Shown one piece after another: positions 1 through 43,576 of a stretch of DNA of 43,576 bases (within the stretch, counting starts at the first letter, position 1; each line of letters begins with the position of its first letter). The stretch is taken from positions 1 to 43,576 of the IMG/VR virus record IMGVR_UViG_3300045988_004347; one strand, 5' to 3'. The notes beneath the pieces are model-generated. The model was given only the letters and a program-made list of their open reading frames with translations, ran no database searches and was not told the DNA's origin. A program made the position numbers and the translations under genes. This DNA comes from a virus.

Positions 1-141
1 GTCCTTTCCGGCTTTACGCCTCTCGCTTGATGGGCAGCTTCCTTACTTCCTCCATGACCCGTTTTGCGCTGCCGTTGCCGCCCATCTTTTCATACGGCTG
101 GTACAGATAGTCATTGAGGTTTTCGTACTCGTCCTGCGTGA
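1..141. repeat. Terminal direct repeat copy 1, identical to 43436..43576
   Basis: By-eye alignment with an offset of 43435 found no mismatch over 141 nt. This is typical of an assembly overlap on a circular molecule. Confidence 0.9.
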
Positions 142-322
142 TATACCCTCGTGTCACGTACACCATGCCCAGATGGATGATGCGGTCATGCGCCAGACCC
201 ACCAGCATCTTTCGTTCCACATTGTTCTTTTCCCGCCGCTTCCCTATCAGCGCCCACAGCCCGTTACTTGCCAGCATAGCCAACACGATGGGCAAAAGCA
301 CTCCCTGTACCCACGGTTCCAT
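14..322 (-). CDS. Membrane-anchored protein next to the lysis cassette, function unknown
   Basis: 102-aa ORF with an N-terminal TM helix (VLLPIVLAMLASNGLWALIG) followed by a basic stretch. It lies directly downstream of the holin and endolysin across the junction. Confidence 0.6.
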   Translation of the reverse strand: MEPWVQGVLLPIVLAMLASNGLWALIGKRREKNNVERKMLVGLAHDRIIHLGMVYVTRGYITQDEYENLNDYLYQPYEKMGGNGSAKRVMEEVRKLPIKREA

Positions 323-423
323 TCGCCGCGTTCTCCTCTCAAATTATTTTTGCACCTCGACACCCTTCGACCGTTTCTGACACGCCACCTGTGCTATCCT
401 GCTTGCAGAAAGGAGGTGTTCCC

Positions 424-549
424 ATGCCCGAGTATTTCACCCTGTTCAACGCCGTCACCGACACCATTGCCCAGCTTGAAAAGGCCGTTGCCGCACTCAA
501 ACAGGCACAGCTCGATGCCGAGGAAGCCTACATCCAGCGGGGGGAGTAA
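424..549 (+). CDS. Small 41-aa protein on the opposite strand to its neighbours
   Basis: Below the ORF-track cut-off. AGGAGG lies 7 nt upstream of the ATG. Third codon positions are strongly G/C (CCC GAG TAT TTC ACC CTG...). Product is MPEYFTLFNAVTDTIAQLEKAVAALKQAQLDAEEAYIQRGE. Confidence 0.45.
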   Translation: MPEYFTLFNAVTDTIAQLEKAVAALKQAQLDAEEAYIQRGE

Positions 550-562
550 TTCTCCCCGCCCC

Positions 563-724
563 TTATTCTGCGTACACGCTCTCGATCAGCGCACACAGCT
601 CCGTGTACTGCTCGTCCGTGATGCGCCCCACGGCGTAAAACACGTCGCACTTCTGCTGCGCTTCCTCACGGGTCTTGTAAAACCGCTTGTTGATGAGCTT
701 CGTCATAATGTTGTACATCGTCAT
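563..724 (-). CDS. XkdX-like small phage protein (53 aa)
   Basis: Below the track cut-off. GAAAGGAGA precedes the ATG. The pattern LINKRFYKTREEAQQKCDVFYAVGRITDEQYTEL resembles the XkdX family, and the gene sits after the tail fibres. Confidence 0.55.
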   Translation of the reverse strand: MTMYNIMTKLINKRFYKTREEAQQKCDVFYAVGRITDEQYTELCALIESVYAE

Positions 725-733
725 TCTCCTTTC

Positions 734-1000
734 TTAACCGATGGTGTTCATATCCGCCTGATAGATGGTTTCCACAGCCTCGCCCAGCTGCTGCGTCAGG
801 CTGTCTATCTCGTTGTTGGCCTCCTCCAGTGCCGTCAGCACCTCTTTGCCGTCACGGTAGAACTTGCCCTCCGTGTACGTGTCGCCCATGCCCACCGGCC
901 TGTCACCGGTGTACACGGCGGAGGGGAAGAACTGCTCGTTCCGCTTGTCCATTTCGATGATGTTGGTCACAACACCGTTTTCAATAAGTGCGTATCGCAT
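734..1000 (-). CDS. Hypothetical tail-region protein (88 aa)
   Basis: The ORF runs 734..1009. The ATG at 1000 (MRYALIENGVV) is 10 nt after AGGAGG, whereas the GTG at 1009 is too close to the RBS. Confidence 0.6.
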   Translation of the reverse strand: MRYALIENGVVTNIIEMDKRNEQFFPSAVYTGDRPVGMGDTYTEGKFYRDGKEVLTALEEANNEIDSLTQQLGEAVETIYQADMNTIG

Positions 1001-1015
1001 AATATGCACTCCTCC

Positions 1016-1819
1016 TTAATTTTTCCTGTGTACCCTTATGCACACAATTCCTGAACCACCAGAACCGCCATTCCTAGTGGAAGTAGAGCCAGGAGCATTG
1101 CCACCACCGCCACCCCCGCCCCCGGTATTGGGGGTAGCATTATTCCCCGGGCGTGAACTTGCACCACCAGCACCACCGCCGCCAGCACCGCCAGCACCGC
1201 CTATAGTTGCATAACCCACGCCGCCGCCACCACCGCCAGCATACAATTTACCAGTTACCTCTCCAAATTCTCTAGTAGTGGTACCTTGGCCAGAGCCTCC
1301 TGCTCCAATTTCGGATGTGCTACCGTTGCCCCCGTCCGTTCCCCCGTTACCAGTACTAGAACTACCAGACCTCACGCCAGCACCACCGCCAGAGCCCCCA
1401 GAACCACCATTAGGGGTTCCGGAGTTTGAATAGTTAACTCCACCGCCGCCGCCATTTACACTACTCCCAAATGCAGACGTAGTTCCGCCTGTTCTTCCAG
1501 AAGGCGCAGCCCCATCTCCTATCAATACTTCGTAACTAGTTGCTGGTCTTAGAGTTACTTTTATTGTTTTTGTATAACCACCACCGCCGCCACCGGTTCC
1601 TGTCGAAGTATTGTTTCCATAACCACCAGAGCCTCCACCCCCTACTAGGAATACATCAGCATCAAATTGCCTAAGTACAGTTAACGTGCCAGAGGACAAA
1701 AGTTCAAGCACATCATCTTCCTGCCTATAATTAGAAGCACCTGTATATGTAAATTCGAAGTAGGTGCCTCCTCCAATGCCCCCACACGCCATAAGCGGTT
1801 TACCGACAATATTGCTCAT
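1016..1819 (-). CDS. Glycine-rich tail fibre / receptor-binding-like protein, paralog 2
   Basis: The real start is MSNIVGKPLMACGG at 1819 (GGAGG RBS); the upstream part of the 386-aa ORF overlaps paralog 1. It has GGGGSGG runs and the conserved GQGTTTREFGEVTGKLYAGGG and GGSGGSGIVCIRVH motifs. Confidence 0.75.
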   Translation of the reverse strand: MSNIVGKPLMACGGIGGGTYFEFTYTGASNYRQEDDVLELLSSGTLTVLRQFDADVFLVGGGGSGGYGNNTSTGTGGGGGGYTKTIKVTLRPATSYEVLIGDGAAPSGRTGGTTSAFGSSVNGGGGGVNYSNSGTPNGGSGGSGGGAGVRSGSSSTGNGGTDGGNGSTSEIGAGGSGQGTTTREFGEVTGKLYAGGGGGGVGYATIGGAGGAGGGGAGGASSRPGNNATPNTGGGGGGGGNAPGSTSTRNGGSGGSGIVCIRVHRKN

Positions 1820-1824
1820 ATAAA

Positions 1825-1859
1825 CCTCCGTTTCTTTGTCCCGACCTCCGAAACGGAGG
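1825..1859 (-). promoter_or_regulatory. Alternative hairpins involving the RBS of paralog 2
   Basis: CCTCCGTTTC (1859-1850 in the minus sense) can pair with GAAACGGAGG (1834-1825, which contains the GGAGG RBS). It can also form a local 6-bp hairpin with 1849-1845. Confidence 0.35.
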
Positions 1860-1865
1860 CCGTGT

Positions 1866-2683
1866 TTATTCTTTGTGTACGCGCATACAGATGATGCCCG
1901 AGCCACCAGAGCCGGGGTAAGACACGTAATCCCCCGACACGACTTGCGCTGACCCGCTTCCGCCTCCGCCTCCCCCGGTATTGTCCTGGGCAGAAGTCTG
2001 CTGCTTTGCTCCACCACCTTCGCCACCGGACGCATAGGTTGTAGTTGCCGAACTCGCACCGCCAGCTCCGCCACCGGCATAAAGTTTCCCGGTGATTTCG
2101 CCAAACTCACGGGTCGTGGTGCCCTGCCCAGTTCCACCGACCTTTGAATTGATGGTAAGCGCGTCATTTCCGTCACTGGCTCCGTCGCCAGGGTTCACAC
2201 CCAAATTCGTACTTTTTGAACCGCCTACGCCTCCGCCAGAGCCTCCGTTGCCGCCGTTTATTGGAACAGACGCAGATTTTCCGCCCTCTGCCGTATAGCC
2301 AAAAGCAACTGTATTACCTCCAGCAGGGCCTACTTTTCCAAAGGCTGCTTTGCCAGCCAGAGCAATCCCACCTGCGCCAATTACAACGGAATACTCGACA
2401 TTTGCTTGAAGCAGCGCTTTTGTGATGGTCTTTGTAAAGCCGCCAGCTCCACCTCCGCCTCCAGCCCACGTCGAATTAAATCCGTTGCTGCTTCCATTTC
2501 CAGCACCTCCGCCTCCTACCAAAAAGGCGTCAATGTACGTGTCCTTCGTGACTTTCAGCACACCACTTGTCAGAAGCTCCACAACCCCGTCATCAAGGCG
2601 TTCGTTGTACGTTCCGGTGTACTCAAACTCTAACCGTTTAGCAGTACCCCCCCCGCTATTTGCGATTTACCGACAATAACCAT
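1866..2683 (-). CDS. Glycine-rich tail fibre-like protein, paralog 1, frame broken in a G8 tract
   Basis: ATG at 2683 (RBS AAGGAGG) gives MVIVGKSQIAGG, then stops after 17 codons. The -1 frame continues GGTAKRLEFEYTGTYNERLDDGVVELLTSG, colinear with the paralog 2 N-terminus. Confidence 0.7.
2647..2654. repeat. Homopolymer C8 (G8 on the coding strand) at the frame break
   Basis: Plus strand reads gtaCCCCCCCCgct. One extra G, or a -1 ribosomal slip, would restore a single ORF. Confidence 0.85.
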
Positions 2684-2685
2684 CG

Positions 2686-3180
2686 TTAAACTACCTCCTT
2701 TACTTCGTACACCGTCACCTGAATGTTCAGGTCAGCGGTGGGCTTTTCGCCCACAGCGTAGGCGGTGAATGTCCCGTTGTTGTTGGCGATATAGATAGCG
2801 TTGGTGCCGTCGTCCAGCATCTGCTGTATCGCCGTTGCGTCTGCCTGAATGTCCGCCTGACTGGTGGCCGTTCCGCCTGTGATGGTCACACCCTGGGTGT
2901 AGGGGCTTGCGCTCCCTGTCCAGCTTGCCGCCGCCAGCGTCAGCGATAGCTTCTTGTCCGTTGCCTTGCCCGCCACGGCGTTGATGGCCTGAGAGGGCGT
3001 AGCCGTTGCCGGGTCAAGCCCAAGAGTTTCCGCCACCTCGTCCGTCAGCAGCGTGGACTTGTTCAGCGGTGTGCCCTCCGTGGTGGGGTTGTCCTGCCGG
3101 GTCATGTCGTACACGTTGTCCTGCCCGGAAACAGGCGTGAGCTTGACGCGGCCAGGATAAAGGGAAATTCTGTCCTGCAT
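2686..3180 (-). CDS. Tail fibre / host-specificity-associated protein
   Basis: 164 aa. The N-terminus RISLYPGRVKLTPVSGQDNVYDMTRQDNPTTEGTPLNKSTLL is the conserved opening of many Firmicute phage fibre proteins. An RBS follows the terminator. Confidence 0.6.
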   Translation of the reverse strand: MQDRISLYPGRVKLTPVSGQDNVYDMTRQDNPTTEGTPLNKSTLLTDEVAETLGLDPATATPSQAINAVAGKATDKKLSLTLAAASWTGSASPYTQGVTITGGTATSQADIQADATAIQQMLDDGTNAIYIANNNGTFTAYAVGEKPTADLNIQVTVYEVKEVV

Positions 3181-3192
3181 ATCTGCTCCTTT

Positions 3193-3233
3193 CCAAAAAA
3201 GATGGAGCCGACTACGTTCCCATAGTCGGCTCC
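3193..3233 (-). terminator. Intrinsic terminator inside the tail operon
   Basis: Perfect 11-bp stem GGAGCCGACTA/TAGTCGGCTCC with an 8-nt loop, then ATCTTTTTTGG on the minus strand. Confidence 0.7.
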
Positions 3234-3276
3234 TATTGCCCTTTCCCGTGCCCCGATTGGCCGGGAGTAACGTTTA

Positions 3277-3963
3277 TTATTTGATTTCGTTGGAGTACAA
3301 GTCTCCCGAGTAAAACCACGACTTGGCTATGTTCTGCACAAGCTGGTCTACCAGTATGAGGATACTTTCAATATCGTTGGCCTTTCGATAGTCCAGCGGC
3401 ATTGTCGGCACCTCCGGGGCATCGGCTGGCACAGGCAGCGCACTGCGTATTTCTGCGATGTCCGCGAGGTACTGGTCAATATCAGCCTGCGTGGGGATGT
3501 CCGTTTCCGTCCACCCTTGCTTTGCCGTCACCGTCACGCTGTAGCCGTTTGCTTCCAATTCCTCCGCCACATACAGCACAGCGCCAGCCACGCGGTTCAG
3601 GTCGGTGTAGTTGTACGACCCCTTGTTGTCACTCAGGAGAAGCACGTCCGCTGGGGTGCCGCGCCCAGCTTCTATTCGACTGAGCGCGGCTATTACGCCA
3701 TCCACGTCTGCTTGCGTCCTGTCCGTGATGAGGGACAGCATACCGTAGTTAAGGGTAAACTGGTAACTGGCGCTTGTGCCCGCCGCGTTGATAGCCGTCA
3801 AAGATACGGCGTACTTTTCATCCGAAGCACGGTCTACCGTGGCTTTCCACGCTTCGCCGTCCAGCGTCCACACGTAATCCTTGCCGTTGACCGAGCCGGA
3901 CACGTAGACGATGGCGGCGGGGAGCGATACGCGAATATCTCTGCTCAAGCTATCACCTCTCAC
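3277..3963 (-). CDS. Tail/baseplate-associated protein
   Basis: 228 aa with a GTG start overlapping the upstream stop. It has the conserved LITDRTQADVD...YNYTDLNRV...ANDIE pattern seen in fibre-associated proteins and ends WFYSGDLYSNEIK. Confidence 0.6.
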   Translation of the reverse strand: MRGDSLSRDIRVSLPAAIVYVSGSVNGKDYVWTLDGEAWKATVDRASDEKYAVSLTAINAAGTSASYQFTLNYGMLSLITDRTQADVDGVIAALSRIEAGRGTPADVLLLSDNKGSYNYTDLNRVAGAVLYVAEELEANGYSVTVTAKQGWTETDIPTQADIDQYLADIAEIRSALPVPADAPEVPTMPLDYRKANDIESILILVDQLVQNIAKSWFYSGDLYSNEIK

Positions 3964-4862
3964 TCAATGGTAACACTAATGACCATAGTTTTACCGGTGT
4001 CGACCGGGTTAGGCGTAATGGTTGCTGCTTTGATCTTCGGCACAGACGTGTCCAGCGTGACTGCACGGGTGACGGAGCTTTCCTTCCCTGCCGCGTCTTT
4101 TGCCTTGACGATAATGGTGTTGCTGCCCTCTTTCAGCGTAACCACCTTGGAGAAGGTGCCGCCGGTGCCCACAGGTACTGTCCCCTGATCCGTTCCGTTC
4201 AGGGAGATGGTAATGACCACAGGAGAGGACGTTGCATCGTTGGTAGTACCGGCCACAGTGACAGAAGAAGCCGCCGTAATAAGGCCGTCCGCAGGAGATG
4301 TTACGTTCAGCGTCGGAGGAACAGTATCCACGGTGTAGGTTGTGGACTTTTCCGTAGCCGCGTTGCCGTCGTGGTCTTTGCAGTTGATGGTCACGGTGTG
4401 GCTGCCGTCGCTCAGTGCCGCAGACGGCGTGTAGGTCACGCTGTAGCCATTGGTAATAGCCGTGTGCGTGATGTTCGCCGCCGCTACAGCCGTGCCGTCC
4501 TGCTTGACTACCAAGGTGCTGATGTCTACGCCGGAACCGCCGGTTTCATCCGTGATGTTGAATACCACCGGCTGTTTGCTGTTCGCCACATACGCGCCAG
4601 CCGTGGGAGACACGATGGTGATAACAGGTGCTACAGTCTCCTTTACCACCAGCTTCAGGCCGTCTACGGTAGATGCGTCCGCGCTGCCCTTTGTGCCCGC
4701 TTCGTTTGTTGCTTCGACGGATACGTTGTAGTAGCCGCCTGCCAGATTGTACGATGTTTTCCCCGGAGCGGTAATAGTCGCTTCCCATTTGCCGCTTGCG
4801 GAGTTCAGCGTCAGGTCGTATGTCTGGCCGTTGATCGTCGCTTTTACTGTCTTGATTGCCAT
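3960..4862 (-). CDS. Ig-like-repeat tail decoration / adhesin-like protein
   Basis: 300 aa, T/V/S-rich, with repeated beta-sandwich-like units (VAPVITIVSPTAG..., VPPTLNVTSPADG..., TSVPKIKAATITPNP). Confidence 0.6.
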   Translation of the reverse strand: MAIKTVKATINGQTYDLTLNSASGKWEATITAPGKTSYNLAGGYYNVSVEATNEAGTKGSADASTVDGLKLVVKETVAPVITIVSPTAGAYVANSKQPVVFNITDETGGSGVDISTLVVKQDGTAVAAANITHTAITNGYSVTYTPSAALSDGSHTVTINCKDHDGNAATEKSTTYTVDTVPPTLNVTSPADGLITAASSVTVAGTTNDATSSPVVITISLNGTDQGTVPVGTGGTFSKVVTLKEGSNTIIVKAKDAAGKESSVTRAVTLDTSVPKIKAATITPNPVDTGKTMVISVTIE

Positions 4863-5102
4863 TTATACCTCCCCGGCGTAAATATCGCCGCAAAAGAAAT
4901 GATATGCTTGTGGTACACGCGGGTACGGCGTATGGGGGCTTTCGCCCGCATATAGATCGCCGCTGTAGTAGTAGCTGGGGTACACGATGACGGTTTCCTC
5001 TATTACCGTTACCTGTAGCTTTACCTTGCCGTTGATGGTCGCCGGGTTCGGCAGCAGTACAGCCGCCGTTATCTTCGGCACCTGTGCTGTATATTCCGCC
5101 AT
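4863..5102 (-). CDS. Small tail protein with two copies of the aromatic SGDLYAGE motif
   Basis: 79 aa containing YYYSGDLYAGE and the C-terminal FFCGDIYAGEV. Confidence 0.55.
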   Translation of the reverse strand: MAEYTAQVPKITAAVLLPNPATINGKVKLQVTVIEETVIVYPSYYYSGDLYAGESPHTPYPRVPQAYHFFCGDIYAGEV

Positions 5103-5105
5103 CGG

Positions 5106-6617
5106 TTACACCTCCCCGGAAAACAGATCGTTGCTGTAATAGAAGTACGGACTGATGATCCACGCGCCTGTGACTTCCGCGTTGTACACCACCGTGTTGG
5201 ACAGCTTTATCTCCATCTTGTGAAGATTGCCTGTGGTCAGCAGGCCCCACGGCGTGTAAATGCTCACGCAGTCGCCCAGCTTCTCGCCACCGTATACCAC
5301 GGTCGCCGTGTTCGTGTCACGCAGCGAATAATACTTGTACAGCCGGTCCGCCACCGCCTGTCCAATCTCATCAGATACAAGAGTTGCCGCCGTGACTTCC
5401 TTTACATTCTCCCGGTCGGATGCGGTCACGTTAGGGTTGATGGCACTGTGCACCGTCCGGGTGTCTTTGTACTTAATTCCATTGATGGTCACGTTACCGT
5501 TGCTGGCTTCTACATAGCTATGCGCTGTCACATTTACCTTTGTGACCACCGCGCCGGTTGCAACGGAAGAACCGACGAACGTCCGCCCGCGTGGGATAAG
5601 AATAGGCTTTGTGGGCTGGTTAAACACCCGCAGTTTGTTCCCGCCGTCTGTTGCCAGACAGACGCCCCATGCAAATATGACTTGCTGAATGGCGCTGCGG
5701 TTGGTGCCCTTGACAAGTACGCCTTTCAGTGTTGTGTCCTCCACATCGCTTGCATACTCCACCTCAAAGGGCTTTGCAAGCGTTTCTAAGAGCGTTTTCG
5801 CACTCACTCCATCAAGGTATGCACCTCCGCTGAACGGCGTGTATTCAAGCACTCCAAGCGCGTCCTGGCACTCTATCACATACACGTTTGCGGACGTGCG
5901 TGACGAGTTGTTAATGTAGTATGTCCCCAGATGCCGGTTGTCGTTCCACACCTCCACCGGCTGTTTCAGCTGGAACAGATAGTCCACGTCTTTCAGGCTG
6001 TCCAGCGTCCAGTTTAGCGTGGACACCGGCAGCTCTACGGCGGCTTCGTTCGCCTGGTTTACGATGGATGCGTTGCGTATTTCGTTCATCCCGAATTTAC
6101 GCACCACGCCCAGCACGATCTCATTGACCCGCGCCCGCCGATGGGGAACTACGGTCTTTTTCAGCGTGACTTCCACCTTGTCAAAGCTCTCTACCCTGCA
6201 ATCGCAGAAGTACACCGCGTTGTTAGGCTGGAACGACTGCGCCCGCCGCAGCACCGCACCCTGATACCACGAGATTTCTACCTCGCTGCAATACTCTCCT
6301 GTGTCCTCGTCAAAGGTCAGTTGGATGCCCATGCTGGAATACTGCTGTGTAAACGTCATGGTGATTTTGGGCGGGTTGGTAAACTCTCCGCTGTCCCCGG
6401 AAACCTCCGTTGACCAAAAGCCTACCTTGTCCTCCTCGTACACGCCATCAAATGTGCCGTCCAGCACCCAGCGGCTCCGTTCCAGCGTGATAAGCTTCCC
6501 TGGCACCGCGCCGTGCGGGATTTGGGTGAGGTCTCCTGTGCCGCCGGTGGCGACCACAGTTGCGTCATCCGCCGCACCGGGGGCTATGTCCTTGTACAGA
6601 ATAGTCGTTTTCGACAT
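5106..6617 (-). CDS. Tail-associated / baseplate hub-like protein
   Basis: 503 aa, in the position expected two genes after the tape measure. It ends YFYYSNDLFSGEV. Confidence 0.6.
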   Translation of the reverse strand: MSKTTILYKDIAPGAADDATVVATGGTGDLTQIPHGAVPGKLITLERSRWVLDGTFDGVYEEDKVGFWSTEVSGDSGEFTNPPKITMTFTQQYSSMGIQLTFDEDTGEYCSEVEISWYQGAVLRRAQSFQPNNAVYFCDCRVESFDKVEVTLKKTVVPHRRARVNEIVLGVVRKFGMNEIRNASIVNQANEAAVELPVSTLNWTLDSLKDVDYLFQLKQPVEVWNDNRHLGTYYINNSSRTSANVYVIECQDALGVLEYTPFSGGAYLDGVSAKTLLETLAKPFEVEYASDVEDTTLKGVLVKGTNRSAIQQVIFAWGVCLATDGGNKLRVFNQPTKPILIPRGRTFVGSSVATGAVVTKVNVTAHSYVEASNGNVTINGIKYKDTRTVHSAINPNVTASDRENVKEVTAATLVSDEIGQAVADRLYKYYSLRDTNTATVVYGGEKLGDCVSIYTPWGLLTTGNLHKMEIKLSNTVVYNAEVTGAWIISPYFYYSNDLFSGEV

Positions 6618-6627
6618 AGGCCACCTC

Positions 6628-7023
6628 TCAGGGGCGGAGCTGCGCGTCCATCGGGACGAAGTTCACCTCGATCTCGCCCCAATAGTTCACGCCCCCATCG
6701 CCCTTCTCCAAGTCCTGAGACGCGCTGGTGTAATACGCTTCATAAGCAATGGTGGTCTGGCCGTCTGCCGCTTCCAGCATAACGGAGTCATCCACGCTGT
6801 GTTTGTACAGGTAGTCCCAGAAATCGTCCAGTCCCTTGTAGTTGTCGCCGCGCCGAAAAACCGTCAGCTTGTGGCCAAGGTATGTCCCGATGATGTCACG
6901 CACCATGCGGCCCGTCATTACGCGCCCTGCGTTTTCGCCGTCCAGCACGTTAAAGTTTCGGTTGTACTTTGAAATGGCCACGTCAGCGTCAAAGGAAATG
7001 CCGTTCAGTTTGATGTAGTTCAT
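6628..7023 (-). CDS. Distal-tail-like protein
   Basis: 131 aa immediately after the tape measure, with an ATGA-type overlap. The assignment rests on position only. Confidence 0.45.
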   Translation of the reverse strand: MNYIKLNGISFDADVAISKYNRNFNVLDGENAGRVMTGRMVRDIIGTYLGHKLTVFRRGDNYKGLDDFWDYLYKHSVDDSVMLEAADGQTTIAYEAYYTSASQDLEKGDGGVNYWGEIEVNFVPMDAQLRP

Positions 7024-9410
7024 CCCTGCACCTCCGACAGATTTACGCCGATGCGCGTACCCTCCGCCTTGTTCAGCCGGTACACGACCTTGCCCAGCAC
7101 GTCCTTATCCAGCACCAACACGGCTTCATTGCTGCCGCCATACCCGCTTTCAGCAAGTGCCTGTTTGAACGCCTGCACCATCGTAGCCAGAGGTGTCTCA
7201 ATGTTCGTCCCGGACTTCTGATCGCCCAGCACCGCCATAAACTCCCGGTTCGGAGGAATAACTGCGCCGGTAGCAAGTTTTGGAATAGGCAGCTTCGCAA
7301 CATTTACGCGTGACACGCTGCCATAATGCTTACCTGTCAGATCCGACAAACTATTTGCTGCGGCAACAAGCCTATTTAACCCATCAATGACGTTGTTGAT
7401 GCCGCGCTGGAACGACTCAATAATGTAATTCCACTGGATTACAAAGTTTCGGTTTGTCAGGCTCCAGTGTGCCAGCCACGCCTTGTTAAACTCCGCGCTG
7501 AATTTAGAAAACCCTGTCATGAAGTTTTCTTCCCATGCCAGAAATTCTGCGTCAATGTTATCAAGTACGAGTTGGAATTGCTCCAGCACAAGCCCCTGAT
7601 TTTCATTGATACCGTTTGCAAGGCCCTGCATCATGTAGTCGCCCATCTGCGTCGTTTCCGTCGATGGGGAATGAATACCCAGCACATCTTTTACTTTGCC
7701 GATTACATTGTGTCCCCATTCCGCAATCTTTTCTTTTGCTTTCAGTAGCCCACCGATCACGGTATTACTAAACCACGCTTTGATGTCTTCCCAAACGCCC
7801 TTGAGTTTGTCAAGCAGGAAATTCCAGTTTGGCGCAATTGCCGCAGCAAGGCCAACAGCGCCAACTGCAATCAGGCCAAGACCAAGAGGCACACCGGCTC
7901 CGGTAAACAAAAGGACAACACCGAGAACAAGCAGTGCTGCGCTGATCTTACCGATAACCTCCCCAAGCGGCCCTTGCAGCGCTTCTACAATACTTTCCCA
8001 ATTTGGAACAATGGCCGCCGCAAGTCCTGCTGCTCCCACAAGAATAAGTCCAAGACCAAGCGCAATCCCCGCGCCAGTAAACAAAAGGATCGCGCCAAGT
8101 GCCAACAATGCCGTGCTTGCAACTGCAACGATTTGTCCAACTTCTCCTTGCAGCGCTTCCTTTATCACGCCCCAATTTGCGGCTATAGTTGCCGCAAGAC
8201 CAACCGCTCCGAGTACAAGAAGGCCAAGGCCAAGAGGAACATTTACGCCTCCGAACACAAATATCGCGCCTAATGCCAGCAAAGCAACGCTTACAATTGC
8301 AACGATACCGGCAAGTTCACCCTGTAGCGCTTCCTTTATTGCGCCCCAGTTTTCGCTTACTGCGCTGTAAATAGTCAGCGCGCCAATTGCCATAAGTGCG
8401 ATGCCCAGCGGTATATTTATTCCGGAGAATGTAAGTATAGCGCCCAAAGCCAGCAAGCCAGCGCCCACAAACAGGGATGTGACCGCGCTGATTTGGTCTT
8501 TCATGGAAGACACAAAGTTTGGGGCACCCGCGCCGCCTCCGCCGCTGGAAGTATCCACGGAAAGTTTGTTGATTTCATCAAAGCTTGCCAAAGACTTACT
8601 TGCTTTTTTTGCCGCCCCGCCAACGCCGCTAAGTGCTTTTTGCTGGTTATATAGATTTTCAGCAGCTCTGCCCGCTTCATCCGCCGTTGTCCCAAAAATC
8701 ATAGCCACCAGTTTGGACAGAGCATTTACTACCTGTGTAATAACGTTGACAAGAACAATAAACGCGGGGATAAGCACATTCAGTATTGGTTGCGCAAGAG
8801 TGCGTAAAGCGCCTTTTAGTCTGCCAACCGCCGCCATAGCTTCATCGTTGGTTTGTATGGCCTCCCACATGTAGTCTTTCAAAGACCGCAGCGCCCGCGT
8901 GATAAGTGAAAACACCAGCACGCGACGAGCAAGCGTTTTTACTCTATCAGAAAACTTTTTCAGCCTCTTGTCTGCTTCTTCCGCAGCGGCAGAAAACCCG
9001 GTAGTTTTTTCTTTTGCTGCTGCTATTTGCGTTGCCAATTGCCCGGCTTTTTCTTTTTCACGGTCTATTGCACGCTCAGCTTCCGCAATTCTGTCGTTTT
9101 GCGTGTCCAATTTTTTGTTTACGTCTTTCCATTCTCCGCGAAGACTTTTAACAAGCTCAGTTTGCCTTTCGATGTGAAAGCTTGTAAAAAATTCATCCCC
9201 GCTTTTCATGTGCGCAAGCTTTTCTTGTTCTTTTTCCAAACTGTCCGCCAAATCTGCGGCTCTGTTTGCAAGAAAATCCCGGTTGCTTTTTTTGCTATTA
9301 AGCTTTTCCTGTAATGCGTCGATTTTTTTGGTCAACGCATTAAGTTCTTTCTGTGCCTGTTTATCGTCGATGTCGGCCCTGATAATAACGGAGCCGTCTG
9401 CGTTTGCCAT
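7020..9410 (-). CDS. Tape measure protein
   Basis: About 796 aa with a coiled-coil N-terminus and repeated TM-rich units. ATG at 9410 is 5 nt after AGGTGG; the ORF extends to a GTG at 9419. Confidence 0.85.
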   Translation of the reverse strand: MANADGSVIIRADIDDKQAQKELNALTKKIDALQEKLNSKKSNRDFLANRAADLADSLEKEQEKLAHMKSGDEFFTSFHIERQTELVKSLRGEWKDVNKKLDTQNDRIAEAERAIDREKEKAGQLATQIAAAKEKTTGFSAAAEEADKRLKKFSDRVKTLARRVLVFSLITRALRSLKDYMWEAIQTNDEAMAAVGRLKGALRTLAQPILNVLIPAFIVLVNVITQVVNALSKLVAMIFGTTADEAGRAAENLYNQQKALSGVGGAAKKASKSLASFDEINKLSVDTSSGGGGAGAPNFVSSMKDQISAVTSLFVGAGLLALGAILTFSGINIPLGIALMAIGALTIYSAVSENWGAIKEALQGELAGIVAIVSVALLALGAIFVFGGVNVPLGLGLLVLGAVGLAATIAANWGVIKEALQGEVGQIVAVASTALLALGAILLFTGAGIALGLGLILVGAAGLAAAIVPNWESIVEALQGPLGEVIGKISAALLVLGVVLLFTGAGVPLGLGLIAVGAVGLAAAIAPNWNFLLDKLKGVWEDIKAWFSNTVIGGLLKAKEKIAEWGHNVIGKVKDVLGIHSPSTETTQMGDYMMQGLANGINENQGLVLEQFQLVLDNIDAEFLAWEENFMTGFSKFSAEFNKAWLAHWSLTNRNFVIQWNYIIESFQRGINNVIDGLNRLVAAANSLSDLTGKHYGSVSRVNVAKLPIPKLATGAVIPPNREFMAVLGDQKSGTNIETPLATMVQAFKQALAESGYGGSNEAVLVLDKDVLGKVVYRLNKAEGTRIGVNLSEVQG
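7800..8507. repeat. Four tandem ~174-bp (58-aa) repeats inside the tape measure gene
   Basis: NWGAIKEALQG, NWGVIKEALQG, NWESIVEALQG and NWNFLLDKLKG recur every 58 aa. Each unit carries G/A/L-rich hydrophobic helices. Confidence 0.75.
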
Positions 9411-9437
9411 TTGCACCACCTACTTTCAAATTGCGAA

Positions 9438-9466
9438 TGGACATTTCGCATAAAATGTGTTATGGT
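9438..9466 (+). promoter_or_regulatory. Candidate promoter of the TM-Mrr gene
   Basis: TGGACA, a 17-nt spacer, then TGT-TATGGT (extended -10). It overlaps the GCGAA...TTCGC inverted repeat. The RBS AAAGGAGGG follows. Confidence 0.35.
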
Positions 9467-9487
9467 TGCGGTAAAGGAGGGACAGCT

Positions 9488-10579
9488 ATGGAAAAGATTA
9501 AACGCATAGCAATATTTATCGGTACATGGGTTGCCGCTACCTGTGTAGTTCTTATCTTGGGAGTAATTCTTGCTCCTACTTCGCCAGAGGGGGATAAAAT
9601 TCTTGGTGGCGGATTTACTGCAGCCGTTTTTATTATCCCTGTCATTATTGCTATTCTTGTTGTCAACAAAGATAAGATAAAAGCAAAGCTGCCTGAAAAG
9701 AAACCAACCGCTCTTAACCTCTCTGATACAGCAGAGCGAACAAAAGAATTTGTACCGCCCGCTTCTGCCGCAAAACAACAGCAACTCGCGGACAAGTTGG
9801 TTTCTGACATGCGCACTACTCTTTCTTTTTGCGAAGATGCCCCTTCGCTCAATTTATTTGTACATTGGTACGACCAAGCAATTGCCGATTTGGTCAAAAT
9901 GGTTTCTTTGGTTAAAGCCAATTTTAACTTTGACCCAACGTATAGGCTTAAAACTTTACGCGACGAATACCAACTCCATTTGTGTGATGCCATAGTTCGA
10001 ATCAAAGAGGAAACTTTGTCTGAAATAGACGGAAAGTATAAAAACAGCCGCGAATTTCAAGAAAAAGCCCTTACTGAATTTTGCGATGATATTGGGTTTG
10101 TTCGTTCGCGTTTTTCTCCCGGCACCGCCGATGTGGCAGATAAAGCTATTTCTGATATAGAAAAGCATCTTGGCATTAACCAGCACCCGGAAGAAACTTC
10201 TGCCCATTTATCGTTGTGGGACAACATTGATTTTATGGACGGTCATCGCTTTGAATACTGGTGTGCGGATGTCCTCCGCAAAATCGGATTTTGTAACGTA
10301 GAGGTAACACGCGGCAGCGGCGACCAGGGCGTTGACGTTCTTGCGGAAAAAGATGGGGTCAAATATGCCATCCAGTGCAAGTGCTATACTTCCGATTTGG
10401 GTAACAAGCCGGTACAAGAAGTCAACACTGGAAAGACCATTTACCGCTGTCAAGTTGGCGTTGTTATGACAAACCGTTACTTTACGCAAGGGGCAAAAGA
10501 CGCTGCTGAAGCAACCGGCATTTTGCTGTGGGATCGTGACGTCGTGCAAAAGATGGCAAAACTGGCGAATATGGCTTGA
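9488..10579 (+). CDS. Membrane-anchored protein with a C-terminal Mrr-type (PD-(D/E)XK) restriction endonuclease domain
   Basis: Start is MEKIKRIAIF after AAAGGAGGG. Two N-terminal TM helices are present. The C-terminus FEYWCADVLRKIGFCNVEVTRGSGDQGVDVLAEKDGVKYAIQCKCY...VVMTNRYFTQGAKDAA fits the Mrr_cat pattern. Two hand-counted 60-nt lines gave about 42% GC. Confidence 0.75.
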   Translation: MEKIKRIAIFIGTWVAATCVVLILGVILAPTSPEGDKILGGGFTAAVFIIPVIIAILVVNKDKIKAKLPEKKPTALNLSDTAERTKEFVPPASAAKQQQLADKLVSDMRTTLSFCEDAPSLNLFVHWYDQAIADLVKMVSLVKANFNFDPTYRLKTLRDEYQLHLCDAIVRIKEETLSEIDGKYKNSREFQEKALTEFCDDIGFVRSRFSPGTADVADKAISDIEKHLGINQHPEETSAHLSLWDNIDFMDGHRFEYWCADVLRKIGFCNVEVTRGSGDQGVDVLAEKDGVKYAIQCKCYTSDLGNKPVQEVNTGKTIYRCQVGVVMTNRYFTQGAKDAAEATGILLWDRDVVQKMAKLANMA

Positions 10580-10584
10580 CCTTT

Positions 10585-10612
10585 ACCGCCCTCTGTAGAG
10601 GGCGGTTTTTAT
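10585..10612 (+). terminator. Intrinsic terminator of the TM-Mrr gene
   Basis: 9-bp stem ACCGCCCTC/GAGGGCGGT with loop TGTA, then TTTTTATAT. It overlaps the stop of the convergent Gp15-like gene. Confidence 0.8.
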
Positions 10613-11157
10613 ATCCATCTACTGATGACCGCCTCGTCTTGCTCCGTATATTGCTTCTGGAAATCTATCAAATGCCGGTTTTTTCTATAAAACTCCTGCT
10701 CTGATTTATCCAGCTTTTCACCCTTTGACTTCTTTCGCCGTATATTGACCACTTGTGCAAACATACAATCGCCAATTTCCGTGTACGCCGTGTTCCACGT
10801 CCACCAATGAAGATAGCGCATCGCGCGGACTTCTTCCCCCAGCACTTTGTTTACAGGAGCTACAATCAATGGGAAATCCTGCTGCCAATCCATAAGCTTT
10901 ACGGTTCGCTTTTCTTCTTTGTAGGGCTCCCCGCAATTTATAAACCAAATGCATTTCTGGATAGCTTCCTCATAGTCTCGCTCCGGCATGTTATCAAAGT
11001 CTGGGTAAAAAATATCCAACATCGCTTCTGCCTTGTCGGCTTCCGTAAAATCTTTGTCAGAAATGGCTTCTATGATGGTCAGAATATCTCGGTAATCGCT
11101 CCGTATTTCATATTCCGTTCCGTTGACTTCCACGGACACCGGCAAATCATATCTCAT
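10609..11157 (-). CDS. Gp15-family phage protein in the tail module
   Basis: 182 aa. MRYDLPVSVEVNGTEYEIRSDYRDILTIIEA... is typical of the Gp15 family found between the chaperone and the tape measure in A118-like modules. Confidence 0.65.
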   Translation of the reverse strand: MRYDLPVSVEVNGTEYEIRSDYRDILTIIEAISDKDFTEADKAEAMLDIFYPDFDNMPERDYEEAIQKCIWFINCGEPYKEEKRTVKLMDWQQDFPLIVAPVNKVLGEEVRAMRYLHWWTWNTAYTEIGDCMFAQVVNIRRKKSKGEKLDKSEQEFYRKNRHLIDFQKQYTEQDEAVISRWI

Positions 11158-11588
11158 TTGTGGTACTTCTTTGTGTACTTACTGATGCGCGGATTGGTAG
11201 CTTTCTGTTCGCGGGAGAAAGTAGTGTCTACTTCGTCCATTACGGCAAGCATCAGGTTAGCCCACACAGGCAGACCGTCCGCCAGCGCGTATAGGTTCAT
11301 TTCGCCAAACAAAGCGCTGCAAATGTCAACGTGGAATACTTCATTGATGATCTCGCGCATTTCGTCATCCATCTTGCGTGCTGTATCAAAAATGTCGCGT
11401 TTATTGGCCGTCTTTTCTACTTCCGCTTTGTAAGTTTCCTGCTTTTTGTCCAGCGTATCAAAAGCGTTAAAAAGCTTTTCCACAAACCCGCTGTCCGTGG
11501 GGTTAAAAGAAAACTCACACGTCTTGCCATCGGTTGTTTCAAATACTTTTTTTACGACGCCAGAATTGATGATAATAGTGTCTGCCAT
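11154..11588 (-). CDS. Tail assembly chaperone
   Basis: 144 aa, acidic, directly after the major tail gene. ATGA overlap with the next gene. Confidence 0.6.
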   Translation of the reverse strand: MADTIIINSGVVKKVFETTDGKTCEFSFNPTDSGFVEKLFNAFDTLDKKQETYKAEVEKTANKRDIFDTARKMDDEMREIINEVFHVDICSALFGEMNLYALADGLPVWANLMLAVMDEVDTTFSREQKATNPRISKYTKKYHK

Positions 11589-11637
11589 TTTTATCCTCCA
11601 TGTGAGGGCGGGGAATGTCCCCCGCCCTCTCTGTTAT

Positions 11638-12159
11638 TTAGGCCGCAGTAAACTCAATAGCGCCGCTGCTACCTTTCTTCACAGTGCCCACAGTGCGGGT
11701 GCCGCCGTAGGTGATTTCGCTGGTGATATTCAGGGTGCCGCCGCCCTCGCCGCCGATGCCGGTGATGGCAATAGCGCAAGCGTCGTAGCGCTCCGCAAAC
11801 ATCGCCTCGCCGCTGGTGGCGTAGAAGTGACCGATCATCATGTCCTGATTTGCCAGCGCCTGGGCATCTTGGTCTTTGACGGCCAGGTTCCACATCTTCA
11901 CCGCCGCAGCGTCACCCGCGTCCAAAGGAATAGGGTCAAAGGTCTGCGTGATGGTGGGCTTTTTCATAGTCGTAAAGGTGTGGCCCAAAATGTCCTGCTT
12001 GGTGTCGGTGCTCCAATCCATTTCCTCGCTGCTGTCCTCGACGCGCTTACCGATAGCGCTCCACACAGGGGCGGAAGCGGTGCCGGTGTTCAGGTACGCA
12101 ATGAGCAGTTCGCGGTCAATGGTCTGGCCCACCGTGGTGTTGAATTCCAAATCTGCCAT
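11638..12159 (-). CDS. Major tail protein
   Basis: 173 aa. Position and the pattern LIAYLNTGTASAPVWSAIGKRVEDSSEEMDW... are typical of siphovirus major tail proteins. Confidence 0.75.
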   Translation of the reverse strand: MADLEFNTTVGQTIDRELLIAYLNTGTASAPVWSAIGKRVEDSSEEMDWSTDTKQDILGHTFTTMKKPTITQTFDPIPLDAGDAAAVKMWNLAVKDQDAQALANQDMMIGHFYATSGEAMFAERYDACAIAITGIGGEGGGTLNITSEITYGGTRTVGTVKKGSSGAIEFTAA

Positions 12160-12605
12160 TATACATTCACCTCGTAATTCAGTTTCATAAGGATTTGGTG
12201 ATCTTCGTCCCCGTTTTCATACATGGCAAACAGGGAAGATCGCGTGGTCGGCTCCATGCTGATAACGCGCTTGTCATCTCCGATGTAGGGCTTCTGACCA
12301 TTTGCCCAATCTCCGATAGCGTTCAACAGTTCGTCAGCCTTGAGCCGTTTGTCGTTGCTGTTCCCCGGCTTCACTCGGTAGATTATCTTGAACTGATACT
12401 CCGCCACATAGCCGCCGGTGATATACTTCCGCACGATGTAAGCCGCTTGGATGGTCGACATCGCCATAGCGGAAGTGTCGGCGGGAAGAAACTCAAAGCG
12501 GATCAGGTCGACTGGCAGCTCCGGGTATGTGTTCAGCCACACAAGCAGCTTGCGCGATACCTGATCTTCTTCCGCCGCCGGCACGGCCTTTTTAATCTTT
12601 TCCAA
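12159..12605 (-). CDS. Tail completion / terminator-like protein
   Basis: 148 aa, in the position immediately upstream of the major tail gene. Confidence 0.55.
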   Translation of the reverse strand: MEKIKKAVPAAEEDQVSRKLLVWLNTYPELPVDLIRFEFLPADTSAMAMSTIQAAYIVRKYITGGYVAEYQFKIIYRVKPGNSNDKRLKADELLNAIGDWANGQKPYIGDDKRVISMEPTTRSSLFAMYENGDEDHQILMKLNYEVNV

Positions 12606-13011
12606 ATTTCTTCACCGCCTTATCTGCCACCCGCACCCACTTCTCCATGTTCTGCGCTTTAGAAACGTCAAACCAATGTGCCTGTGCCTGCGGATGCATT
12701 GTTGTGTTAAATACAAGATTTCGGTCTGTGACCACCTTGTGCCCGCCCTTTGGGGCGTATGTGCTGCCGGTCGCCGGGTCTACCATCACCTTACCGTAGT
12801 ACAGAAACCGGGCGTATGGGCCGGGATAAATGACCTCGTTGCCAACCACCCGCGTTCTCTGCGTCAGAGAGCCTGTAAGCGCAGGTACAAAGGGGGTGGT
12901 ATCTTTCATCACCTGTTGCGCTAAAACGCTTTCAGCGCGGCCACAGGCCCTTGCAAGCTGCCGCTTTACCTCGTCCATGCCGGACATGTCAACAGAGAAC
13001 TTGAGCGACAT
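12592..13011 (-). CDS. HK97 gp10-like head-tail joining protein
   Basis: Start is MSLKFSVDMSG at 13011. The motif PGPYARFLYYGKVMV is typical of the gp10 family. Confidence 0.65.
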   Translation of the reverse strand: MSLKFSVDMSGMDEVKRQLARACGRAESVLAQQVMKDTTPFVPALTGSLTQRTRVVGNEVIYPGPYARFLYYGKVMVDPATGSTYAPKGGHKVVTDRNLVFNTTMHPQAQAHWFDVSKAQNMEKWVRVADKAVKKFGKD

Positions 13012-13012
13012 C

Positions 13013-13471
13013 TTATGCCCCTCCGACTTCCCAATGCTGCATATCCACGCTGCCAAAATCTTTCTCGTCCACTTTGGTCACGTTGTAGCAGCCGTCCTGT
13101 GCCATAGCCACGTCCTCTTTGTCGGTGACAAACTCGCCTTTTACAAAGAACGTCAGCCCGCCGTTTCCGTTGACCGACAGCGTCCACAGCCCGGACTTGT
13201 CCGCCGCCGCAAGAAACGCCTGCGGGGGCGCGTAAGTCTTGGCTTTACCTGTCGTGCCGTCTACCGCTTCCACGGAAAACGGAATGTACAGGTTTACCGC
13301 GTCAGCGCTCTCAAGTCCGCTTTCTCGGACGTTGACCGCCTTGCTGGCCTGCAGCATAACACCGCGCAGGATGGTCACATACAGCTTTGTGATTTCCTCA
13401 AAAGTCGCCGGGTCAGTCTCCTGCACGGCGTTGTAGACCGTTATAGTGTGGGGCGCGTACAACCACAGCAC
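13013..13471 (-). CDS. Head closure / minor capsid-type protein
   Basis: 152 aa between the connector and the gp10-like gene. Assigned by position in an A118/SPP1-like module. Confidence 0.5.
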   Translation of the reverse strand: MLWLYAPHTITVYNAVQETDPATFEEITKLYVTILRGVMLQASKAVNVRESGLESADAVNLYIPFSVEAVDGTTGKAKTYAPPQAFLAAADKSGLWTLSVNGNGGLTFFVKGEFVTDKEDVAMAQDGCYNVTKVDEKDFGSVDMQHWEVGGA

Positions 13472-13878
13472 CCCCCTCCCCGATACAAAAGCCCGGTATG
13501 CGCCAGATACTCGTTACAGGTCGCCGCCAGAAGTTTCTTCGCACCGTCCGTAGCGCTTAGTGCGGACGCGGCAGCTTCGCCGCCGCTGGCCAGCGTCCGG
13601 GAGTACCCGCCTACCGTTTCGCTTTTCACGTCATCGCCGGTCGCCGCGTTCGTCAGTTTGGTTGCGGCAAGCTGCTGCGCGGCTTCGATCAGCTGATACT
13701 TGTCCACAAGTGCACAGCAGCACATTTTTACAGCGTCCATATCGGCGTTATCTTTTGCCCGGTTCTGCGTGTAGTAATCGAGGAAGGAGCTGGCTCGTAC
13801 AGCCAGACGCGGAAAATCCTCCTCGCTCACGGTGCCCATATAGGTACCGGAGTAATAGTTGTAATCAGCGTATGTCAT
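13441..13878 (-). CDS. Head-tail connector (gp6-like) protein
   Basis: 145 aa. MTYADYNYYSGTYMGTVSEEDFPRLAVRASSFLDYYT is the typical opening of gp6-like connector proteins. Confidence 0.65.
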   Translation of the reverse strand: MTYADYNYYSGTYMGTVSEEDFPRLAVRASSFLDYYTQNRAKDNADMDAVKMCCCALVDKYQLIEAAQQLAATKLTNAATGDDVKSETVGGYSRTLASGGEAAASALSATDGAKKLLAATCNEYLAHTGLLYRGGGCCGCTRPTL

Positions 13879-13898
13879 GTGAGCCAGCTCCTTTCAAA

Positions 13899-14897
13899 TC
13901 AGCTACCGGTCTTGGGGGACAGGATGATGTTGTCCAGCACAGCGGCCTTGAGTGTGTTCTTCAGCACCACGCCTGCAACCAGCTCGACCTCGCCGGTCTT
14001 TACGGCACCGGGGGCGTTCATGTCAGGCATATAGCTGGAAATGACGCTGTTGCCGGTGGGGGAAATGCCGTGGAAGCCGTCCAGACCGATACTCACCGCG
14101 TAGATGCTGGTGGTGCCGTCGGCGGAAGCGGTAGCGGCGGAAGTGCCGATAACGTCCACGGAAGAGGTGCCGTTGTAGTACTTGCCCATGTCCATCAGGG
14201 GGATACCGGCAAAGGTCTCCACCACCTGGCCAAAGTCGTTCTTTGTACGCTCGTAGTAACCGGCACGGCGTGCGCAGGAACGAACCTTCATCAGCATATC
14301 GCTGTTCATCATCAGCATGGTGGTGTCACCGTCGATGGTGTGCACCAGCTGATCCAGCTGGTCAATGAACGCGTTGGCGTTGCTATCCAGCAGGGCAGAG
14401 GTGGACAGGTTGATGCCGGAGGACAGCTCCGTAGAAGTGCCGGACAGCAGCTTCTTCAGACCGTCAAAAGTGCCGGTCACATAACCAGCGCCAGTAGCGG
14501 CGGAAGTGCCGTTAATGACCAGGTTATGGAAGTAGTTGCTGGTCGCCTTGATCTTCTGCTGTGCCTGGAACGCCAGCTCGTCAACAGCACCGGAGGTATT
14601 CTGCAGCACACGGTCAACGGAGAAGGAACCGCCCATGATGATGGCCTTTGCGGTCTTCTCAACGCGCTTGGCTTCGTTGGCGGTGTACTCGCTGTTGATC
14701 GCACGAACAGCGGCGGTGGAGGGGGTGTTCAGCTGAATGTAGCCGTAGGTCAGGGTGGAACCACCAGTGCCCGGAGAGATGGCGTTATCAAACACCAGTC
14801 TGTCCAGCAGCAGAGAACTGCGGCGAAATTCGTCGACGATCATCTGGTCGACCTTGTCGGCCATGCCGACCTTAGCTTCAGCAAGAGTAATAGCCAT
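13899..14897 (-). CDS. Major capsid protein
   Basis: 332 aa directly after the scaffold gene. Sequence opens MAITLAEAKVGMADKVDQMIVDEFRRSSLLLDRLVFDN. Confidence 0.85.
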   Translation of the reverse strand: MAITLAEAKVGMADKVDQMIVDEFRRSSLLLDRLVFDNAISPGTGGSTLTYGYIQLNTPSTAAVRAINSEYTANEAKRVEKTAKAIIMGGSFSVDRVLQNTSGAVDELAFQAQQKIKATSNYFHNLVINGTSAATGAGYVTGTFDGLKKLLSGTSTELSSGINLSTSALLDSNANAFIDQLDQLVHTIDGDTTMLMMNSDMLMKVRSCARRAGYYERTKNDFGQVVETFAGIPLMDMGKYYNGTSSVDVIGTSAATASADGTTSIYAVSIGLDGFHGISPTGNSVISSYMPDMNAPGAVKTGEVELVAGVVLKNTLKAAVLDNIILSPKTGS

Positions 14898-14912
14898 GTG
14901 TCATTGTCTCCT

Positions 14913-15485
14913 TTACTTGTCGTATTTTTCGTGGAGCGCACCCAGCAAAGACGTAGGCTTTGTTTCACGAGTGCCGCCCTCAAGCGAACCCTGCGTGTCA
15001 ACACGAGCGCCAGCCTTTACAAATGCGCTGGGATCCTCGGACTTTGCCTTTTCCAGGTACTTGTCGAACCCGTCCAAAGCGCCATCCTTCATTTCGAGCT
15101 TGCTGTCTCCGATACCCGCGCGGAAAGCCTTTTCCGCAGACTTGGAGGAAAACTTCACGCCGCTGTCGGCAATCGCCTTGTCAATGGCGGTCTGATAATC
15201 CCGCTGTGCAAGCTGCGCTTTGTACGCTTCGGTTTCCTTGTCGTACTTGCCTTGCAGCTCATCCAGCTTTTCCTGGATTTTGGCAGCGTCACCGCTGGTC
15301 TTTTTCAGCTCCGCAATGTCCTTATCCCGGTCTGCGACCTGCTGCTCCAGGGCTTCCTTGTCCGCCTTTGCGTCCTCTGCGGCTTTCTTGTGCTTCTCGA
15401 TATCCTTGCCGTTCATGGCAAAAACCTTGTCCGCCTGCTCTTCCGTCAGGCCGATGTTCAACAGCTCTTCTTTCTTCATGTTCAA
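14913..15485 (-). CDS. Scaffolding protein
   Basis: 190 aa, highly charged K/E/D coiled coil, located between the Mu-F-like gene and the capsid gene. Confidence 0.8.
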   Translation of the reverse strand: MNMKKEELLNIGLTEEQADKVFAMNGKDIEKHKKAAEDAKADKEALEQQVADRDKDIAELKKTSGDAAKIQEKLDELQGKYDKETEAYKAQLAQRDYQTAIDKAIADSGVKFSSKSAEKAFRAGIGDSKLEMKDGALDGFDKYLEKAKSEDPSAFVKAGARVDTQGSLEGGTRETKPTSLLGALHEKYDK

Positions 15486-15592
15486 CTCCTTACGGGATAG
15501 GCTTTTTAGGTCGTTGCCGTGACCGCCCCGCCTGCACTTTTAGGCTTGCAGATAGCCAATTTTTGTATAAAATCCGCATCAGCGGTTTTTAC

Positions 15593-15636
15593 TGAAAAAC
15601 AAAAGCCAACCACTGATAAACTGTCAGCAGTTGGCT
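15593..15636 (-). terminator. Intrinsic terminator upstream of the scaffold gene
   Basis: 13-bp stem AGCCAACTGCTGA/TCAGTGGTTGGCT (two G-U pairs), then TTTGTTTTT on the minus strand. Confidence 0.65.
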
Positions 15637-15660
15637 CCTATTGCCCTTCCCGGTGCCCGA

Positions 15661-15795
15661 TTACACCGAGGATTGATATTTGATTTTCTTTTGGACTTCC
15701 AGTACGATAACGCCGTCACCCTTTCGCCGCACTTCTGCGTTGTTGCCGCGCTTCAAAATGGCTTCGATAGCCTGTATGACTTCGTTGTCGATCAA
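15661..15795 (-). CDS. Small 44-aa protein
   Basis: Below the track cut-off. The TTG start overlaps the upstream TGA (TTGA). Product is IDNEVIQAIEAILKRGNNAEVRRKGDGVIVLEVQKKIKYQSSV. Confidence 0.4.
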   Translation of the reverse strand: MIDNEVIQAIEAILKRGNNAEVRRKGDGVIVLEVQKKIKYQSSV

Positions 15796-16967
15796 TACAG
15801 CACCTTTATCCTTTCCCGCTGCTCCGGCAGCCCCGCCGCCTTGCTGAACGCCTTGTACTTTGCATTCAGGCGGCGCAGTTTTATATTCACTACCTGTTCT
15901 TCGTCTGTCAGCCCTGCGGCGTTGTACGCTGTTTTCTCACGCTTGAGCTTGCGTATGGTGCGCTCCACCTTGCGCTGCTCCTGCGTGGCTTCGTATGCCG
16001 TATAGGTCTTGCCCTCAAACGTACAGCCAAGTCCATCATCAATGTGGGAAAGCTGCTCATCGGTGTAGGTGCGCTCACTTACGCCCTCAACCCAAACGTT
16101 GCGGCGGTGACGGCAGTTGACTCCTTCCAGCCCATCCACAGCACCCAGACCGCAAACCTCGTAGATGTTCGGGTAGATGTCGCCGCTGCGGGTGGAATAC
16201 ACCTTTCCCTGCCACTCTTTGTGCGATGACCACGGAGACCGCCCCGGTACATCACGCGCTCCGGCGTGGGCAGATACTTCGTAATACGGCGTTTCCAAGT
16301 ATTCCGCCGCTTGCTCCGTGTACTTACTGCACAACTGCGATACACCTGTCATTACGGCGCGTCGTGCAGCCACGTCTACATGGTCACGGTGTCCGCTCTC
16401 ATAGTCCACTACCCGCAGACCGCCGCTTGCAAGCTCCCTAACGGCGTCTTTGATGGCTTGCCCATAAGAAATAGCCCCGCTTTCTACTTTCAACGTAGCG
16501 GCATCTAAAGCCCACTGGTACGCCTTTGCAGGGGGCAGCATCGTCCGACCTGCGTCTACCAAAAATCCCATCGAAGCGGTGATGTTTCGGAACACGTCCC
16601 GCGTTTGCCGTTTGATGGCGTCAATGGTGGTTGCATCCACCAGAACGTTAGGCTGTGTTACACGGGCAAGGTCTATGACCTCGGTGTAATACTTTTGGTT
16701 GCGCTCCACCACATCGTCTATCAGCGCGTTCAGCTTTTTCTCGCTGATGCCGGTAGTCTGGCGTATGGCTTTCTCGATATCTTTCAGGTCGATGCCGTGT
16801 GACCGCAGCGCCTTGATGTCCTGCACCGTTACCTCATTCAGCTCGTCCCGCAGCTTCAGCCGGGAACATATCTCCATCAGCAGGGTGTCCTCAAGGCCTC
16901 GGTACAACTCCGCCAGTTCTTCCGGCATGGCATCCAAAACAGTAGGGGAGAATGGGTATTTCGGCAC
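15792..16967 (-). CDS. Minor capsid / head morphogenesis protein (SPP1 gp7 / Mu F-like)
   Basis: 391 aa directly after the portal gene, with the conserved GVNCRHRRNVW-type region. Confidence 0.75.
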   Translation of the reverse strand: MPKYPFSPTVLDAMPEELAELYRGLEDTLLMEICSRLKLRDELNEVTVQDIKALRSHGIDLKDIEKAIRQTTGISEKKLNALIDDVVERNQKYYTEVIDLARVTQPNVLVDATTIDAIKRQTRDVFRNITASMGFLVDAGRTMLPPAKAYQWALDAATLKVESGAISYGQAIKDAVRELASGGLRVVDYESGHRDHVDVAARRAVMTGVSQLCSKYTEQAAEYLETPYYEVSAHAGARDVPGRSPWSSHKEWQGKVYSTRSGDIYPNIYEVCGLGAVDGLEGVNCRHRRNVWVEGVSERTYTDEQLSHIDDGLGCTFEGKTYTAYEATQEQRKVERTIRKLKREKTAYNAAGLTDEEQVVNIKLRRLNAKYKAFSKAAGLPEQRERIKVLY

Positions 16968-16978
16968 TGCCCGTCACC

Positions 16979-18409
16979 TCACTCCACTTCGTTCTGCTGC
17001 TCGGTTGTCATGTCCTGCATCTTTGGTAGCGCCGCCTTTGCGGTCGCCTCGTCCTCGTTCATCCATTTCATGCGGAACTCCCAGTCATTCATAATACCAG
17101 CGCTGAGAAGCTGCATATCGCGGGAAAAGTCGGTTTGCTTGTCCTCAATGATGCTGTCATCGAAGTCGATGGAAATCTCCACGTCCTCATTTAGCCCAGC
17201 ATTCATGGCCGTGTTGCCCATCCGAAGCAAAATGCGACACAGCTCCACCAGCGCCTGCTCCAGCACAATTTCGTGTTTCTTAATGGTGCGGAACATGGTG
17301 GAGTTCTCGCTGATGACCTGTGTTGCAGTTGCTACGCTGCCACCGTCAAAGCGGTAATAGGTCTCACCGAAGCCGCACTTGCTGGAAAGGATATTGAGCT
17401 GATCCTGAATTCCGGTGTTGTGCTCCGCCGTCCGCAGCGTCATGTCAATTGGTGTTACAACTGCGCCGTCTTCTGTATCCTCCGGCATGACGTAAAACAC
17501 CACATCGTCAGGGTCAAAAGCAGGGGTACCGTCAAGATACTGCGCCGCAGACGGCTTGACCATGATGCGCTTTTTCCCAAGCTTGAACTCGTTAACGTAG
17601 CTGTCATACGCAATATCCACGCCCTGCAATACGTCAATAGCATTGGCGTAGATTGCTATACCGGTCGGCAGCAGATAGTTGATGTTGTTAGCGATGTTAG
17701 GCCGGTCAATGACAAACTGCCGCTTGTCGCTACCTGTGTGCACCACAGGCGGGATATTTTCAAATCCCTTGACATTAACAAGCTGTTCATCAGCCAGTTG
17801 CTCATTGTCATACCGATAGATGCGGTTCTCAATGACATAGTTGCCATTGTCCTCACGCCGGTGTATCTGCAAGTACAGATAATCTTTACCGCCCCGCGTG
17901 ACTTCGGAAGAAAACGCGCACTCGCTGATATATCCATTCTGCCAGGACAGTGGGTAAATGTTCTCGATGGTCACATAGTCCAGCACGATACCGGATGCGT
18001 TGCCTGGTACAATATCCCCGCTTTCGCTGATCTCCTGCCCAATGACGCGGGGAACATAGGCCACAGTGCCCAGTGCAGACTTCATCTCTTGCATCTCGTT
18101 TGCCTTGACGGTGAAGTTGTTTTCCGTCAGCACCAGATCGATGAACTTCTGCTCTTTCTCCCCTTCAAGCGTGATTTGAACTTTCTCGTTCATCAAGAGA
18201 TTGGCCCAATCCTCGCACAGCTTTTTCCCCATGCCAAGGGAGTAGCGCCTACACTCCACCTGTCGCTCACCGTTCTGCACAGTGTAGTTGTGGAAGCCTT
18301 TTACGTCGCCCTGATACCAGCTTTTCCACTCGCGCACTTTGCTATAAAAGCTGTCGGGGATGGTGGTATAGCCCAGCTCATTCAGTTTGATGATAACCGC
18401 TTTACTCAT
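16979..18409 (-). CDS. Portal protein (SPP1 gp6-like)
   Basis: 476 aa after TerL, with an acidic C-terminus. Typical portal length and position. Confidence 0.85.
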   Translation of the reverse strand: MSKAVIIKLNELGYTTIPDSFYSKVREWKSWYQGDVKGFHNYTVQNGERQVECRRYSLGMGKKLCEDWANLLMNEKVQITLEGEKEQKFIDLVLTENNFTVKANEMQEMKSALGTVAYVPRVIGQEISESGDIVPGNASGIVLDYVTIENIYPLSWQNGYISECAFSSEVTRGGKDYLYLQIHRREDNGNYVIENRIYRYDNEQLADEQLVNVKGFENIPPVVHTGSDKRQFVIDRPNIANNINYLLPTGIAIYANAIDVLQGVDIAYDSYVNEFKLGKKRIMVKPSAAQYLDGTPAFDPDDVVFYVMPEDTEDGAVVTPIDMTLRTAEHNTGIQDQLNILSSKCGFGETYYRFDGGSVATATQVISENSTMFRTIKKHEIVLEQALVELCRILLRMGNTAMNAGLNEDVEISIDFDDSIIEDKQTDFSRDMQLLSAGIMNDWEFRMKWMNEDEATAKAALPKMQDMTTEQQNEVE

Positions 18410-19647
18410 GCAATAACTCCCATCCGACGGGAAATGCGCTCAACGGCGTACCGGGTAGCATCTATCAAGTGGTTATTCTCATCCGGGTAGCCGCTGATAA
18501 TATCTCCGTCTTTGTTTCGGTCGTATTCGTAATTTACGAACTCATTGTATGCGTTTGGTGTGCGTTTCCGGTCAATGACGATCTTGCGCCGCTGCAACCA
18601 CTTCATACCGTAGTCAACAGAGCCAGGGCCTTTGACCGCCGCTTTTGCCGGCAGGCCCATAGCGCGGTAGTCTGCTACGCTTTTAGGCTCCGCGCTGTCG
18701 CAGGTGATATATGCATCTTTATATCCACGCTGAATAATGATGTTGCCGCTTGCCTCATTTGTGAGCTTGTTTTGGTATATCTCGTCCATCAGGTAGATAG
18801 TTTCCCTCGCACGGTCGTAGTGCAGCCGGATAAAAGCAAACGGATCCGGGAACCAACCCCAGTCCACGCCCTGGTAAATCCTATCAAATTGCGCAATCTC
18901 CTCGTCGGTGATCTCCCGCAGCTCCAGGTTATCAAACACGTTGCCGCCAGTACCCACAGGAATGCCTAAATATTCATGCTGGTACGCTCTCTCGTCCGTG
19001 GCCTTGAGATGTTCCGCCTCTGCCAGAAACTGCTCACCCAGCCACTCTGGCGGGGCTTGCAAATACGTTGACTTGTGGCACAGCCTGTCTGTGCGTTCTT
19101 CCAAGCTGTCCTTGTTCGCCCAGTTATCGCGGCTTATCGGCGGATTGTAGCTTTCAAAGTTCCAATACTTCGAACCGCCGCGCATTGTGGACTGCAAAAT
19201 CGTTCGTATCTCGGCACGACCGGCAAACTGGTCTTTTTCTTCAAAGTGCGTCACGGCAATATAGCCAAACGGCACCTTGATAGACTTGATTTTCATGGGG
19301 TCATCAGCGCCGCGAAACATGATCTTCTGTCCTGTCGGCTTGTAGATCAGCTCCATCGGGGAGACTTTAGCTTCCCAATACGCCGCCATGCCCAGCTCAC
19401 CGATCGCCCAAATATACTGCGCGTACACGCTGTCACGGATGGTATTTGCCACCTTACGCAGCACCAGCGCGTGTGTACCCGGATTGTTTATCAGCAGCAG
19501 GGGGACGAGTACAGACACCGTGGAGGACTTAAGTGAGCCGCGCCCACCGCTGAAATCGTAGTGCGTGTGACCATGATGGAACACGTCATGCGCCACGTCG
19601 TAGAACGCAGAACCAATTTTTTCAGACAGCCGGATGTCAGACATCAA
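18406..19647 (-). CDS. terL: Terminase large subunit (PBSX-type)
   Basis: 413 aa with a Walker-A-like GGRGSLKSS, the nuclease-half pattern GVDWGW...DPFAF, and a C-terminal NHLIDATRY. Confidence 0.9.
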   Translation of the reverse strand: MMSDIRLSEKIGSAFYDVAHDVFHHGHTHYDFSGGRGSLKSSTVSVLVPLLLINNPGTHALVLRKVANTIRDSVYAQYIWAIGELGMAAYWEAKVSPMELIYKPTGQKIMFRGADDPMKIKSIKVPFGYIAVTHFEEKDQFAGRAEIRTILQSTMRGGSKYWNFESYNPPISRDNWANKDSLEERTDRLCHKSTYLQAPPEWLGEQFLAEAEHLKATDERAYQHEYLGIPVGTGGNVFDNLELREITDEEIAQFDRIYQGVDWGWFPDPFAFIRLHYDRARETIYLMDEIYQNKLTNEASGNIIIQRGYKDAYITCDSAEPKSVADYRAMGLPAKAAVKGPGSVDYGMKWLQRRKIVIDRKRTPNAYNEFVNYEYDRNKDGDIISGYPDENNHLIDATRYAVERISRRMGVIA

Positions 19648-19972
19648 TTATCACCTTGACACCATCTGTGTTGATGTTCTGCTCCACAATGTCCTTCTGG
19701 TCGAGGTACTGCTTTCCAAGCCAAATCGCCATTGTCGCGTTCTTTTCAGCCAACCTGAACTGCGCCCGCCGCAGGCTTGATTTCCCAAGCTGGCTCTTGT
19801 TTTTATATGCGTCCGAGAAAGTCATTTTATACGTTCTCTTGCACCAAGCGTTCAATGTGTCCTCGCAGCATTCCAGCACTGAGCATATCTCTTTCTCTGT
19901 GCACTGGATAGCGCATAGGTTTTCAAACAGCTTCTCGTTTATCTCTTTCCGAGGACGTCCTGTTCTTGCCAT
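19637..19972 (-). CDS. terS: Terminase small subunit
   Basis: 111 aa. MARTGRPRKEINEKLFENLCAIQCTEKEICSVL (HTH) followed by ...ATMAIWLGKQYLDQKD is typical of TerS. Confidence 0.8.
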   Translation of the reverse strand: MARTGRPRKEINEKLFENLCAIQCTEKEICSVLECCEDTLNAWCKRTYKMTFSDAYKNKSQLGKSSLRRAQFRLAEKNATMAIWLGKQYLDQKDIVEQNINTDGVKVIIDV

Positions 19973-20078
19973 ACACGCCCTCCTTTCTGCGTTGGCGTTT
20001 AATAAACTTCTCCATGTCCCGCTTCAAATACGGGCTGCTGGTTTTGGCTATGATTGCCCGTGCTTCTTCAATCGTCAT
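19923..20078 (-). CDS. Small 51-aa protein preceding terS
   Basis: ATG at 20078 overlaps the MTase stop. Product is MTIEEARAIIAKTSSPYLKRDMEKFIKRQRRKEG. The 50-nt overlap with terS lowers confidence. Confidence 0.4.
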   Translation of the reverse strand: MTIEEARAIIAKTSSPYLKRDMEKFIKRQRRKEGVYGKNRTSSERDKREAV

Positions 20079-21261
20079 GCAAACGCACCGCCTTCTTCCC
20101 GGTGAACTTCTCCCACCGGTCAATGATTACATCGGCATACTTTGGATCATACTCCATGCAGAAAGCGTGTCTGCCATTCTGCTCCGCTGCCATAATCGTC
20201 GTGCCGGACCCAGCAAACAGGTCAAGAACATTCTCTCCCGGCTTACTTGAGCACTGCATCTGGTAATCAAACAGCTTAATCGGTTTCATGGTCGGATGCT
20301 CCGCAGATTTGACAGGCTTATCAAAATTCAACACGGTTGTCTGCCTGCGGTTCTTGAAGAAATAATGCTTCTTCCCTTCCGTCCAGCCGTACAGGCAAGG
20401 TTCGTGTGCTTCTTCTTCAATCTCGCTCTCACCATACAGGCAAGGCTCATGTTTCCACTGGAAATCCTGTCTCCCCATCACAAGGGAGTTTTTCACCCAG
20501 ATCAGGCACTGCCGGACACGCAGCATCGCATCTCTGCACGCGCCTCGGAAGTTATACCCCTCGCTGTCTGCGTGCCAGATGTAGAACGGAGCACCTGGTT
20601 TCATAACCATCGCCGCATTGGAAAACGCATCCGTTAGAAACCGTCTAAATGCCGTATCCTCCATATTGTCGTTCTTAATCTTCCCGGCGGTGCCCTGATA
20701 GTCCACATTGTACGGAGGGTCTGTGAGCAGCAAATCCATTTGTGCCCCCCCCACGAGCTTCTGTACGTCTGCCAAAGACGTGCTGTCTCCGCACATAAGG
20801 CGATGGTCTCCAAGCTGGTACACATCGCCAAGTTTGCTCTTCGGCTCTGCCGGTAAAACAGGATCGTAGTTGTCCTCTACAACTGACGTGTCGAGCTCAT
20901 CACGCAGCCCCCAATCAAAGTCAAACGCCGACAGGTCAAGACCAGGCAGTTCATCAGCCAGCAGGTCAAAGTCCCAGTCGCTCTCGTTGCTCTTGTTATC
21001 CACCAGCCGCAGGGCGTTCACCTGCTCCGGTGTCAGATCGTCCACGCAGACGCAAGGCACTTCTTCCATGCCCAGCTTCTTTGCCGCCATAGCGCGGCAG
21101 TGGCCGATAACAATAACACCCTCTTGGTCAATCACAATCGGCTGCACGAACCCGTACTGTTTAATGCTTTCGGCCACATTGTTGATTTGCCGTCTGTCGT
21201 GCTTCTTGGCATTTGCAGCATACGGCATAATATCCGCCAGCCGCTTGTTTTTTACTTCCAT
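20068..21261 (-). CDS. ParB-like nuclease domain fused to an N6/N4 DNA methyltransferase
   Basis: Start is MEVKNKRLADI at 21261 (AAAGGAGG RBS). The ParB-N-like segment is ESIKQYGFVQPIVID...GHCRAMAAKKLG. The MTase motifs are LLLTDPPYNV and DLFAGSGTT. Confidence 0.85.
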   Translation of the reverse strand: MEVKNKRLADIMPYAANAKKHDRRQINNVAESIKQYGFVQPIVIDQEGVIVIGHCRAMAAKKLGMEEVPCVCVDDLTPEQVNALRLVDNKSNESDWDFDLLADELPGLDLSAFDFDWGLRDELDTSVVEDNYDPVLPAEPKSKLGDVYQLGDHRLMCGDSTSLADVQKLVGGAQMDLLLTDPPYNVDYQGTAGKIKNDNMEDTAFRRFLTDAFSNAAMVMKPGAPFYIWHADSEGYNFRGACRDAMLRVRQCLIWVKNSLVMGRQDFQWKHEPCLYGESEIEEEAHEPCLYGWTEGKKHYFFKNRRQTTVLNFDKPVKSAEHPTMKPIKLFDYQMQCSSKPGENVLDLFAGSGTTIMAAEQNGRHAFCMEYDPKYADVIIDRWEKFTGKKAVRLHDD

Positions 21262-21654
21262 GTGGCCTCCTTTGCCTGACGCACCGGCCTCCCACCACTG
21301 GCCTTTGTCATTGGCACGTCTGTACCCGGCTTTCGCCTCGCCTGAAGTTATTTTTACACAATCGGTCGGGTGCCACCACGTATCCATACTATCCTACACA
21401 GCGGCTTTGTCCTAAGACAACCGCCACCACACCACATCCACGCCTCGGAGTTCTCTCAAGCGCGGTGGTACCCAGACCAACCACGGAACTTTTCAGCCCT
21501 GCGCCGGTACGTCGGTCGCATCCGTTCATCTTTACAAAGCCGGTGCCAGCCAATACATAAATTACTTCGTCCTGCCGCTTTCGTACAGCGCACAGGAAAG
21601 ACCACTTTCGCAGGCTTACGCTCCGTGCGGCTGCGAGGCAAGAGGTCACGCCTA

Positions 21655-21731
21655 TGGCACGGACAGTTGGGAATTGAACCCACCACACACGGTTTTGGAG
21701 ACCGCGTCGCCACCTTGGTACATGTGCCCGC
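21655..21731 (-). tRNA. tRNA-Trp(CCA)-like element with non-canonical features
   Basis: 77 nt. The 7-bp acceptor stem GCGGGCA/TGTCCGT has two G-U pairs, followed by G-CCA. The anticodon arm is GCGGT-CTCCAAA-ACCGT. The T arm GTGGG-TTCAATT-CCCA(A)C carries one bulged A. No convincing D stem could be found. Confidence 0.5.
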
Positions 21732-21784
21732 ATATTTTTCCCTCCGGGCGGAGCCGAAGCCCCGCCCATCAGGAAAAGAAGGGG

Positions 21785-21828
21785 GAAAAGAAAAAGAATG
21801 GAGATGCAGAGTTTGCCCCTGCATCTCC
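21785..21828 (-). terminator. Intrinsic terminator after the 77-aa HTH gene
   Basis: Perfect 10-bp stem GGAGATGCAG/CTGCATCTCC, then ATTCTTTTTCTTTTCC on the minus strand. Confidence 0.75.
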
Positions 21829-21882
21829 CATGATAAAGTGCGTTTTTTCAATTTTTCCACTTTTAAGTGGAATTTTCAAAAT

Positions 21883-22116
21883 TTATTTTTCGGCAATATC
21901 TACCACGCAGGGATAGTCCGTCCTGCCCATCAGATAGTCCACCGACACGCCAAATTCATCCGCTATGCTCTTCAGCGCGTCCATCGTCGGCTTTGCCGTC
22001 CCCAGCTCGTACCGGCGTATGGCATCCGAATTCAGCCCGCAGCGCTCCGACAGTACATACCGCTTCAGTCTCTTTCTCTCCCGCAGCTTTCTCAGCCGTT
22101 CCGGGAATTCGCTCAT
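21883..22116 (-). CDS. XRE-family HTH protein (77 aa)
   Basis: Start is MSEFPERLRKLRERKRL at 22116 (ATGA overlap). The helix-turn-helix is LSERCGLNSDAIRRYELG. Confidence 0.7.
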   Translation of the reverse strand: MSEFPERLRKLRERKRLKRYVLSERCGLNSDAIRRYELGTAKPTMDALKSIADEFGVSVDYLMGRTDYPCVVDIAEK

Positions 22117-22325
22117 GTCAGCACCTCCTCCGGGAAGAATGTCTCCCGCACCCCGCCGCACTCCGCCACGATGTACCGCCCCTTCGGATGCACATACACC
22201 ACAGTGCCCTTGCGGATGGGAAACCGCTTTTCATCGTTGGCACCGGATCCGGGGTACTCGCTCGGCAGCGTCATAAACCGCGCCCGGATCACATCACCCT
22301 TCTGCATCGCCGCCTCCACCTCCAT
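22113..22325 (-). CDS. Hypothetical protein
   Basis: 70-aa ORF. The more likely start is MQKGDVIRARF at 22307, after GGAGGTGGAGG. Confidence 0.55.
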   Translation of the reverse strand: MEVEAAMQKGDVIRARFMTLPSEYPGSGANDEKRFPIRKGTVVYVHPKGRYIVAECGGVRETFFPEEVLT

Positions 22326-22424
22326 AGAATACGTCTATCTCAAGTTCGTGCCCTCTATACCCCGGCCCGCCATCACCAGGGGGCCATGTCGGTATGCTGT
22401 ATCTGTATCTTTCACAGCATCCAT

Positions 22425-22991
22425 TTACTTCTCCTCCACTTCGTTCCCCCAGCAGTCCCAGCCGTCCGCCTGTTGGCGGGCAAACAGTTCGATGCGGGGC
22501 AAATGCCCATACATGGTGTCGATTCTTTCTCTGATCTTTGCTGGTTTCTCTGAGTGTCTCCCCAATTTCTCGCTTAAAAACTGCCGCACATTTGTTACTG
22601 CCCGCTTTGGGATTCTGCCTTTTTTGAACGCCAAACATAATTCGCATTGGCTCAAGGTATAAAAGCCGTAGTTGGTTCTCTGCTTATCCCACACAAAGGC
22701 TACCGTTTTATACTCAAATCCCCATGATTTGCCCAATTCTATGGCAATATCCAAATTGGGGCTGGTCGCCCACATATACAGCAAGCAATCGTCTGCACCG
22801 ATTTTGTTCACTGGCAACGCCTTCAGTTCATCCAACGTCATGGTGGGGTAATGTTCATTTACGCCGTTCTCATATTTTTCCCCTTCATCGTAATGTTGGA
22901 AATTCATTTGCTTTTGCCTATAAGCCCACGGTGGATCAGCGTAGATGACGTTGTACTTCTTGTCCGTGATAAAAATATCCACCACTGCCAT
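22425..22991 (-). CDS. MT-A70-family DNA adenine methyltransferase
   Basis: ATG at 22991 is 7 nt after AAGGAGG. The catalytic DPPW is in NVIYADPPWAY, followed by ...HSEKP.... Confidence 0.85.
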   Translation of the reverse strand: MAVVDIFITDKKYNVIYADPPWAYRQKQMNFQHYDEGEKYENGVNEHYPTMTLDELKALPVNKIGADDCLLYMWATSPNLDIAIELGKSWGFEYKTVAFVWDKQRTNYGFYTLSQCELCLAFKKGRIPKRAVTNVRQFLSEKLGRHSEKPAKIRERIDTMYGHLPRIELFARQQADGWDCWGNEVEEK

Positions 22992-23157
22992 CACAATTCC
23001 TCCTTATCTCCTGTTCCATAATGCCCAACGGCGTGTGCTTCCGCATCCATGCGTACACCCACTCCCGGCTCTCCGCCGTGCCCATCGGCTTCTTCTTCGG
23101 CGGCAGTTCGCCGTTCTTCGCGGCGGTGGCCGTGGGGTTGTGCTTGTGCTCTCCCAT
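22936..23157 (-). CDS. Hypothetical 73-aa protein
   Basis: The start overlaps the upstream stop (TGATG). The 56-nt overlap with the MT-A70 gene lowers confidence. Confidence 0.4.
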   Translation of the reverse strand: MGEHKHNPTATAAKNGELPPKKKPMGTAESREWVYAWMRKHTPLGIMEQEIRRNCDGSGGYFYHGQEVQRHLR

Positions 23158-23633
23158 CACTCCGCCCCTCCGGCCATTCGTGCCCCACATCCGGGGCAAT
23201 AATCCGACAAAACGTATTCATCGTTGCAGCTATACACCGCCTCATAACCGCACTTCGAGCAAGCGTAGCCGCCGATTGGATCGCGCCCTGCAAGCGCGGG
23301 GTCCCACCCGGTTATCTCGCTCTCGTATACCGGAAGCCACCCCGCCTGCTGCGTTTCCTCTCCATCCGACTTTCCGCCCCCGGCAAATCCATGCACCGCG
23401 TCCAATACAGCCTTTCCGATGACCGCCTGTATGCTCACTTTGTTCTCGCACACCACAGGCATCTCAGCCAAAGATTTGTTATAGTACGTTGCTTTGCGTA
23501 CCTTCCATTTGCCATCCCAGAAGTCAACGGAATAGCCAGTGCTTTTTGCCGCTTCCATTTTTGCCGATCTTGCCGCGCCGGTTTTTACGAAGTAGCTTTC
23601 CCGCGTCACCCACGGATTTTTGTAGATTTTCAT
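23157..23633 (-). CDS. Hypothetical protein with a C-terminal zinc ribbon
   Basis: 158 aa ending CSKCGYEAVYSCNDEYVLSDYCPGCGARMAGGAE. Confidence 0.6.
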   Translation of the reverse strand: MKIYKNPWVTRESYFVKTGAARSAKMEAAKSTGYSVDFWDGKWKVRKATYYNKSLAEMPVVCENKVSIQAVIGKAVLDAVHGFAGGGKSDGEETQQAGWLPVYESEITGWDPALAGRDPIGGYACSKCGYEAVYSCNDEYVLSDYCPGCGARMAGGAE

Positions 23634-23929
23634 TCCACACCGTCCATCTTCGCGCCGCAGTGATAGCAGTACAAGTCAATTCCCTCCGGGTTGTCATTCA
23701 TACCTCTACCACATCGGCTACACCTACAAATGTGAAAACCACCTTCCGTTTTTTCGTACATCCACCGTCCATGCACCACCGGGGCAACATCAGCGGCAGG
23801 CTGTGCGTCTACCTCCCATATCACATCTTCAAGCAGCCCACAGCCTTGTTCGTCATCAACATCCGCATGAGCATCCCGCCAATTCTCTAAAACTTTGCGT
23901 AACGCTTCCCTGTCAATGTATTCAGCCAT
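23630..23929 (-). CDS. Hypothetical protein with a C-terminal zinc ribbon
   Basis: Start is MAEYIDREAL at 23929 (AGGAGGG RBS). It ends CRCSRCGRGMNDNPEGIDLYCYHCGAKMDGVE. Confidence 0.6.
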   Translation of the reverse strand: MAEYIDREALRKVLENWRDAHADVDDEQGCGLLEDVIWEVDAQPAADVAPVVHGRWMYEKTEGGFHICRCSRCGRGMNDNPEGIDLYCYHCGAKMDGVE

Positions 23930-24098
23930 TGTCAGCCCTCCTGTTCCACTTTTCGACGATAAATTTGGGTTCGCTATATACGCCACTTTCAAAATCACAC
24001 TCTGGACAGTATATATAGCACTCTTCTGGGCTGTTGCCATCTACTGTTTCAAGTATTGCTTCTCCGCCACAAAACGGGCATGGTTTTAACTCAGTCAT
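23922..24098 (-). CDS. lar: Lar-family restriction alleviation protein (58 aa)
   Basis: Not in the ORF track. Product is MTELKPCPFCGGEAILETVDGNSPEECYIYCPECDFESGVYSEPKFIVEKWNRRADNG. LKPCPFCGG...C..C...WNRRA is the Lar signature. It has 8-nt overlaps with both neighbours. Confidence 0.7.
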   Translation of the reverse strand: MTELKPCPFCGGEAILETVDGNSPEECYIYCPECDFESGVYSEPKFIVEKWNRRADNG

Positions 24099-24612
24099 CC
24101 TTCATCACCTCCAGCGCCTTCTCCGCCTCCTCGCGGGTCAGGAATACGGTCTTGCCAATATGGTTGATCTCGTAATCCCTCGTCCCGTTGATTTTGCGGG
24201 TATCAAAAAGCAAATTCACATATAACCCGTGGGAATACATCTTCATGCCATTGACGTAGGCATCTAATAGTTTTTTTTGCAATTTACCCGTCCACGGATT
24301 TCTTGTTACCCACACCGTATCTCCCACCTTGCATGGCAGCACCACCAAACGCCCGTCCTTGTTGGCCTCGGCCAGCTCGCGCAGGCGGTCAATCGTCAAA
24401 CCGTCAAATTCCTTAATCTCCGAAATTGCCTTGCCCATCATGGACAGTTTGAGTGCCTCTACGCTTTCCGGCTCCAGTCCCGTGTCTAAATATTCCCGCA
24501 GCAACGGGCAGTGTGCCGCCGTAACCGCCGTGCAGAATCCGCCGACCGCAGTGCAGTTCCCATTATCCTCATGCCTAAAGAGGCAGCGCAGGCAATTAAC
24601 TTTTTCCATCAC
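24091..24612 (-). CDS. Hypothetical Cys-rich protein
   Basis: 173 aa with an N-terminal Cys cluster (CLRCLFRHEDNGNCTAVGGFCTAVTAAHC). Confidence 0.6.
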   Translation of the reverse strand: MMEKVNCLRCLFRHEDNGNCTAVGGFCTAVTAAHCPLLREYLDTGLEPESVEALKLSMMGKAISEIKEFDGLTIDRLRELAEANKDGRLVVLPCKVGDTVWVTRNPWTGKLQKKLLDAYVNGMKMYSHGLYVNLLFDTRKINGTRDYEINHIGKTVFLTREEAEKALEVMKDD

Positions 24613-24938
24613 TCCGCCTCCTGCTTTGCAAACGGGTCGTACTCACTTGGGTCTGCCTTGTTAGCCCACTCAACCCATTTAACGACCTTTTCTTTTAGTT
24701 CGTCGTCGAGTAGAAATGGCTCTCTCGTCAAAACAAGCTGCGGGTTTTTCTTCATGATATTTGCGTTGTCTACGATTTCTTCATAATCCACCGGGCACTG
24801 AAGCATCTTAGAATACACGCGGTCGCCTTTGTTTGTAATCCGGCGTGTAAATGTCGCCTCTCGAAACTTGAACTTTTCAGTAAGATGTGGGTTCATCTCG
24901 AGGTCATACACCATGATATAACCAATTTTCATTGCCAT
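24609..24938 (-). CDS. Hypothetical protein
   Basis: 109-aa ORF tightly packed in the operon. Confidence 0.55.
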   Translation of the reverse strand: MAMKIGYIMVYDLEMNPHLTEKFKFREATFTRRITNKGDRVYSKMLQCPVDYEEIVDNANIMKKNPQLVLTREPFLLDDELKEKVVKWVEWANKADPSEYDPFAKQEAE

Positions 24939-24939
24939 C

Positions 24940-25290
24940 TCACTCCACCTCCTGCATCCAGAACTCGCGGCGACAATCGGAGCACCCCTGGCGCAAACAA
25001 TCGGCGGTAACCCGTATATCCGCAGAAATACGCTTAGGGCACAGGATCAAAAGCCCGGTGTTATCAATATCAGCCTGAGGATACTGCTCCAAAAACACGC
25101 TCTGCCGTGTCTTGCACGGGTGTGCAGCAGACCACTCCTCGACCAGCTCGACAATCTCCTCCGCGCTCTCCTGTGAACGCTCCTTAGCAGGTACAGTACA
25201 AAAGTCAGTCTTGTATACAGGGCAATCCTCGCACTCATCAACCTTTGTGCACATACGCAGATATTCCTTTACAAACTTCACAGCATCCAT
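24940..25290 (-). CDS. Hypothetical Cys-rich protein
   Basis: Start is MDAVKFVKEY at 25290 (TGATG overlap, GGAGGG RBS). Motifs CEDCPVY...C...CSDC. Confidence 0.55.
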   Translation of the reverse strand: MDAVKFVKEYLRMCTKVDECEDCPVYKTDFCTVPAKERSQESAEEIVELVEEWSAAHPCKTRQSVFLEQYPQADIDNTGLLILCPKRISADIRVTADCLRQGCSDCRREFWMQEVE

Positions 25291-25595
25291 CACATTTCCC
25301 TCCATTTGCACCCGTCACAGGCGCCCTCGTGTGCTTGTTTGTACTTCCCGCAGTATTGGCATAGCTCGTTCTTTATGGTGTGCAATTCTTCTTTAAGCCG
25401 CAAAACCCTGTCTGTTTTCGACACAGCCATGTCAAGCAATTCCTTGATGTCTCCCGGCGTCAGCCCCGTGTCCTCGTAGGCGGCAAGGCGGTCTTGCAGC
25501 ACACAGATCCACTCTTGTTCCGTGTATTTCTCCTCGTAATCTGATGCCATAAGAACCTCACCAGTTCTAAGTCGCTCTGTCAGTCGTTCCATCAC
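25290..25595 (-). CDS. Hypothetical coiled-coil / Cys-rich protein
   Basis: 101 aa ending CQYCGKYKQAHEGACDGCKWREM. Confidence 0.55.
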   Translation of the reverse strand: MMERLTERLRTGEVLMASDYEEKYTEQEWICVLQDRLAAYEDTGLTPGDIKELLDMAVSKTDRVLRLKEELHTIKNELCQYCGKYKQAHEGACDGCKWREM

Positions 25596-25891
25596 TCCGC
25601 CTCCTCCTTCACCGCCACAGCCTTTGCCAGCTGTGCCATGCCCTGCTTCATGTCCTCTATCTGCTTATCCCGCCGTGCAATGGCGTCCTTCAGGCTGTCG
25701 TTGGCTTTCATCAGTGCCTCTATGTGCCGCTGCTGGTTCTCGATCAGGTCAGCGGCTTCCCCGCAAACCACACCAGCGCATTTATAACGCGCCGGTCTTT
25801 CAAACGAAGGGCACTTATCCTTTGGGCACGCCCCAGTTTCTATTGCATCACAATGGCACCGCAGCGCGGTCACGATCTCGTCTCTTGTCAT
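25592..25891 (-). CDS. Hypothetical Cys-rich / coiled-coil protein
   Basis: Start is MTRDEIVTALRCHC at 25891 (AAGGAGGAACGAC RBS). The upstream part of the 157-aa ORF overlaps the MTase gene. Confidence 0.55.
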   Translation of the reverse strand: MTRDEIVTALRCHCDAIETGACPKDKCPSFERPARYKCAGVVCGEAADLIENQQRHIEALMKANDSLKDAIARRDKQIEDMKQGMAQLAKAVAVKEEAE

Positions 25892-25902
25892 GTCGTTCCT
25901 CC

Positions 25903-26562
25903 TTATCCCAGCTCGCACGTCATCATGCCACCTTCGCAAATGTCCACGATGTGTTCGCACAATTCTTTGGGGATAACAGAGCGTTCCATACTCCCCTTTA
26001 ACCCCTGTGTCCCTGTCTTTGCCCCTCTCGGCGCAGCCACATGACACAGATCCCCGTTGTGACATGGCGGCTTAAACCCCGGATCTGGGTGATTTGTCCA
26101 GATGTCCGTCGGCTTCATTCGCGTATCTCCGTACTGGCAGTACGTGACCGTATACCGCGGCAAGCCCTGCATCCACGTCATCTTCCGCATGCCGCCCCTC
26201 GGGTTCTCGATAAACCAATACACGGGTGACAACGCCAAGATCAACCGAAGAACGTGCTGGTCTACCTTGTCGCAGAACTTCGCATAATCGCTTACAGGGT
26301 CAAGGTTCCCTGTTTCTTCGTTTTTGCGCCGGTGGTGGCTTATCGCCGCGATGGAAAACGTTGTGCAATCCGGACTGGCCCATATCACGTCCGGTCTGCC
26401 AAACTCCCGGATAATGTCAGCGGCTGTAACAGTCATAATATCTGCGTACAAGTCGATGTTTTCAAACCGCTTGTCCCATTCGATGGAAAACACTTCGTGC
26501 CCACGCGCTTCAAACGCTTTGCCAATACTCCGTGTCCCGGCAAATAACTCCAAAACTTTCAT
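25903..26562 (-). CDS. Short DNA cytosine-5 methyltransferase
   Basis: Start is MKVLELFAGTRS (motif I). ASPDCTTFS is motif IV and FIENPRGG is motif VI. The CQYGDTRMKPTDIW pattern is typical of compact phage C5-MTases. Confidence 0.75.
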   Translation of the reverse strand: MKVLELFAGTRSIGKAFEARGHEVFSIEWDKRFENIDLYADIMTVTAADIIREFGRPDVIWASPDCTTFSIAAISHHRRKNEETGNLDPVSDYAKFCDKVDQHVLRLILALSPVYWFIENPRGGMRKMTWMQGLPRYTVTYCQYGDTRMKPTDIWTNHPDPGFKPPCHNGDLCHVAAPRGAKTGTQGLKGSMERSVIPKELCEHIVDICEGGMMTCELG

Positions 26563-26563
26563 A

Positions 26564-26839
26564 TCAATCTCCAAACACCACGCCGCACTCGTCCTTCAGC
26601 ACGTCCTTGATGTGCTTCCGCTTGATGCGGCCTTCGTTTATTTCCTCTGCCAGCTTCTCCAGGCACTCGTACAGATACGCGATGCTCTGCGTGTCACGGC
26701 TGTCCGCTGTCTCCTCTTGGACGTGCCAGCCGCATTTGTCCATCAGCACCATTGCCACCATGTCCATGTTCTCCCGTGTGCCTTGCAGTTTGCCCCGCAT
26801 AAAGATGCGGTCGTCCCTGCTCAAATGCTGCTTGCCCAT
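26564..26839 (-). CDS. Hypothetical protein
   Basis: 91-aa ORF between the PAPS-reductase-like gene and the C5-MTase gene. Confidence 0.55.
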   Translation of the reverse strand: MGKQHLSRDDRIFMRGKLQGTRENMDMVAMVLMDKCGWHVQEETADSRDTQSIAYLYECLEKLAEEINEGRIKRKHIKDVLKDECGVVFGD

Positions 26840-26840
26840 A

Positions 26841-27914
26841 TCAATACCTCACTCCTATGTAGTCCAGCACCCGCGCATAACCAAGGCCGTCTTTCGTGGG
26901 CTTCCACAGCCCGTCTGTGTCAAACGCCCCGCCGCCGATGCAGAACTGGTAGTGCTTCGGGTGCGTCAGTTTCATGCGCTCAAATCGGTTGATGCCTTTT
27001 TCGAGATGAGCGCCGAACCCACAGAACATACACCCTGTGCGTTGGCAGCCCGTGCAGTGCAGCTTGCAGTCGATCAGCGTCGCGCCGTAGTCGTTCTCGC
27101 CGTCGCTGGCCACGATGTCGCCGTACACGCTGGCGTAAAAGAGATGGTTGTCTATGATAAGCCGCAGCACATCCTGCTCCGTCCAGAAACTCATGGGCTT
27201 AGATAAAGGGCGCTTTCCTTCAAAGGCGTTGCAGCCAGTTTCGCGCCATTTTTGCATCCGCAAAAGACCTTCCTCCGCCATTGTTGCCGTCGTGGGTTTG
27301 ACATCCGCTCGGTGCTCATAGCTCCTTGCTGGGGACTTTTTCATAATTTCACAACACCTGTCTGATATGAGGAATGGAGCCGAAAGCAAATACTTCCACT
27401 TTTCACAGTTGTACATACTCTTTTCCCCATCGGCGCGTAAAACTTCCCCACGCAATAGCTTCATACTTCGGCTATCTGGTGAACGCCGCGCGGTTTCTAT
27501 CCGGTGCGCTACGTCTTTACCGATAATGCTGTACCCGTACTTCGTCACCACCTGCCGAATGTTCATCTTCGGGCGCAGGCGGTGAAGGTTTACGGTCACG
27601 CGGGGAAATTCCCTCCGCAGCCACGCGGCGTACTCATTCACGAACTTCTGAATTTCAGGGTATTCCAGCCCTGTGTTCACGAACACCAAATTCAGCTCCC
27701 ACGGCGGCGTCCTGAAACTCGACAGATACCGAGCCGCCAGATACGCCAGTACCGTGCTGTCCTTTCCGCCGGAGAAGCTGACGTAGCACTGTCCGCCCCA
27801 TGCGGTGTACCACTCGTCCAGCTTTTCGTAGGTCAGTATCTCCTTGTCCTGCACGTCCAGCGCCATCAGTTTCCTTGCCGCCTCATTCGTCAGCGGCTGG
27901 TTTGTGCGCTCCAC
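26841..27914 (-). CDS. PAPS-reductase / DndC-like PP-loop ATP pyrophosphatase family protein
   Basis: 357 aa with the PP-loop YVSFSGGKDSTVLAYLA and a C-terminal Cys cluster CKLHCTGCQRTGCMFCGFG. Confidence 0.8.
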   Translation of the reverse strand: MERTNQPLTNEAARKLMALDVQDKEILTYEKLDEWYTAWGGQCYVSFSGGKDSTVLAYLAARYLSSFRTPPWELNLVFVNTGLEYPEIQKFVNEYAAWLRREFPRVTVNLHRLRPKMNIRQVVTKYGYSIIGKDVAHRIETARRSPDSRSMKLLRGEVLRADGEKSMYNCEKWKYLLSAPFLISDRCCEIMKKSPARSYEHRADVKPTTATMAEEGLLRMQKWRETGCNAFEGKRPLSKPMSFWTEQDVLRLIIDNHLFYASVYGDIVASDGENDYGATLIDCKLHCTGCQRTGCMFCGFGAHLEKGINRFERMKLTHPKHYQFCIGGGAFDTDGLWKPTKDGLGYARVLDYIGVRY

Positions 27915-27915
27915 G

Positions 27916-28347
27916 TCACACCTCCCGTATAGAAAACCCGTACCTACTGCGGAACAGTTTTGCTTTCATGGCATACTCGCGGGTACGCATCCCCTTCACG
28001 TCCTCCACCACCGGCAACCAGTATCGCTGGCCGTAGCTGTCAGGCGCTGTTCTGCGCTCGTACACGAAGTCCGCGATGTAGTCGATACTTTTCACCTTAT
28101 CGCCCTCAAACGTCGTGTACGCCTCTTGCAAGCAGTACCGCACCTGCAATTTCAGCCCCCGTATCTCACCGGCCTTTTGCAGCAGCACCAGCACGTCGTA
28201 GCGCTCCGCCTCCTTCTTGCTGTCGAAGGTCAGCTTCCCGCGCTTTGTCTTCTGCGCCTTGTACTTCCCCGGCTTCTGCATCTTCTCCACGACCTGCTTC
28301 TGCGCCGCCGGGGACAGCCGCGCCAGGTCGTTACTCATCAGGCCCAT
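27916..28347 (-). CDS. DUF1064-type nuclease-like protein
   Basis: 143 aa. The pattern FDSKKEAERYDVLVLLQKAGEIRGLKLQ...DYIADFVY...EDVKG is typical of DUF1064. An alternative start lies at 28338. Confidence 0.6.
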   Translation of the reverse strand: MGLMSNDLARLSPAAQKQVVEKMQKPGKYKAQKTKRGKLTFDSKKEAERYDVLVLLQKAGEIRGLKLQVRYCLQEAYTTFEGDKVKSIDYIADFVYERRTAPDSYGQRYWLPVVEDVKGMRTREYAMKAKLFRSRYGFSIREV

Positions 28348-28545
28348 TCAGTTTCCCTCTTTTCTCCAATCCTCGTTTGTTCATCGTGTACTGCACCTCA
28401 TGGACGATGCGGTTTTCACCGCAGCGTTCGCACGTGCCGCCCAGCGTCCGCCGCCACATGGGGCAAAGATGTACTCGTCCTCCATGTCCCATATGCACTG
28501 TCCGCACAGCTTCGCCGTGGCGATCTTCCAGATGCCCGCATTCAT
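28331..28545 (-). CDS. Split zinc-ribbon ORF pair or frameshifted gene
   Basis: Frame A (28545-28381, ATGA-coupled upstream) carries CGQC. Frame B (28459-28331, ATGAGTAA-coupled downstream) carries CERCG. A -1 shift near GCC CCA would join them. Confidence 0.35.
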
Positions 28546-29177
28546 GGCTTCGACCCCTTGATGTACTTCCCCATCCAGGCATCACGTGCACCGTCGGTTT
28601 TGCCGACAGGTGCAGCAGGGGCATGTCCCCACCGTTCCCACTTCTCAGCATTTCGGCAAGCCGCTTTCCAGTCTTTCATGGGGGTCTTGCCAACCATCCA
28701 GCCTTTCGCTTCGTAGAAGTCGATAAAGCCTTGCGGGTCTACCGCCGAATGGCGTTCAGCCACGTAGGACTGAACCTCTGCCAGTGTGGGTGGGGTAAAG
28801 CGCTTCGCGCGCGTGCTCCCACCGTCAGGTGGGAATAAGTCTTTGTCTTTGTCTTTGTCTTTGTCTTCTTTCTTTGTCTTAGTAGGCTTGGGGTCATTTG
28901 CGTTTGCTTCGGTTTGCTTGCTTTTGCTTGAACTTGCTTTCGTTTGCTTGCCGCCTTTCGTTCCGTTCCTTGCCCGTTCAGCGGAAAGCTCATCGTCCCT
29001 GTCTAACATCGTCCGGAACACCGGAAACAGTATGCTTTCCGCGCCCTCCAACTCCGGCGGGATGCCTGTTCTTGCGTACTCCAGAATGGCAATAAACAGA
29101 CGCCCTCGCTCCGCATCTGTCAACGCCGCTGTCTGTTCTATCCAGTCATAGTAGGCTTTCACATAGCACTTGCCCAT
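28542..29177 (-). CDS. DnaD-like / phage replisome organiser protein
   Basis: 211 aa. The N-terminus is YYDWIEQTAALTDAERGRLFIAILEYARTG. The C-terminus FTPPTLAEVQSYV...FIDFYEAKGWMVGKTPMKDWKAACRNAEKW matches the replisome-organiser pattern. Confidence 0.55.
   Translation of the reverse strand: MGKCYVKAYYDWIEQTAALTDAERGRLFIAILEYARTGIPPELEGAESILFPVFRTMLDRDDELSAERARNGTKGGKQTKASSSKSKQTEANANDPKPTKTKKEDKDKDKDKDLFPPDGGSTRAKRFTPPTLAEVQSYVAERHSAVDPQGFIDFYEAKGWMVGKTPMKDWKAACRNAEKWERWGHAPAAPVGKTDGARDAWMGKYIKGSKP
28839..28868. repeat. Hexanucleotide tandem repeat (GTCTTT)x4 plus one imperfect copy
   Basis: Encodes the (KD)n linker of the DnaD-like protein. The repeat is in-frame. Confidence 0.8.
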
Positions 29178-29218
29178 CGCCCCACTCCTCCTGCATCTTG
29201 CCCATTCACGTCACCCCC

Positions 29219-29617
29219 TTAGAAAGGCAAATCTGACATGTCATCCTCGTCCATCTCCACGAACTGGCTCTGGCCGTCCGTCCGGGGCGGCATACCGTGC
29301 CCGTCCTCGTTCTTACCGCAGAAGTGTACCCTGTCCACGGTCATCTCCGTCACACTGCGCCGGTTGCCGTCCCTGTCGTCGTATTCGCGGGTAGACAGTC
29401 TGCCCTCTACCGCCAGTTCCTTGCCCTTGCGGAAGTATTTGCAGATCATCTCTGCCGTGCCATGCCACGCCACGCAGTTCAAAAACAGCTTTGTCTCCCG
29501 GTCTTTGATGGTCTCGCTCCACGCCACGCGGAAGCTGCACACCGCCGTCCCGTTGTTGGTTCTCCGCATCTCAGGATCCGCACAGAGCCGTCCCTGCAAA
29601 ATCGTTCTGTTTACCAT
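29219..29617 (-). CDS. ssb: Single-stranded DNA-binding protein
   Basis: Start is MVNRTILQGRLCADPEMRRTNNGTAVCSF at 29617 (AAGGAG RBS). It has an OB-fold pattern and the acidic tail DEDDMSDLPF. Confidence 0.85.
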   Translation of the reverse strand: MVNRTILQGRLCADPEMRRTNNGTAVCSFRVAWSETIKDRETKLFLNCVAWHGTAEMICKYFRKGKELAVEGRLSTREYDDRDGNRRSVTEMTVDRVHFCGKNEDGHGMPPRTDGQSQFVEMDEDDMSDLPF

Positions 29618-29628
29618 GTCAAATCTCC

Positions 29629-29907
29629 TTACAAATATGATTTCCCAAATTCTCTTCGAAAGTCCTCTTCCGTCCAGCCCTGCTCCTGCATGGCCTTTAG
29701 CTGTCCGTACCGCCGCAGCCTGCGCATTTGTTCGCCGCTGCGGTGTACTGCCGTCTTTCCGTTCCTGTGGCACCTGTTACCGCACAGGTACACAACAAGG
29801 CCGTATTTATCGCTCTTCTTGCGGTTCGCACCACCCAGAAGATGATGCTTCTCTAACGGATCGCTCGGGTCATTCCTGCCGCACAGGAAGCACCGCTTGT
29901 CCTCCAT
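29629..29907 (-). CDS. HNH-like zinc-finger protein
   Basis: 92 aa with the pattern CFLCGR...LEKHHLLGGANRK...LCGNRCHRNGKTAVH. Confidence 0.5.
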   Translation of the reverse strand: MEDKRCFLCGRNDPSDPLEKHHLLGGANRKKSDKYGLVVYLCGNRCHRNGKTAVHRSGEQMRRLRRYGQLKAMQEQGWTEEDFRREFGKSYL

Positions 29908-30112
29908 TGCTTACCACCGTCCCGTCCCATTCGTATTCCGGGCAGCTGTGTATGGCGTAGCTGCGCATGATACCCGCCTTGCGGCCTCCTTTTTTCTTCA
30001 CCGTAGGCGTAGCGTCCCATCCTGGCACCGGCTCCGGGCCTTTCCTCGACCAGCTGCAATCGCCGTAGCACTTCTTGCACGTCCAGCAGGGCTGTATGTG
30101 CAGCTTGTTCAT
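29870..30112 (-). CDS. Hypothetical Cys-rich protein
   Basis: Start is MNKLHIQPCWTCKKCYGDCSW at 30112 (ATGA overlap). Confidence 0.5.
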   Translation of the reverse strand: MNKLHIQPCWTCKKCYGDCSWSRKGPEPVPGWDATPTVKKKGGRKAGIMRSYAIHSCPEYEWDGTVVSNGGQAVLPVRQE

Positions 30113-30648
30113 GCGCTCACCTCTCCCCACCGGCTCACCAGCGCGTCCAGCTCTGCCGGCGTCAGCGTCTCAATACCTACCGCCTTACAGTCCCCCACAA
30201 TGGCGTCTATCAGGCGCGACATCTGCTCCGTGTCGTAGGTGCTGCTTCCGTACCATACCGTCACGTTCACGCAGCCCTTTAGCTTGCTTACGCCCTTGTC
30301 GGCCATCCAGCCCAGACCGTTACGCTCCCAGCCCTTGCAGAACGCATCCGCAGCCTTTTCCTGCAGGCACAGCACCTCGCTCACGCCGCCTATGTTCCGT
30401 ATCTCCTGCCGGTACACCTCCTGCTTGGAGATGCCGTAGTGTGCCGCCAGTCTGTCCAGCAGCACCCAGCAATAGGCGTTGGCATCCAGGCTCCGGCCTT
30501 TGCCCTTGATGGTCACGTTGTACTCCTTGCCGGGCTTCAGCGCGTCGCACACGTCCATCGCGGTCTGCGGCGACTTCACACGCAGCGCCAGCCACGCGCC
30601 ATCACTGTCCTGCTGCCACCGTGCGCCATCGACTGTCACCTGCTGCAT
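30109..30648 (-). CDS. NinB/Orf-like recombination mediator-like protein
   Basis: Start is MQQVTVDG at 30648 (AGGAGGAAGAATT RBS). GRSLDANAYCWVLLDRLA and the C-terminal LDALVSRWGE resemble lambda NinB (RSLDQNRKLWACLGDVS...WKARWG). Confidence 0.45.
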   Translation of the reverse strand: MQQVTVDGARWQQDSDGAWLALRVKSPQTAMDVCDALKPGKEYNVTIKGKGRSLDANAYCWVLLDRLAAHYGISKQEVYRQEIRNIGGVSEVLCLQEKAADAFCKGWERNGLGWMADKGVSKLKGCVNVTVWYGSSTYDTEQMSRLIDAIVGDCKAVGIETLTPAELDALVSRWGEVSA

Positions 30649-31220
30649 AATTCTTCCTCCTGCGGCCAATGCCCTGTTCGTAGGCATTTTGCCAAATACC
30701 TAAGACGAGGTAGGTAACACCCCTCGACCCAATCCGCGTCATAATCAACCTTGTGCTGTGTCAACCTGTTTTCGTCTATTGGCAGAAAAAAATTAAACAA
30801 TTCGTCTTCTGTAACGCGGTATGCCACAATCCTGCAAAACTTTCTCTTTCGGAACAACCCGCATCCGCTGGCAAACATCTCCACCTGGCACTGCTGCCAA
30901 TACGCTTTCGTAACTTTGAATACAGGTTTGCTATGCGTTTTCACTTCGGTAATGAGTTGTCTGCTTTCCCCGTCATAGTTCACGCGCAAACGTAGCGAAC
31001 GAATGCGTATCTGCCTGTCTCGTGTCTTTACATGCAGCGCATCAAGTATCTTGTGCTCGTAAGCCGTTCCGCATTGCATTGACGGTGTGACAAACCTGTC
31101 TTTTCTAACACCCAGCTTCACCAGCCACCATCTGCGGAATGTATCTGTATTCCAGTTCCCCATGATGGTGGCGGTGTCGCTTGCGCCAAACCAACCGCTT
31201 CTGTCGTGGTTTCGTATCAT
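30636..31220 (-). CDS. YqaJ-like recombination exonuclease
   Basis: 194 aa with WFGASDTATIMG, ...GTAYEHKI and ...ITEVKT, a PD-(D/E)XK arrangement. It is adjacent to the annealing protein. Confidence 0.7.
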   Translation of the reverse strand: MIRNHDRSGWFGASDTATIMGNWNTDTFRRWWLVKLGVRKDRFVTPSMQCGTAYEHKILDALHVKTRDRQIRIRSLRLRVNYDGESRQLITEVKTHSKPVFKVTKAYWQQCQVEMFASGCGLFRKRKFCRIVAYRVTEDELFNFFLPIDENRLTQHKVDYDADWVEGCYLPRLRYLAKCLRTGHWPQEEELCSR

Positions 31221-31861
31221 AGCTTACTCACAGCCTTTTCAAGCGCGTCCAGCTTTGCAAAATATCCCATCAACTGAACAAGCTGTTTTTCGTTGATCCC
31301 AAGTCCCCGAAGCAGGTCGTTGTGGTCAAGCCCATTTCGTTCTTTCATGGTGATTAGCCTTTCAAGTCTCTCCTTTATGGCAAAGATACTGTGACGGCTC
31401 AAATCGTCCTCGCCATCGTCTCCGTCACCTTCTGCCCAAAGGTCAAACCCAAGTCCGGTGCGAACGGCAACGCCCTTAACGAAAGCTCTCGCCAGCGCGT
31501 TGTTTATGCGGAGTTGGTTCAGCGTGTCCTCATACACCACAAGGGATCCGTTCAGCAAAGGCATGTCGTAGGAAAACTCCAAATCGTCAATGTGGATTTC
31601 AACAGACACAAACCAGCATTCTGTAATCCTTCCTTTACTGGTAGTAATTTTGGCCTGCGGCCACAGGTATGTATTTGTTTCCGGGCACCGCCGAGGAGCA
31701 TACCACACGCTGGATGCTCCGTTTTCGTGGAGCAACTTGGCGCACTTTGCCCAACTCAAATAAGGGACCTTGATAACATTACCCTTCTCGTCCTTTGCGT
31801 CGCGCAAATCGCAAAACGGCTTTACATCCACCTGTATTAACTCGTCAAAAGATTTCAGCAT
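31217..31861 (-). CDS. Rad52-like single-strand annealing protein (DUF1071/Sak-type)
   Basis: 214 aa with IKVPYLSWAKCAKLL and INNALARAFVKGVAVRTGLGFDLWAEGD, typical of this family. Confidence 0.65.
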   Translation of the reverse strand: MLKSFDELIQVDVKPFCDLRDAKDEKGNVIKVPYLSWAKCAKLLHENGASSVWYAPRRCPETNTYLWPQAKITTSKGRITECWFVSVEIHIDDLEFSYDMPLLNGSLVVYEDTLNQLRINNALARAFVKGVAVRTGLGFDLWAEGDGDDGEDDLSRHSIFAIKERLERLITMKERNGLDHNDLLRGLGINEKQLVQLMGYFAKLDALEKAVSKL

Positions 31862-32058
31862 TATTCTTCCGCCTTTCCCACATACTCACTGCCGCAATAC
31901 GGGCATTGGTATTCTGTCATTTCCTCACCGAACTCGCCGTCCGGGTAATGTTTGTAGGTACACATAGCCGGGTCTTCAAACTCCGCACCACAATCATCAC
32001 AGATGTACAAAACGCCGGTGTCTATGCGCTCCCATCTTTTCTTTTTAACTCGCATCAT
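31861..32058 (-). CDS. Small zinc-ribbon protein (65 aa)
   Basis: Start is MMRVKKKRW at 32058, overlapping the upstream stop. Motifs CDDCG...CPYCG. The rest of the 196-aa ORF overlaps the upstream gene. Confidence 0.55.
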   Translation of the reverse strand: MMRVKKKRWERIDTGVLYICDDCGAEFEDPAMCTYKHYPDGEFGEEMTEYQCPYCGSEYVGKAEE

Positions 32059-32573
32059 GCCAGCCTCCCAGCCGCTTTCAGCACTTCCCGCATAGGCTTC
32101 CGCGCCTTGAGGATAGACATAGCCCGCGCCGTCTCCCGCCTGTATTGCCGCCACAGGTCGCTCAACTCGTCGCTCTGGTAATATCCGTCCCCGTCGTTGC
32201 AGATCATCACGCCCTGCTTCTTGGCTTCCGCCACCGCCTTCCGCATCTTCCGGTCGGTGGTGTGCAGCGCCGCCGCCAGGTCTTCCCGGCTGATGGCGTT
32301 CCTGCGTCCCTTTGGGATCAGACAGGCGATCCGCTCTGTCTCCGCCGTACGTATAGGCATCTCCGCTTTCTCGTCCTCGCCGAACAGATACGCCCTGCTG
32401 GCCCACAGCGCCGCCTCCAGCGCCTCGGTGACTTCCTCCGTGGGCAGGCACACGCCGTTTTCAAACCGGCTCACCATGCTCACGTCCATCCGTGCGTCTG
32501 CCAGCTTCAGAATGCCGCTGACCGCCTCCTGCGTCAGCCCCAGTTCCAGCCGCCGTTCTTTCAGTCGGTTCAT
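32055..32573 (-). CDS. XRE-family HTH regulator with a C-terminal winged-helix-like domain
   Basis: 172 aa. MNRLKERRLELGLTQEAVSGIL...VSRFENG. Confidence 0.65.
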   Translation of the reverse strand: MNRLKERRLELGLTQEAVSGILKLADARMDVSMVSRFENGVCLPTEEVTEALEAALWASRAYLFGEDEKAEMPIRTAETERIACLIPKGRRNAISREDLAAALHTTDRKMRKAVAEAKKQGVMICNDGDGYYQSDELSDLWRQYRRETARAMSILKARKPMREVLKAAGRLA

Positions 32574-32797
32574 CTCCCATCCCTCTTTCTTATCGCCTTT
32601 TTGGCGTTCTCTCGCCTTGCGCTGTTCATGCTGTAAAAATCAGCCTCGCTGTACGCTGCGTACCGCTTCGCCTTGTCGGTCTGAACGTCCTGTAAATACA
32701 CAGCATAGTCCTCGCACTGCCCGTGACACTTCGCGTGTCTGCGCTGGCAGCCCTTGCAGGGCGGGGCCTTCCGGTTCACAAGCCCGATCATTCCCAC
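32570..32797 (-). CDS. Hypothetical Cys-rich protein
   Basis: 75 aa with CKGCQRRHAKCHGQC. Confidence 0.5.
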   Translation of the reverse strand: MGMIGLVNRKAPPCKGCQRRHAKCHGQCEDYAVYLQDVQTDKAKRYAAYSEADFYSMNSARRENAKKAIRKRDGR

Positions 32798-33276
32798 TTC
32801 ACCATCGCTTTCACAACACCGGCCTGCGCCGCGTCCTCGTGGCTCATCAGCACGTCTACCGTGTAGCCGTACACACCGGTGTCTGCCGCTATGTAAGTCT
32901 TACCGCCCAGCGTCACGGTGCTGCCCAGCGGGATGATATCCGGGTCTACCGCCACGGCCTCGCCGATGCTCACCCACCGACCGGATGCCGTCAGCACCTT
33001 GCCGTCCCGCTGGTTCATGTGGGCGTAGGGTGTGCAGCAGGCGCAGTACCCGGTGATGTCGCATACCAGCACGTTCTCCGCCTCTGGCTCCGCGATCTCT
33101 GCCGTGGGCGGTGACTGCACCACGTCCTCCTGCACCGGCGGCAACGTCAGGCACCACGCCACCAACACCAGCAGCATCACCCACAGGACGATTGCCACTA
33201 CCCAAATACGCCTGCACCATCTCCTGGTGCGGCACATACGGGAGTATTCCCGCGCCCGCCTGTTCCGCGCTCTCAT
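32788..33276 (-). CDS. Membrane-anchored 3D-domain protein (MltA/RlpA-like fold)
   Basis: The likely start is MRARNRR at 33276 (ATGA-coupled). The TM helix is IWVVAIVLWVMLLVLVAWCL. The C-terminus TASGRWVSIGEAVAVDPDIIPLGSTVTLGGKTYIAADTG fits the 3D domain pattern. Confidence 0.65.
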   Translation of the reverse strand: MRARNRRAREYSRMCRTRRWCRRIWVVAIVLWVMLLVLVAWCLTLPPVQEDVVQSPPTAEIAEPEAENVLVCDITGYCACCTPYAHMNQRDGKVLTASGRWVSIGEAVAVDPDIIPLGSTVTLGGKTYIAADTGVYGYTVDVLMSHEDAAQAGVVKAMVKWE

Positions 33277-33362
33277 CGCCCCAGCGCCTCCACGCCCTTG
33301 ACGATAGCCCAGCTCAGCCACGCCGCGCCGATAAACGCCAGCGTCCATGCAAACAAACTCAT
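33273..33362 (-). CDS. Small hydrophobic peptide (29 aa)
   Basis: AGGAGGAAACGAC precedes the ATG. Product is MSLFAWTLAFIGAAWLSWAIVKGVEALGR. The stop overlaps the next start (ATGA). Confidence 0.4.
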   Translation of the reverse strand: MSLFAWTLAFIGAAWLSWAIVKGVEALGR

Positions 33363-33710
33363 GTCGTTTCCTCCTTATGCCTCTGCGTGTCATTACAAAT
33401 CTTTGCTACTCATTGCCGTGCCGTTGCAACACGTTACTTATCTGTTCTGTGCTTATCCTCTGCAATTCTAATCAAGGCGTATCCATGTATCGCCTTTGCT
33501 TTGTGTAATTTCACATCGCAATTCTCAGCCCTGCCCTTCCATTGCATTGCCATACTTTGCTCTACGCCGCGTCGCCTTGCCTTTGCTATGCACAGCCGCG
33601 CTTCGGCTCTCCATTCATCGCCGTTGCGAAACTTGGCTATGCCATTCGTAGCATTGCCATTGCGTCACCACGCTAAGCCACGCTGTTCTATTCCTTGCAT
33701 TTCCGTCGCG

Positions 33711-34304
33711 TTACGAAATTTCCTCCCAGCGAAAACGCCCTTTCCCGCTGTTTCGCCACTGACCAATGCCGGAAAACCGACCGTAGTCCAGCCACTCCCG
33801 CACAGCTTTCTCGTGATCGTCGCACAGGCACACTACGGTGAACTCGCACGTTGCCCCTGCGGGTATCTGCTCGGACAGCGCAAGGCTCACTCGCTCACCC
33901 TGCATCGTCTGCGCCCGCAGCGGGCGGCAGCACTCGCCCATCTCGCCGTCAAACAGGATAGGGATAGTACGAGGCTCCACGAAAATCAGTTTGTCGATCT
34001 CCTTCTTGAACGCCTTGATGCCGCTGGACGTAGTTCCTTTAACCTTCCGCAGACCGCCGCAAGTGTCCTTGAAGAACCCCTTGATCTGATAGTCGTAGAA
34101 AAACGGTGTCCCATCGTCCAGTTTTGGGAAGATGGTCTTGCCCTTCTCCACCACGCCATCCACGCCGATGGCGGCCACTTCGTCCTCCATCGTGGCCGCA
34201 TCCGGGGAATTGCTTGCCACGAATGCACGATAGATGTCAGGATCGCCAGGGCAAGTGCCCAAAACCGGCTCGGTAAACGTCAGCTTTACTTTAATCTCTT
34301 TCAT
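33711..34304 (-). CDS. Early protein of unknown function with a RAMP-like glycine-rich loop
   Basis: Start is MKEIKVKLTFTEPVLGT at 34304 (AGGAGG RBS). The C-terminus is YGRFSGIGQWRNSGKGRFRWEEI. Confidence 0.65.
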   Translation of the reverse strand: MKEIKVKLTFTEPVLGTCPGDPDIYRAFVASNSPDAATMEDEVAAIGVDGVVEKGKTIFPKLDDGTPFFYDYQIKGFFKDTCGGLRKVKGTTSSGIKAFKKEIDKLIFVEPRTIPILFDGEMGECCRPLRAQTMQGERVSLALSEQIPAGATCEFTVVCLCDDHEKAVREWLDYGRFSGIGQWRNSGKGRFRWEEIS

Positions 34305-34396
34305 TCTTTTTCCTCCTGCCGAATGTACTCGACCTCGATAATTTCCATTCCGTTCTGCCGTGCCCATAACATCACGGCAATTTCAGCACACGTCAT
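34301..34396 (-). CDS. Possible 31-aa leader peptide
   Basis: Product is MTCAEIAVMLWARQNGMEIIEVEYIRQEEKE. It is ATGA-coupled to the next gene and has only a weak RBS (GAGGAAAGG). Confidence 0.3.
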   Translation of the reverse strand: MTCAEIAVMLWARQNGMEIIEVEYIRQEEKE

Positions 34397-34402
34397 AATC
34401 TC

Positions 34403-34506
34403 TTGCCTTTCCTCTGCGGTCGTGGTATACTATCCGCAGAACATTTTGGTAGATGTTTCGGAGACGCCCTGTCCAGTGCCGCAACCACTGGGCGGGGCTT
34501 TTTCTT
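34403..34506 (+). ncRNA. Candidate ~65-nt antisense sRNA, shown as promoter through terminator
   Basis: TTGCCT, a 17-nt spacer, then TGG-TATACT (34403-34431). A hairpin GAACAT/ATGTTT follows. The terminator is GCCC..CCAGTG-CCGCAAC-CACTGG..GGGC plus TTTTTCTT, ending at the cro-like stop. Confidence 0.45.
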
Positions 34507-34708
34507 ACCCCTGCGGCATCGTCCCCATCAGTTCCTCAACCTTCACGCCGTAGTGCTTTGCAACCAGCTTCGCGTGCTTCGGGTGCGGCTTGATGCCGTT
34601 CTTCCAGTTCGTAATGGACGTCTGATGTACGCCGATAGCCTTTGCCAGTCGGTAACTCGTCTCGCCGTGTTCCTCCTGCAACCGTGCGAGGTTTTCACCA
34701 AATCCCAA
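34505..34708 (-). CDS. Cro-like XRE-family HTH protein
   Basis: 67 aa with a TTG start 5 nt after GGAGGTGAT. The HTH is ETSYRLAKAIGVHQTSITNWKNG. It is divergent from the CI-like gene. Confidence 0.8.
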   Translation of the reverse strand: MGFGENLARLQEEHGETSYRLAKAIGVHQTSITNWKNGIKPHPKHAKLVAKHYGVKVEELMGTMPQG

Positions 34709-34845
34709 AATATCACCTCCAAAGTTAGATTATTTTCTTGACAAATTAGAGTATTTGTGATAGTTTGGTTTTGCTACAAACTTTCCTATCACGCCAGCCC
34801 TATTTATCGGGGTGGTGCAGGTTTTTGTTGCCTGTCCACGGTCTA

Positions 34846-34874
34846 ATTATAGTCGAACTTCAACCAAAAATCAA
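34846..34874 (-). promoter_or_regulatory. Early (cro-side) promoter
   Basis: On the minus strand: TTGATT, a 17-nt spacer, then TATAAT. Confidence 0.6.
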
Positions 34875-34878
34875 CTGT

Positions 34879-34918
34879 AATTCGACCATCAATTTAACCA
34901 AAATTCGACCGTTAATTT
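34879..34918. promoter_or_regulatory. Two direct repeats AATTCGACCnTnAATTT, candidate operators
   Basis: Copies at 34879-34895 and 34902-34918, just upstream of the CI-like ATG. A further inverted repeat GTGATAG...CTATCAC lies at 34757-34792. Confidence 0.4.
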
Positions 34919-34919
34919 T

Positions 34920-35282
34920 ATGGGATTTACCGAAAACTTTAATTACTGCATGGAGCAGCGCAATTATTCTGCGTACAGATTTGCAAAAATTCTTGGCGTC
35001 AATATTCAAAGCCCTGTTAATTGGAAAACCGGCGCTTCAATCCCCCATTACGGGACGCGCCAGAAGATTGCTGAGCATTTCGGCATCACTCTTGCGGAGC
35101 TGGACGGTGACGAACTGCCCGTCCTGCCGCCAGAAGGCGCAAAAAAAGCCCCCGCCACAGAGGGCGAGGGCTATGATGACAAAATAACTCGGTTGTATAC
35201 CCAACTTCCTAAATTATCAGATCGCCAGCGCGAAATGATATTAGGGATTGTAGATGAAATGCTAAAAAATGGGGAAGCTTAA
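34920..35282 (+). CDS. CI-like XRE-family repressor
   Basis: 120 aa. The HTH is YSAYRFAKILGVNIQSPVNWKTG. The gene faces the cro-like gene. No Shine-Dalgarno sequence is visible. Confidence 0.75.
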   Translation: MGFTENFNYCMEQRNYSAYRFAKILGVNIQSPVNWKTGASIPHYGTRQKIAEHFGITLAELDGDELPVLPPEGAKKAPATEGEGYDDKITRLYTQLPKLSDRQREMILGIVDEMLKNGEA

Positions 35283-35490
35283 TAGACAGCCTCGACATGA
35301 GGCATACGGTGTAAGCGAATATTGCTACAATAAGTATTTGAAAAAATACGATAAGTGTGCGCCGGAAAACATTAAAAAAGAAAAAGAAAAGAAAGCAAAG
35401 TCCAATCAAGACTGGTTGTCTAAGAATTGGATACCTTTGCTCTCTCTGCTTGTTGCTATAGCTGCATTAATAGTATCGCTACTGCGTTAA
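35269..35490 (+). CDS. Small K-rich protein with a C-terminal TM helix
   Basis: 73 aa with the TM helix NWIPLLSLLVAIAALIVSLLR. It sits in a very AT-rich segment: one hand-counted line gave 18/60 G+C. Confidence 0.45.
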   Translation: MGKLNRQPRHEAYGVSEYCYNKYLKKYDKCAPENIKKEKEKKAKSNQDWLSKNWIPLLSLLVAIAALIVSLLR

Positions 35491-35665
35491 ACAGCGTCGA
35501 TGCGGCCAGAACAAGAAGTAACTTTTCTATGCGTTCAAGCCGGTTTTCGTTTTCAATACTTTGAAACACGAGCGCCATTTGTATTTCCTTGTGATCTGCA
35601 TCGCTCATGTTGCGCACGTTTGCGTTATCTGCCAAGTAATCAGCGCTCGTTTTTTGACAACTCAT
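35456..35665 (-). CDS. Small protein with a C-terminal TM helix
   Basis: 69 aa. Its start overlaps the upstream 54-aa ORF, and it converges on 35269..35490 with a 35-nt overlap. Confidence 0.45.
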   Translation of the reverse strand: MSCQKTSADYLADNANVRNMSDADHKEIQMALVFQSIENENRLERIEKLLLVLAASTLFNAVAILLMQL

Positions 35666-35804
35666 ATTCCACCACCTTAATCAACTCGTCCAACTGGTTA
35701 TCGGTAAGAAGCAGTATTTTTTTCTTGAGCAGCCCCAACACGTCTTGTGTTGCAACTGCTGCCAAATCCATTTTATCACGCCCCGCTGTTTTGGTACAAT
35801 ACAT
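35640..35804 (-). CDS. Small 54-aa protein
   Basis: Below the track cut-off. AAGGGGAGAGAA precedes the ATG. Product is MYCTKTAGRDKMDLAAVATQDVLGLLKKKILLLTDNQLDELIKVVEYELSKNER. Confidence 0.4.
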   Translation of the reverse strand: MYCTKTAGRDKMDLAAVATQDVLGLLKKKILLLTDNQLDELIKVVEYELSKNER

Positions 35805-36140
35805 TTCTCTCCCCTTTCTTAATTTGACATATTATTTTCTCGGTGTACAACTAAATTTGTACACTTATAGTTACGCACAAGCTGTTTGTTGCCCACAAAT
35901 GGGCAACAAATTAAAAAATATTTCAGGGGGAAGTGTTTATATGTGGGCCTTTGTTAAATAGCCCCGCTGCTCCCGCAACGGACAGCGGGGCTATTCTCGC
36001 CGGTGGCCTCCCGGCTTTCCGGCTGCACGTTCACACTAACAAATCAGGGTTTGGCAGGGCAATACCAAATTCGGATAATTACCGTTTGCGGCAAACCAGA
36101 ATTGGAATTCTCCTGCCCGAAAAAGGAGTAAAAGGGGAAA

Positions 36141-36752
36141 ATGGTAAAAACATTACAGGATTTGTGCAAAGATGCAAAAGACCGACAGAATTTAACTATA
36201 CAAGATTTGTCCGACATGACGGACATTTCAGCATCAACCATAAGCAATTTTTTCTCCGCGTCATCAAAGGAGCCGAGCGTGTACAAAATGGGTTTAATTT
36301 GTGCCGCGCTTGGCGTTTCAATGGATGAATATTTCGGGATTGAAAAAGAAGTGACAACGGAAGATGAGTTAGCACAAGCCAACGAAAAGCTGGCGCACCA
36401 AAAGCAGCTGCATGATGCCAATGTGCAGATAGCCCATCTTGAGGGCGGCATGGAGCAGATGGCAAAAACCATTAACTACCACCGCAAGAAATCGCGGGAC
36501 ACAAAATTTGCTATTTATGGCCTTACGTTTTTGTGCGCCATATTTATGGCTGTTATCGTGGGATATATCTTTTTTGACTACCGTATCCCCCACCAGGGGC
36601 TTATTCAGGGCGGAGAGGCCAGTATATTCGCATGGATTGTCTTTTTGCTGCTTGCGGTCGGTATTGGCTTTTTTGCCGCTATTTTGATGATGTATTTTCG
36701 CTATGCAAAAAAGTATACATTGTCGCCAGATAAGGGAGGAGATAAACAATGA
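36141..36752 (+). CDS. XRE-type HTH protein with a coiled coil and two C-terminal TM helices
   Basis: 203 aa with the HTH LTIQDLSDMTDISASTISNFFS. The TM helices are FAIYGLTFLCAIFMAVIVGYIFF and IFAWIVFLLLAVGIGFFAAILMM. The stop overlaps the int ATG (ATGA). Confidence 0.7.
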   Translation: MVKTLQDLCKDAKDRQNLTIQDLSDMTDISASTISNFFSASSKEPSVYKMGLICAALGVSMDEYFGIEKEVTTEDELAQANEKLAHQKQLHDANVQIAHLEGGMEQMAKTINYHRKKSRDTKFAIYGLTFLCAIFMAVIVGYIFFDYRIPHQGLIQGGEASIFAWIVFLLLAVGIGFFAAILMMYFRYAKKYTLSPDKGGDKQ

Positions 36753-38071
36753 ATGTAGTATTGCGGGCAGCATTATACCCGCGTGTGTCCACGGAAGAAC
36801 AGAAAAAGTTTGGCTTGTCTATTCACGATCAGCAGAACGACCTCGAAGAATACGCCAAAGCCCACAATATGAAGGTGGTAGGCGTTTTCCAGGATGCCGG
36901 GTTTTCCGCCAGAAAGAAGATTGAAAAGCGTCCCGCCATGCTTCAACTGCTGGAAGCCGTCAAGCGTGATGAGGTAGACATTATTCTTGTCACAAAGCTG
37001 GACCGGTGGTTTCGCAACATCGGCGAGTATTACAAAGTGCAGGAAATCCTTGAAGCCCACAACGTGTCGTGGAAAACGATTTATGAGGACTACGACACGT
37101 CTACAGCCGCAGGCCGGTTGAAGATTAACATTATGCTTTCCGTAGCACAGGACGAAGCTGACCGCGCCAGTGAACGCATAAAAAAAGTGCTTGATGCAAA
37201 AAAAGATCGAAATGAGGTTTGCACCGGTCATCTGCCGAAAGGATACAAAATTGAAGGGAAATTTGCTGTTATAGACAAAGAGGCAGAACCGATTATACGG
37301 AGATACTTCTCTACATTTTTGGAAACCGGCTCCATAACAAAAGCGATGGACGCAGTACCGGAATTAAAACTTAAATACCAAACAGCCAGCCAAATGTTGG
37401 ACAACACAGGATACACGGGAGACTGGCACGGGATAAAATTACCCCCGTATTTAACACCGCAGGAATTTCAGCGTGTGCAAGACTTACGCACGAGGGTGAC
37501 GCGAAAATCCCCTTACAATCGAACGTATATTTTCTCGGGGCTAATAGTCTGCGGGGAATGCGGACGCAGAATGACAGGGCATCCGTCTCCACGCCCAAGC
37601 GGGGCGTGCTCTTACTCTTACTATTGTCAAGGGTCTGCCCAGAGAAAAGGATGCAACAACGGTAATTTTACTGTCGAATGGAAAATCGAAGATTATCTCT
37701 TGTCGACAATAGACGAGCAGATACAGATCAAATTGCAAGCCAAGCCGCGGCAAGAACCCAAAGCAAACAAAGATGTGCAATTAAAGGCTTTACAAAAAAA
37801 ACTATCCAAGTTGTCAGAGTTATATATAGACGACATGATTTCAAAGGCGGACTACTCAAAAAAGTATGCAGAACTGACATCACAAATGGATGAGATTACA
37901 CAGGTAAAATCACAAAGCCGCGCACCAGAAGAAATTGCAACCTTATTTTCCGCAGGATGGCAAGAAATATACAAACAACTTAACAAAGAAAATAAACAAG
38001 CATTTTGGAAACTCAAAATAAAAGAAATCCGGCTATACAAAGACCGCCGGATTGAATTTGATTTTCTGTAA
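36749..38071 (+). CDS. int: Large serine recombinase (integrase)
   Basis: 440 aa. The resolvase-type N-terminus is AALYPRVSTEEQ, followed by ...VTKLDRWFRN, a recombinase domain, the zinc ribbon CGECGRRMTG...C and a coiled-coil C-terminus. Confidence 0.9.
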   Translation: MNVVLRAALYPRVSTEEQKKFGLSIHDQQNDLEEYAKAHNMKVVGVFQDAGFSARKKIEKRPAMLQLLEAVKRDEVDIILVTKLDRWFRNIGEYYKVQEILEAHNVSWKTIYEDYDTSTAAGRLKINIMLSVAQDEADRASERIKKVLDAKKDRNEVCTGHLPKGYKIEGKFAVIDKEAEPIIRRYFSTFLETGSITKAMDAVPELKLKYQTASQMLDNTGYTGDWHGIKLPPYLTPQEFQRVQDLRTRVTRKSPYNRTYIFSGLIVCGECGRRMTGHPSPRPSGACSYSYYCQGSAQRKGCNNGNFTVEWKIEDYLLSTIDEQIQIKLQAKPRQEPKANKDVQLKALQKKLSKLSELYIDDMISKADYSKKYAELTSQMDEITQVKSQSRAPEEIATLFSAGWQEIYKQLNKENKQAFWKLKIKEIRLYKDRRIEFDFL

Positions 38072-38072
38072 T

Positions 38073-38114
38073 TACTTAGTTTATATAACCCGTTAGGTTG
38101 CATAAAACTAAGTA
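38073..38114. other. Candidate attP: imperfect dyad directly after int
   Basis: TACTTAGTTT(at) ... AACC-CGTTA-GGTT ... AAACTAAGTA. The 10-bp outer arms are perfect inverted repeats around an inner dyad. No T-run follows, so it is not a simple terminator. Confidence 0.35.
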
Positions 38115-38125
38115 CACAAGAATAT

Positions 38126-38147
38126 CCCCCGCCAAAACAGGCGGGGG
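38126..38147. terminator. Hairpin between the convergent int gene and the accessory operon
   Basis: 8-bp stem CCCCCGCC/GGCGGGGG with loop AAAACA. Both flanks are only weakly T-rich. Confidence 0.5.
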
Positions 38148-38152
38148 ATACT

Positions 38153-38467
38153 TTATCCTCGCATCTTTCGCATCACGTTATCATACATTCGCGCGTTGGT
38201 CACTTTCAGCGCATCCATCAACTCGTCCACTATGGCCCACGCCTGTTCCGGCGCGCGGGATGATACCGCTTGCATGAAGTCACTGTCACCGTCTACCACA
38301 TCAGGAGCCGGTGCGCTGGAATACATAGCCATTGGTGCAGGGTTTCTCTGCCCTTCGTGCTGGTTTTGTATAATGTACAGCGCGGCCAACTTCTCGTAGT
38401 TCGGCCAGCTTGACTGTTCCGTTTCCAGTCTGGCTATCCAGGCTTTAAGTTCCTTTTCGTCGATCAA
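38153..38467 (-). CDS. Accessory operon gene 8, hypothetical (104 aa)
   Basis: TTG start after GAGGGGG. Sequence includes ...SDFMQAVSSRAPEQAWAIVDELMDALKVTNARMYDNVMRKM. Confidence 0.6.
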   Translation of the reverse strand: MIDEKELKAWIARLETEQSSWPNYEKLAALYIIQNQHEGQRNPAPMAMYSSAPAPDVVDGDSDFMQAVSSRAPEQAWAIVDELMDALKVTNARMYDNVMRKMRG

Positions 38468-38483
38468 GGGGAACTACCCCCTC

Positions 38484-38900
38484 TCAGCCCTCCACGGCAT
38501 CCATACACCGCTGAATGGCGTTGCGGATGGTATCATCATCCGCATTGTCCAGCATCTCTTGCAGCTGGCGCTTCATGTCATCTTTTGCGCCGTCGCGGCT
38601 ATAATGACCGCGCACATAATGGGTGCCACGTCGTGCGTAGGAGCTGCCGCCGCCGTAGCTGTCGCGGGAATACCTGCGCTGGGAATAGTCGCCGTCGCGG
38701 GAGTAACGCCGCTGGGAATAATCGCCGTCACGGCTGTACCCTTCATCTTCCATCAGATCGATTTTGTCGATGTTCTTGATGGTGCTTACCAGCTTATGCG
38801 CGATGTCCAAATCCCCGGCGCCCAGCTCTCCTTTGTGGGCGATCTCGTCAAGCTCCTTGCACAGCATATCGCGCAAATCGTACATTGCTTTCATACTCAT
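38484..38900 (-). CDS. Accessory operon gene 7, R/S/Y-repeat protein (138 aa)
   Basis: AAAGGAG RBS. The helical ends flank the low-complexity core GYSRDGDYSQRRYSRDGDYSQRRYSRDSYGGGSSYARRGTHYVRGHYSRDG. Confidence 0.7.
   Translation of the reverse strand: MSMKAMYDLRDMLCKELDEIAHKGELGAGDLDIAHKLVSTIKNIDKIDLMEDEGYSRDGDYSQRRYSRDGDYSQRRYSRDSYGGGSSYARRGTHYVRGHYSRDGAKDDMKRQLQEMLDNADDDTIRNAIQRCMDAVEG
38661..38726. repeat. 2 x 33-bp imperfect tandem repeat
   Basis: gtcgcgggaatacctgcgctgggaatagtcgcc / gtcgcgggagtaacgccgctgggaataatcgcc, encoding RDGDYSQRRYS twice. Confidence 0.8.
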
Positions 38901-38912
38901 AGTTTACTCCTT

Positions 38913-39344
38913 TCAGCTTACGCGGTCAACGGTCAAGTTGGAGTTAACGAAATTGATTGCCTGTGTGCTGGTGTTCTCCATAGCCACAGTCAGGCAACAG
39001 CCCTTCGGCACCTCCACAATGGCGCTGACATAAATGTTGAAATAGTTTTCCACGGCGGCGGGGGTAACAGTCGCCACGGCACTGGTCAGCGGTTCCCCAT
39101 TGATAGCCAGCGCGGCGGTAATAGCTTCCACCGTGCCACCGGTAGGGATAGCGATGTTGCCGCCAAAAGCTACGCGAAAACGTGCCTTGCACTGGTTTGT
39201 CAACCCGCGCAAAGTTACGATGCCTGCTCCGGCTCGATGCACGATGCACGGTTTGTTGTTGACCGCAGTTTCCGTCAGGGGAACGTTCTGCCCAGCAGCA
39301 ACGGTCTGAATTGCCGCAGAAGTAAATTCTGCCATTAAAATCAT
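38913..39344 (-). CDS. Accessory operon gene 6, beta-rich protein (possibly BclA/C1q-like fold)
   Basis: 143-aa ORF. The likelier start is MAEFTS at 39335. The pattern AIQTVAAGQNVPL...GIVTLRG...FRVAFGGNIA...ALAINGEPL...CLTVAMENTS...NLTVDRV resembles exosporium BclA C-terminal-type domains. This was judged by eye only. Confidence 0.65.
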   Translation of the reverse strand: MILMAEFTSAAIQTVAAGQNVPLTETAVNNKPCIVHRAGAGIVTLRGLTNQCKARFRVAFGGNIAIPTGGTVEAITAALAINGEPLTSAVATVTPAAVENYFNIYVSAIVEVPKGCCLTVAMENTSTQAINFVNSNLTVDRVS

Positions 39345-39354
39345 TCCTTTCTCA

Positions 39355-39388
39355 GTTAAAATAAGCGGCGGAGCTATTGCCCCGCCGC
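39355..39388 (-). terminator. Intrinsic terminator inside the accessory operon
   Basis: 7-bp stem GCGGCGG/CCGCCGC, then TTATTTTAAC on the minus strand. It is preceded by the GTTCGGAAATTCCGAAC palindrome. Confidence 0.55.
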
Positions 39389-39455
39389 GTTGGTGTCAGT
39401 ATCAGCACGGGGCTGAACAGTTCGGAAATTCCGAACAGCTGGTGCTATGCAGTTG

Positions 39456-40175
39456 TCAGCAGCCGCAGCAGCCGGTATAACTGCCGCTTGCCCACGGGTT
39501 GCAGGACGGGTAACTGGGAATGGGCGTGGGCCGCAGCTGGGAGATCAGGTAGTTGTTCTGCGCAGCCTGAGAAGCGGCAAGGCGCAGCTCCTGATTGGCA
39601 CTTTCCAGATCGCGCATCTTGCTCTGCGTCAGGAAGTCAAGGATAGCGCGACTATTCTGGTTCTGGTTGTCGATGATGTCACGCGCAGCGGTGTTGACCG
39701 TGTTGCGGGTATCGCAAGCCTGCGTCGCCATATCGTACCGCACCTGGGCGATAGCCGCCCGGTTCTCGCAGCAGCACTCCTGGTTCTGCATCTGCATGGC
39801 GTTGAGCTGCTGCATGAGCGCCGCCTGCTGGTTGCTGCGGGAAAGCTCGGCCTGTGCAAAGCCGTTTGCCATCGCCATGTTGGTGCCGTTGACAAGCTGC
39901 GCCTGCTGGTAAAATCCGTCGCAAAGGCCCTGATTTACGCTGTCGATCTTGCGCTCGACATTGGCAAAGTCAGAGGTCAGAACATAACCGTCCATCACGC
40001 CGTTGCCGCCGCCACCGAAGCCAAAGCCGTTACCCCAGCCGCCGAACGCAGCGAAAATGAGGAACAGCACGATCCACCACGCGCCATCGCCGCCCCAGCC
40101 GAAGCCGTTACCGTTGCTGGTGTTGGCAGGAGCCACAGGCATAGTCATCATGGGGGTGCCATCGGAAAGAGACAT
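39456..40175 (-). CDS. Accessory operon gene 5, Gly/aromatic-rich single-TM protein with a Q/N coiled coil and Cys-rich tail
   Basis: 239 aa with an AAAGGAG RBS. Features are NGNGFGWGGDGAWWIVLFLIFAAFGGWGNGFGFGGGGNG, ECCCENR, and the C-terminus CNPWASGSYTGCCGC. Confidence 0.7.
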   Translation of the reverse strand: MSLSDGTPMMTMPVAPANTSNGNGFGWGGDGAWWIVLFLIFAAFGGWGNGFGFGGGGNGVMDGYVLTSDFANVERKIDSVNQGLCDGFYQQAQLVNGTNMAMANGFAQAELSRSNQQAALMQQLNAMQMQNQECCCENRAAIAQVRYDMATQACDTRNTVNTAARDIIDNQNQNSRAILDFLTQSKMRDLESANQELRLAASQAAQNNYLISQLRPTPIPSYPSCNPWASGSYTGCCGC

Positions 40176-40228
40176 AGTATCACTCCTTTTGAAAATTTTT
40201 TATATCAAACCGTGGCCACGATTTTGAT

Positions 40229-40450
40229 TTACTTGAAAAGCCCCTGAAATTGGTTTGCCATTGACTGTATCTTGTTCAACTGGTCTTGTGAAATCCTGCC
40301 GCTTTGCAGCATCTTTCCCACTTCCGCTTTTGGGTCGCCTTTAAAACTTGCCTTGAACTGCTTGAACTGCTGTAAAAGCTGGGGAAATCCGCTCATCGAC
40401 CCCGGCATCTGTCCGCCGCCCAACGCATTGAAAAACGGATTGTTACTCAT
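40229..40450 (-). CDS. Accessory operon gene 4, Q-rich small protein (73 aa)
   Basis: Its start overlaps the upstream stop (ATGAGTAA). Sequence includes FPQLLQQFKQFKASFKGDPKAEVGKMLQSGRISQDQLNKIQSMANQF. Confidence 0.6.
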   Translation of the reverse strand: MSNNPFFNALGGGQMPGSMSGFPQLLQQFKQFKASFKGDPKAEVGKMLQSGRISQDQLNKIQSMANQFQGLFK

Positions 40451-40883
40451 CGTCCTCTTCCTCCTCCGCCTTGCGCTTCTTCTTGCCCTTTATTTCGCCA
40501 ACAAGCGCCGCCAGCGCGTCGAACTCCTTACGGGTCACATATTCCGTGGAGGGAGCTTTCTGCGCGTCAGGAGCACTTGCAAGGCGTTCCACAAGGTCAT
40601 ACGTCTTGAGCGTCGGCTTGCCGCTTGCATCAGCCTGTTTCAAGTAAACTACGGGAGCCGTGCTGTCCCACAGCGCAATAGCAGAGTTGGGCGCAATCAG
40701 CCAATTCTCCGCCTCCGGCCTACCAGCTACCCACTGTACGCCGCCCTGCGCCACCGGGTTTTGCATGGGTGGAATTTGCGGTATCTGTGGCGGCATGGTC
40801 TGCATCTGCTGCTGCCGAAGCTGGGCAAGGTTGTCCTGCATTGTCTGCGGGTAATAAGGGTTGAAATACGGGTTAAATGCCAT
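40443..40883 (-). CDS. Accessory operon gene 3, Q/P-rich N-terminus and acidic-basic tail (146 aa)
   Basis: MAFNPYFNPYYPQTMQDNLAQLRQQQMQTMPPQIPQIPPMQNP... then a folded core ...WLIAPNSAIALWDSTAPVVYLKQADASGKP... and the tail KKKRKAEEEEDDE. Confidence 0.65.
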   Translation of the reverse strand: MAFNPYFNPYYPQTMQDNLAQLRQQQMQTMPPQIPQIPPMQNPVAQGGVQWVAGRPEAENWLIAPNSAIALWDSTAPVVYLKQADASGKPTLKTYDLVERLASAPDAQKAPSTEYVTRKEFDALAALVGEIKGKKKRKAEEEEDDE

Positions 40884-40885
40884 AG

Positions 40886-41269
40886 TTACGCCTCACTTTC
40901 TTTTTGCCAGTAATACAAAACAATTTCGTTTTCGCTGTTCCAGCTGTCGTAAATTACGCCGTCCTGAACACACACGACGTGCCCGGATAGCGCAAGGATA
41001 AACGTCCCCTCCGGGTGTTCATCGGCGAACCTACCGACTGTGTAGCAATCCGGGCAAGTATCCGGCACCATGTACCGCCTGTAGCCTATCCGCCGAAGAT
41101 ACGCACCCCACACAGCGTTTGCGGATGGCATATCACCTTCCAGATACCCCTCTATTGCCATAGCAAGGTACGTTTCGCCCCACTCTTTCCCGGTGGCTTT
41201 TGAAATAGCCCGAACGGTGCAGTCTCCCACATTTTTCCCGTGTGGGTTTTCGTTGAAGTAGCTATACAT
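40886..41269 (-). CDS. Accessory operon gene 2, possible papain-fold thiol enzyme (127 aa)
   Basis: A candidate Cys/His/Asp triad is spaced as in papain-like folds: NVGDCTVRAIS, LSGHVVCVQDG and VIYDSWNS. Confidence 0.65.
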   Translation of the reverse strand: MYSYFNENPHGKNVGDCTVRAISKATGKEWGETYLAMAIEGYLEGDMPSANAVWGAYLRRIGYRRYMVPDTCPDCYTVGRFADEHPEGTFILALSGHVVCVQDGVIYDSWNSENEIVLYYWQKESEA

Positions 41270-41393
41270 GAGCTGCCACCAGCTCTATCACCCGCACATA
41301 GGCTTTTAGCCCCGGGAGGTCATCCTGATACGCCCAAATGATGTCCTCCGCCATCTGCTGGGTAAATCCCAACGACACCAACTTTTCGACCAT
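41262..41393 (-). CDS. Accessory operon gene 1, small protein (43 aa)
   Basis: Start is MVEKLVSLGFTQQMAEDIIWAY at 41393 (ACGGAGGTG RBS). The upstream part of the 60-aa ORF covers the terminator. It has an 8-nt overlap with gene 2. Confidence 0.5.
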   Translation of the reverse strand: MVEKLVSLGFTQQMAEDIIWAYQDDLPGLKAYVRVIELVAAHV

Positions 41394-41424
41394 GCAAGCA
41401 CCTCCGTTTCTTGCAATAAGCGTA

Positions 41425-41452
41425 ACAAAAAACTGCCCCCGCAAAGGGGCAG
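41425..41452 (-). terminator. Intrinsic terminator ~30 nt upstream of the accessory operon start
   Basis: 7-bp stem CTGCCCC/GGGGCAG with a 6-nt loop, then TTTTTTG on the minus strand. Confidence 0.75.
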
Positions 41453-41493
41453 TTAAAGGTCAGAAAAAGGCCGTTAATTTGCGAAATATTTAC

Positions 41494-41644
41494 TTGTACA
41501 ATACCGCAGAAACGATGTATAATAAAATCAGCCGCCCCGGAATACTCCCGGCGGGCATCTTTCCCTTTTTATACGCCCGGTTCACCCCCCCTACCGGGCG
41601 CAAACAAAGAAGCCGCACCTTTTCAGGTGCGGCTTCTTTCTTCG
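41494..41644 (+). ncRNA. Candidate ~115-nt sRNA, shown as promoter through terminator
   Basis: TTGTAC, an 18-nt spacer, then TATAAT with TG immediately upstream (41494-41523). The perfect 8-bp hairpin CGCCCGGT/ACCGGGCG follows. The terminator has an 11-bp stem GAAGCCGCACC/GGTGCGGCTTC plus TTTCTTC and overlaps the stop of the 80-aa gene. Confidence 0.45.
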
Positions 41645-41865
41645 TCTGCAAATTTCTGATACGCTCTCCTGCGGCACCGCTTTACCGTTTCCGGTGACAC
41701 GTTTAGCAGTAACGCCGTTTCACAATAGCTTTTCCGCTTCACGTCACATTCAATAACGCACACTGCTTCGTCAGGCGGTAGCTGGGCGCTCATAACATAC
41801 GCAATAGCCCGCTTTGGTGCCATACTCTGCAATCTGCGCCGTATCTGCTTGTGGTAGCTGTCCAT
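41623..41865 (-). CDS. Sigma-70 region-4-like HTH protein (80 aa)
   Basis: YCETALLLNVSPETVKRCRRRAYQKF is a region 4.2/LuxR-type HTH. No clear Shine-Dalgarno sequence is present. Confidence 0.6.
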   Translation of the reverse strand: MDSYHKQIRRRLQSMAPKRAIAYVMSAQLPPDEAVCVIECDVKRKSYCETALLLNVSPETVKRCRRRAYQKFADEERSRT

Positions 41866-41952
41866 AACACGGTTTTAGCCGTGAGCTTGCGGGACTTTAC
41901 GCCGGGGAAAGAGGCGGCTTGTCGTAGCTCTTTCCCGCCCAGCAGATTTATT

Positions 41953-43212
41953 TTACTTCACGATCTCCCACGTGCCGCTTTTCCCGTCCGCGCTCCGCGT
42001 CACCTTCACGGTGTACGTTTCGGTCACGGTCGGCTGTTCCGGTGTCTCCGGCTGTTCCGGCTCCTGCGGCTTCTCCGGCTCCACATATTCCAGCCCGCAG
42101 AACTCGCACAGCGCCTTGCAGTCCGCCACAGCGCAATCCTCCATGTGCTCGTGGAACCACGCCGCGTCCTCCGGGTTGTCGTGGTACACGTGCTCCTGGT
42201 ACACGGCGTAGGCGTTCGTGTCGTCCAGCTCGTGCAGGTCGCTCCGCGTCGCCGTCCGGCAGCCGTGGGGGTAGATGGCCTTGCGGTACTTCACCATCAG
42301 CTCTGCCAGTTTCTTCCCGTTGGCGCTGCTGGGGTGGTACATGGACAAAAAGCCCTTTACCGTGCCGTGCCCGGTGGGGCCGTTGGTGCTGCCGTTGGTG
42401 TGGGACACATAGTGCACCTTTGCGCCCCACTGATTGCTCTCCTTGATGGCGCGGTACATATAGTCCGGGCCGTACTCGTCGCTCATGGGCGTCCGGCGTG
42501 GGCCGCGCATGATGTCAAAGCCGCAGCGTTCCAGCATGGGCTGCAAAATGTCCAGAAACTCGTTGTTCTCCAGCGTCTCATAGCACTGCTGGCCATCGGG
42601 ACGCTTATAGCAGCACTGGTTGGCCATGTGGTACGCCGGGGACAGATAGATCTTCGGCTTCTCCGCAGGCGCGTCCTCGTCGCTCTCCTGATAATCCGGG
42701 TAGCCGAAGGTGTACGAGGACTTTACGCTGGCGTACTCCTTCTCGTACACGCCGCCGCCGTTGCTCACCACGCCGCTCTGTGGGCTGGTGTTGCCCTCAA
42801 TGGTGCGGAAGCCCTTGCCCACGATCTCCGTCACGATGCCCGTGTGGTCATCGCCGAAGAATACCTGTGCGCCCACCTTCGGCGTAGTGCCCAGCTGCCC
42901 CGCAGCCTTGAAGTACCGCTTCAGGTAGTACACGCCCGCGCCCAGACTGTCGTCCGGCAGGTTCTGCAGCCGCTTCGCCTCTGCTACGCCGAACGCCTGC
43001 ACGTTCACCCACGCCACGAACGTGGTGCACCACGGGTACCCCTGCTTTTTCCCGTTGTAGAAATGGGGGATGGCGTCAATGTCCCGTGCGTACTTCGTAA
43101 AGTTCTTGTCCCCTGCGTTAGCGGTCTTGCTGTCCAGCTGCGCGTTGGACGCTTTCTCAAGATAGCCCAGCTCCTCCCGGGCTATCTTGATGACTTTACT
43201 GCCGCCGTTCAT
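41953..43212 (-). CDS. Endolysin: N-terminal CHAP domain plus N-acetylmuramoyl-L-alanine amidase-like domain
   Basis: 419 aa. The CHAP Cys is in GYPWCTTFVAW and the His in GDDHTGIVTEI. A central amidase-like region follows (KIYLSPAYH...VHYVSHTNG...). The C-terminus has a PE-rich linker and a small beta domain. Confidence 0.85.
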   Translation of the reverse strand: MNGGSKVIKIAREELGYLEKASNAQLDSKTANAGDKNFTKYARDIDAIPHFYNGKKQGYPWCTTFVAWVNVQAFGVAEAKRLQNLPDDSLGAGVYYLKRYFKAAGQLGTTPKVGAQVFFGDDHTGIVTEIVGKGFRTIEGNTSPQSGVVSNGGGVYEKEYASVKSSYTFGYPDYQESDEDAPAEKPKIYLSPAYHMANQCCYKRPDGQQCYETLENNEFLDILQPMLERCGFDIMRGPRRTPMSDEYGPDYMYRAIKESNQWGAKVHYVSHTNGSTNGPTGHGTVKGFLSMYHPSSANGKKLAELMVKYRKAIYPHGCRTATRSDLHELDDTNAYAVYQEHVYHDNPEDAAWFHEHMEDCAVADCKALCEFCGLEYVEPEKPQEPEQPETPEQPTVTETYTVKVTRSADGKSGTWEIVK

Positions 43213-43430
43213 GCTGCTTCCCCCAGATCCTTCTCCTTTTTATAGCTGGCGCTGGAAATGCCCAGCACAGCACCGAGGAAAACGGTGATGCAGGAGATGG
43301 TGCTCACGATCTGCTCCGCATAGGGCCAGCCCCAGATACCTGCCAGACCGGAGTACAGCGCCGCAATAGCGGGCAGCACGATGATAACGCACCACTTGAT
43401 GATGTCATACATACGATTGCTCAGCTTCAT
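43209..43430 (-). CDS. Holin
   Basis: 73 aa with two TM helices (WCVIIVLPAIAALYSGLAGIW and ISCITVFLGAVLGIS) and a charged C-terminus. It has an ATGA overlap with the endolysin gene. Confidence 0.8.
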   Translation of the reverse strand: MKLSNRMYDIIKWCVIIVLPAIAALYSGLAGIWGWPYAEQIVSTISCITVFLGAVLGISSASYKKEKDLGEAA

Positions 43431-43435
43431 AATTC

Positions 43436-43576
43436 GTCCTTTCCGGCTTTACGCCTCTCGCTTGATGGGCAGCTTCCTTACTTCCTCCATGACCCGTTTT
43501 GCGCTGCCGTTGCCGCCCATCTTTTCATACGGCTGGTACAGATAGTCATTGAGGTTTTCGTACTCGTCCTGCGTGA
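43436..43576. repeat. Terminal direct repeat copy 2, identical to 1..141
   Basis: Same 141 nt as the window start. It duplicates the 3' part of the 14..322 gene. Confidence 0.9.

Follow-up and report, generated by a model that had tools for sequence, protein, structure and literature searches.

A predicted membrane-tethered Mrr_cat nuclease encoded antisense at the Gp15/tape measure junction of a gut siphophage

The Gp15/tape measure junction

The window analysed here is a stretch of 43,576 nucleotides, positions 1 to 43,576 of IMG/VR virus record IMGVR_UViG_3300045988_004347. It appears to carry a cassette inserted antisense at the junction of the Gp15 and tape measure protein (TMP) genes of a temperate siphophage of gut Clostridia. 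An earlier note on this DNA had located an Mrr-type nuclease gene between a Gp15-like gene and the tape measure gene as the sole plus-strand gene in about 30 kb, and both points hold: Pfam PF06854 and PHROG TMP matches lie on either side, and every other gene identified between 14 and ~34367 reads on the minus strand. The other long plus-strand ORFs in this interval overlap minus-strand genes and have an antisense-type composition. Across ~34 kb of minus-strand genes, no plus-strand gene other than the nuclease gene is convincing. The features of the locus are:

7020..9419, minus strand: TMP gene, flanking the slot downstream (PHROG tail length tape measure protein, E=1e-38)
9438..9466, plus strand: promoter-like site, TGGACA, a 17-nt spacer and extended -10 TGT-TATGGT (consensus scan)
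9474..9480, plus strand: RBS AAGGAGG, 7 nt 5' of ATG 9488 (read off the sequence)
9488..10579, plus strand: nuclease CDS, 363 aa, stop codon included (ORF call)
9506..9667, plus strand: predicted TM hairpin, TM1 at ~aa 7-29, a short acidic loop and TM2 at ~aa 40-60 (Kyte-Doolittle)
9668..9766, plus strand: basic disordered juxtamembrane linker, aa 61-93 (pLDDT, alignment)
9767..10177, plus strand: six-helix middle domain, aa 94-230 (alignment A1, AF2)
10214..10564, plus strand: Mrr_cat PD-(D/E)XK nuclease domain, aa 243-359 (Pfam, Foldseek, alignment)
10585..10611, plus strand: intrinsic terminator, a 9-bp GC-rich stem, 4-nt loop and T5, its T-run overlapping the Gp15 stop codon
10609..11157, minus strand: Phage_Gp15-family gene (Pfam PF06854, E=2.4e-26; phrog_706), the upstream flank of the slot

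The gene that the earlier note drew at 9404-10615 is real, but its start has to be moved. The longest possible ORF spans 9404-10579 on the plus strand from a TTG, and the start codon is likely the ATG at 9488 that follows the AAGGAGG. On the opposite strand, the true start of the TMP gene is probably ATG 9410, which is preceded by the RBS AGGTGG. Tandem Repeats Finder detects no repeats in the TMP gene; BLAST shows diverged internal repeats there. The Gp15-family gene occupies the tail-assembly-chaperone position.

The expression signals differ in weight. The -35 hexamer TGGACA lies at 9438-9443 and the TGT+TATGGT element at 9458-9466; the consensus scan returned 5 promoter-like sites against 3.4 expected, and the cassette's match, taken alone, is not significant and within chance expectation. 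Both hexamers are unchanged across 17 alleles in which the spacer varies, and similar extended -10 motifs precede most of the unrelated cargo genes of the same slot, TGTTATAnT-like in several. The terminator stem (10585-10606, followed by TTTTT) folds with an energy of -17.8 kcal/mol (z=-4.4) and is one-way, having a U-tract on the plus strand and none for minus-strand transcripts. The claim of a self-contained cassette thus finds a promoter-like site, an RBS and a strong one-way terminator all present in the sequence.

The nuclease gene is GC-poor, as had been claimed, at 44.1% rather than the hand-counted 42%, against 53.3% for the window. Its GC3 is 41%, compared with 70-75% in the capsid and tail-tube genes, which reach 58% GC and 75% GC3. 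Low GC extends beyond the cassette, since the Gp15 and chaperone genes next to it are likewise at 44-45% GC (GC3 52-54%), and for this reason a horizontal origin was not taken as proven by composition. Public data hold exact or near-exact proteins for the nuclease (P0001-P0008); a megablast of window positions 6600-12200 gave no match among GenBank phages, and exact-sequence look-ups with P0004 and P0001 returned no record.

Architecture of the nuclease protein

The predicted protein combines a membrane anchor, a new helical domain and a restriction-type nuclease. AF2 helices at aa 2-28 and 41-67 agree with the Kyte-Doolittle segments, in keeping with the two N-terminal TM helices first proposed. 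The charges flanking these segments are +2, -1 and +3, and an N-in/C-in topology is therefore predicted. The linker that follows is poorly conserved in sequence, with a pLDDT <50 for aa 68-85 in the AF2 model.

The helical middle region of the earlier description takes shape as a six-helix domain, which AF2 models alone with a pLDDT of 95.6 and a pTM of 0.87. It carries a net charge of -5 and the conserved motifs WYD, EFQWHLCDAIVRxKE, KYKNSREFQ and RFSxGT..LAD (alignment A1). No Pfam family matches it at E<=10, and sequence-profile comparison with the PDB gives chance-level matches only. Foldseek against the PDB reaches no better than E=0.19; 14-3-3, TPR and designed helical repeats come up at TM <=0.38 and were not counted as matches. 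The middle domain is previously undescribed. It was found in only 147 clusters, where its partners are Mrr_cat, HNH or FtsK modules.

The C-terminal domain is matched at aa 248-356 by Pfam PF04471 (Mrr_cat, E=1.7e-27), as the proposal of an Mrr_cat-like nuclease anticipated. Residues E256, D279/D283, Q296 and K298, the catalytic set, are invariant among 39 homologues at 38-90% identity. Foldseek matches include MspJI, AspBHI, AF1548 and Hjc, the best in the PDB being MspJI 4f0p and AspBHI 4oc8, and the D..QxK motif aligns with the D..ExK of AF1548. The Pfam scan of the protein found no family outside the REase-type matches, NCBIfam gave no meaningful match, and the only annotations among the PHROG matches of the nuclease domain are unknown function and RusA-like.

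Slot cargo and homologues in other phages

The junction differs among related phages. Phages whose Gp15 is 59% identical (L193, L194 and L116) have an empty site with a Gp15-TMP gap of ~50 nt, whereas the window lineage has a 1.2-kb insert between the Gp15 stop and the TMP start. The nuclease gene is present in 17 near-identical phages, and one near-identical phage (L095/L122) has an 866-bp internal out-of-frame deletion in it, with 9-bp microhomology. Elsewhere different genes fill the slot, again in antisense: a 262-aa TM protein, a 227-230-aa protein, a 233-aa lipoprotein, a 148-aa C-terminal-TM protein, a bPH_1 protein and small TM ORFs. This amounts to at least seven unrelated antisense types, or eight with the DUF4352 protein that fills the slot in an unrelated small element. 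Most cassettes with unrelated cargo have the same terminator hairpin 3' of the Gp15 stop, and the empty site lacks it. The earlier note predicted transcriptional interference between the moron and tail expression; the antisense arrangement is evidently tolerated, since it recurs with at least seven cargo types.

These observations identify the nuclease gene as a probable moron under the Juhala/Hendrix definition as quoted in PMC3594210, in so far as its criteria can be read from sequence. The insertion lies between genes that are adjacent in relatives, and it has a promoter and terminator of its own at the sequence level; the definition also asks for expression from the repressed prophage and for a composition unlike that of the surrounding genes, a contrast in GC that is seen against the capsid and tail-tube genes but not against Gp15 and the chaperone gene.

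Homologues outside tail modules point to lysogeny. Full-length homologues lie between repressor and integrase in all six other Pfam-annotated contexts (6/6). In six other prophage lineages they stand directly 3' of HTH/S24 or HTH+ImmA repressor genes, co-directional with them and upstream of the integrase, and many homologues directly follow a gene for an M78 protease of ImmA type. A related Zn-ribbon+TM2+Mrr_cat protein is encoded at the same place in Jekyll, an isolated temperate phage of Roseburia. A limited seed search, which lacked the sensitivity to classify most of 80 genome loci of the same nuclease clade and was not used for frequencies, found no prophage markers at many of them. When the middle-domain alignment was run against viral and metagenome contigs, the hits came almost entirely from the window's own lineage, a consequence of relying on one narrow peptide pattern.

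The gene is under purifying selection. Across the 17 alleles its pN/pS is 0.22 overall, with 0.09 for the nuclease, 0.23 for the middle domain and 0.30 for the TM segments and linker. The middle domain is fused to HNH nucleases in 5 clusters and also to FtsK_SpoIIIE ATPase and FtsK_gamma domains, which argues that cleavage or handling of DNA at the membrane is the selected activity; for the one HNH-bearing relative that was inspected, a prophage setting is not clear.

Known systems and the proposed role

The closest functional analogue, with no shared domain, is SNIPE (PD-lambda-1; Saxton et al., Nature 2026, PMC13190303). This E. coli system is anchored by its TM segment, associates with TMP and cleaves phage DNA as it is injected. 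Like the protein predicted here, SNIPE is the product of a single gene, with a membrane anchor at its N terminus, a middle domain after it and the nuclease at its C terminus facing the cytoplasm; the nuclease is best conserved and the N-terminal parts vary most, and 7% of SNIPE homologues carry two TM helices (PMC13190303). Its architecture is otherwise built from different parts. The nuclease of SNIPE is GIY-YIG, as against Mrr_cat PD-(D/E)XK, and its middle domain, required for function, is DUF4041, a DNA-binding domain with a positively charged surface (PMC13190303), as against an acidic six-helix domain. SNIPE was characterised in E. coli, whereas the Mrr_cat family belongs to prophages of gut Clostridia and is known from sequence only. 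By prediction, the window protein has the N-terminal anchor with a cytoplasmic remainder (two TM helices, positive-inside rule). It has neither DUF4041 nor GIY-YIG, and membership in SNIPE was rejected on that ground.

The position of the gene recalls gene 15 of HK97 (Cumby et al. 2012; reviewed in PMC3594210), an autonomous, prophage-expressed moron in the same chaperone/TMP slot. Its product is an inner-membrane protein that blocks entry of the superinfecting genome, in dependence on features of the tail tube or TMP, and so confers superinfection exclusion (PMC3594210). The window gene likewise encodes, from its predicted TM helices, an inner-membrane protein in that slot. HK97 gp15 itself is small and YebO-like, with one TM segment and nothing enzymatic, in contrast to 363 aa with a nuclease, and a lambdoid coliphage and a Clostridia siphophage are unrelated in phage and host alike.

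Other likenesses are confined to the catalytic domain. E. coli Mrr, MspJI and AspBHI (Type IV) share the catalytic family and the D...QxK motif, of which E256, D283, Q296 and K298 are intact here. Such enzymes have an Mrr_N or SRA-like recognition domain, whereas the N-terminal 240 aa of the membrane-anchored protein are a TM hairpin and a novel helical domain, with neither type found by Pfam; lacking a modified-DNA recognition domain, the protein was not assigned to Mrr. PADLOC matches cover the Mrr_cat-type nuclease domain only, among them ZorD (aa 237-361, E=7.7e-20), PDC-S02 (E=3e-11) and LmuA (E=2e-7); at E<=1 the scan gave no full-length match and no model outside the nuclease-domain matches. 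Zorya and Lamassu have a helicase domain or partner genes (ZorABC, or ZorA/B/E in Zorya type II, and LmuB/C), none of which occurs in this single-gene cassette, and membership in the ZorD and LmuA systems was rejected. PDC-S02 is a candidate system for which the literature offers survey mentions only. With no paper on the family found in the literature search, the earlier impression that this is not a described system stands.

The preferred reading, to which we give about even chances, is that of a lysogen-expressed, membrane-tethered nuclease moron for superinfection exclusion or direct defence. Empty or refilled slots, homologues between repressor and integrase and purifying selection all lend support to the anti-phage or exclusion effector first suggested, although the function itself, like the lysogenic expression, topology, nuclease activity, target and trigger in the following model, is one that we infer. 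The prophage would express the gene during lysogeny, and the protein would enter the cytoplasmic membrane through its N-terminal TM hairpin, placing the basic flexible linker, the six-helix domain and an active Mrr_cat nuclease on the cytoplasmic face. The tether would hold the nuclease away from the chromosome, and cleavage would be licensed by the middle domain, in the role of adaptor or sensor, once foreign DNA crosses the membrane. The DNA cut would most likely be that of a superinfecting phage, and the lysogen would gain superinfection exclusion or direct defence in a SNIPE-like manner without a homologous domain.

Less favoured than direct exclusion, and unlikely in our view, is an abortive-infection effector, in which a nuclease held inactive at the membrane is freed or activated on infection, for example by linker cleavage, and degrades host and phage DNA so that the infected cell dies. 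The same architecture and prophage placement are compatible with it, as are the disordered linker between the anchor and the globular domains and the M78 protease genes directly 5' of many homologues. SNIPE without its TM domain is toxic through cleavage of the chromosome (PMC13190303), and a released nuclease would therefore kill. Against this, the cassette has no sensor or partner gene, the ImmA genes are ordinary anti-repressor components with none beside the window gene, and SNIPE, the sole characterised membrane-tethered nuclease, works by direct defence (PMC13190303).

A barrier to conjugative elements, plasmids or transforming DNA, shielding the prophage from competitors or chromosomal curing, is a distinctly doubtful alternative. 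Conjugation and transformation deliver single-stranded DNA, whereas Mrr_cat-type enzymes are double-strand nucleases. The FtsK_SpoIIIE translocase ATPase and FtsK_gamma DNA-binding domains fused to the middle domain are modules typical of membrane DNA translocation, and arms races between prophages and transformation are on record (PMC12637031). However, SNIPE leaves plasmid transformation unaffected (PMC13190303), and the placement of the gene matches that of phage superinfection exclusion genes (PMC3594210).

Nucleases are commonplace in phages, and the PHROG annotations of the nuclease-domain matches would also suit a lytic-cycle role in degrading the host chromosome after induction or in processing DNA for replication or packaging. 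Such a role is improbable for a gene that opposes the late operon in direction and has a promoter-like site and terminator to itself, that related phages lack or have replaced and one near-identical phage has deleted, and that elsewhere shares the repressor's direction within the lysogeny module rather than that of early or late lytic genes; a membrane tether would also be odd for a replication or packaging nuclease. Finally, a dead REase-fold module for DNA binding or scaffolding, whose exclusion if any would be steric as in classical Sie proteins, is very improbable: the secondary Pfam match to NA-iREase1 (PF22722, E=4.7e-11) scores 43 bits against 96 for Mrr_cat, the E-D-QxK set is invariant and aligns with AF1548, so that NA-iREase1 membership was rejected, and relatives swap the domain for HNH, another nuclease.

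Beyond the preferred role of exclusion or direct defence, a more specific proposal is possible, which we advance tentatively and as doubtful. The TM anchor, middle adaptor and Mrr_cat or HNH nuclease may form an independent Clostridia-prophage counterpart of SNIPE, whose middle domain would recognise the siphophage injection machinery (TMP or the host channel) and license cutting of the entering DNA. The Gp15/TMP junction with its shared hairpin would then serve gut phages as a site set aside for exchanging cargo that blocks entry.

If the function is true, spatially restricted nuclease defence would have evolved at least twice from unrelated parts, with GIY-YIG (SNIPE) in Proteobacteria and Mrr_cat or HNH in Clostridia, and would be a general principle rather than a one-off. 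It would also bring a new adaptor domain, confined to 147 clusters, and the ligand of that domain could reveal how DNA on its way in is distinguished from the chromosome. Among Gram-positive hosts, the nuclease moron clearly parallels the original moron of HK97. Temperate phages that abound in the human gut have hardly been studied by experiment, and their Gp15/TMP slot supplies at least seven proteins without annotation, most of them membrane or surface proteins, as candidates for superinfection exclusion or defence.

The cassette and its phage

The window spans the complete genome of a temperate siphophage. Its annotated features and those of the moron cassette, the plus-strand gene for a predicted membrane-anchored Mrr_cat nuclease, are as follows.

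Features of the window phage and of the moron cassette
Minus strand: endolysin and tail genes
7020-9419, minus strand: tape measure protein (TMP) gene
9404-10579, plus strand: open frame of the moron (ORF reading)
9438-9466, plus strand: promoter-like site, TGGACA, 17-nt spacer, TGT-TATGGT (consensus scan)
9488, plus strand: likely start ATG, AAGGAGG 7 nt upstream, giving a 363-aa product
10585-10606, plus strand: terminator hairpin 3' of the moron gene, 9-bp GC-rich stem, then T5
10609-11157, minus strand: Phage_Gp15 gene; a chaperone-like gene is also on this strand
Minus strand: tail tube and capsid genes
Minus strand: SPP1-type portal and TerL
20068-21387, minus strand: ParB_N + N6_N4 DNA methyltransferase fusion
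26841-27914, minus strand: PAPS_reduct-domain protein
Minus strand: YqaJ and Sak recombination genes
34.4-38.1 kb (34400-38100), plus strand: lysogeny module, the second low-GC block (43-47%)
34765-35187 and 35500-35961, plus strand: unannotated ORFs of the lysogeny module
36141-36752, plus strand: HTH repressor, overlapping a serine recombinase (36749-38071)

As the earlier note had it, the moron lies antisense between the Gp15 and TMP genes and is the lone convincing plus-strand gene amid minus-strand genes, with none other from position 14 to ~34.4 kb. The promoter-like site, ribosome-binding site (RBS) and terminator that the note ascribed to it are all present at the level of sequence. 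The terminator hairpin has a folding energy of −17.8 kcal/mol (z = −4.4) and is predicted to work one way, since a U-tract follows it in the plus-strand transcript only. The promoter match is by itself not significant, the scan having returned 5 such sites where 3.4 were expected; both hexamers are invariant across 17 alleles, the spacer is variable, and unrelated slot genes of other phages carry extended −10 motifs ~30 nt upstream of the RBS, TGTTATAnT-like in several. In the same scan, the stretch from the cassette to the TMP start showed no promoter-like site on the minus strand. Late transcription must therefore traverse the cassette to reach TMP, and the transcriptional interference that the note predicted between moron and tail expression is plausible.

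The moron gene has a GC content of 44.1% (GC3 41%) in a window of 53.3%, and the capsid and tail-tube genes have a GC3 of 70-75%. The adjoining Gp15 and chaperone genes are likewise GC-poor, and base composition by itself therefore does not set the cassette apart. The lysogeny module is similar to the moron in base composition. Among the window-lineage alleles, those of near-identical phages with the moron, pN/pS is 0.22 for the whole gene, 0.09 for the nuclease, 0.23 for the middle domain and 0.30 for the transmembrane (TM) and linker region, compared with 0.03-0.12 for structural genes. These values indicate that selection maintains the gene and that its N-terminal parts evolve faster.

The TMP gene holds diverged internal repeats at 7824-8470 (BLAST; 64-67% nucleotide identity, ~174 nt offset), which Tandem Repeats Finder did not report. 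They encode recurring hydrophobic TM-like segments, each ending NWGxIKEALQGE. In the first 150 codons of this gene, at the N-terminus, pN/pS is raised to 0.26.

A cargo hotspot between Gp15 and TMP

The moron sits in a cargo hotspot. Gp15 homologues were scanned in IMG/VR, followed by tblastn and ORF analysis, and the slot equivalent to window positions 9411-10608 was surveyed in loci L118-L195, oriented by Gp15. The TM-nuclease gene holds the slot in the 17 near-identical phages of the window lineage. The slot is empty in some phages (L193, L194, L116; Gp15 59% identical), with ~50 nt from Gp15 stop to TMP start, and across this phage group it is occupied by at least seven unrelated antisense genes, TM-nuclease included.

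Other antisense genes in the slot
262-aa protein, pair of TM segments at its centre: 21 loci
227-230-aa soluble protein, weak SHOCT match: 19 loci
bPH_1 protein (PF08000, E=4.5e-35): 4 loci
233-aa lipoprotein: 3 loci
148-aa protein, TM segment at its C-terminus: 2 loci
Small TM or Zn-ribbon ORFs: L135, L195

Those representatives of the cargoes that were tested had no match in PADLOC. The antisense arrangement is evidently tolerated, as it recurs with so many cargo types. The empty slot in relatives, together with the promoter-like site and terminator, bears out the proposal of a self-contained moron.

Most of the unrelated-cargo cassettes share the moron's terminator hairpin, AAAACCGCCCTC-N4-GAGGGCGG, directly 3' of the Gp15 stop (window 10585-10606; L137, L141, L149, L186, L135); it is absent from the 148-aa cassette (L158) and from the empty site. 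This hairpin may double as a common terminator and a recombination anchor for swapping cassettes. The slot is also used more widely: homologues of the nuclease gene fill it in another phage, one whose capsid is of the Phage_cap_E type (L005/L006), a seed search points to a like arrangement in L011 and L044, and a DUF4352 gene occupies it in a separate small element (L007-L009). One phage of the window lineage (L095/L122, IMGVR_UViG_3300045988_010932) has an 866-bp internal deletion in the nuclease gene (window ~9518-10382), out of frame and with 9-bp microhomology, in a genome otherwise 98-100% identical. This allele is a ready-made natural knockout.

Anchor, nuclease and middle domain

The three-part architecture read earlier from the sequence is confirmed. 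Hydropathy places a pair of TM helices at aa 7-29 and 40-60, and their flanking charges of +2, −1 and +3 predict that both termini are cytoplasmic. An AF2 model built from 39 homologues (pLDDT 86.6) consists of a TM hairpin joined by a disordered basic linker (68-93) to a middle domain of six helices (94-228), and of a C-terminal alpha/beta nuclease domain (243-359), which is the expected Mrr_cat PD-(D/E)XK domain (PF04471, E=1.7e-27). Residues E256, D279, D283, Q296 and K298 are unchanged in homologues as distant as 38% identity, the D..QxK motif lines up with D..ExK of AF1548, and the top PDB fold matches are MspJI, AspBHI, AF1548 and Hjc. Invariant catalytic residues, this alignment and these fold matches make the predicted nuclease very probably active. 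A catalytically dead nuclease-fold domain is disfavoured, and the NA-iREase1-type version was rejected, because the catalytic residues are invariant.

The middle domain is strongly conserved among homologues, carries a net charge of −5 and, modelled alone, reaches a pLDDT of 95.6 and a pTM of 0.87. It had no match in Pfam at E<=10 and no relative among PDB sequences; against PDB folds, the best match (E=0.19) was not significant. Searched against 1.84 billion representatives, its profile retrieved just 147 clusters. Mrr_cat is present in 122 of these; in 5 an HNH nuclease takes its place, and single clusters carry an FtsK_SpoIIIE ATPase, FtsK_gamma or a tRNA_anti-like OB domain (fusions: P0166, P0171, P0176, P0203, P0220, P0129, P0145 and P0214). 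FtsK_gamma additionally occurs in some Mrr_cat-bearing proteins. The sole HNH-bearing context examined (L204) is not clearly prophage. The interchange of two unrelated nuclease folds suggests an adaptor role for the middle domain, and that selection acts on the cutting of DNA at the membrane.

Homologues and proposed function

A search with the moron protein gave 2107 matches, many full-length at 40-55% identity; any names they carry are limited to 'hypothetical', 'restriction system protein' or 'Holliday junction resolvase'. The nuclease clade has at least 573 loci in Clostridia genomes, nearly all with N-terminal TM segments in diverse architectures. In six more independent Pfam-annotated contexts (L001, L003/4, L197/8, L199/200, L201, L202/3) the gene lies directly downstream of a prophage repressor (HTH+S24 or HTH+ImmA M78), co-directional with it and with an integrase beyond. 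Roseburia phage Jekyll likewise has a Zn-ribbon + TM2 + Mrr_cat protein between repressor and integrase. In L197/L198 (2452-6853) this interval also holds an RNase_T exonuclease, an HSDR_N_2 protein, a Cu_amine_oxidN1-domain protein and a HicAB pair, which with the TM-nuclease homologue form a small defence-like island.

The architecture, as the earlier note suggested, is undescribed, and so is the middle domain; no paper on this protein family was found. The concept has precedents, both as a membrane-bound defence nuclease and as a moron at the chaperone/TMP junction. SNIPE (TM + DUF4041 + GIY-YIG), the only characterised system of membrane-tethered nuclease design, cuts lambda DNA as it is being injected, is associated with TMP and turns toxic when untethered (PMC13190303). 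Its defining domains are all missing from the moron protein, so the kinship is one of analogy, not membership. HK97 gene 15, the earliest moron described, lies between the tail assembly chaperone and tape measure genes, a slot equivalent to that of the moron, and encodes an inner-membrane protein that stops genome injection (PMC3594210).

Release of the nuclease from the membrane, leading to abortive infection, is a rival account, as is exclusion of DNA that arrives by conjugation or transformation, at which the FtsK fusions of the middle domain hint. A role in the lytic cycle is disfavoured by the gene's orientation, its dispensability and the placement of homologues in lysogeny modules. Since the phage encodes the ParB_N + N6_N4 methyltransferase and the PAPS_reduct protein, its own DNA may be modified, which would matter if the Mrr-type nuclease were modification-dependent. 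Architecture, moron status and homologues in lysogeny modules support, as a hypothesis, the prophage-encoded anti-phage effector proposed earlier. In the best-supported account, the moron would be expressed in the lysogen and its nuclease, tethered at the cytoplasmic side of the membrane, would cut foreign DNA on entry, providing superinfection exclusion or direct defence.

Follow-up and report, generated by a model that had tools for sequence, protein, structure and literature searches.

A conserved structured RNA of about 303 nt adjoining a tRNA-like handle in gut phages

A gap of about 620 nt in a phage genome (IMG/VR record IMGVR_UViG_3300045988_004347, whose positions 1 to 43,576 form the window, i.e., the whole stretch of 43,576 nt analyzed here) very probably holds a real, conserved family of structured RNA, which is ~303 nt long, is uncatalogued in Rfam, and begins directly after the encoded CCA of a degenerate, tRNA-like handle with no spacer between them. 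An initial annotation, made from the letters of this DNA, had offered several readings of the gap; that of a phage tRNA or tRNA-like element plus an adjacent large structured RNA has held, given the conserved, covarying ~300 nt directly after the handle. With moderate confidence we favor a model in which positions 21731-21352 form an accessory cassette of handle and ~303-nt RNA that would be tRNA-punctuated, processed and trans-acting; its transcription, processing steps and sites, stability, trans action and biological role are what we infer from sequence comparison.

The gap and the RNA family

The features of the gap, all on the minus strand, are as follows.

21830..21872, minus strand: promoter-like site, with a -35 TGGAAA at 21859-21854, an 18-nt spacer and a -10 TATCAT at 21835-21830
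21872-21855, minus strand: inverted repeat TTCCACTTAAAAGTGGAA, overlapping the promoter-like site
21790..21828, minus strand: intrinsic terminator closing the early (HTH) operon, with a 12-bp stem, a 5-nt loop and a U-tract (folding z = -7.8)
21746..21767, minus strand: UUCG-capped hairpin of 9 bp (folding z = -4.3)
21655..21731, minus strand: tRNA-Trp(CCA)-like handle of 77 nt, with acceptor stem, anticodon arm, T arm, G73 and encoded CCA
21352..21654, minus strand: conserved ~303-nt structured RNA (element position n = window position 21655 - n)
21262..21346, minus strand: leader of the ParB-methylase gene, conserved and forming the right-hand flank of the cassette, with a GGC-GAAA-GCC hairpin and the ribosome-binding site

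Every gene here lies on the minus strand. Since an HTH_3 (XRE) gene ends at 21883 and the ParB_N + N6_N4_Mtase gene (hereafter ParB-methylase) starts with ATG at 21261, with a ribosome-binding site (AAAGGAGG) upstream, the ORF-free gap of ~620 nt claimed initially is real. The strong minus-sense terminator and the 9-bp UUCG hairpin at 21767-21746 described in the same place were also recovered; the terminator stem spans 21828-21800, is followed by the U-tract, and is conserved in relatives. Just upstream of this stem, and adjoining it, lies the promoter-like site, whose sequence is kept in window-like loci and whose promoter function is putative; a promoter consensus scan found 3 sites against 0.7 expected. 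The UUCG hairpin is part of the cassette's conserved left flank: it precedes the handle in 42 of 173 loci, where it co-occurs with different handle classes. On the other side, the ParB-methylase leader is kept in relatives carrying other cargos, and conservation in the element alignment falls off at this leader, which places it outside the RNA family. The GGC-GAAA-GCC stem noted initially does exist (21337-21328), but it lies within the last ~85 nt of the gap and belongs to this leader; likewise, the conserved RNA does follow the handle, but the structured extent of ~390 nt first proposed for it was ~85 nt too long at the 3' end.

Exact 22-mers from the RNA matched 88 IMG/VR contigs in one case and more than 120 in another, and near-full copies numbered ~173 in IMG/VR gut phage contigs, one per locus. 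Among 185,579 species genomes, the RNA was found in only four, all of them Oscillospiraceae, Oscillibacter or Eubacteriales MAGs; a search for annotated or cultured phages carrying it returned none, only two unannotated faecal contigs. The RNA is abundant in uncultured human-gut phages of Oscillospiraceae-type hosts, hundreds of which carry it. All homologues were retrieved via exact core or 5' words, so that the retrieval itself accounts for part of the invariance measured in the core, although this invariance also holds in the copies picked by the other word. Conservation is lowest in the 5' ~55 nt, which form simple hairpins.

Comparison with Rfam 15 by cmscan (all 4227 families) gave only a sub-threshold tRNA match in the region, and at E <= 10 positions 21100-22000 matched neither GOLLD nor ROOL nor any other non-tRNA family, so that this check, which had been proposed for GOLLD, ROOL, introns and tmRNA, produced no family match above threshold. 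GOLLD and ROOL (RF03087) had no match at gathering score in the window or in eight divergent loci. Candidates rejected for want of an ARAGORN or cmscan match were tmRNA, RNase P, group I/II introns, raiA, riboswitch classes, T-box, cobalamin, SRP, 6S and HDV-like RNAs; AAGUUCCG and CCGGCUU, which by eye might pass for the RNase P P4 strands, stand in reversed order, match no model and both pair locally. A literature search by core sequence strings and by topic returned no description of the RNA, the 3161 unnamed candidates of one survey (PMC8040213) lying outside this comparison.

There is practically no chance that either Arg-rich ORF drawn in the gap (21389..21769 or 21456..21860) is a protein-coding gene. 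Long stop-free frames do run across most copies (median 117 codons), but neither ORF has a Pfam match or a ribosome-binding site, the substitutions are compensatory in RNA helices, and the indels among homologues mostly break the frame (lengths modulo 3 of 1 in 397 cases, 2 in 249 and 0 in 60). Long spurious ORFs are common in the window in general, on both strands.

Fold and covariation of the RNA

The modelled parts of the RNA, again on the minus strand, are listed from 5' to 3'.

21571..21596, minus strand: P3 hairpin (element positions 59-84), helices 1-2, both sides changed in 6 of 9 pairs
21586-21582, minus strand: P3 loop GUACG, one side of the kissing loop
21538..21551, minus strand: P4 hairpin GGCUG-GCAC-CGGCU (positions 104-117), nearly invariant, 96% of cells paired
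21483..21525, minus strand: three-way junction of P5, P6 and P7 (positions 130-172), ACGGAUGCGACCGACGUACCGGCGCAGGGCUGAAAAGUUCCGU, with nearly invariant columns
21511-21507, minus strand: P6 loop CGUAC, the other side of the kissing loop
21494-21491, minus strand: P7 loop GAAA, a GNRA tetraloop (GUAA variant in relatives)
21361..21481, minus strand: 3' domain closed by the long helix P8 (positions 174-194 with 275-294), from duplex energies and covariation
21352..21360, minus strand: 3' tail UGUGUAAAA, conserved columns

The folding energy of the single 303-nt sequence is ordinary (z = -0.48), and the support for structure is therefore comparative rather than thermodynamic. Among related phages both conservation and covariation, for which the initial annotation had proposed to look, were found in P3-P7, the kissing loop, P8 and the 3' domain. 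In the 5' half, 95.9% of cells are paired, compared with 36-44% with slid partners, and 13 pairs have changed on both sides, a value reached in none of 500 shuffles. The loops of P3 and P6 kiss in at least six compensating complementary versions, with a match of at least 5 nt in 136 of 139 sequences vs. about 10% of mismatched partners; this covariation is compatible with a contact either within one molecule or between molecules. The closing helix P8 is 15-22 bp long, occurs in 13 distinct arm classes, and has a duplex energy of -28.0 kcal/mol with its own partner and -14.2 kcal/mol with a mismatched one. Hairpins P9 and P10 lie inside it, as do the conserved purine-rich strands GAGGCG, GGNGUGG and GUGUAGG. 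In the 3' domain 85.8% of cells are paired against 34-46% when slid, with 16 pairs changed on both sides. The CGC-UGUACGAAA-GCG hairpin nested in a CCUG/CAGG stem, pointed out in the initial annotation, is present and covaries. In MAFFT alignments of the divergent groups the interior of the 3' domain and the first ~55 nt come out misaligned, and the fold in these two parts is tentative. An all-against-all covariation screen, which gave many spurious pairs from group structure, served as a lead only.

To our knowledge, few large RNAs combine an invariant core and tertiary contacts with hundreds of natural variants. Past RNAs of this kind have proved to be ribozymes, ribonucleoprotein scaffolds or, recently, RNA-only cages. 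The rich covariation of this RNA and its absence from Rfam 15 make it immediately tractable for structure probing or cryo-EM.

The handle and its junction with the RNA

The tRNA-Trp-like element of 77 nt reported initially stands at 21731-21655. Its acceptor stem has 7 bp (GCGGGCA/UGUCCGU, with two G.U pairs), its anticodon arm CGCGG-CUCCAAA-CCGUG has a 5-bp stem and the 7-nt loop CUCCAAA, and its T arm has the loop UUCAAUU and one mispair in the stem; a G73 discriminator and the encoded CCA follow. The early caution that it lacks a convincing D stem proved justified, since the D region AUGUACCAAGGUGGCGA contains no Watson-Crick D stem of 3-4 bp, an oddity found also in the pseudo-tRNA(UGG) of Bacillus phage Mater. 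The ARAGORN check suggested for it yielded no tRNA gene in the whole window, and no tmRNA; the gathering score of RF00005 (Rfam tRNA) was not reached, and the best Rfam match was tRNA-Sec at 34.1 bits (E = 8e-5), below the gathering score of 47. The handle is thus a degenerate and atypical tRNA that falls below the thresholds of tRNA models. Between two subclasses of the Trp-like handle there are compensatory changes in the acceptor and anticodon stems, and the conservation of the CUCCAAA loop and of G73 in this class suggests that it, at least, may retain tRNA function beyond a role as a processing signal.

The junction with a tRNA or tRNA-like unit is obligatory: in all handle classes a terminal NCCA immediately precedes the RNA. 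A canonical T arm and a CCA ending 0-3 nt before the element start were found in 138 of 167 copies (in one group with a 5' extension the CCA lies 21 nt before it), and of the other 29 the majority fall into a single class that has an acceptor stem and NCCA. The 5' partner is a bona fide tRNA in 49 loci; in the others it keeps the acceptor and T arms, while the anticodon arm is aberrant or replaced. On the 3' side, a tRNA begins 3-13 nt after the modelled element end, which lies within or just past the tail, in 33 loci (42-44 nt in three). Two divergent copies sit exactly between tRNAs, and in larger phages the RNA lies inside tRNA arrays. The CCA as a special mark of the junction was considered and rejected, since it is encoded by most tRNAs of these phages (89 of 101) and is by itself not diagnostic. 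Two unrelated, uncatalogued and shorter RNAs likewise begin right after the same handle classes, and hence the junction is defined by the handle rather than by the cargo.

The zero spacing between CCA and RNA across all lineages, together with a size, an invariant core and tertiary contacts resembling those of catalytic RNAs, might also suggest a self-cleaving ribozyme that cuts its own 5' end after the CCA, and thereby matures the tRNA 3' end or defines its own. There is a precedent in the HDV-like theta ribozymes, which lie directly 3' of tRNAs in Caudoviricetes of the mammalian gut and were proposed to mature tRNA 3' ends (PMC10879173). Both are structured RNAs placed straight after gut-phage tRNAs, but theta ribozymes are small HDV-fold self-cleavers, mostly of Bacteroidota phages, and their tRNAs encode CCA in only 4.5% of cases (PMC10879173), whereas our RNA is about five times larger, folds differently and matches no HDV family; identity with them was ruled out by size, fold, CCA status and host phylum. 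No Rfam ribozyme (HDV, hatchet, glmS, twister, hammerhead or any other) was matched at E <= 10. Where an HDV-like cleavage site would call for a nested double pseudoknot, the RNA has its variable 5' end of simple hairpins, and the first nucleotides after the CCA differ among copies (UAGG, GAUG, AUGC, CAUG, CGCC). Moreover, the two unrelated RNAs share the junction, and the tRNA partner has often decayed while the RNA is still conserved, so that the RNA is not there to serve the tRNA. We therefore regard a ribozyme as very unlikely.

An exchangeable cassette and its putative action

The cassette is polymorphic. Among 80 related ParB-methylase loci only six carry the RNA, and in phages with ParB-methylase proteins up to 97-98% identical it is absent or replaced by unrelated RNAs; close relatives, some with the same flanks, lack the RNA or have different uncatalogued RNAs following a handle of this kind. 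Among 50 loci that have both flanks, and that were mostly fetched for holding the RNA, the intervening cassette ranges from 186 to 1655 nt and starts with a tRNA-like 5' end in all listed examples but one. The CCA junction is the exact point at which handles and cargos have been reshuffled, recombination remnants are present, and several handle classes and at least three cargo types combine modularly. No protein family common to all loci was found within 5 kb. That the RNA is missing or swapped in close relatives marks it as an accessory, swappable cassette, and its dispensability among near-identical phages suggests that its role is probably accessory as well, e.g., in host takeover or counter-defence.

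This polymorphism bears on the reading of the region as a leader of the late operon, which the initial annotation had listed and which would make the RNA a cis-acting element for processive antitermination (put/EAR-like) or for the stabilization or regulation of late mRNA, with no free trans RNA. The position in this phage fits: here and in ~40 relatives the RNA has the promoter-like site and terminator on one side and, on the other, the ParB-methylase, terS and terL genes, all sharing its strand, no terminator was found 3' of it in a scan of the window, and neighboring genes are co-directional with it in other contexts too. However, copies in larger phages have tRNAs on both sides within arrays and would be cut off from any downstream message, the late operon of near-identical phages has no need of the RNA, and the strong terminator precedes it rather than following it. 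A cis-acting leader is thus unlikely in our view.

The exact reshuffling at the CCA junction, its recombination remnants, and an ORF judged by eye from its sequence to be tyrosine-integrase-like, which ends ~410 nt upstream in 32 loci, could instead mean that the cassette acts chiefly at the DNA level, with tRNA-like recombination or attachment sites (attP-like, or portable homology) and passenger DNA beside them. Yet compensatory changes keep the helices and the kissing loop in the sense of one strand, which points to selection on RNA, the orientation to tRNAs and neighboring genes is constant, and recombination at the handle would leave the invariant 45-nt core unexplained. A DNA element is highly improbable, even more so than a ribozyme.

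In the favored model of a processed, trans-acting RNA, the cassette would be transcribed with its neighbors, as part of the late-operon leader in this phage and of a tRNA array in larger phages. The "top half" formed by the acceptor and T arms might be recognized by host tRNA-processing enzymes, with RNase P cleaving at the 5' end of the handle, and also at the next tRNA where there is one, and with tRNA 3'-end maturation at or near the CCA junction; processing would free a stable RNA or at least set its ends, which are predicted at the handle 5' end, the CCA junction and near UGUGNAAA. The freed RNA may then act in trans via its nearly invariant three-way-junction core, the shape of which would be held by the loop-loop kiss and the long helix. 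In Firmicutes, an encoded CCA is an anti-determinant for RNase Z, so that an exact cut at the CCA junction is doubtful and the handle may remain attached to the ~303-nt RNA.

A broader and more tentative idea, which we think possible rather than probable, is that phages of gut Clostridia build accessory non-coding RNAs as exchangeable cassettes of a tRNA-like handle and a cargo. Host tRNA-processing enzymes, recruited by the top half and CCA, would excise or cap the cargo, and the ~300-nt RNA would be the largest cargo and a new class of complex-fold RNA. A conserved host factor would be the target that its invariant three-way junction binds or inhibits (for counter-defence or translation takeover), and the kiss, if intermolecular, could by analogy give RNA-only oligomers like those of ROOL and GOLLD.

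The initial comparison with GOLLD and ROOL stands for context only and not for membership. They too are large, elaborate non-coding folds of phages and prophages, without known function, often near tRNA islands, in which loop-loop contacts matter to the architecture; an obligatory protein partner is known neither for them nor for the ~303-nt RNA, and the shared site near tRNA genes is not a membership criterion. On the other hand, our RNA has no sequence or structure match to their Rfam models (at E <= 10), measures ~300 nt rather than ~580 and >800 nt, belongs to gut phages of Oscillospiraceae type, and strictly adjoins a tRNA or handle CCA, whereas GOLLD and ROOL are merely near tRNAs, although GOLLD is covalently linked to them in some cases (PMC12286853).

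A precedent for the processing is YrlA, a bacterial and phage RNA with a tRNA-like module that is cut by RNase P, its 7-bp acceptor stem being the determinant, and that was proposed to shield the RNA from nucleases (PMC4201824). YrlA, however, is a ~100-nt Ro60 (Rsr)-binding RNA that contains the tRNA-like domain within itself and has rsr as its adjacent gene. In the cassette the tRNA-like unit stands apart as a 5' module and carries a CCA of its own, no Rfam Y-RNA was matched, and the neighbors are the HTH and ParB-methylase genes, with no conserved protein within 5 kb.

In tRNA-punctuated processing, a tRNA signal sets the ends of a neighboring non-tRNA RNA; tRNAs or tRNA-like elements are the RNase P/RNase Z signals in mascRNA-MALAT1, in the tRNA-miRNA units of gammaherpesvirus-68 and in the stable RNAs of phage T4. 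The handle may be comparable, but these systems are eukaryotic or viral-nuclear, or involve small RNAs, whereas the cargo here is a complex fold of 300 nt in a bacterial virus, with modular handles and cargos. That a single hypervariable locus combines several decayed tRNA handles with at least three cargo RNAs unrelated to one another may matter more than the RNA alone. The pattern suggests a general, hitherto undescribed route by which phages package and process their accessory RNAs, and also that many phage "pseudo-tRNAs" might be processing signals rather than dead genes.

The gap and its boundaries

The gap between the XRE-type and ParB-methylase genes, the latter followed by a small terminase-like ORF and then the large terminase, is read here on the minus strand, the direction of the surrounding genes. 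All features that the initial annotation had listed in it are present, including a terminator, a UUCG hairpin, a 77-nt tRNA-like element and a structured stretch behind the latter.

Features of the gap and its boundaries
ending at 21883, minus strand: XRE-type HTH gene (Pfam HTH_3)
21830-21872, minus strand: promoter-like site adjoining the terminator, by consensus match only (-35 TGGAAA; -10 TATCAT, 21835-21830)
21828-21800, minus strand: terminator, 12-bp stem and U-tract (folding z = -7.8)
21767-21746, minus strand: UUCG hairpin, 9 bp (z = -4.3)
21731-21655, minus strand: tRNA-like element, 77 nt
21654-21352, minus strand: conserved structured stretch
21261, minus strand: ATG of the ParB_N and N6_N4 DNA-methylase gene (Pfam domains), with a ribosome-binding site (AAAGGAGG) ahead

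The promoter-like site is kept in relatives, and its -35 overlaps with an inverted repeat of 18 nt (TTCCACTTAAAAGTGGAA), in what looks like an operator-like placement. Its -10 (TATCAT) ends 2 nt ahead of the terminator stem (21800-21828), and transcripts starting within this site would lack part of the 5' arm of that stem; therefore, the terminator would halt read-through from the early operon while leaving this promoter unblocked.

Evidence for a coding gene was sought and is absent. Indel lengths among 141 distinct copies of the structured stretch are mostly not multiples of three (397 and 249 with remainders of one and two, against 60 with none), and neither ORF drawn in the gap matches Pfam, so that a protein-coding reading is excluded. 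Very long spurious ORFs run antisense to real genes in the window, such as that at 21370-22662 (+), whose 430 aa span the gap and the HTH gene, and ORF length alone is therefore uninformative for this genome. The sole Rfam match in the window at gathering score is GP20-b, a motif known to regulate phage structural genes in cis, at 15498-15557 (-) (55.8 bits, E = 8e-10).

A conserved structured RNA of gut phages

The conserved part, of about 303 nt, starts with the base next to the CCA of the tRNA-like element (21654) and ends with the tail UGUGUAAAA (21360-21352), beyond which conservation drops. BLAST against GenBank phages returned two matches only, both unannotated human-faecal contigs, which match window positions 21657-21387 at 87% and 80% identity and in which the conserved stretch starts exactly behind the CCA of an upstream tRNA-like element. 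Exact matches to two 22-mers taken from this stretch occur in 88 and >120 IMG/VR contigs, mostly from human gut, and an HMM search recovered 173 near-full copies, a single one per locus. When 185,579 species were scanned, one genome each, the core was found in four MAGs only (Oscillospiraceae, Oscillibacter, Eubacteriales). Hence, this is an RNA of gut Clostridia phages rather than a housekeeping RNA of their hosts, and no carrier was found among cultured or annotated phages. Two comparison loci (L004, 2871-3020, and L016) hold an internally deleted copy of 150 nt, retaining roughly 83 nt from the 5' end and 63 nt from the 3' end, with the invariant core missing.

The fold model was built from individual folds, alignments and covariation and is tentative over the initial ~55 nt and within the purine-rich centre of the 3' domain. 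From 5' to 3', it comprises variable 5' hairpins, hairpin P3, an AU-rich linker, hairpin P4, a three-way junction (P5/P6/P7) and a 3' domain closed by P8, a helix of 15-22 bp. P4 and the three-way junction are nearly invariant, and P7 is capped by a GNRA loop with the sequence GAAA, replaced by GUAA in variants.

Since the single-sequence folding energy is unexceptional (z = -0.48), the case for an RNA rests on comparison, and covariation among related phages was indeed found. In the 5' half, 95.9% of cells in the tool's own alignment are paired vs. 36-44% with slid partners, 13 pairs are changed on both sides, and none of 500 shuffles reached the observed covariation. The P3 loop is complementary to the P6 loop in every lineage, and the sequences change between lineages (GUACG/CGUAC, GUAUG/CAUAC, GUGCA/UGCAC, GCGC/GCGC, CGCACA/UGUGCG and CUGCAU/AUGCAG), with a match of at least 5 nt in 136 of 139 sequences vs. 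about 10% of mismatched partners. The arms of P8 pair at -28.0 kcal/mol within one molecule vs. -14.2 kcal/mol across lineages. In the 3' domain, 85.8% of cells are paired vs. 34-46% after sliding, and 16 pairs are changed on both sides. This covariation is strand-specific, which contradicts a role played purely at the DNA level.

A cmscan with all 4227 families of Rfam 15, among them GOLLD, ROOL, raiA, RNase P, tmRNA, group I/II intron, HDV-like and riboswitch families, gave no match to the RNA in the window, in eight divergent loci or in relatives; nor did a full-text literature search by core sequence strings and by topic yield a description of it. The RNA in this region belongs to a widespread class of complex structure, absent from Rfam. 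GOLLD and ROOL share its phage and tRNA-island context and have no known function (PMC12286853), but differ from it in both sequence and fold.

tRNA-like handles and their junction with the RNA

The tRNA or tRNA-like element directly 5' of the RNA is here called its handle. In the window, ARAGORN made no tRNA call, and the best match in the region at permissive thresholds was Rfam tRNA-Sec, at 34.1 bits (E = 8e-5) below its gathering score of 47. The handle combines an acceptor stem, an anticodon arm (loop CUCCAAA) and a T arm containing a single mispair with G73 and an encoded CCA; it lacks a Watson-Crick D stem and is not a standard tRNA. This Trp-like handle occurs in two subclasses, set apart by compensatory changes in the acceptor and anticodon stems, with a constant anticodon loop and G73, and a pseudo-tRNA(UGG) annotated in Bacillus phage Mater has the same odd D region. 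Therefore, the Trp-like handle is under selection, possibly still acting as a Trp tRNA. The Mater element (KM236245, 994-1070; a Bacillus megaterium myovirus) is 87.5% identical to the window handle over 55 nt, odd D region included, and is followed by no cargo RNA there; the likeness suggests that Firmicutes phages have a distinct and conserved type of atypical tRNA-Trp.

In every lineage the covarying RNA begins directly behind NCCA, which supports the reading as a phage tRNA or tRNA-like element with an adjacent structured RNA. A canonical T arm and CCA end 0-3 nt before the RNA start (21 nt in one 5'-extended group) in 138 of 167 copies; the other 29 mostly form one class with an acceptor stem, NCCA and an unusual T loop. 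A good tRNA serves as the 5' partner in 49 loci (Gly, Trp, Met, Ile, Ser, Arg, Thr, Cys), and elsewhere the partner keeps acceptor, D and T arms with an anticodon arm that is aberrant, hypervariable or replaced. The commonest handle class (GCAGACG...CGUCUGCACCA; L002, L057, L001, L183, L185) has normal acceptor, D and T arms and an anticodon arm hypervariable in sequence and length, at times with 5-nt loops or long inserts, which ARAGORN reads as Gly-ccc, Gly-tcc or Ile-aat.

Downstream, another tRNA starts 3-13 nt (42-44 nt in three loci) past the modelled end of the element in 33 loci, and two divergent copies lie precisely between two tRNAs. Locus L001 has other tRNA-to-tRNA spacers of ~250-275 nt (1161-1412 and 1906-2181), conserved in 25 and 48 loci with high identity in partial alignments and without an Rfam match, which may be further tRNA-flanked RNAs.

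Exchangeable cargos and a proposed mode of action

Among 80 IMG/VR loci that encode ParB-methylase relatives (identity up to 98%), the RNA is present in 6 only. One relative has the left flank (terminator and UUCG hairpin) and right flank (21346-21262, the ParB-methylase leader) of the window, with a different handle and an unrelated RNA of ~110 nt between them; another has the very Trp-like handle of the window followed by that same unrelated RNA, and a third has two handle-cargo units in tandem. Across 50 loci with both flanks, most of them retrieved because they bear the RNA, the cassette measures 186 to 1655 nt, and a tRNA-like 5' end opens it in all but one listed example. By sequence comparison, the RNA is an accessory, swappable cassette. 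No protein family within 5 kb is common to all loci.

Two other cargos, found in 60 and >120 contigs and without an Rfam match, also start right behind the CCA. The first (AAAGCGG at its start, including GGCAAUGGCAUAGCGCC; about 70-110 nt; 60 IMG/VR contigs) lies directly behind the CCA of tRNA-like handles, has compensatory changes between its variants and takes the place of the window RNA in close relatives. The second (G.GGCCGGGUAGCRCCCGGACAAUGUGAGACCGUU..; roughly 185 nt by eye in L187; >120 IMG/VR contigs) starts right behind the handle CCA in 101 of 122 copies, at times in tandem with the 300-nt RNA.

Positions of the two other cargos
L221 2266-2416, L229 2307-2415 and L187 about 2290-2440: first motif
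L187 2021 to about 2200, also in L094, L099, L103, L120 and L140, upstream of the main RNA: second motif

The junction thus belongs to the handle rather than to the RNA. A self-cleaving ribozyme that cuts itself free is disfavoured by this shared junction with unrelated cargos and by the variable 5' end of the RNA; theta ribozymes also lie 3' of gut-phage tRNAs, but they are small, with an HDV fold, and their tRNAs seldom encode CCA (PMC10879173). The best-supported reading from these comparisons is a tRNA-punctuated RNA, which would be co-transcribed with its neighbours, owe its ends to host enzymes of tRNA processing that act on the handle and any downstream tRNA, and act in trans by way of the invariant three-way junction, the handle being either removed or retained as a 5' cap. 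RNase Z of Firmicutes is disfavoured by an encoded CCA. A precedent is YrlA, a bacterial non-coding RNA whose tRNA-like module is cut by RNase P (PMC4201824), as is predicted here.

A structured cis-acting leader of the late operon, also proposed in the initial annotation, fits the position of the RNA in this phage, but neither the tRNA-flanked copies nor the relatives without the RNA are consistent with it. Its dispensability and exchange among near-identical phages suggest that the RNA plays an accessory part, for example in takeover or counter-defence. We could not find a description of the modular handle-cargo arrangement in the literature.

The window has a minimal cassette. Many relatives (L020, L022, L050, L051, L072, L079, L189 and others) carry 80-125 nt of additional conserved non-coding sequence between the RNA and the ParB leader, with at least three recurrent endings (e.g., ..UGCGGGGCACAUAGCUCACGGCGGGAAC and ..AAUGUGUCCCAGGGAAGAC), and these stretches may be further small modules. 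Recombination remnants are seen in L134, L125 and L154, where a duplicated 3' end of another RNA variant lies about 45 nt past the RNA 3' end and before tRNA-Gln, and in one locus of the AAAGCGG motif, where a fragment of the RNA 3' domain is joined to that motif via GCACCA.

Follow-up and report, generated by a model that had tools for sequence, protein, structure and literature searches.

In tailed phages of Clostridia from gut and rumen, the genes P2 to P8 constitute a single accessory cassette, conserved and self-contained, which in the lineage of the window (the whole 43,576-nucleotide stretch of viral record IMGVR_UViG_3300045988_004347 that was analyzed) additionally includes P1 and an upstream gene for a sigma-70 region 4 protein (sigma-r4). 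The cassette lies outside the virion core, the holin-endolysin pair, and every named defense system, and the findings favor a membrane-anchored complex within the infected cell over parts of the virion, of the core lysis machinery, or of a spore coat.

Table 1. Features of the cassette and its surroundings in the window
Feature	Position	Strand	Description
Sigma-r4, sigma-70 region-4 HTH-only protein	41623..41865	-	80 aa; Pfam Sigma70_r4_2 1.4e-9
Intrinsic terminator hairpin	41609..41644	-	directly 3' of sigma-r4 gene; read as AGAAGCCGCACCTGAAAAGGTGCGGCTTCTTTGTTTG
Intrinsic terminator	41431..41454	-	10 pairs then T-run (scan); 38 nt upstream of P1 start codon
P1	41262..41393	-	43 aa from ATG behind GGAGG; small, helical
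P2	40886..41269	-	127 aa; minimal papain-like Cys-His-Asp protein, putative peptidase/amidase
P3	40443..40883	-	146 aa; Q/P-rich N-terminus, conserved central segment, helical acidic tail
P4	40229..40450	-	73 aa; small, helical, Q/M/N-rich
P5	39456..40175	-	239 aa; hallmark protein, single TM helix and coiled coil
Internal terminator-like hairpin, P5/P6 junction	39365..39388	-	10 pairs, 9 G-C, then TTATTTT
P6	38913..39335	-	140 aa from M4; TNF/C1q-like jelly roll (predicted)
P7	38484..38900	-	138 aa; conserved helical ends, variable R/S/Y/G-rich middle
P8	38153..38467	-	104 aa; small, helical, conserved C-terminal motif
Bidirectional terminator hairpin	38123..38150	.	between P8 and convergent integrase; scan matches on both strands, and sequence
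attP region	38072..38122	.	phage-host junction of integrated copies ~38083-38087
Large serine recombinase (integrase)	36749..38071	+	Pfam Resolvase 1e-31 and Zn_ribbon_recom

All eight small minus-strand ORFs described in the original prediction were found at 38153-41452, packed with 8-nt overlaps at the P1/P2 and P3/P4 pairs, and every sequence motif quoted there was present. A longer, TTG-started P1 ORF reaching 41444 would enter a terminator. The P6 ORF spans 38913-39344 (143 aa); its start was set at M4 (39335), where the consensus of the family, an independent gene call, and the spacing to the RBS place it. Measured against a relative with 90% identity, dN/dS fell within 0.00-0.31 for each of the genes, the 43-aa P1 (0.06) and P8 (0.21) among them; thus, all eight genes are under purifying selection. 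Searches of the eight proteins against Pfam, NCBIfam, and PADLOC returned no known family, and PDB sequence searches, including those with P3 and P5, gave no match; P1 had only sub-threshold UBA and DUF3173 matches in Pfam. Six of the eight proteins matched PHROG families (1e-16 to 1e-58), all of unknown function, in keeping with the earlier judgment that no named structural, lysis, or defense family could be assigned. The observations made from the sequence (genes, overlaps, motifs, and four hairpins) therefore stood, whereas the interpretation placed on them was only partly supported.

The genes co-occur as a block and are not independent ORFs: out of 88 related loci, at least 50 had P2-P3-P4-P5-P6-P7(-P8) in strict order, and P6 identity among them fell as low as 36%. 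Carriers include phages of Oscillospiraceae and Lachnospiraceae, a prophage of Vescimonas fastidiosa, and the lytic Butyrivibrio fibrisolvens phage Ceridwen, which has the full block, has no integrase, and has been seen only in lytic growth. P5 occurred in 82 of the 88 loci, P7 in 73, P3 in 71, P2 in 59, P4 in 57, and P8 in 25, with P1 limited to some lineages (about 5 loci). The sigma-r4 gene, which sits between the endolysin and the cassette and has a dN/dS of 0.07, accompanies P1 to P8 in locus L009 and in the Vescimonas prophage (L093) and was confined to about 4-5 loci among some 90; its product is possibly a regulator specific to the lineage.

On one side of the cassette in the window are the lysis genes, for a Dp-1 holin and a CHAP+Amidase_3 lysin, and on the other are attP and the integrase, which is convergent with the cassette and is a context gene outside it. 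Homology of the window to integrated copies ends at 38087 in one copy (L097), where the genes beyond the junction are host genes, and at 38083 in another (L100). Next to the integrated copy of this phage lie SpoIID and a fragment of a GerA-family gene, indicating that the host has sporulation and germination genes. What had been called the classic lysogenic-conversion position proved to be just one among at least four placements. The cassette was found downstream of endolysins with a convergent integrase; inside the head module between Phage_min_cap2 and Phage_scaffold (11-15 loci), two genes that adjoin each other in the window itself; in Dulem virus 36, directly behind the receptor-binding protein, with holin and lysin 16 kb off; and, in CPD1 and Dulem virus 39, in early regions. 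Since it is placed differently in different phages, the cassette is mobile, and it is dispensable, since MT835520 goes without it, a lysin of 91% nucleotide identity being followed there directly by an integrase. The proposed accessory nature of the block is thus upheld by its absence from this one related-lysin contig and by its variable placement. Between phages, P6 is 64-66% and P2 42-58% identical, versus 27-32% for min_cap2, 22-26% for the portal, and undetectable similarity for the major capsid protein (MCP), indicating that the cassette is not tied to the capsid; nor is it tied to lysin type, as the same cassette (P5 100% identical) adjoins different holins and lysins. In other loci, the P5/P6 junction is an insertion spot for methylase and PAPS-reductase-like genes, and homing endonucleases are inserted within the block.

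The claim that intrinsic terminators bracket the block was borne out by four minus-strand hairpins, at approximately 41644-41609, 41454-41431, 39388-39365, and 38148-38123. The first is conserved in L009; at the position of the second, L093 has a hairpin of other sequence with a T-run (three-sequence alignment, by eye); and the third lies directly before the P6 RBS. Across loci, terminator-like hairpins followed the final gene of the block in 48 of 72, occupied the P5/P6 junction in 20 of 70, and stood upstream of P1/P2 in 17 of 59, compared with 23 of 440 random windows. A promoter scan with an E. coli-type consensus, which a Clostridial or phage-specific promoter could escape, gave no sigma-70-type match in the stretch from the upstream terminators to P1 or in that from the internal terminator to P6, and neither stretch has room for such a promoter. 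Upstream genes were on the cassette's strand in all eight annotated phage records, and automated calls across all loci placed the nearest upstream ORF in the same orientation in 174 of 221 cases. The supposition that the block is prophage-expressed is therefore unsupported, because the stretch between P1 and the terminators upstream of it leaves no room for a promoter; the mostly co-oriented upstream genes and the full block in Ceridwen also speak against it. Terminators 38 nt before P1 and directly before the P6 RBS that have no promoter match and recur in other loci, together with the co-orientation in the eight annotated records, argue instead for expression by read-through, although this reading is weakened by the automated calls, in which roughly one in five nearest upstream ORFs lies on the opposite strand. 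Read-through from upstream, here from the late operon, would transcribe the cassette, and the hairpins would set dose, with P1 to P5 made at higher levels than P6 to P8.

P5 (PHROG 16490, 1e-41) is the only hydrophobic cassette product (KD(15) of 2.13) and consists of a short acidic N-tail, one TM helix with Gly/aromatic flanks, a Q/N-rich coiled coil, and a Cys-rich C-terminus. In a 28-sequence alignment, CCC in the coiled coil was invariant, and ASQxAQ, PxP, and the terminal CxC were nearly so. Exported Firmicute proteins are generally depleted in cysteine, and about 11 Cys follow the P5 TM helix; K+R averages 0.44 before the helix and 1.58 after it. From this weak charge bias and the general Cys depletion, the Cys-rich coiled coil is predicted to face the cytoplasm, probably. 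A P5 homologue occurs in the crAss-like phage cr116_1 (gp022, E 7e-36), just before the scaffold and MCP genes.

The most conserved cassette protein is P6 (PHROG 20016, 1e-58), which in its AF2 model (pLDDT 91) folds as a stand-alone TNF/C1q jelly roll. Foldseek searches of the PDB with this model matched the F-BclA CTD, ExsFA, BxpB, BclA, EDA, and C1q (E 5e-8 to 1e-5, TM 0.7-0.77). The suggested resemblance to BclA/C1q-type domains is thereby confirmed at the level of the modeled fold, with BclA, ExsFA, and BxpB closest; in sequence, P6 shares only 10-13% identity with BclA and ExsFA, and Pfam detected no BclA-type domain. Foldseek also matched the phi812 spike knob, a cyanophage fiber domain, and tail fibers in BFVD, where stand-alone gut-phage proteins reached TM 0.85. 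No fusions of P6 were seen in the best 150 of 901 50%-identity clusters.

For P2 (PHROG 3754, 1e-36), the possibility of a papain-fold Cys/His/Asp enzyme gained support, in that D16, C17, H97, and D108 are invariant and the AF2 model (pLDDT 94) has papain-like geometry, the Cys standing at the N-terminus of a helix and the His and Asp on neighboring strands. Foldseek against the PDB gave nothing significant (best match Josephin-2, E 0.18), so that P2, as modeled, is a minimal Cys-His-Asp fold without a close structural neighbor. Bacillus, Geobacillus, Lak, and Pseudomonas phages also have solitary P2 homologues in their early regions; that of Bacillus phage Izhevsk adjoins an Ocr-like anti-restriction gene and a kinase, and that of GBK2 precedes RecE/RecT.

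We tentatively favor the view that this is a late accessory cassette, expressed by read-through, whose products form a membrane-anchored complex acting on the envelope of the infected cell. P5, the universal component, would be anchored in the cytoplasmic membrane through its single TM helix, and a TNF-like oligomer of P6 together with P3, P4, P7, and P8 would assemble on it; no signal peptide was found in the cassette products other than P5. P2 would process or regulate a cassette component or a host target as a putative enzyme, and the complex would act late in infection on the membrane or envelope as a dispensable helper of lysis or release. This logic would resemble that of the PBSX late operon, in which XepA, a beta-sandwich oligomer proposed to disrupt the membrane proton motive force, and the membrane protein XhlA are encoded beside the holin and amidase as accessory proteins of the lytic cassette (PMC6834076). 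The parallel is an analogy only, because XepA and YomS are absent from the best 50 Foldseek matches shown for P6. A role as lysis helper is weakened by the number of genes, seven being many for such a function, by placements away from lysis genes, by the exosporium proteins among the best structural matches of P6, and by P2 relatives in early, host-takeover regions, which counter-defense fits equally well.

Alternatively, as first proposed, the cassette could encode a prophage-expressed exclusion or lysogenic-conversion complex in the lysogen membrane that blocks DNA entry or adsorption of other phages or alters the cell surface, which we consider somewhat unlikely. Conversion and exclusion genes are often located beside attP or attR, where the cassette comes last in the window and its close relatives, and the known exclusion proteins Sie2009 and HK97 gp15 are membrane-anchored, as P5 is predicted to be; the block is also dispensable and mobile, like morons, and bracketed by terminators. 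However, it has no recognizable promoter behind the upstream terminators, is mostly co-oriented with upstream late genes, is complete in the integrase-free Ceridwen, lies within the head gene cluster in 11-15 loci, and drew no match in PADLOC; to our knowledge, moreover, exclusion functions are single proteins and not 6-8 colinear genes. An accessory structure of the virion, such as a head or side fiber with P5 as Cys-stapled shaft (its hydrophobic segment shielded by P4), P6 as TNF-like knob, and P3, P4, P7, and P8 as adaptors or chaperones, is unlikely. TNF-like knobs are common on phage fibers, and P6 matches several fiber and spike domains. The cassette ends the structural/late run or sits in the head module just before scaffold and MCP, as does the crAss-like P5 homologue; the block occurs in a lytic phage and takes up homing endonucleases; and a gut phage is known to have virion proteins reinforced by disulfides (PMC10172136). 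Yet P6 is well conserved (64-66%) among phages that show, for MCP, portal, and minor capsid proteins, anything from undetectable similarity to 32% identity and whose MAG-assigned hosts belong to different families, a pattern that suits neither a protein that binds the capsid nor one that binds a receptor. The genuine TM helix of P5, the lack of a P6-stalk fusion in those best 150 clusters, the related-lysin contig without the block, the use of the same insertion spots by methylase-type genes, and the lack of any PHROG or Pfam structural annotation also count against a virion part.

Host takeover or counter-defense, in which a host factor would be the target of P2 as protease or deconjugase and the other proteins would sequester or sense a conserved host component at the membrane, is decidedly unlikely. 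It would account for the solitary P2 relatives in early regions (Izhevsk and GBK2), for the block among early genes in CPD1 and Dulem virus 39, and for P6 and P2 being the slowest-evolving parts, which suggests a conserved host target. P2 has weak structural neighbors among Cys proteases of deubiquitinase and toxin type, but these matches are non-significant (E 0.18 or worse), the proteins have no similarity to known anti-defense or defense proteins, and the cassette stands at the end of the late gene run in the window. The originally proposed spore-surface assembly, whose proteins a sporulating lysogen would make and place in its spore coat or exosporium, is highly improbable. The best structural matches of P6 are exosporium proteins, the soluble products lack a signal peptide as coat proteins do, P5, P6, and an alternative P6 family are cysteine-rich, and the host of this phage carries sporulation and germination genes. 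Butyrivibrio is not known to sporulate, however, and hosts of crAss-like phages, in one of which a true P5 homologue is found, do not sporulate. The full cassette occurs in the B. fibrisolvens phage and in the Vescimonas prophage, and the type strain of V. coprocola, of the same genus as V. fastidiosa, has been reported as non-spore-forming. The low identity of P6 to BclA and ExsFA likewise argues against a spore protein, as do the equal frequency of the TNF fold in phage and eukaryotic proteins and a search, not a rigorous one, that identified no mother-cell-type promoter.

P3 (PHROG 21718, 1e-30) has a homologue in C. perfringens phage CPD1 (hhalign 99%), and P4 (PHROG 22984, 1e-22) always lies between P3 and P5. 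The middle of P7 (PHROG 28802, 1e-16) holds two copies of RDGDYSQRRYS here, a repeat region that is not conserved between conserved flanks. P8, where present, is always last in the block; it carries the conserved C-terminal motif DELM..L.V.NPRLY..VMRKL and also has a homologue in CPD1 (hhalign 98.9%).

P2-P8 constitute a conserved, colinear, mobile, and dispensable accessory cassette, which we class among the accessory cassettes of phage late operons. Its products include one membrane protein, a predicted TNF-fold protein, a putative Cys-His-Asp enzyme, and several small presumed adaptors. The two contig ends share 141 nt (positions 1-141 and 43436-43576, with the first 40 nt repeated at 43436), and the window (contig ERZ27260667 k141_183027 in ENA) is thus a complete circular phage genome of approximately 43.4 kb; gene flow from tail fibre to holin across the contig junction was confirmed in two relatives (L009 and L097). 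Late genes occupy the minus strand, running from terminase through SPP1-type portal, Phage_min_cap2, scaffold, and MCP to the tail genes, then across the contig junction to holin, lysin, sigma-r4, and P1-P8. On the 5' side of the cassette are a Dp-1-type holin, a CHAP+Amidase_3 endolysin, and the 80-aa sigma-r4 protein, which consists of a sigma-70 region-4 HTH only, while a large serine recombinase lies 3' in convergent orientation. Homology of integrated copies to the window ends at 38083-38087, which places attP within the 82 bp that separate P8 from the integrase gene.

The eight packed minus-strand ORFs of the original prediction are all present in the window, as is every sequence motif that it cited. 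Measured against a 90%-identical relative, dN/dS was 0.00-0.31 for each gene, including the 43-aa P1, and P1-P8 are therefore real genes. Family consensus, RBS spacing, and an independent gene call move the start of P6 to 39335, giving a protein of 140 aa, and 8-nt overlaps are found at P1/P2 and P3/P4. The proposed intrinsic terminators were likewise recovered as minus-strand hairpins with T-runs at approximately 41644-41609, 41454-41431, 39388-39365, and 38148-38123. As with moron-type genes, the 3' end of the cassette is closed by a hairpin (38123-38150), and terminator-like hairpins followed the last cassette gene in 48 of 72 loci, compared with 23 of 440 random windows; the corresponding counts were 20/70 at the P5|P6 junction and 17/59 before P1/P2.

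Coordinates of the cassette genes, neighbouring window features, and features of related loci
Feature	Location	Strand	Remark
P1	41262-41393	-	43 aa; counted from ATG behind GGAGG
P2	40886-41269	-	127 aa
P3	40443-40883	-	146 aa
P4	40229-40450	-	73 aa
P5	39456-40175	-	239 aa
P6	38913-39344	-	143 aa as first read
P7	38484-38900	-	138 aa
P8	38153-38467	-	104 aa
sigma-r4 gene	41623-41865	-	between lysin and cassette
Endolysin gene	41953-43212	-	mosaic
HTH_3 gene	36141-36752	+	203 aa
Gly_rich_2 tail gene	1016-2176	-	last large tail gene before holin
GP20-b RNA motif (RF03003)	15498-15557	-	55.8 bits; gathering score 36.2
Alternative P6-position family	L006 7376-7753; L007 7734-8153; L008 7597-7980
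Selfish/DNA-modification inserts	L019 5825-6940; L076 3547-4128; L053 5834-6478; L002 7410-7961

The original prediction had asked whether the genes co-occur as a block elsewhere, and they do so widely. By tblastn, homologues of P5 and P6 are adjacent in numerous contigs of gut phages. Further homologues were seen in phages from faeces of lemurs and rodents (Dulem and bajarodcaudo viruses) and in Ceridwen, a cultured Butyrivibrio phage. Iterated HMMs were used to search 88 loci, comprising 8 phage records and 80 genome contigs picked by P6 pattern, and the order P2-P3-P4-P5-P6-P7(-P8) held in at least 50 of the 88, with P6 identity down to 36%. Individual genes were detected in 59 (P2), 71 (P3), 57 (P4), 82 (P5), 85 (P6), 73 (P7), and 25 (P8) loci; the 80 genome loci were chosen via P6, so that these co-occurrence figures are conditional on the presence of P6, and many of the loci are cut off by contig ends. 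P1 and the sigma-r4 gene are restricted to close relatives of the window. Hosts, as assigned by MAG binning and MAG names, are Oscillospiraceae, Lachnospiraceae, Acutalibacteraceae, Ruminococcus, and similar taxa. Furthermore, the cultured isolate Vescimonas fastidiosa MM35 carries a prophage with sigma-r4 and P1-P8 at its extreme end, and the sole match in a plasmid collection was a prophage in an 861-kb Vescimonas replicon. Searches with P2, P5, and P6 each returned at least approximately 8,000 scored matches in a database clustered at 90% identity, and the P6 matches fell into 901 clusters at 50% identity, all unnamed.

The original prediction assigned these genes to a lysogenic-conversion position. 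The cassette does adjoin attP in the window, but flank clustering and annotation showed this to be one of at least four placements. It lies 3' of an endolysin in at least 21 of the 61 loci with enough upstream sequence, often with a convergent tyrosine or serine recombinase next, as in the window. In 11-15 loci and in Dulem virus 35 it is found inside the head module, in the gap between the Phage_min_cap2 and scaffold genes, which are adjacent in the window. It sits among early genes in Clostridium perfringens phage CPD1 and Dulem virus 39, and directly 3' of the receptor-binding protein gene in Dulem virus 36, where holin and autolysin are 16 kb off. Near-identical cassettes (P5 100% identical) adjoin different holins and lysins, and in MT835520 a lysin 91% identical to that of the window at the nucleotide level is followed directly by an integrase, with no cassette. 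The cassette thus shows the presence/absence polymorphism and independent placement of moron-type genes. Between the window and phages with the head-module placement, identity was 64-66% for P6 and 42-58% for P2, far above that for the minor capsid protein (27-32%), the portal (22-26%), and MCP (undetectable); the cassette therefore does not co-diverge with virion genes.

Other phages have insertions at the fixed cassette junctions P5|P6 and P4|P5, namely a C5 DNA methylase, GIY-YIG and NUMOD homing endonucleases, an annotated endonuclease, and PAPS-reductase-like and radical-SAM-like inserts (weak, sub-threshold matches). Genes inserted inside the cassette have no bearing on its function.

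The end of the terminator at 41454-41431 is separated from the P1 ATG by 38 nt, that at 39388-39365 abuts the P6 RBS, and in the Vescimonas prophage (L093) a hairpin of different sequence with a T-run occupies the same place before P1. A scan of minus-strand positions 41393 to 41650 revealed no sigma-70-type promoter, a weak negative given the crude promoter model, and Rfam returned no riboswitch, leader, or regulatory RNA in or before the cassette, only sub-threshold terminator-like matches. Upstream genes were on the cassette's strand in all eight annotated phage records, and automated calls placed 174 of 221 nearest upstream ORFs in the same orientation. These signals are most simply read as transcription that enters from upstream by read-through, its dose being set by the hairpins. 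The proposal that the genes are prophage-expressed fared less well: no promoter site was seen behind the terminators, and Ceridwen, which has no integrase and has been seen only in lytic growth, carries a complete P2-P8.

None of the P1-P8 products matched a family in Pfam, NCBIfam, or PADLOC, and PADLOC returned nothing for nine proteins at E up to 1, giving no sign of membership in a known defence system. PHROGs placed six of the products in families of "unknown function" only (P2, 1e-36; P3, 1e-30; P4, 1e-22; P5, 1e-41; P6, 1e-58; P7, 1e-16). This agrees with the original prediction, which could place none of the products in a structural, lysis, or named defence family. Profile searches of PDB sequences with P2, P3, P5, and P6 yielded noise, and searches of the literature found neither a virion proteome for cassette-bearing phages nor a description of the module.

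Structures were modelled as AF2 monomers for two proteins, P2 and P6, with three fold searches in all. The P6 model, built from a 60-sequence alignment, is all-beta with a pLDDT of 91, and a Foldseek search of the PDB matched it to the F-BclA C-terminal domain, ExsFA, BxpB, BclA, EDA, and C1q with probability 1.00 and E values of 5e-8 to 1e-5. TM-scores to these structures were 0.7-0.77 (0.67-0.77, at E 5e-8 to 4e-6, for the exosporium proteins taken alone) at a sequence identity of only 10-13%. The BclA/C1q-type domain of the original prediction is thus borne out at fold level, and the model makes P6 a fold-level relative of BclA, ExsFA, and C1q proteins rather than a member of their sequence families; it has no Pfam or NCBIfam match. 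With ExsFA/BxpB and the C-terminal domains of BclA and F-BclA, P6 shares the same predicted jelly roll at about equal size. Its closest viral models are stand-alone 130-145-aa proteins of uncultured gut phages (TM up to 0.85), and no fusion of P6 to a stalk or fibre was found in the best 150 of the 901 clusters. In this respect P6 resembles ExsFA/BxpB, likewise a stand-alone domain without stalk or signal peptide, more closely than BclA or a phage fibre tip. It differs from the Bacillus exosporium proteins in being phage-encoded, including by phages of non-sporulating hosts, and in always adjoining a Cys-rich membrane protein. A publication from 2011 describing isopeptide bonds between BclA and BxpB carries a retraction mark and was not used.

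For P2, the suggestion of a papain-fold Cys/His/Asp enzyme stood in part. Alignments of 15 and 60 sequences show no variation at D16, C17, H97, and D108, and in the model (pLDDT 94) Cys17 lies at a helix N-terminus with His97 and Asp108 on neighbouring strands. This predicted layout is papain-like, a catalytic geometry without a family, and we regard P2 as a putative enzyme. The fold itself found no significant neighbour in the PDB by Foldseek: the best match was Josephin-2 (E 0.18, TM 0.48), with other Cys proteases ranking lower, and no family in Pfam or NCBIfam was matched. The predicted position of Cys at a helix N-terminus and of His/Asp on adjacent strands is shared with the clan CA-like minimal folds (Josephin, C39, and NlpC/P60), whereas P2, at 127 aa, is smaller than most papain-like peptidases. 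Some depositors have named its homologues "putative peptidase." Relatives of P2 are also encoded apart from the other cassette genes, by Tsamsa-like Bacillus phages, Geobacillus phage GBK2, Lak megaphages, and Pseudomonas phages. In the two such records inspected they lie among early genes, beside an Ocr-like gene and a kinase in Bacillus phage Izhevsk and before RecE/RecT in GBK2.

P5 is the only hydrophobic product of the cassette. Firmicute exported proteins are cysteine-depleted. Because the K+R mean of the P5 family rises from 0.44 to 1.58 between the 40-residue stretches on the N- and C-terminal sides of the TM helix, and approximately 11 Cys follow the helix, we weakly favour an N-out, C-in orientation with a cytoplasmic coiled coil, and the absence of signal peptides from all other cassette products agrees with this. 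The other small proteins, P3, P4, P7, and P8, are low-complexity or helical. The RDGDYSQRRYS repeats that led P7 to be described as an R/S/Y-repeat protein are present, but the repeat region is not conserved. In outline, P5 recalls an i-spanin of the Rz type: a TM helix at the N-terminus is combined with a long coiled coil, and cysteines are conserved. The position is also spanin-like, in that P5 is usually 3' of the endolysin and that, in a crAss-like phage, a homologue is encoded close to the lysis genes. We nevertheless rejected P5 as an i-spanin. No lipoprotein partner accompanies it, and neither a lipobox nor a signal peptide is present in any product of the cassette; its hosts are Clostridia, which are monoderm, rather than the diderm hosts of spanins; charge bias and Cys content suggest the opposite orientation, with the coiled coil likely cytoplasmic; and P5 showed no sequence similarity to the spanin families in Pfam.

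Gp022 of the crAss-like phage cr116_1, annotated as "spike protein/glycoprotein," is a true P5 homologue (HMM E 7e-36) that shares the Gly/aromatic-flanked TM helix, the CCC, ASQxAQ, and PxPAY motifs, and the Cys-rich C-terminus. It is encoded between the genes for lysis and those for scaffold and MCP; the next gene specifies a small Cys-containing beta-rich protein. Reduced modules in C. perfringens phages, bajarodcaudo virus 5, and Dulem virus 36 retain P3, a P4-like protein, and P5, and that of CPD1 retains P8 too. Their P6 position is occupied by another family of 125-139 aa with 7 Cys, an N-terminal C..C/CGGC, and an invariant ADQxRSR, which may resemble ENA (Bacillus endospore appendage) subunits; it had no match in Pfam or the PDB. 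The P6-position proteins of CPD1, bajarodcaudo virus 5, Dulem virus 36, and cr116_1 were rejected as P6, giving no hhalign match to the P6 profile. An alternative family at the P7 position had weak ferritin-like PDB matches only (E ~0.2), which we treat as a lead. Around gp022 (L089 2904-5879) are the small HExxH-like proteins gp021 (HECLH) and gp026 (HEKNH). Dulem virus 39 encodes, just 3' of its module, a protein of 105 aa that gave weak matches to metallopeptidases. A small protease of some type may accompany the module.

Our tentative reading, held with less than even confidence, is that P5 would anchor a complex of cassette products at the cytoplasmic membrane of the infected cell, and that this complex, made together with the late gene products, would target the membrane or envelope of the cell in the late phase of infection. 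The closest functional parallel known to us is the late operon of PBSX, in which the beta-sandwich oligomer XepA and the membrane protein XhlA are encoded beside holin and amidase; XepA has been proposed to support lysis by dissipating the membrane potential (PMC6834076). Like XepA/YomS and XhlA of PBSX and SPbeta (PMC6834076), the cassette can comprise late-operon genes near holin and amidase; a non-enzymatic beta-sandwich oligomer paired with a small membrane protein, and a probably membrane-directed role accessory to lysis, are proposed for the cassette by analogy. The two differ in that no sequence similarity was found and XepA/YomS was absent among the best 50 Foldseek matches of P6, that XepA is a pentamer whereas the TNF fold would predict a trimer for P6, and that the cassette comprises 6-8 genes and in many cases is distant from those for lysis. 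A direct substitute for the lysis genes was rejected, as every inspected phage has its own holin and lysin, including Dulem virus 36.

Alternatively, the genes could be a prophage-expressed exclusion or conversion cassette, which we consider unlikely. The cassette shares with moron and superinfection-exclusion genes at the lysin-attP junction in prophages of Gram-positive bacteria its dispensability, mobility, and terminal terminator, and in the window it also adjoins attP and includes a membrane protein. It departs from them in having no detectable promoter, in forming a fixed block of 6-8 genes rather than one or two, and in occurring in a lytic phage and inside head modules. This last placement might instead suggest a virion-associated fibre or decoration, an explanation that we find quite unlikely given the lack of co-divergence with virion genes, the genuine TM helix of P5, and the contig in which a related lysin occurs without the cassette. 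Capsid decoration in particular was judged unlikely because the cassette does not co-diverge with the head genes, and the PHROG matches point to no virion gene.

If P2 were the centre of the cassette, a host-takeover or counter-defence module would be conceivable; we doubt this strongly, as there is no similarity to known anti-defence proteins and the fold matches of P2 were not significant. Least probable is the spore-surface assembly of the original prediction. The fold matches of P6 and the sporulation genes of this host (GerA and SpoIID) speak for it. However, the cassette is not confined to spore-formers, being present in a Butyrivibrio phage and a Vescimonas prophage (the type strain of another Vescimonas species is reported to be non-spore-forming), and a P5 homologue occurs in a crAss-like phage.

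Beyond a late P5-anchored complex, a broader proposal, which we regard as somewhat unlikely, is that the cassette encodes a previously unrecognised and very widespread multiprotein machine and represents a genuinely new functional module. A membrane-anchored, Cys-stapled coiled-coil P5 would carry an ExsF/BclA-like TNF-fold oligomer of P6, with Q/M-rich adaptors and a dedicated minimal Cys protease completing the machine. Assembled in the infected cell's cytoplasm, it would target a highly conserved component of the host envelope. If true, tailed phages would possess a new module alongside holin-endolysin, spanins, and exclusion proteins, common to phages of monoderm Clostridia and, in reduced form, to a crAss-like phage. 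A block of 6-8 genes that is moved as a unit must serve a task needing all of its parts, and no current category of phage function fits. Learning that function would annotate thousands of gut-virome genes and could reveal a new late-stage or envelope-directed step of infection in Gram-positive anaerobes. The whole cassette is available in two cultured systems, Ceridwen on B. fibrisolvens DSM 3071 and the V. fastidiosa MM35 prophage, and a reduced version in Clostridium perfringens phages, making these ideas testable.

Several features of the surrounding genome were also of interest. An integrated copy in a 111.5-kb contig (L097) stops at window position 38087, and on the host side of the junction (window 38072-38122; L097 9909-11878) is a 298-aa fragment of a GerA-family spore germination receptor, its ORF running into the phage end, followed by SpoIID. 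A serine-recombinase phage apparently seated in a germination gene is reminiscent of the Bacillus intervening elements that interrupt sporulation genes. Relatives keep the Amidase_3 C-terminal half of the endolysin (~95% nucleotide identity) without the CHAP half (L099, L100, and L104), and in L099 and L100 that half is paired with Phage_holin_5_2 rather than a Dp-1 holin. The sigma-r4 gene, which is under strong purifying selection (dN/dS 0.07), is followed by two terminators approximately 150 nt apart and accompanies the cassette in L009, L093, L025, and L035; its product may be a cassette-specific regulator or read-through factor. Overlapping the start of the integrase gene is that for a protein with an N-terminal XRE-type HTH (Pfam HTH_3) and two strongly hydrophobic C-terminal segments, apparently a repressor-like regulator that is anchored in the membrane and whose gene is co-transcribed with that of the integrase. 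The tail gene with a Gly_rich_2 domain (Pfam 3e-17), present in one or two copies of variable length in relatives of the window, probably encodes a variable receptor-binding fibre. Finally, the GP20-b RNA motif sits in the gap between the Phage_min_cap2 and scaffold genes, the site at which the cassette is inserted in other phages.
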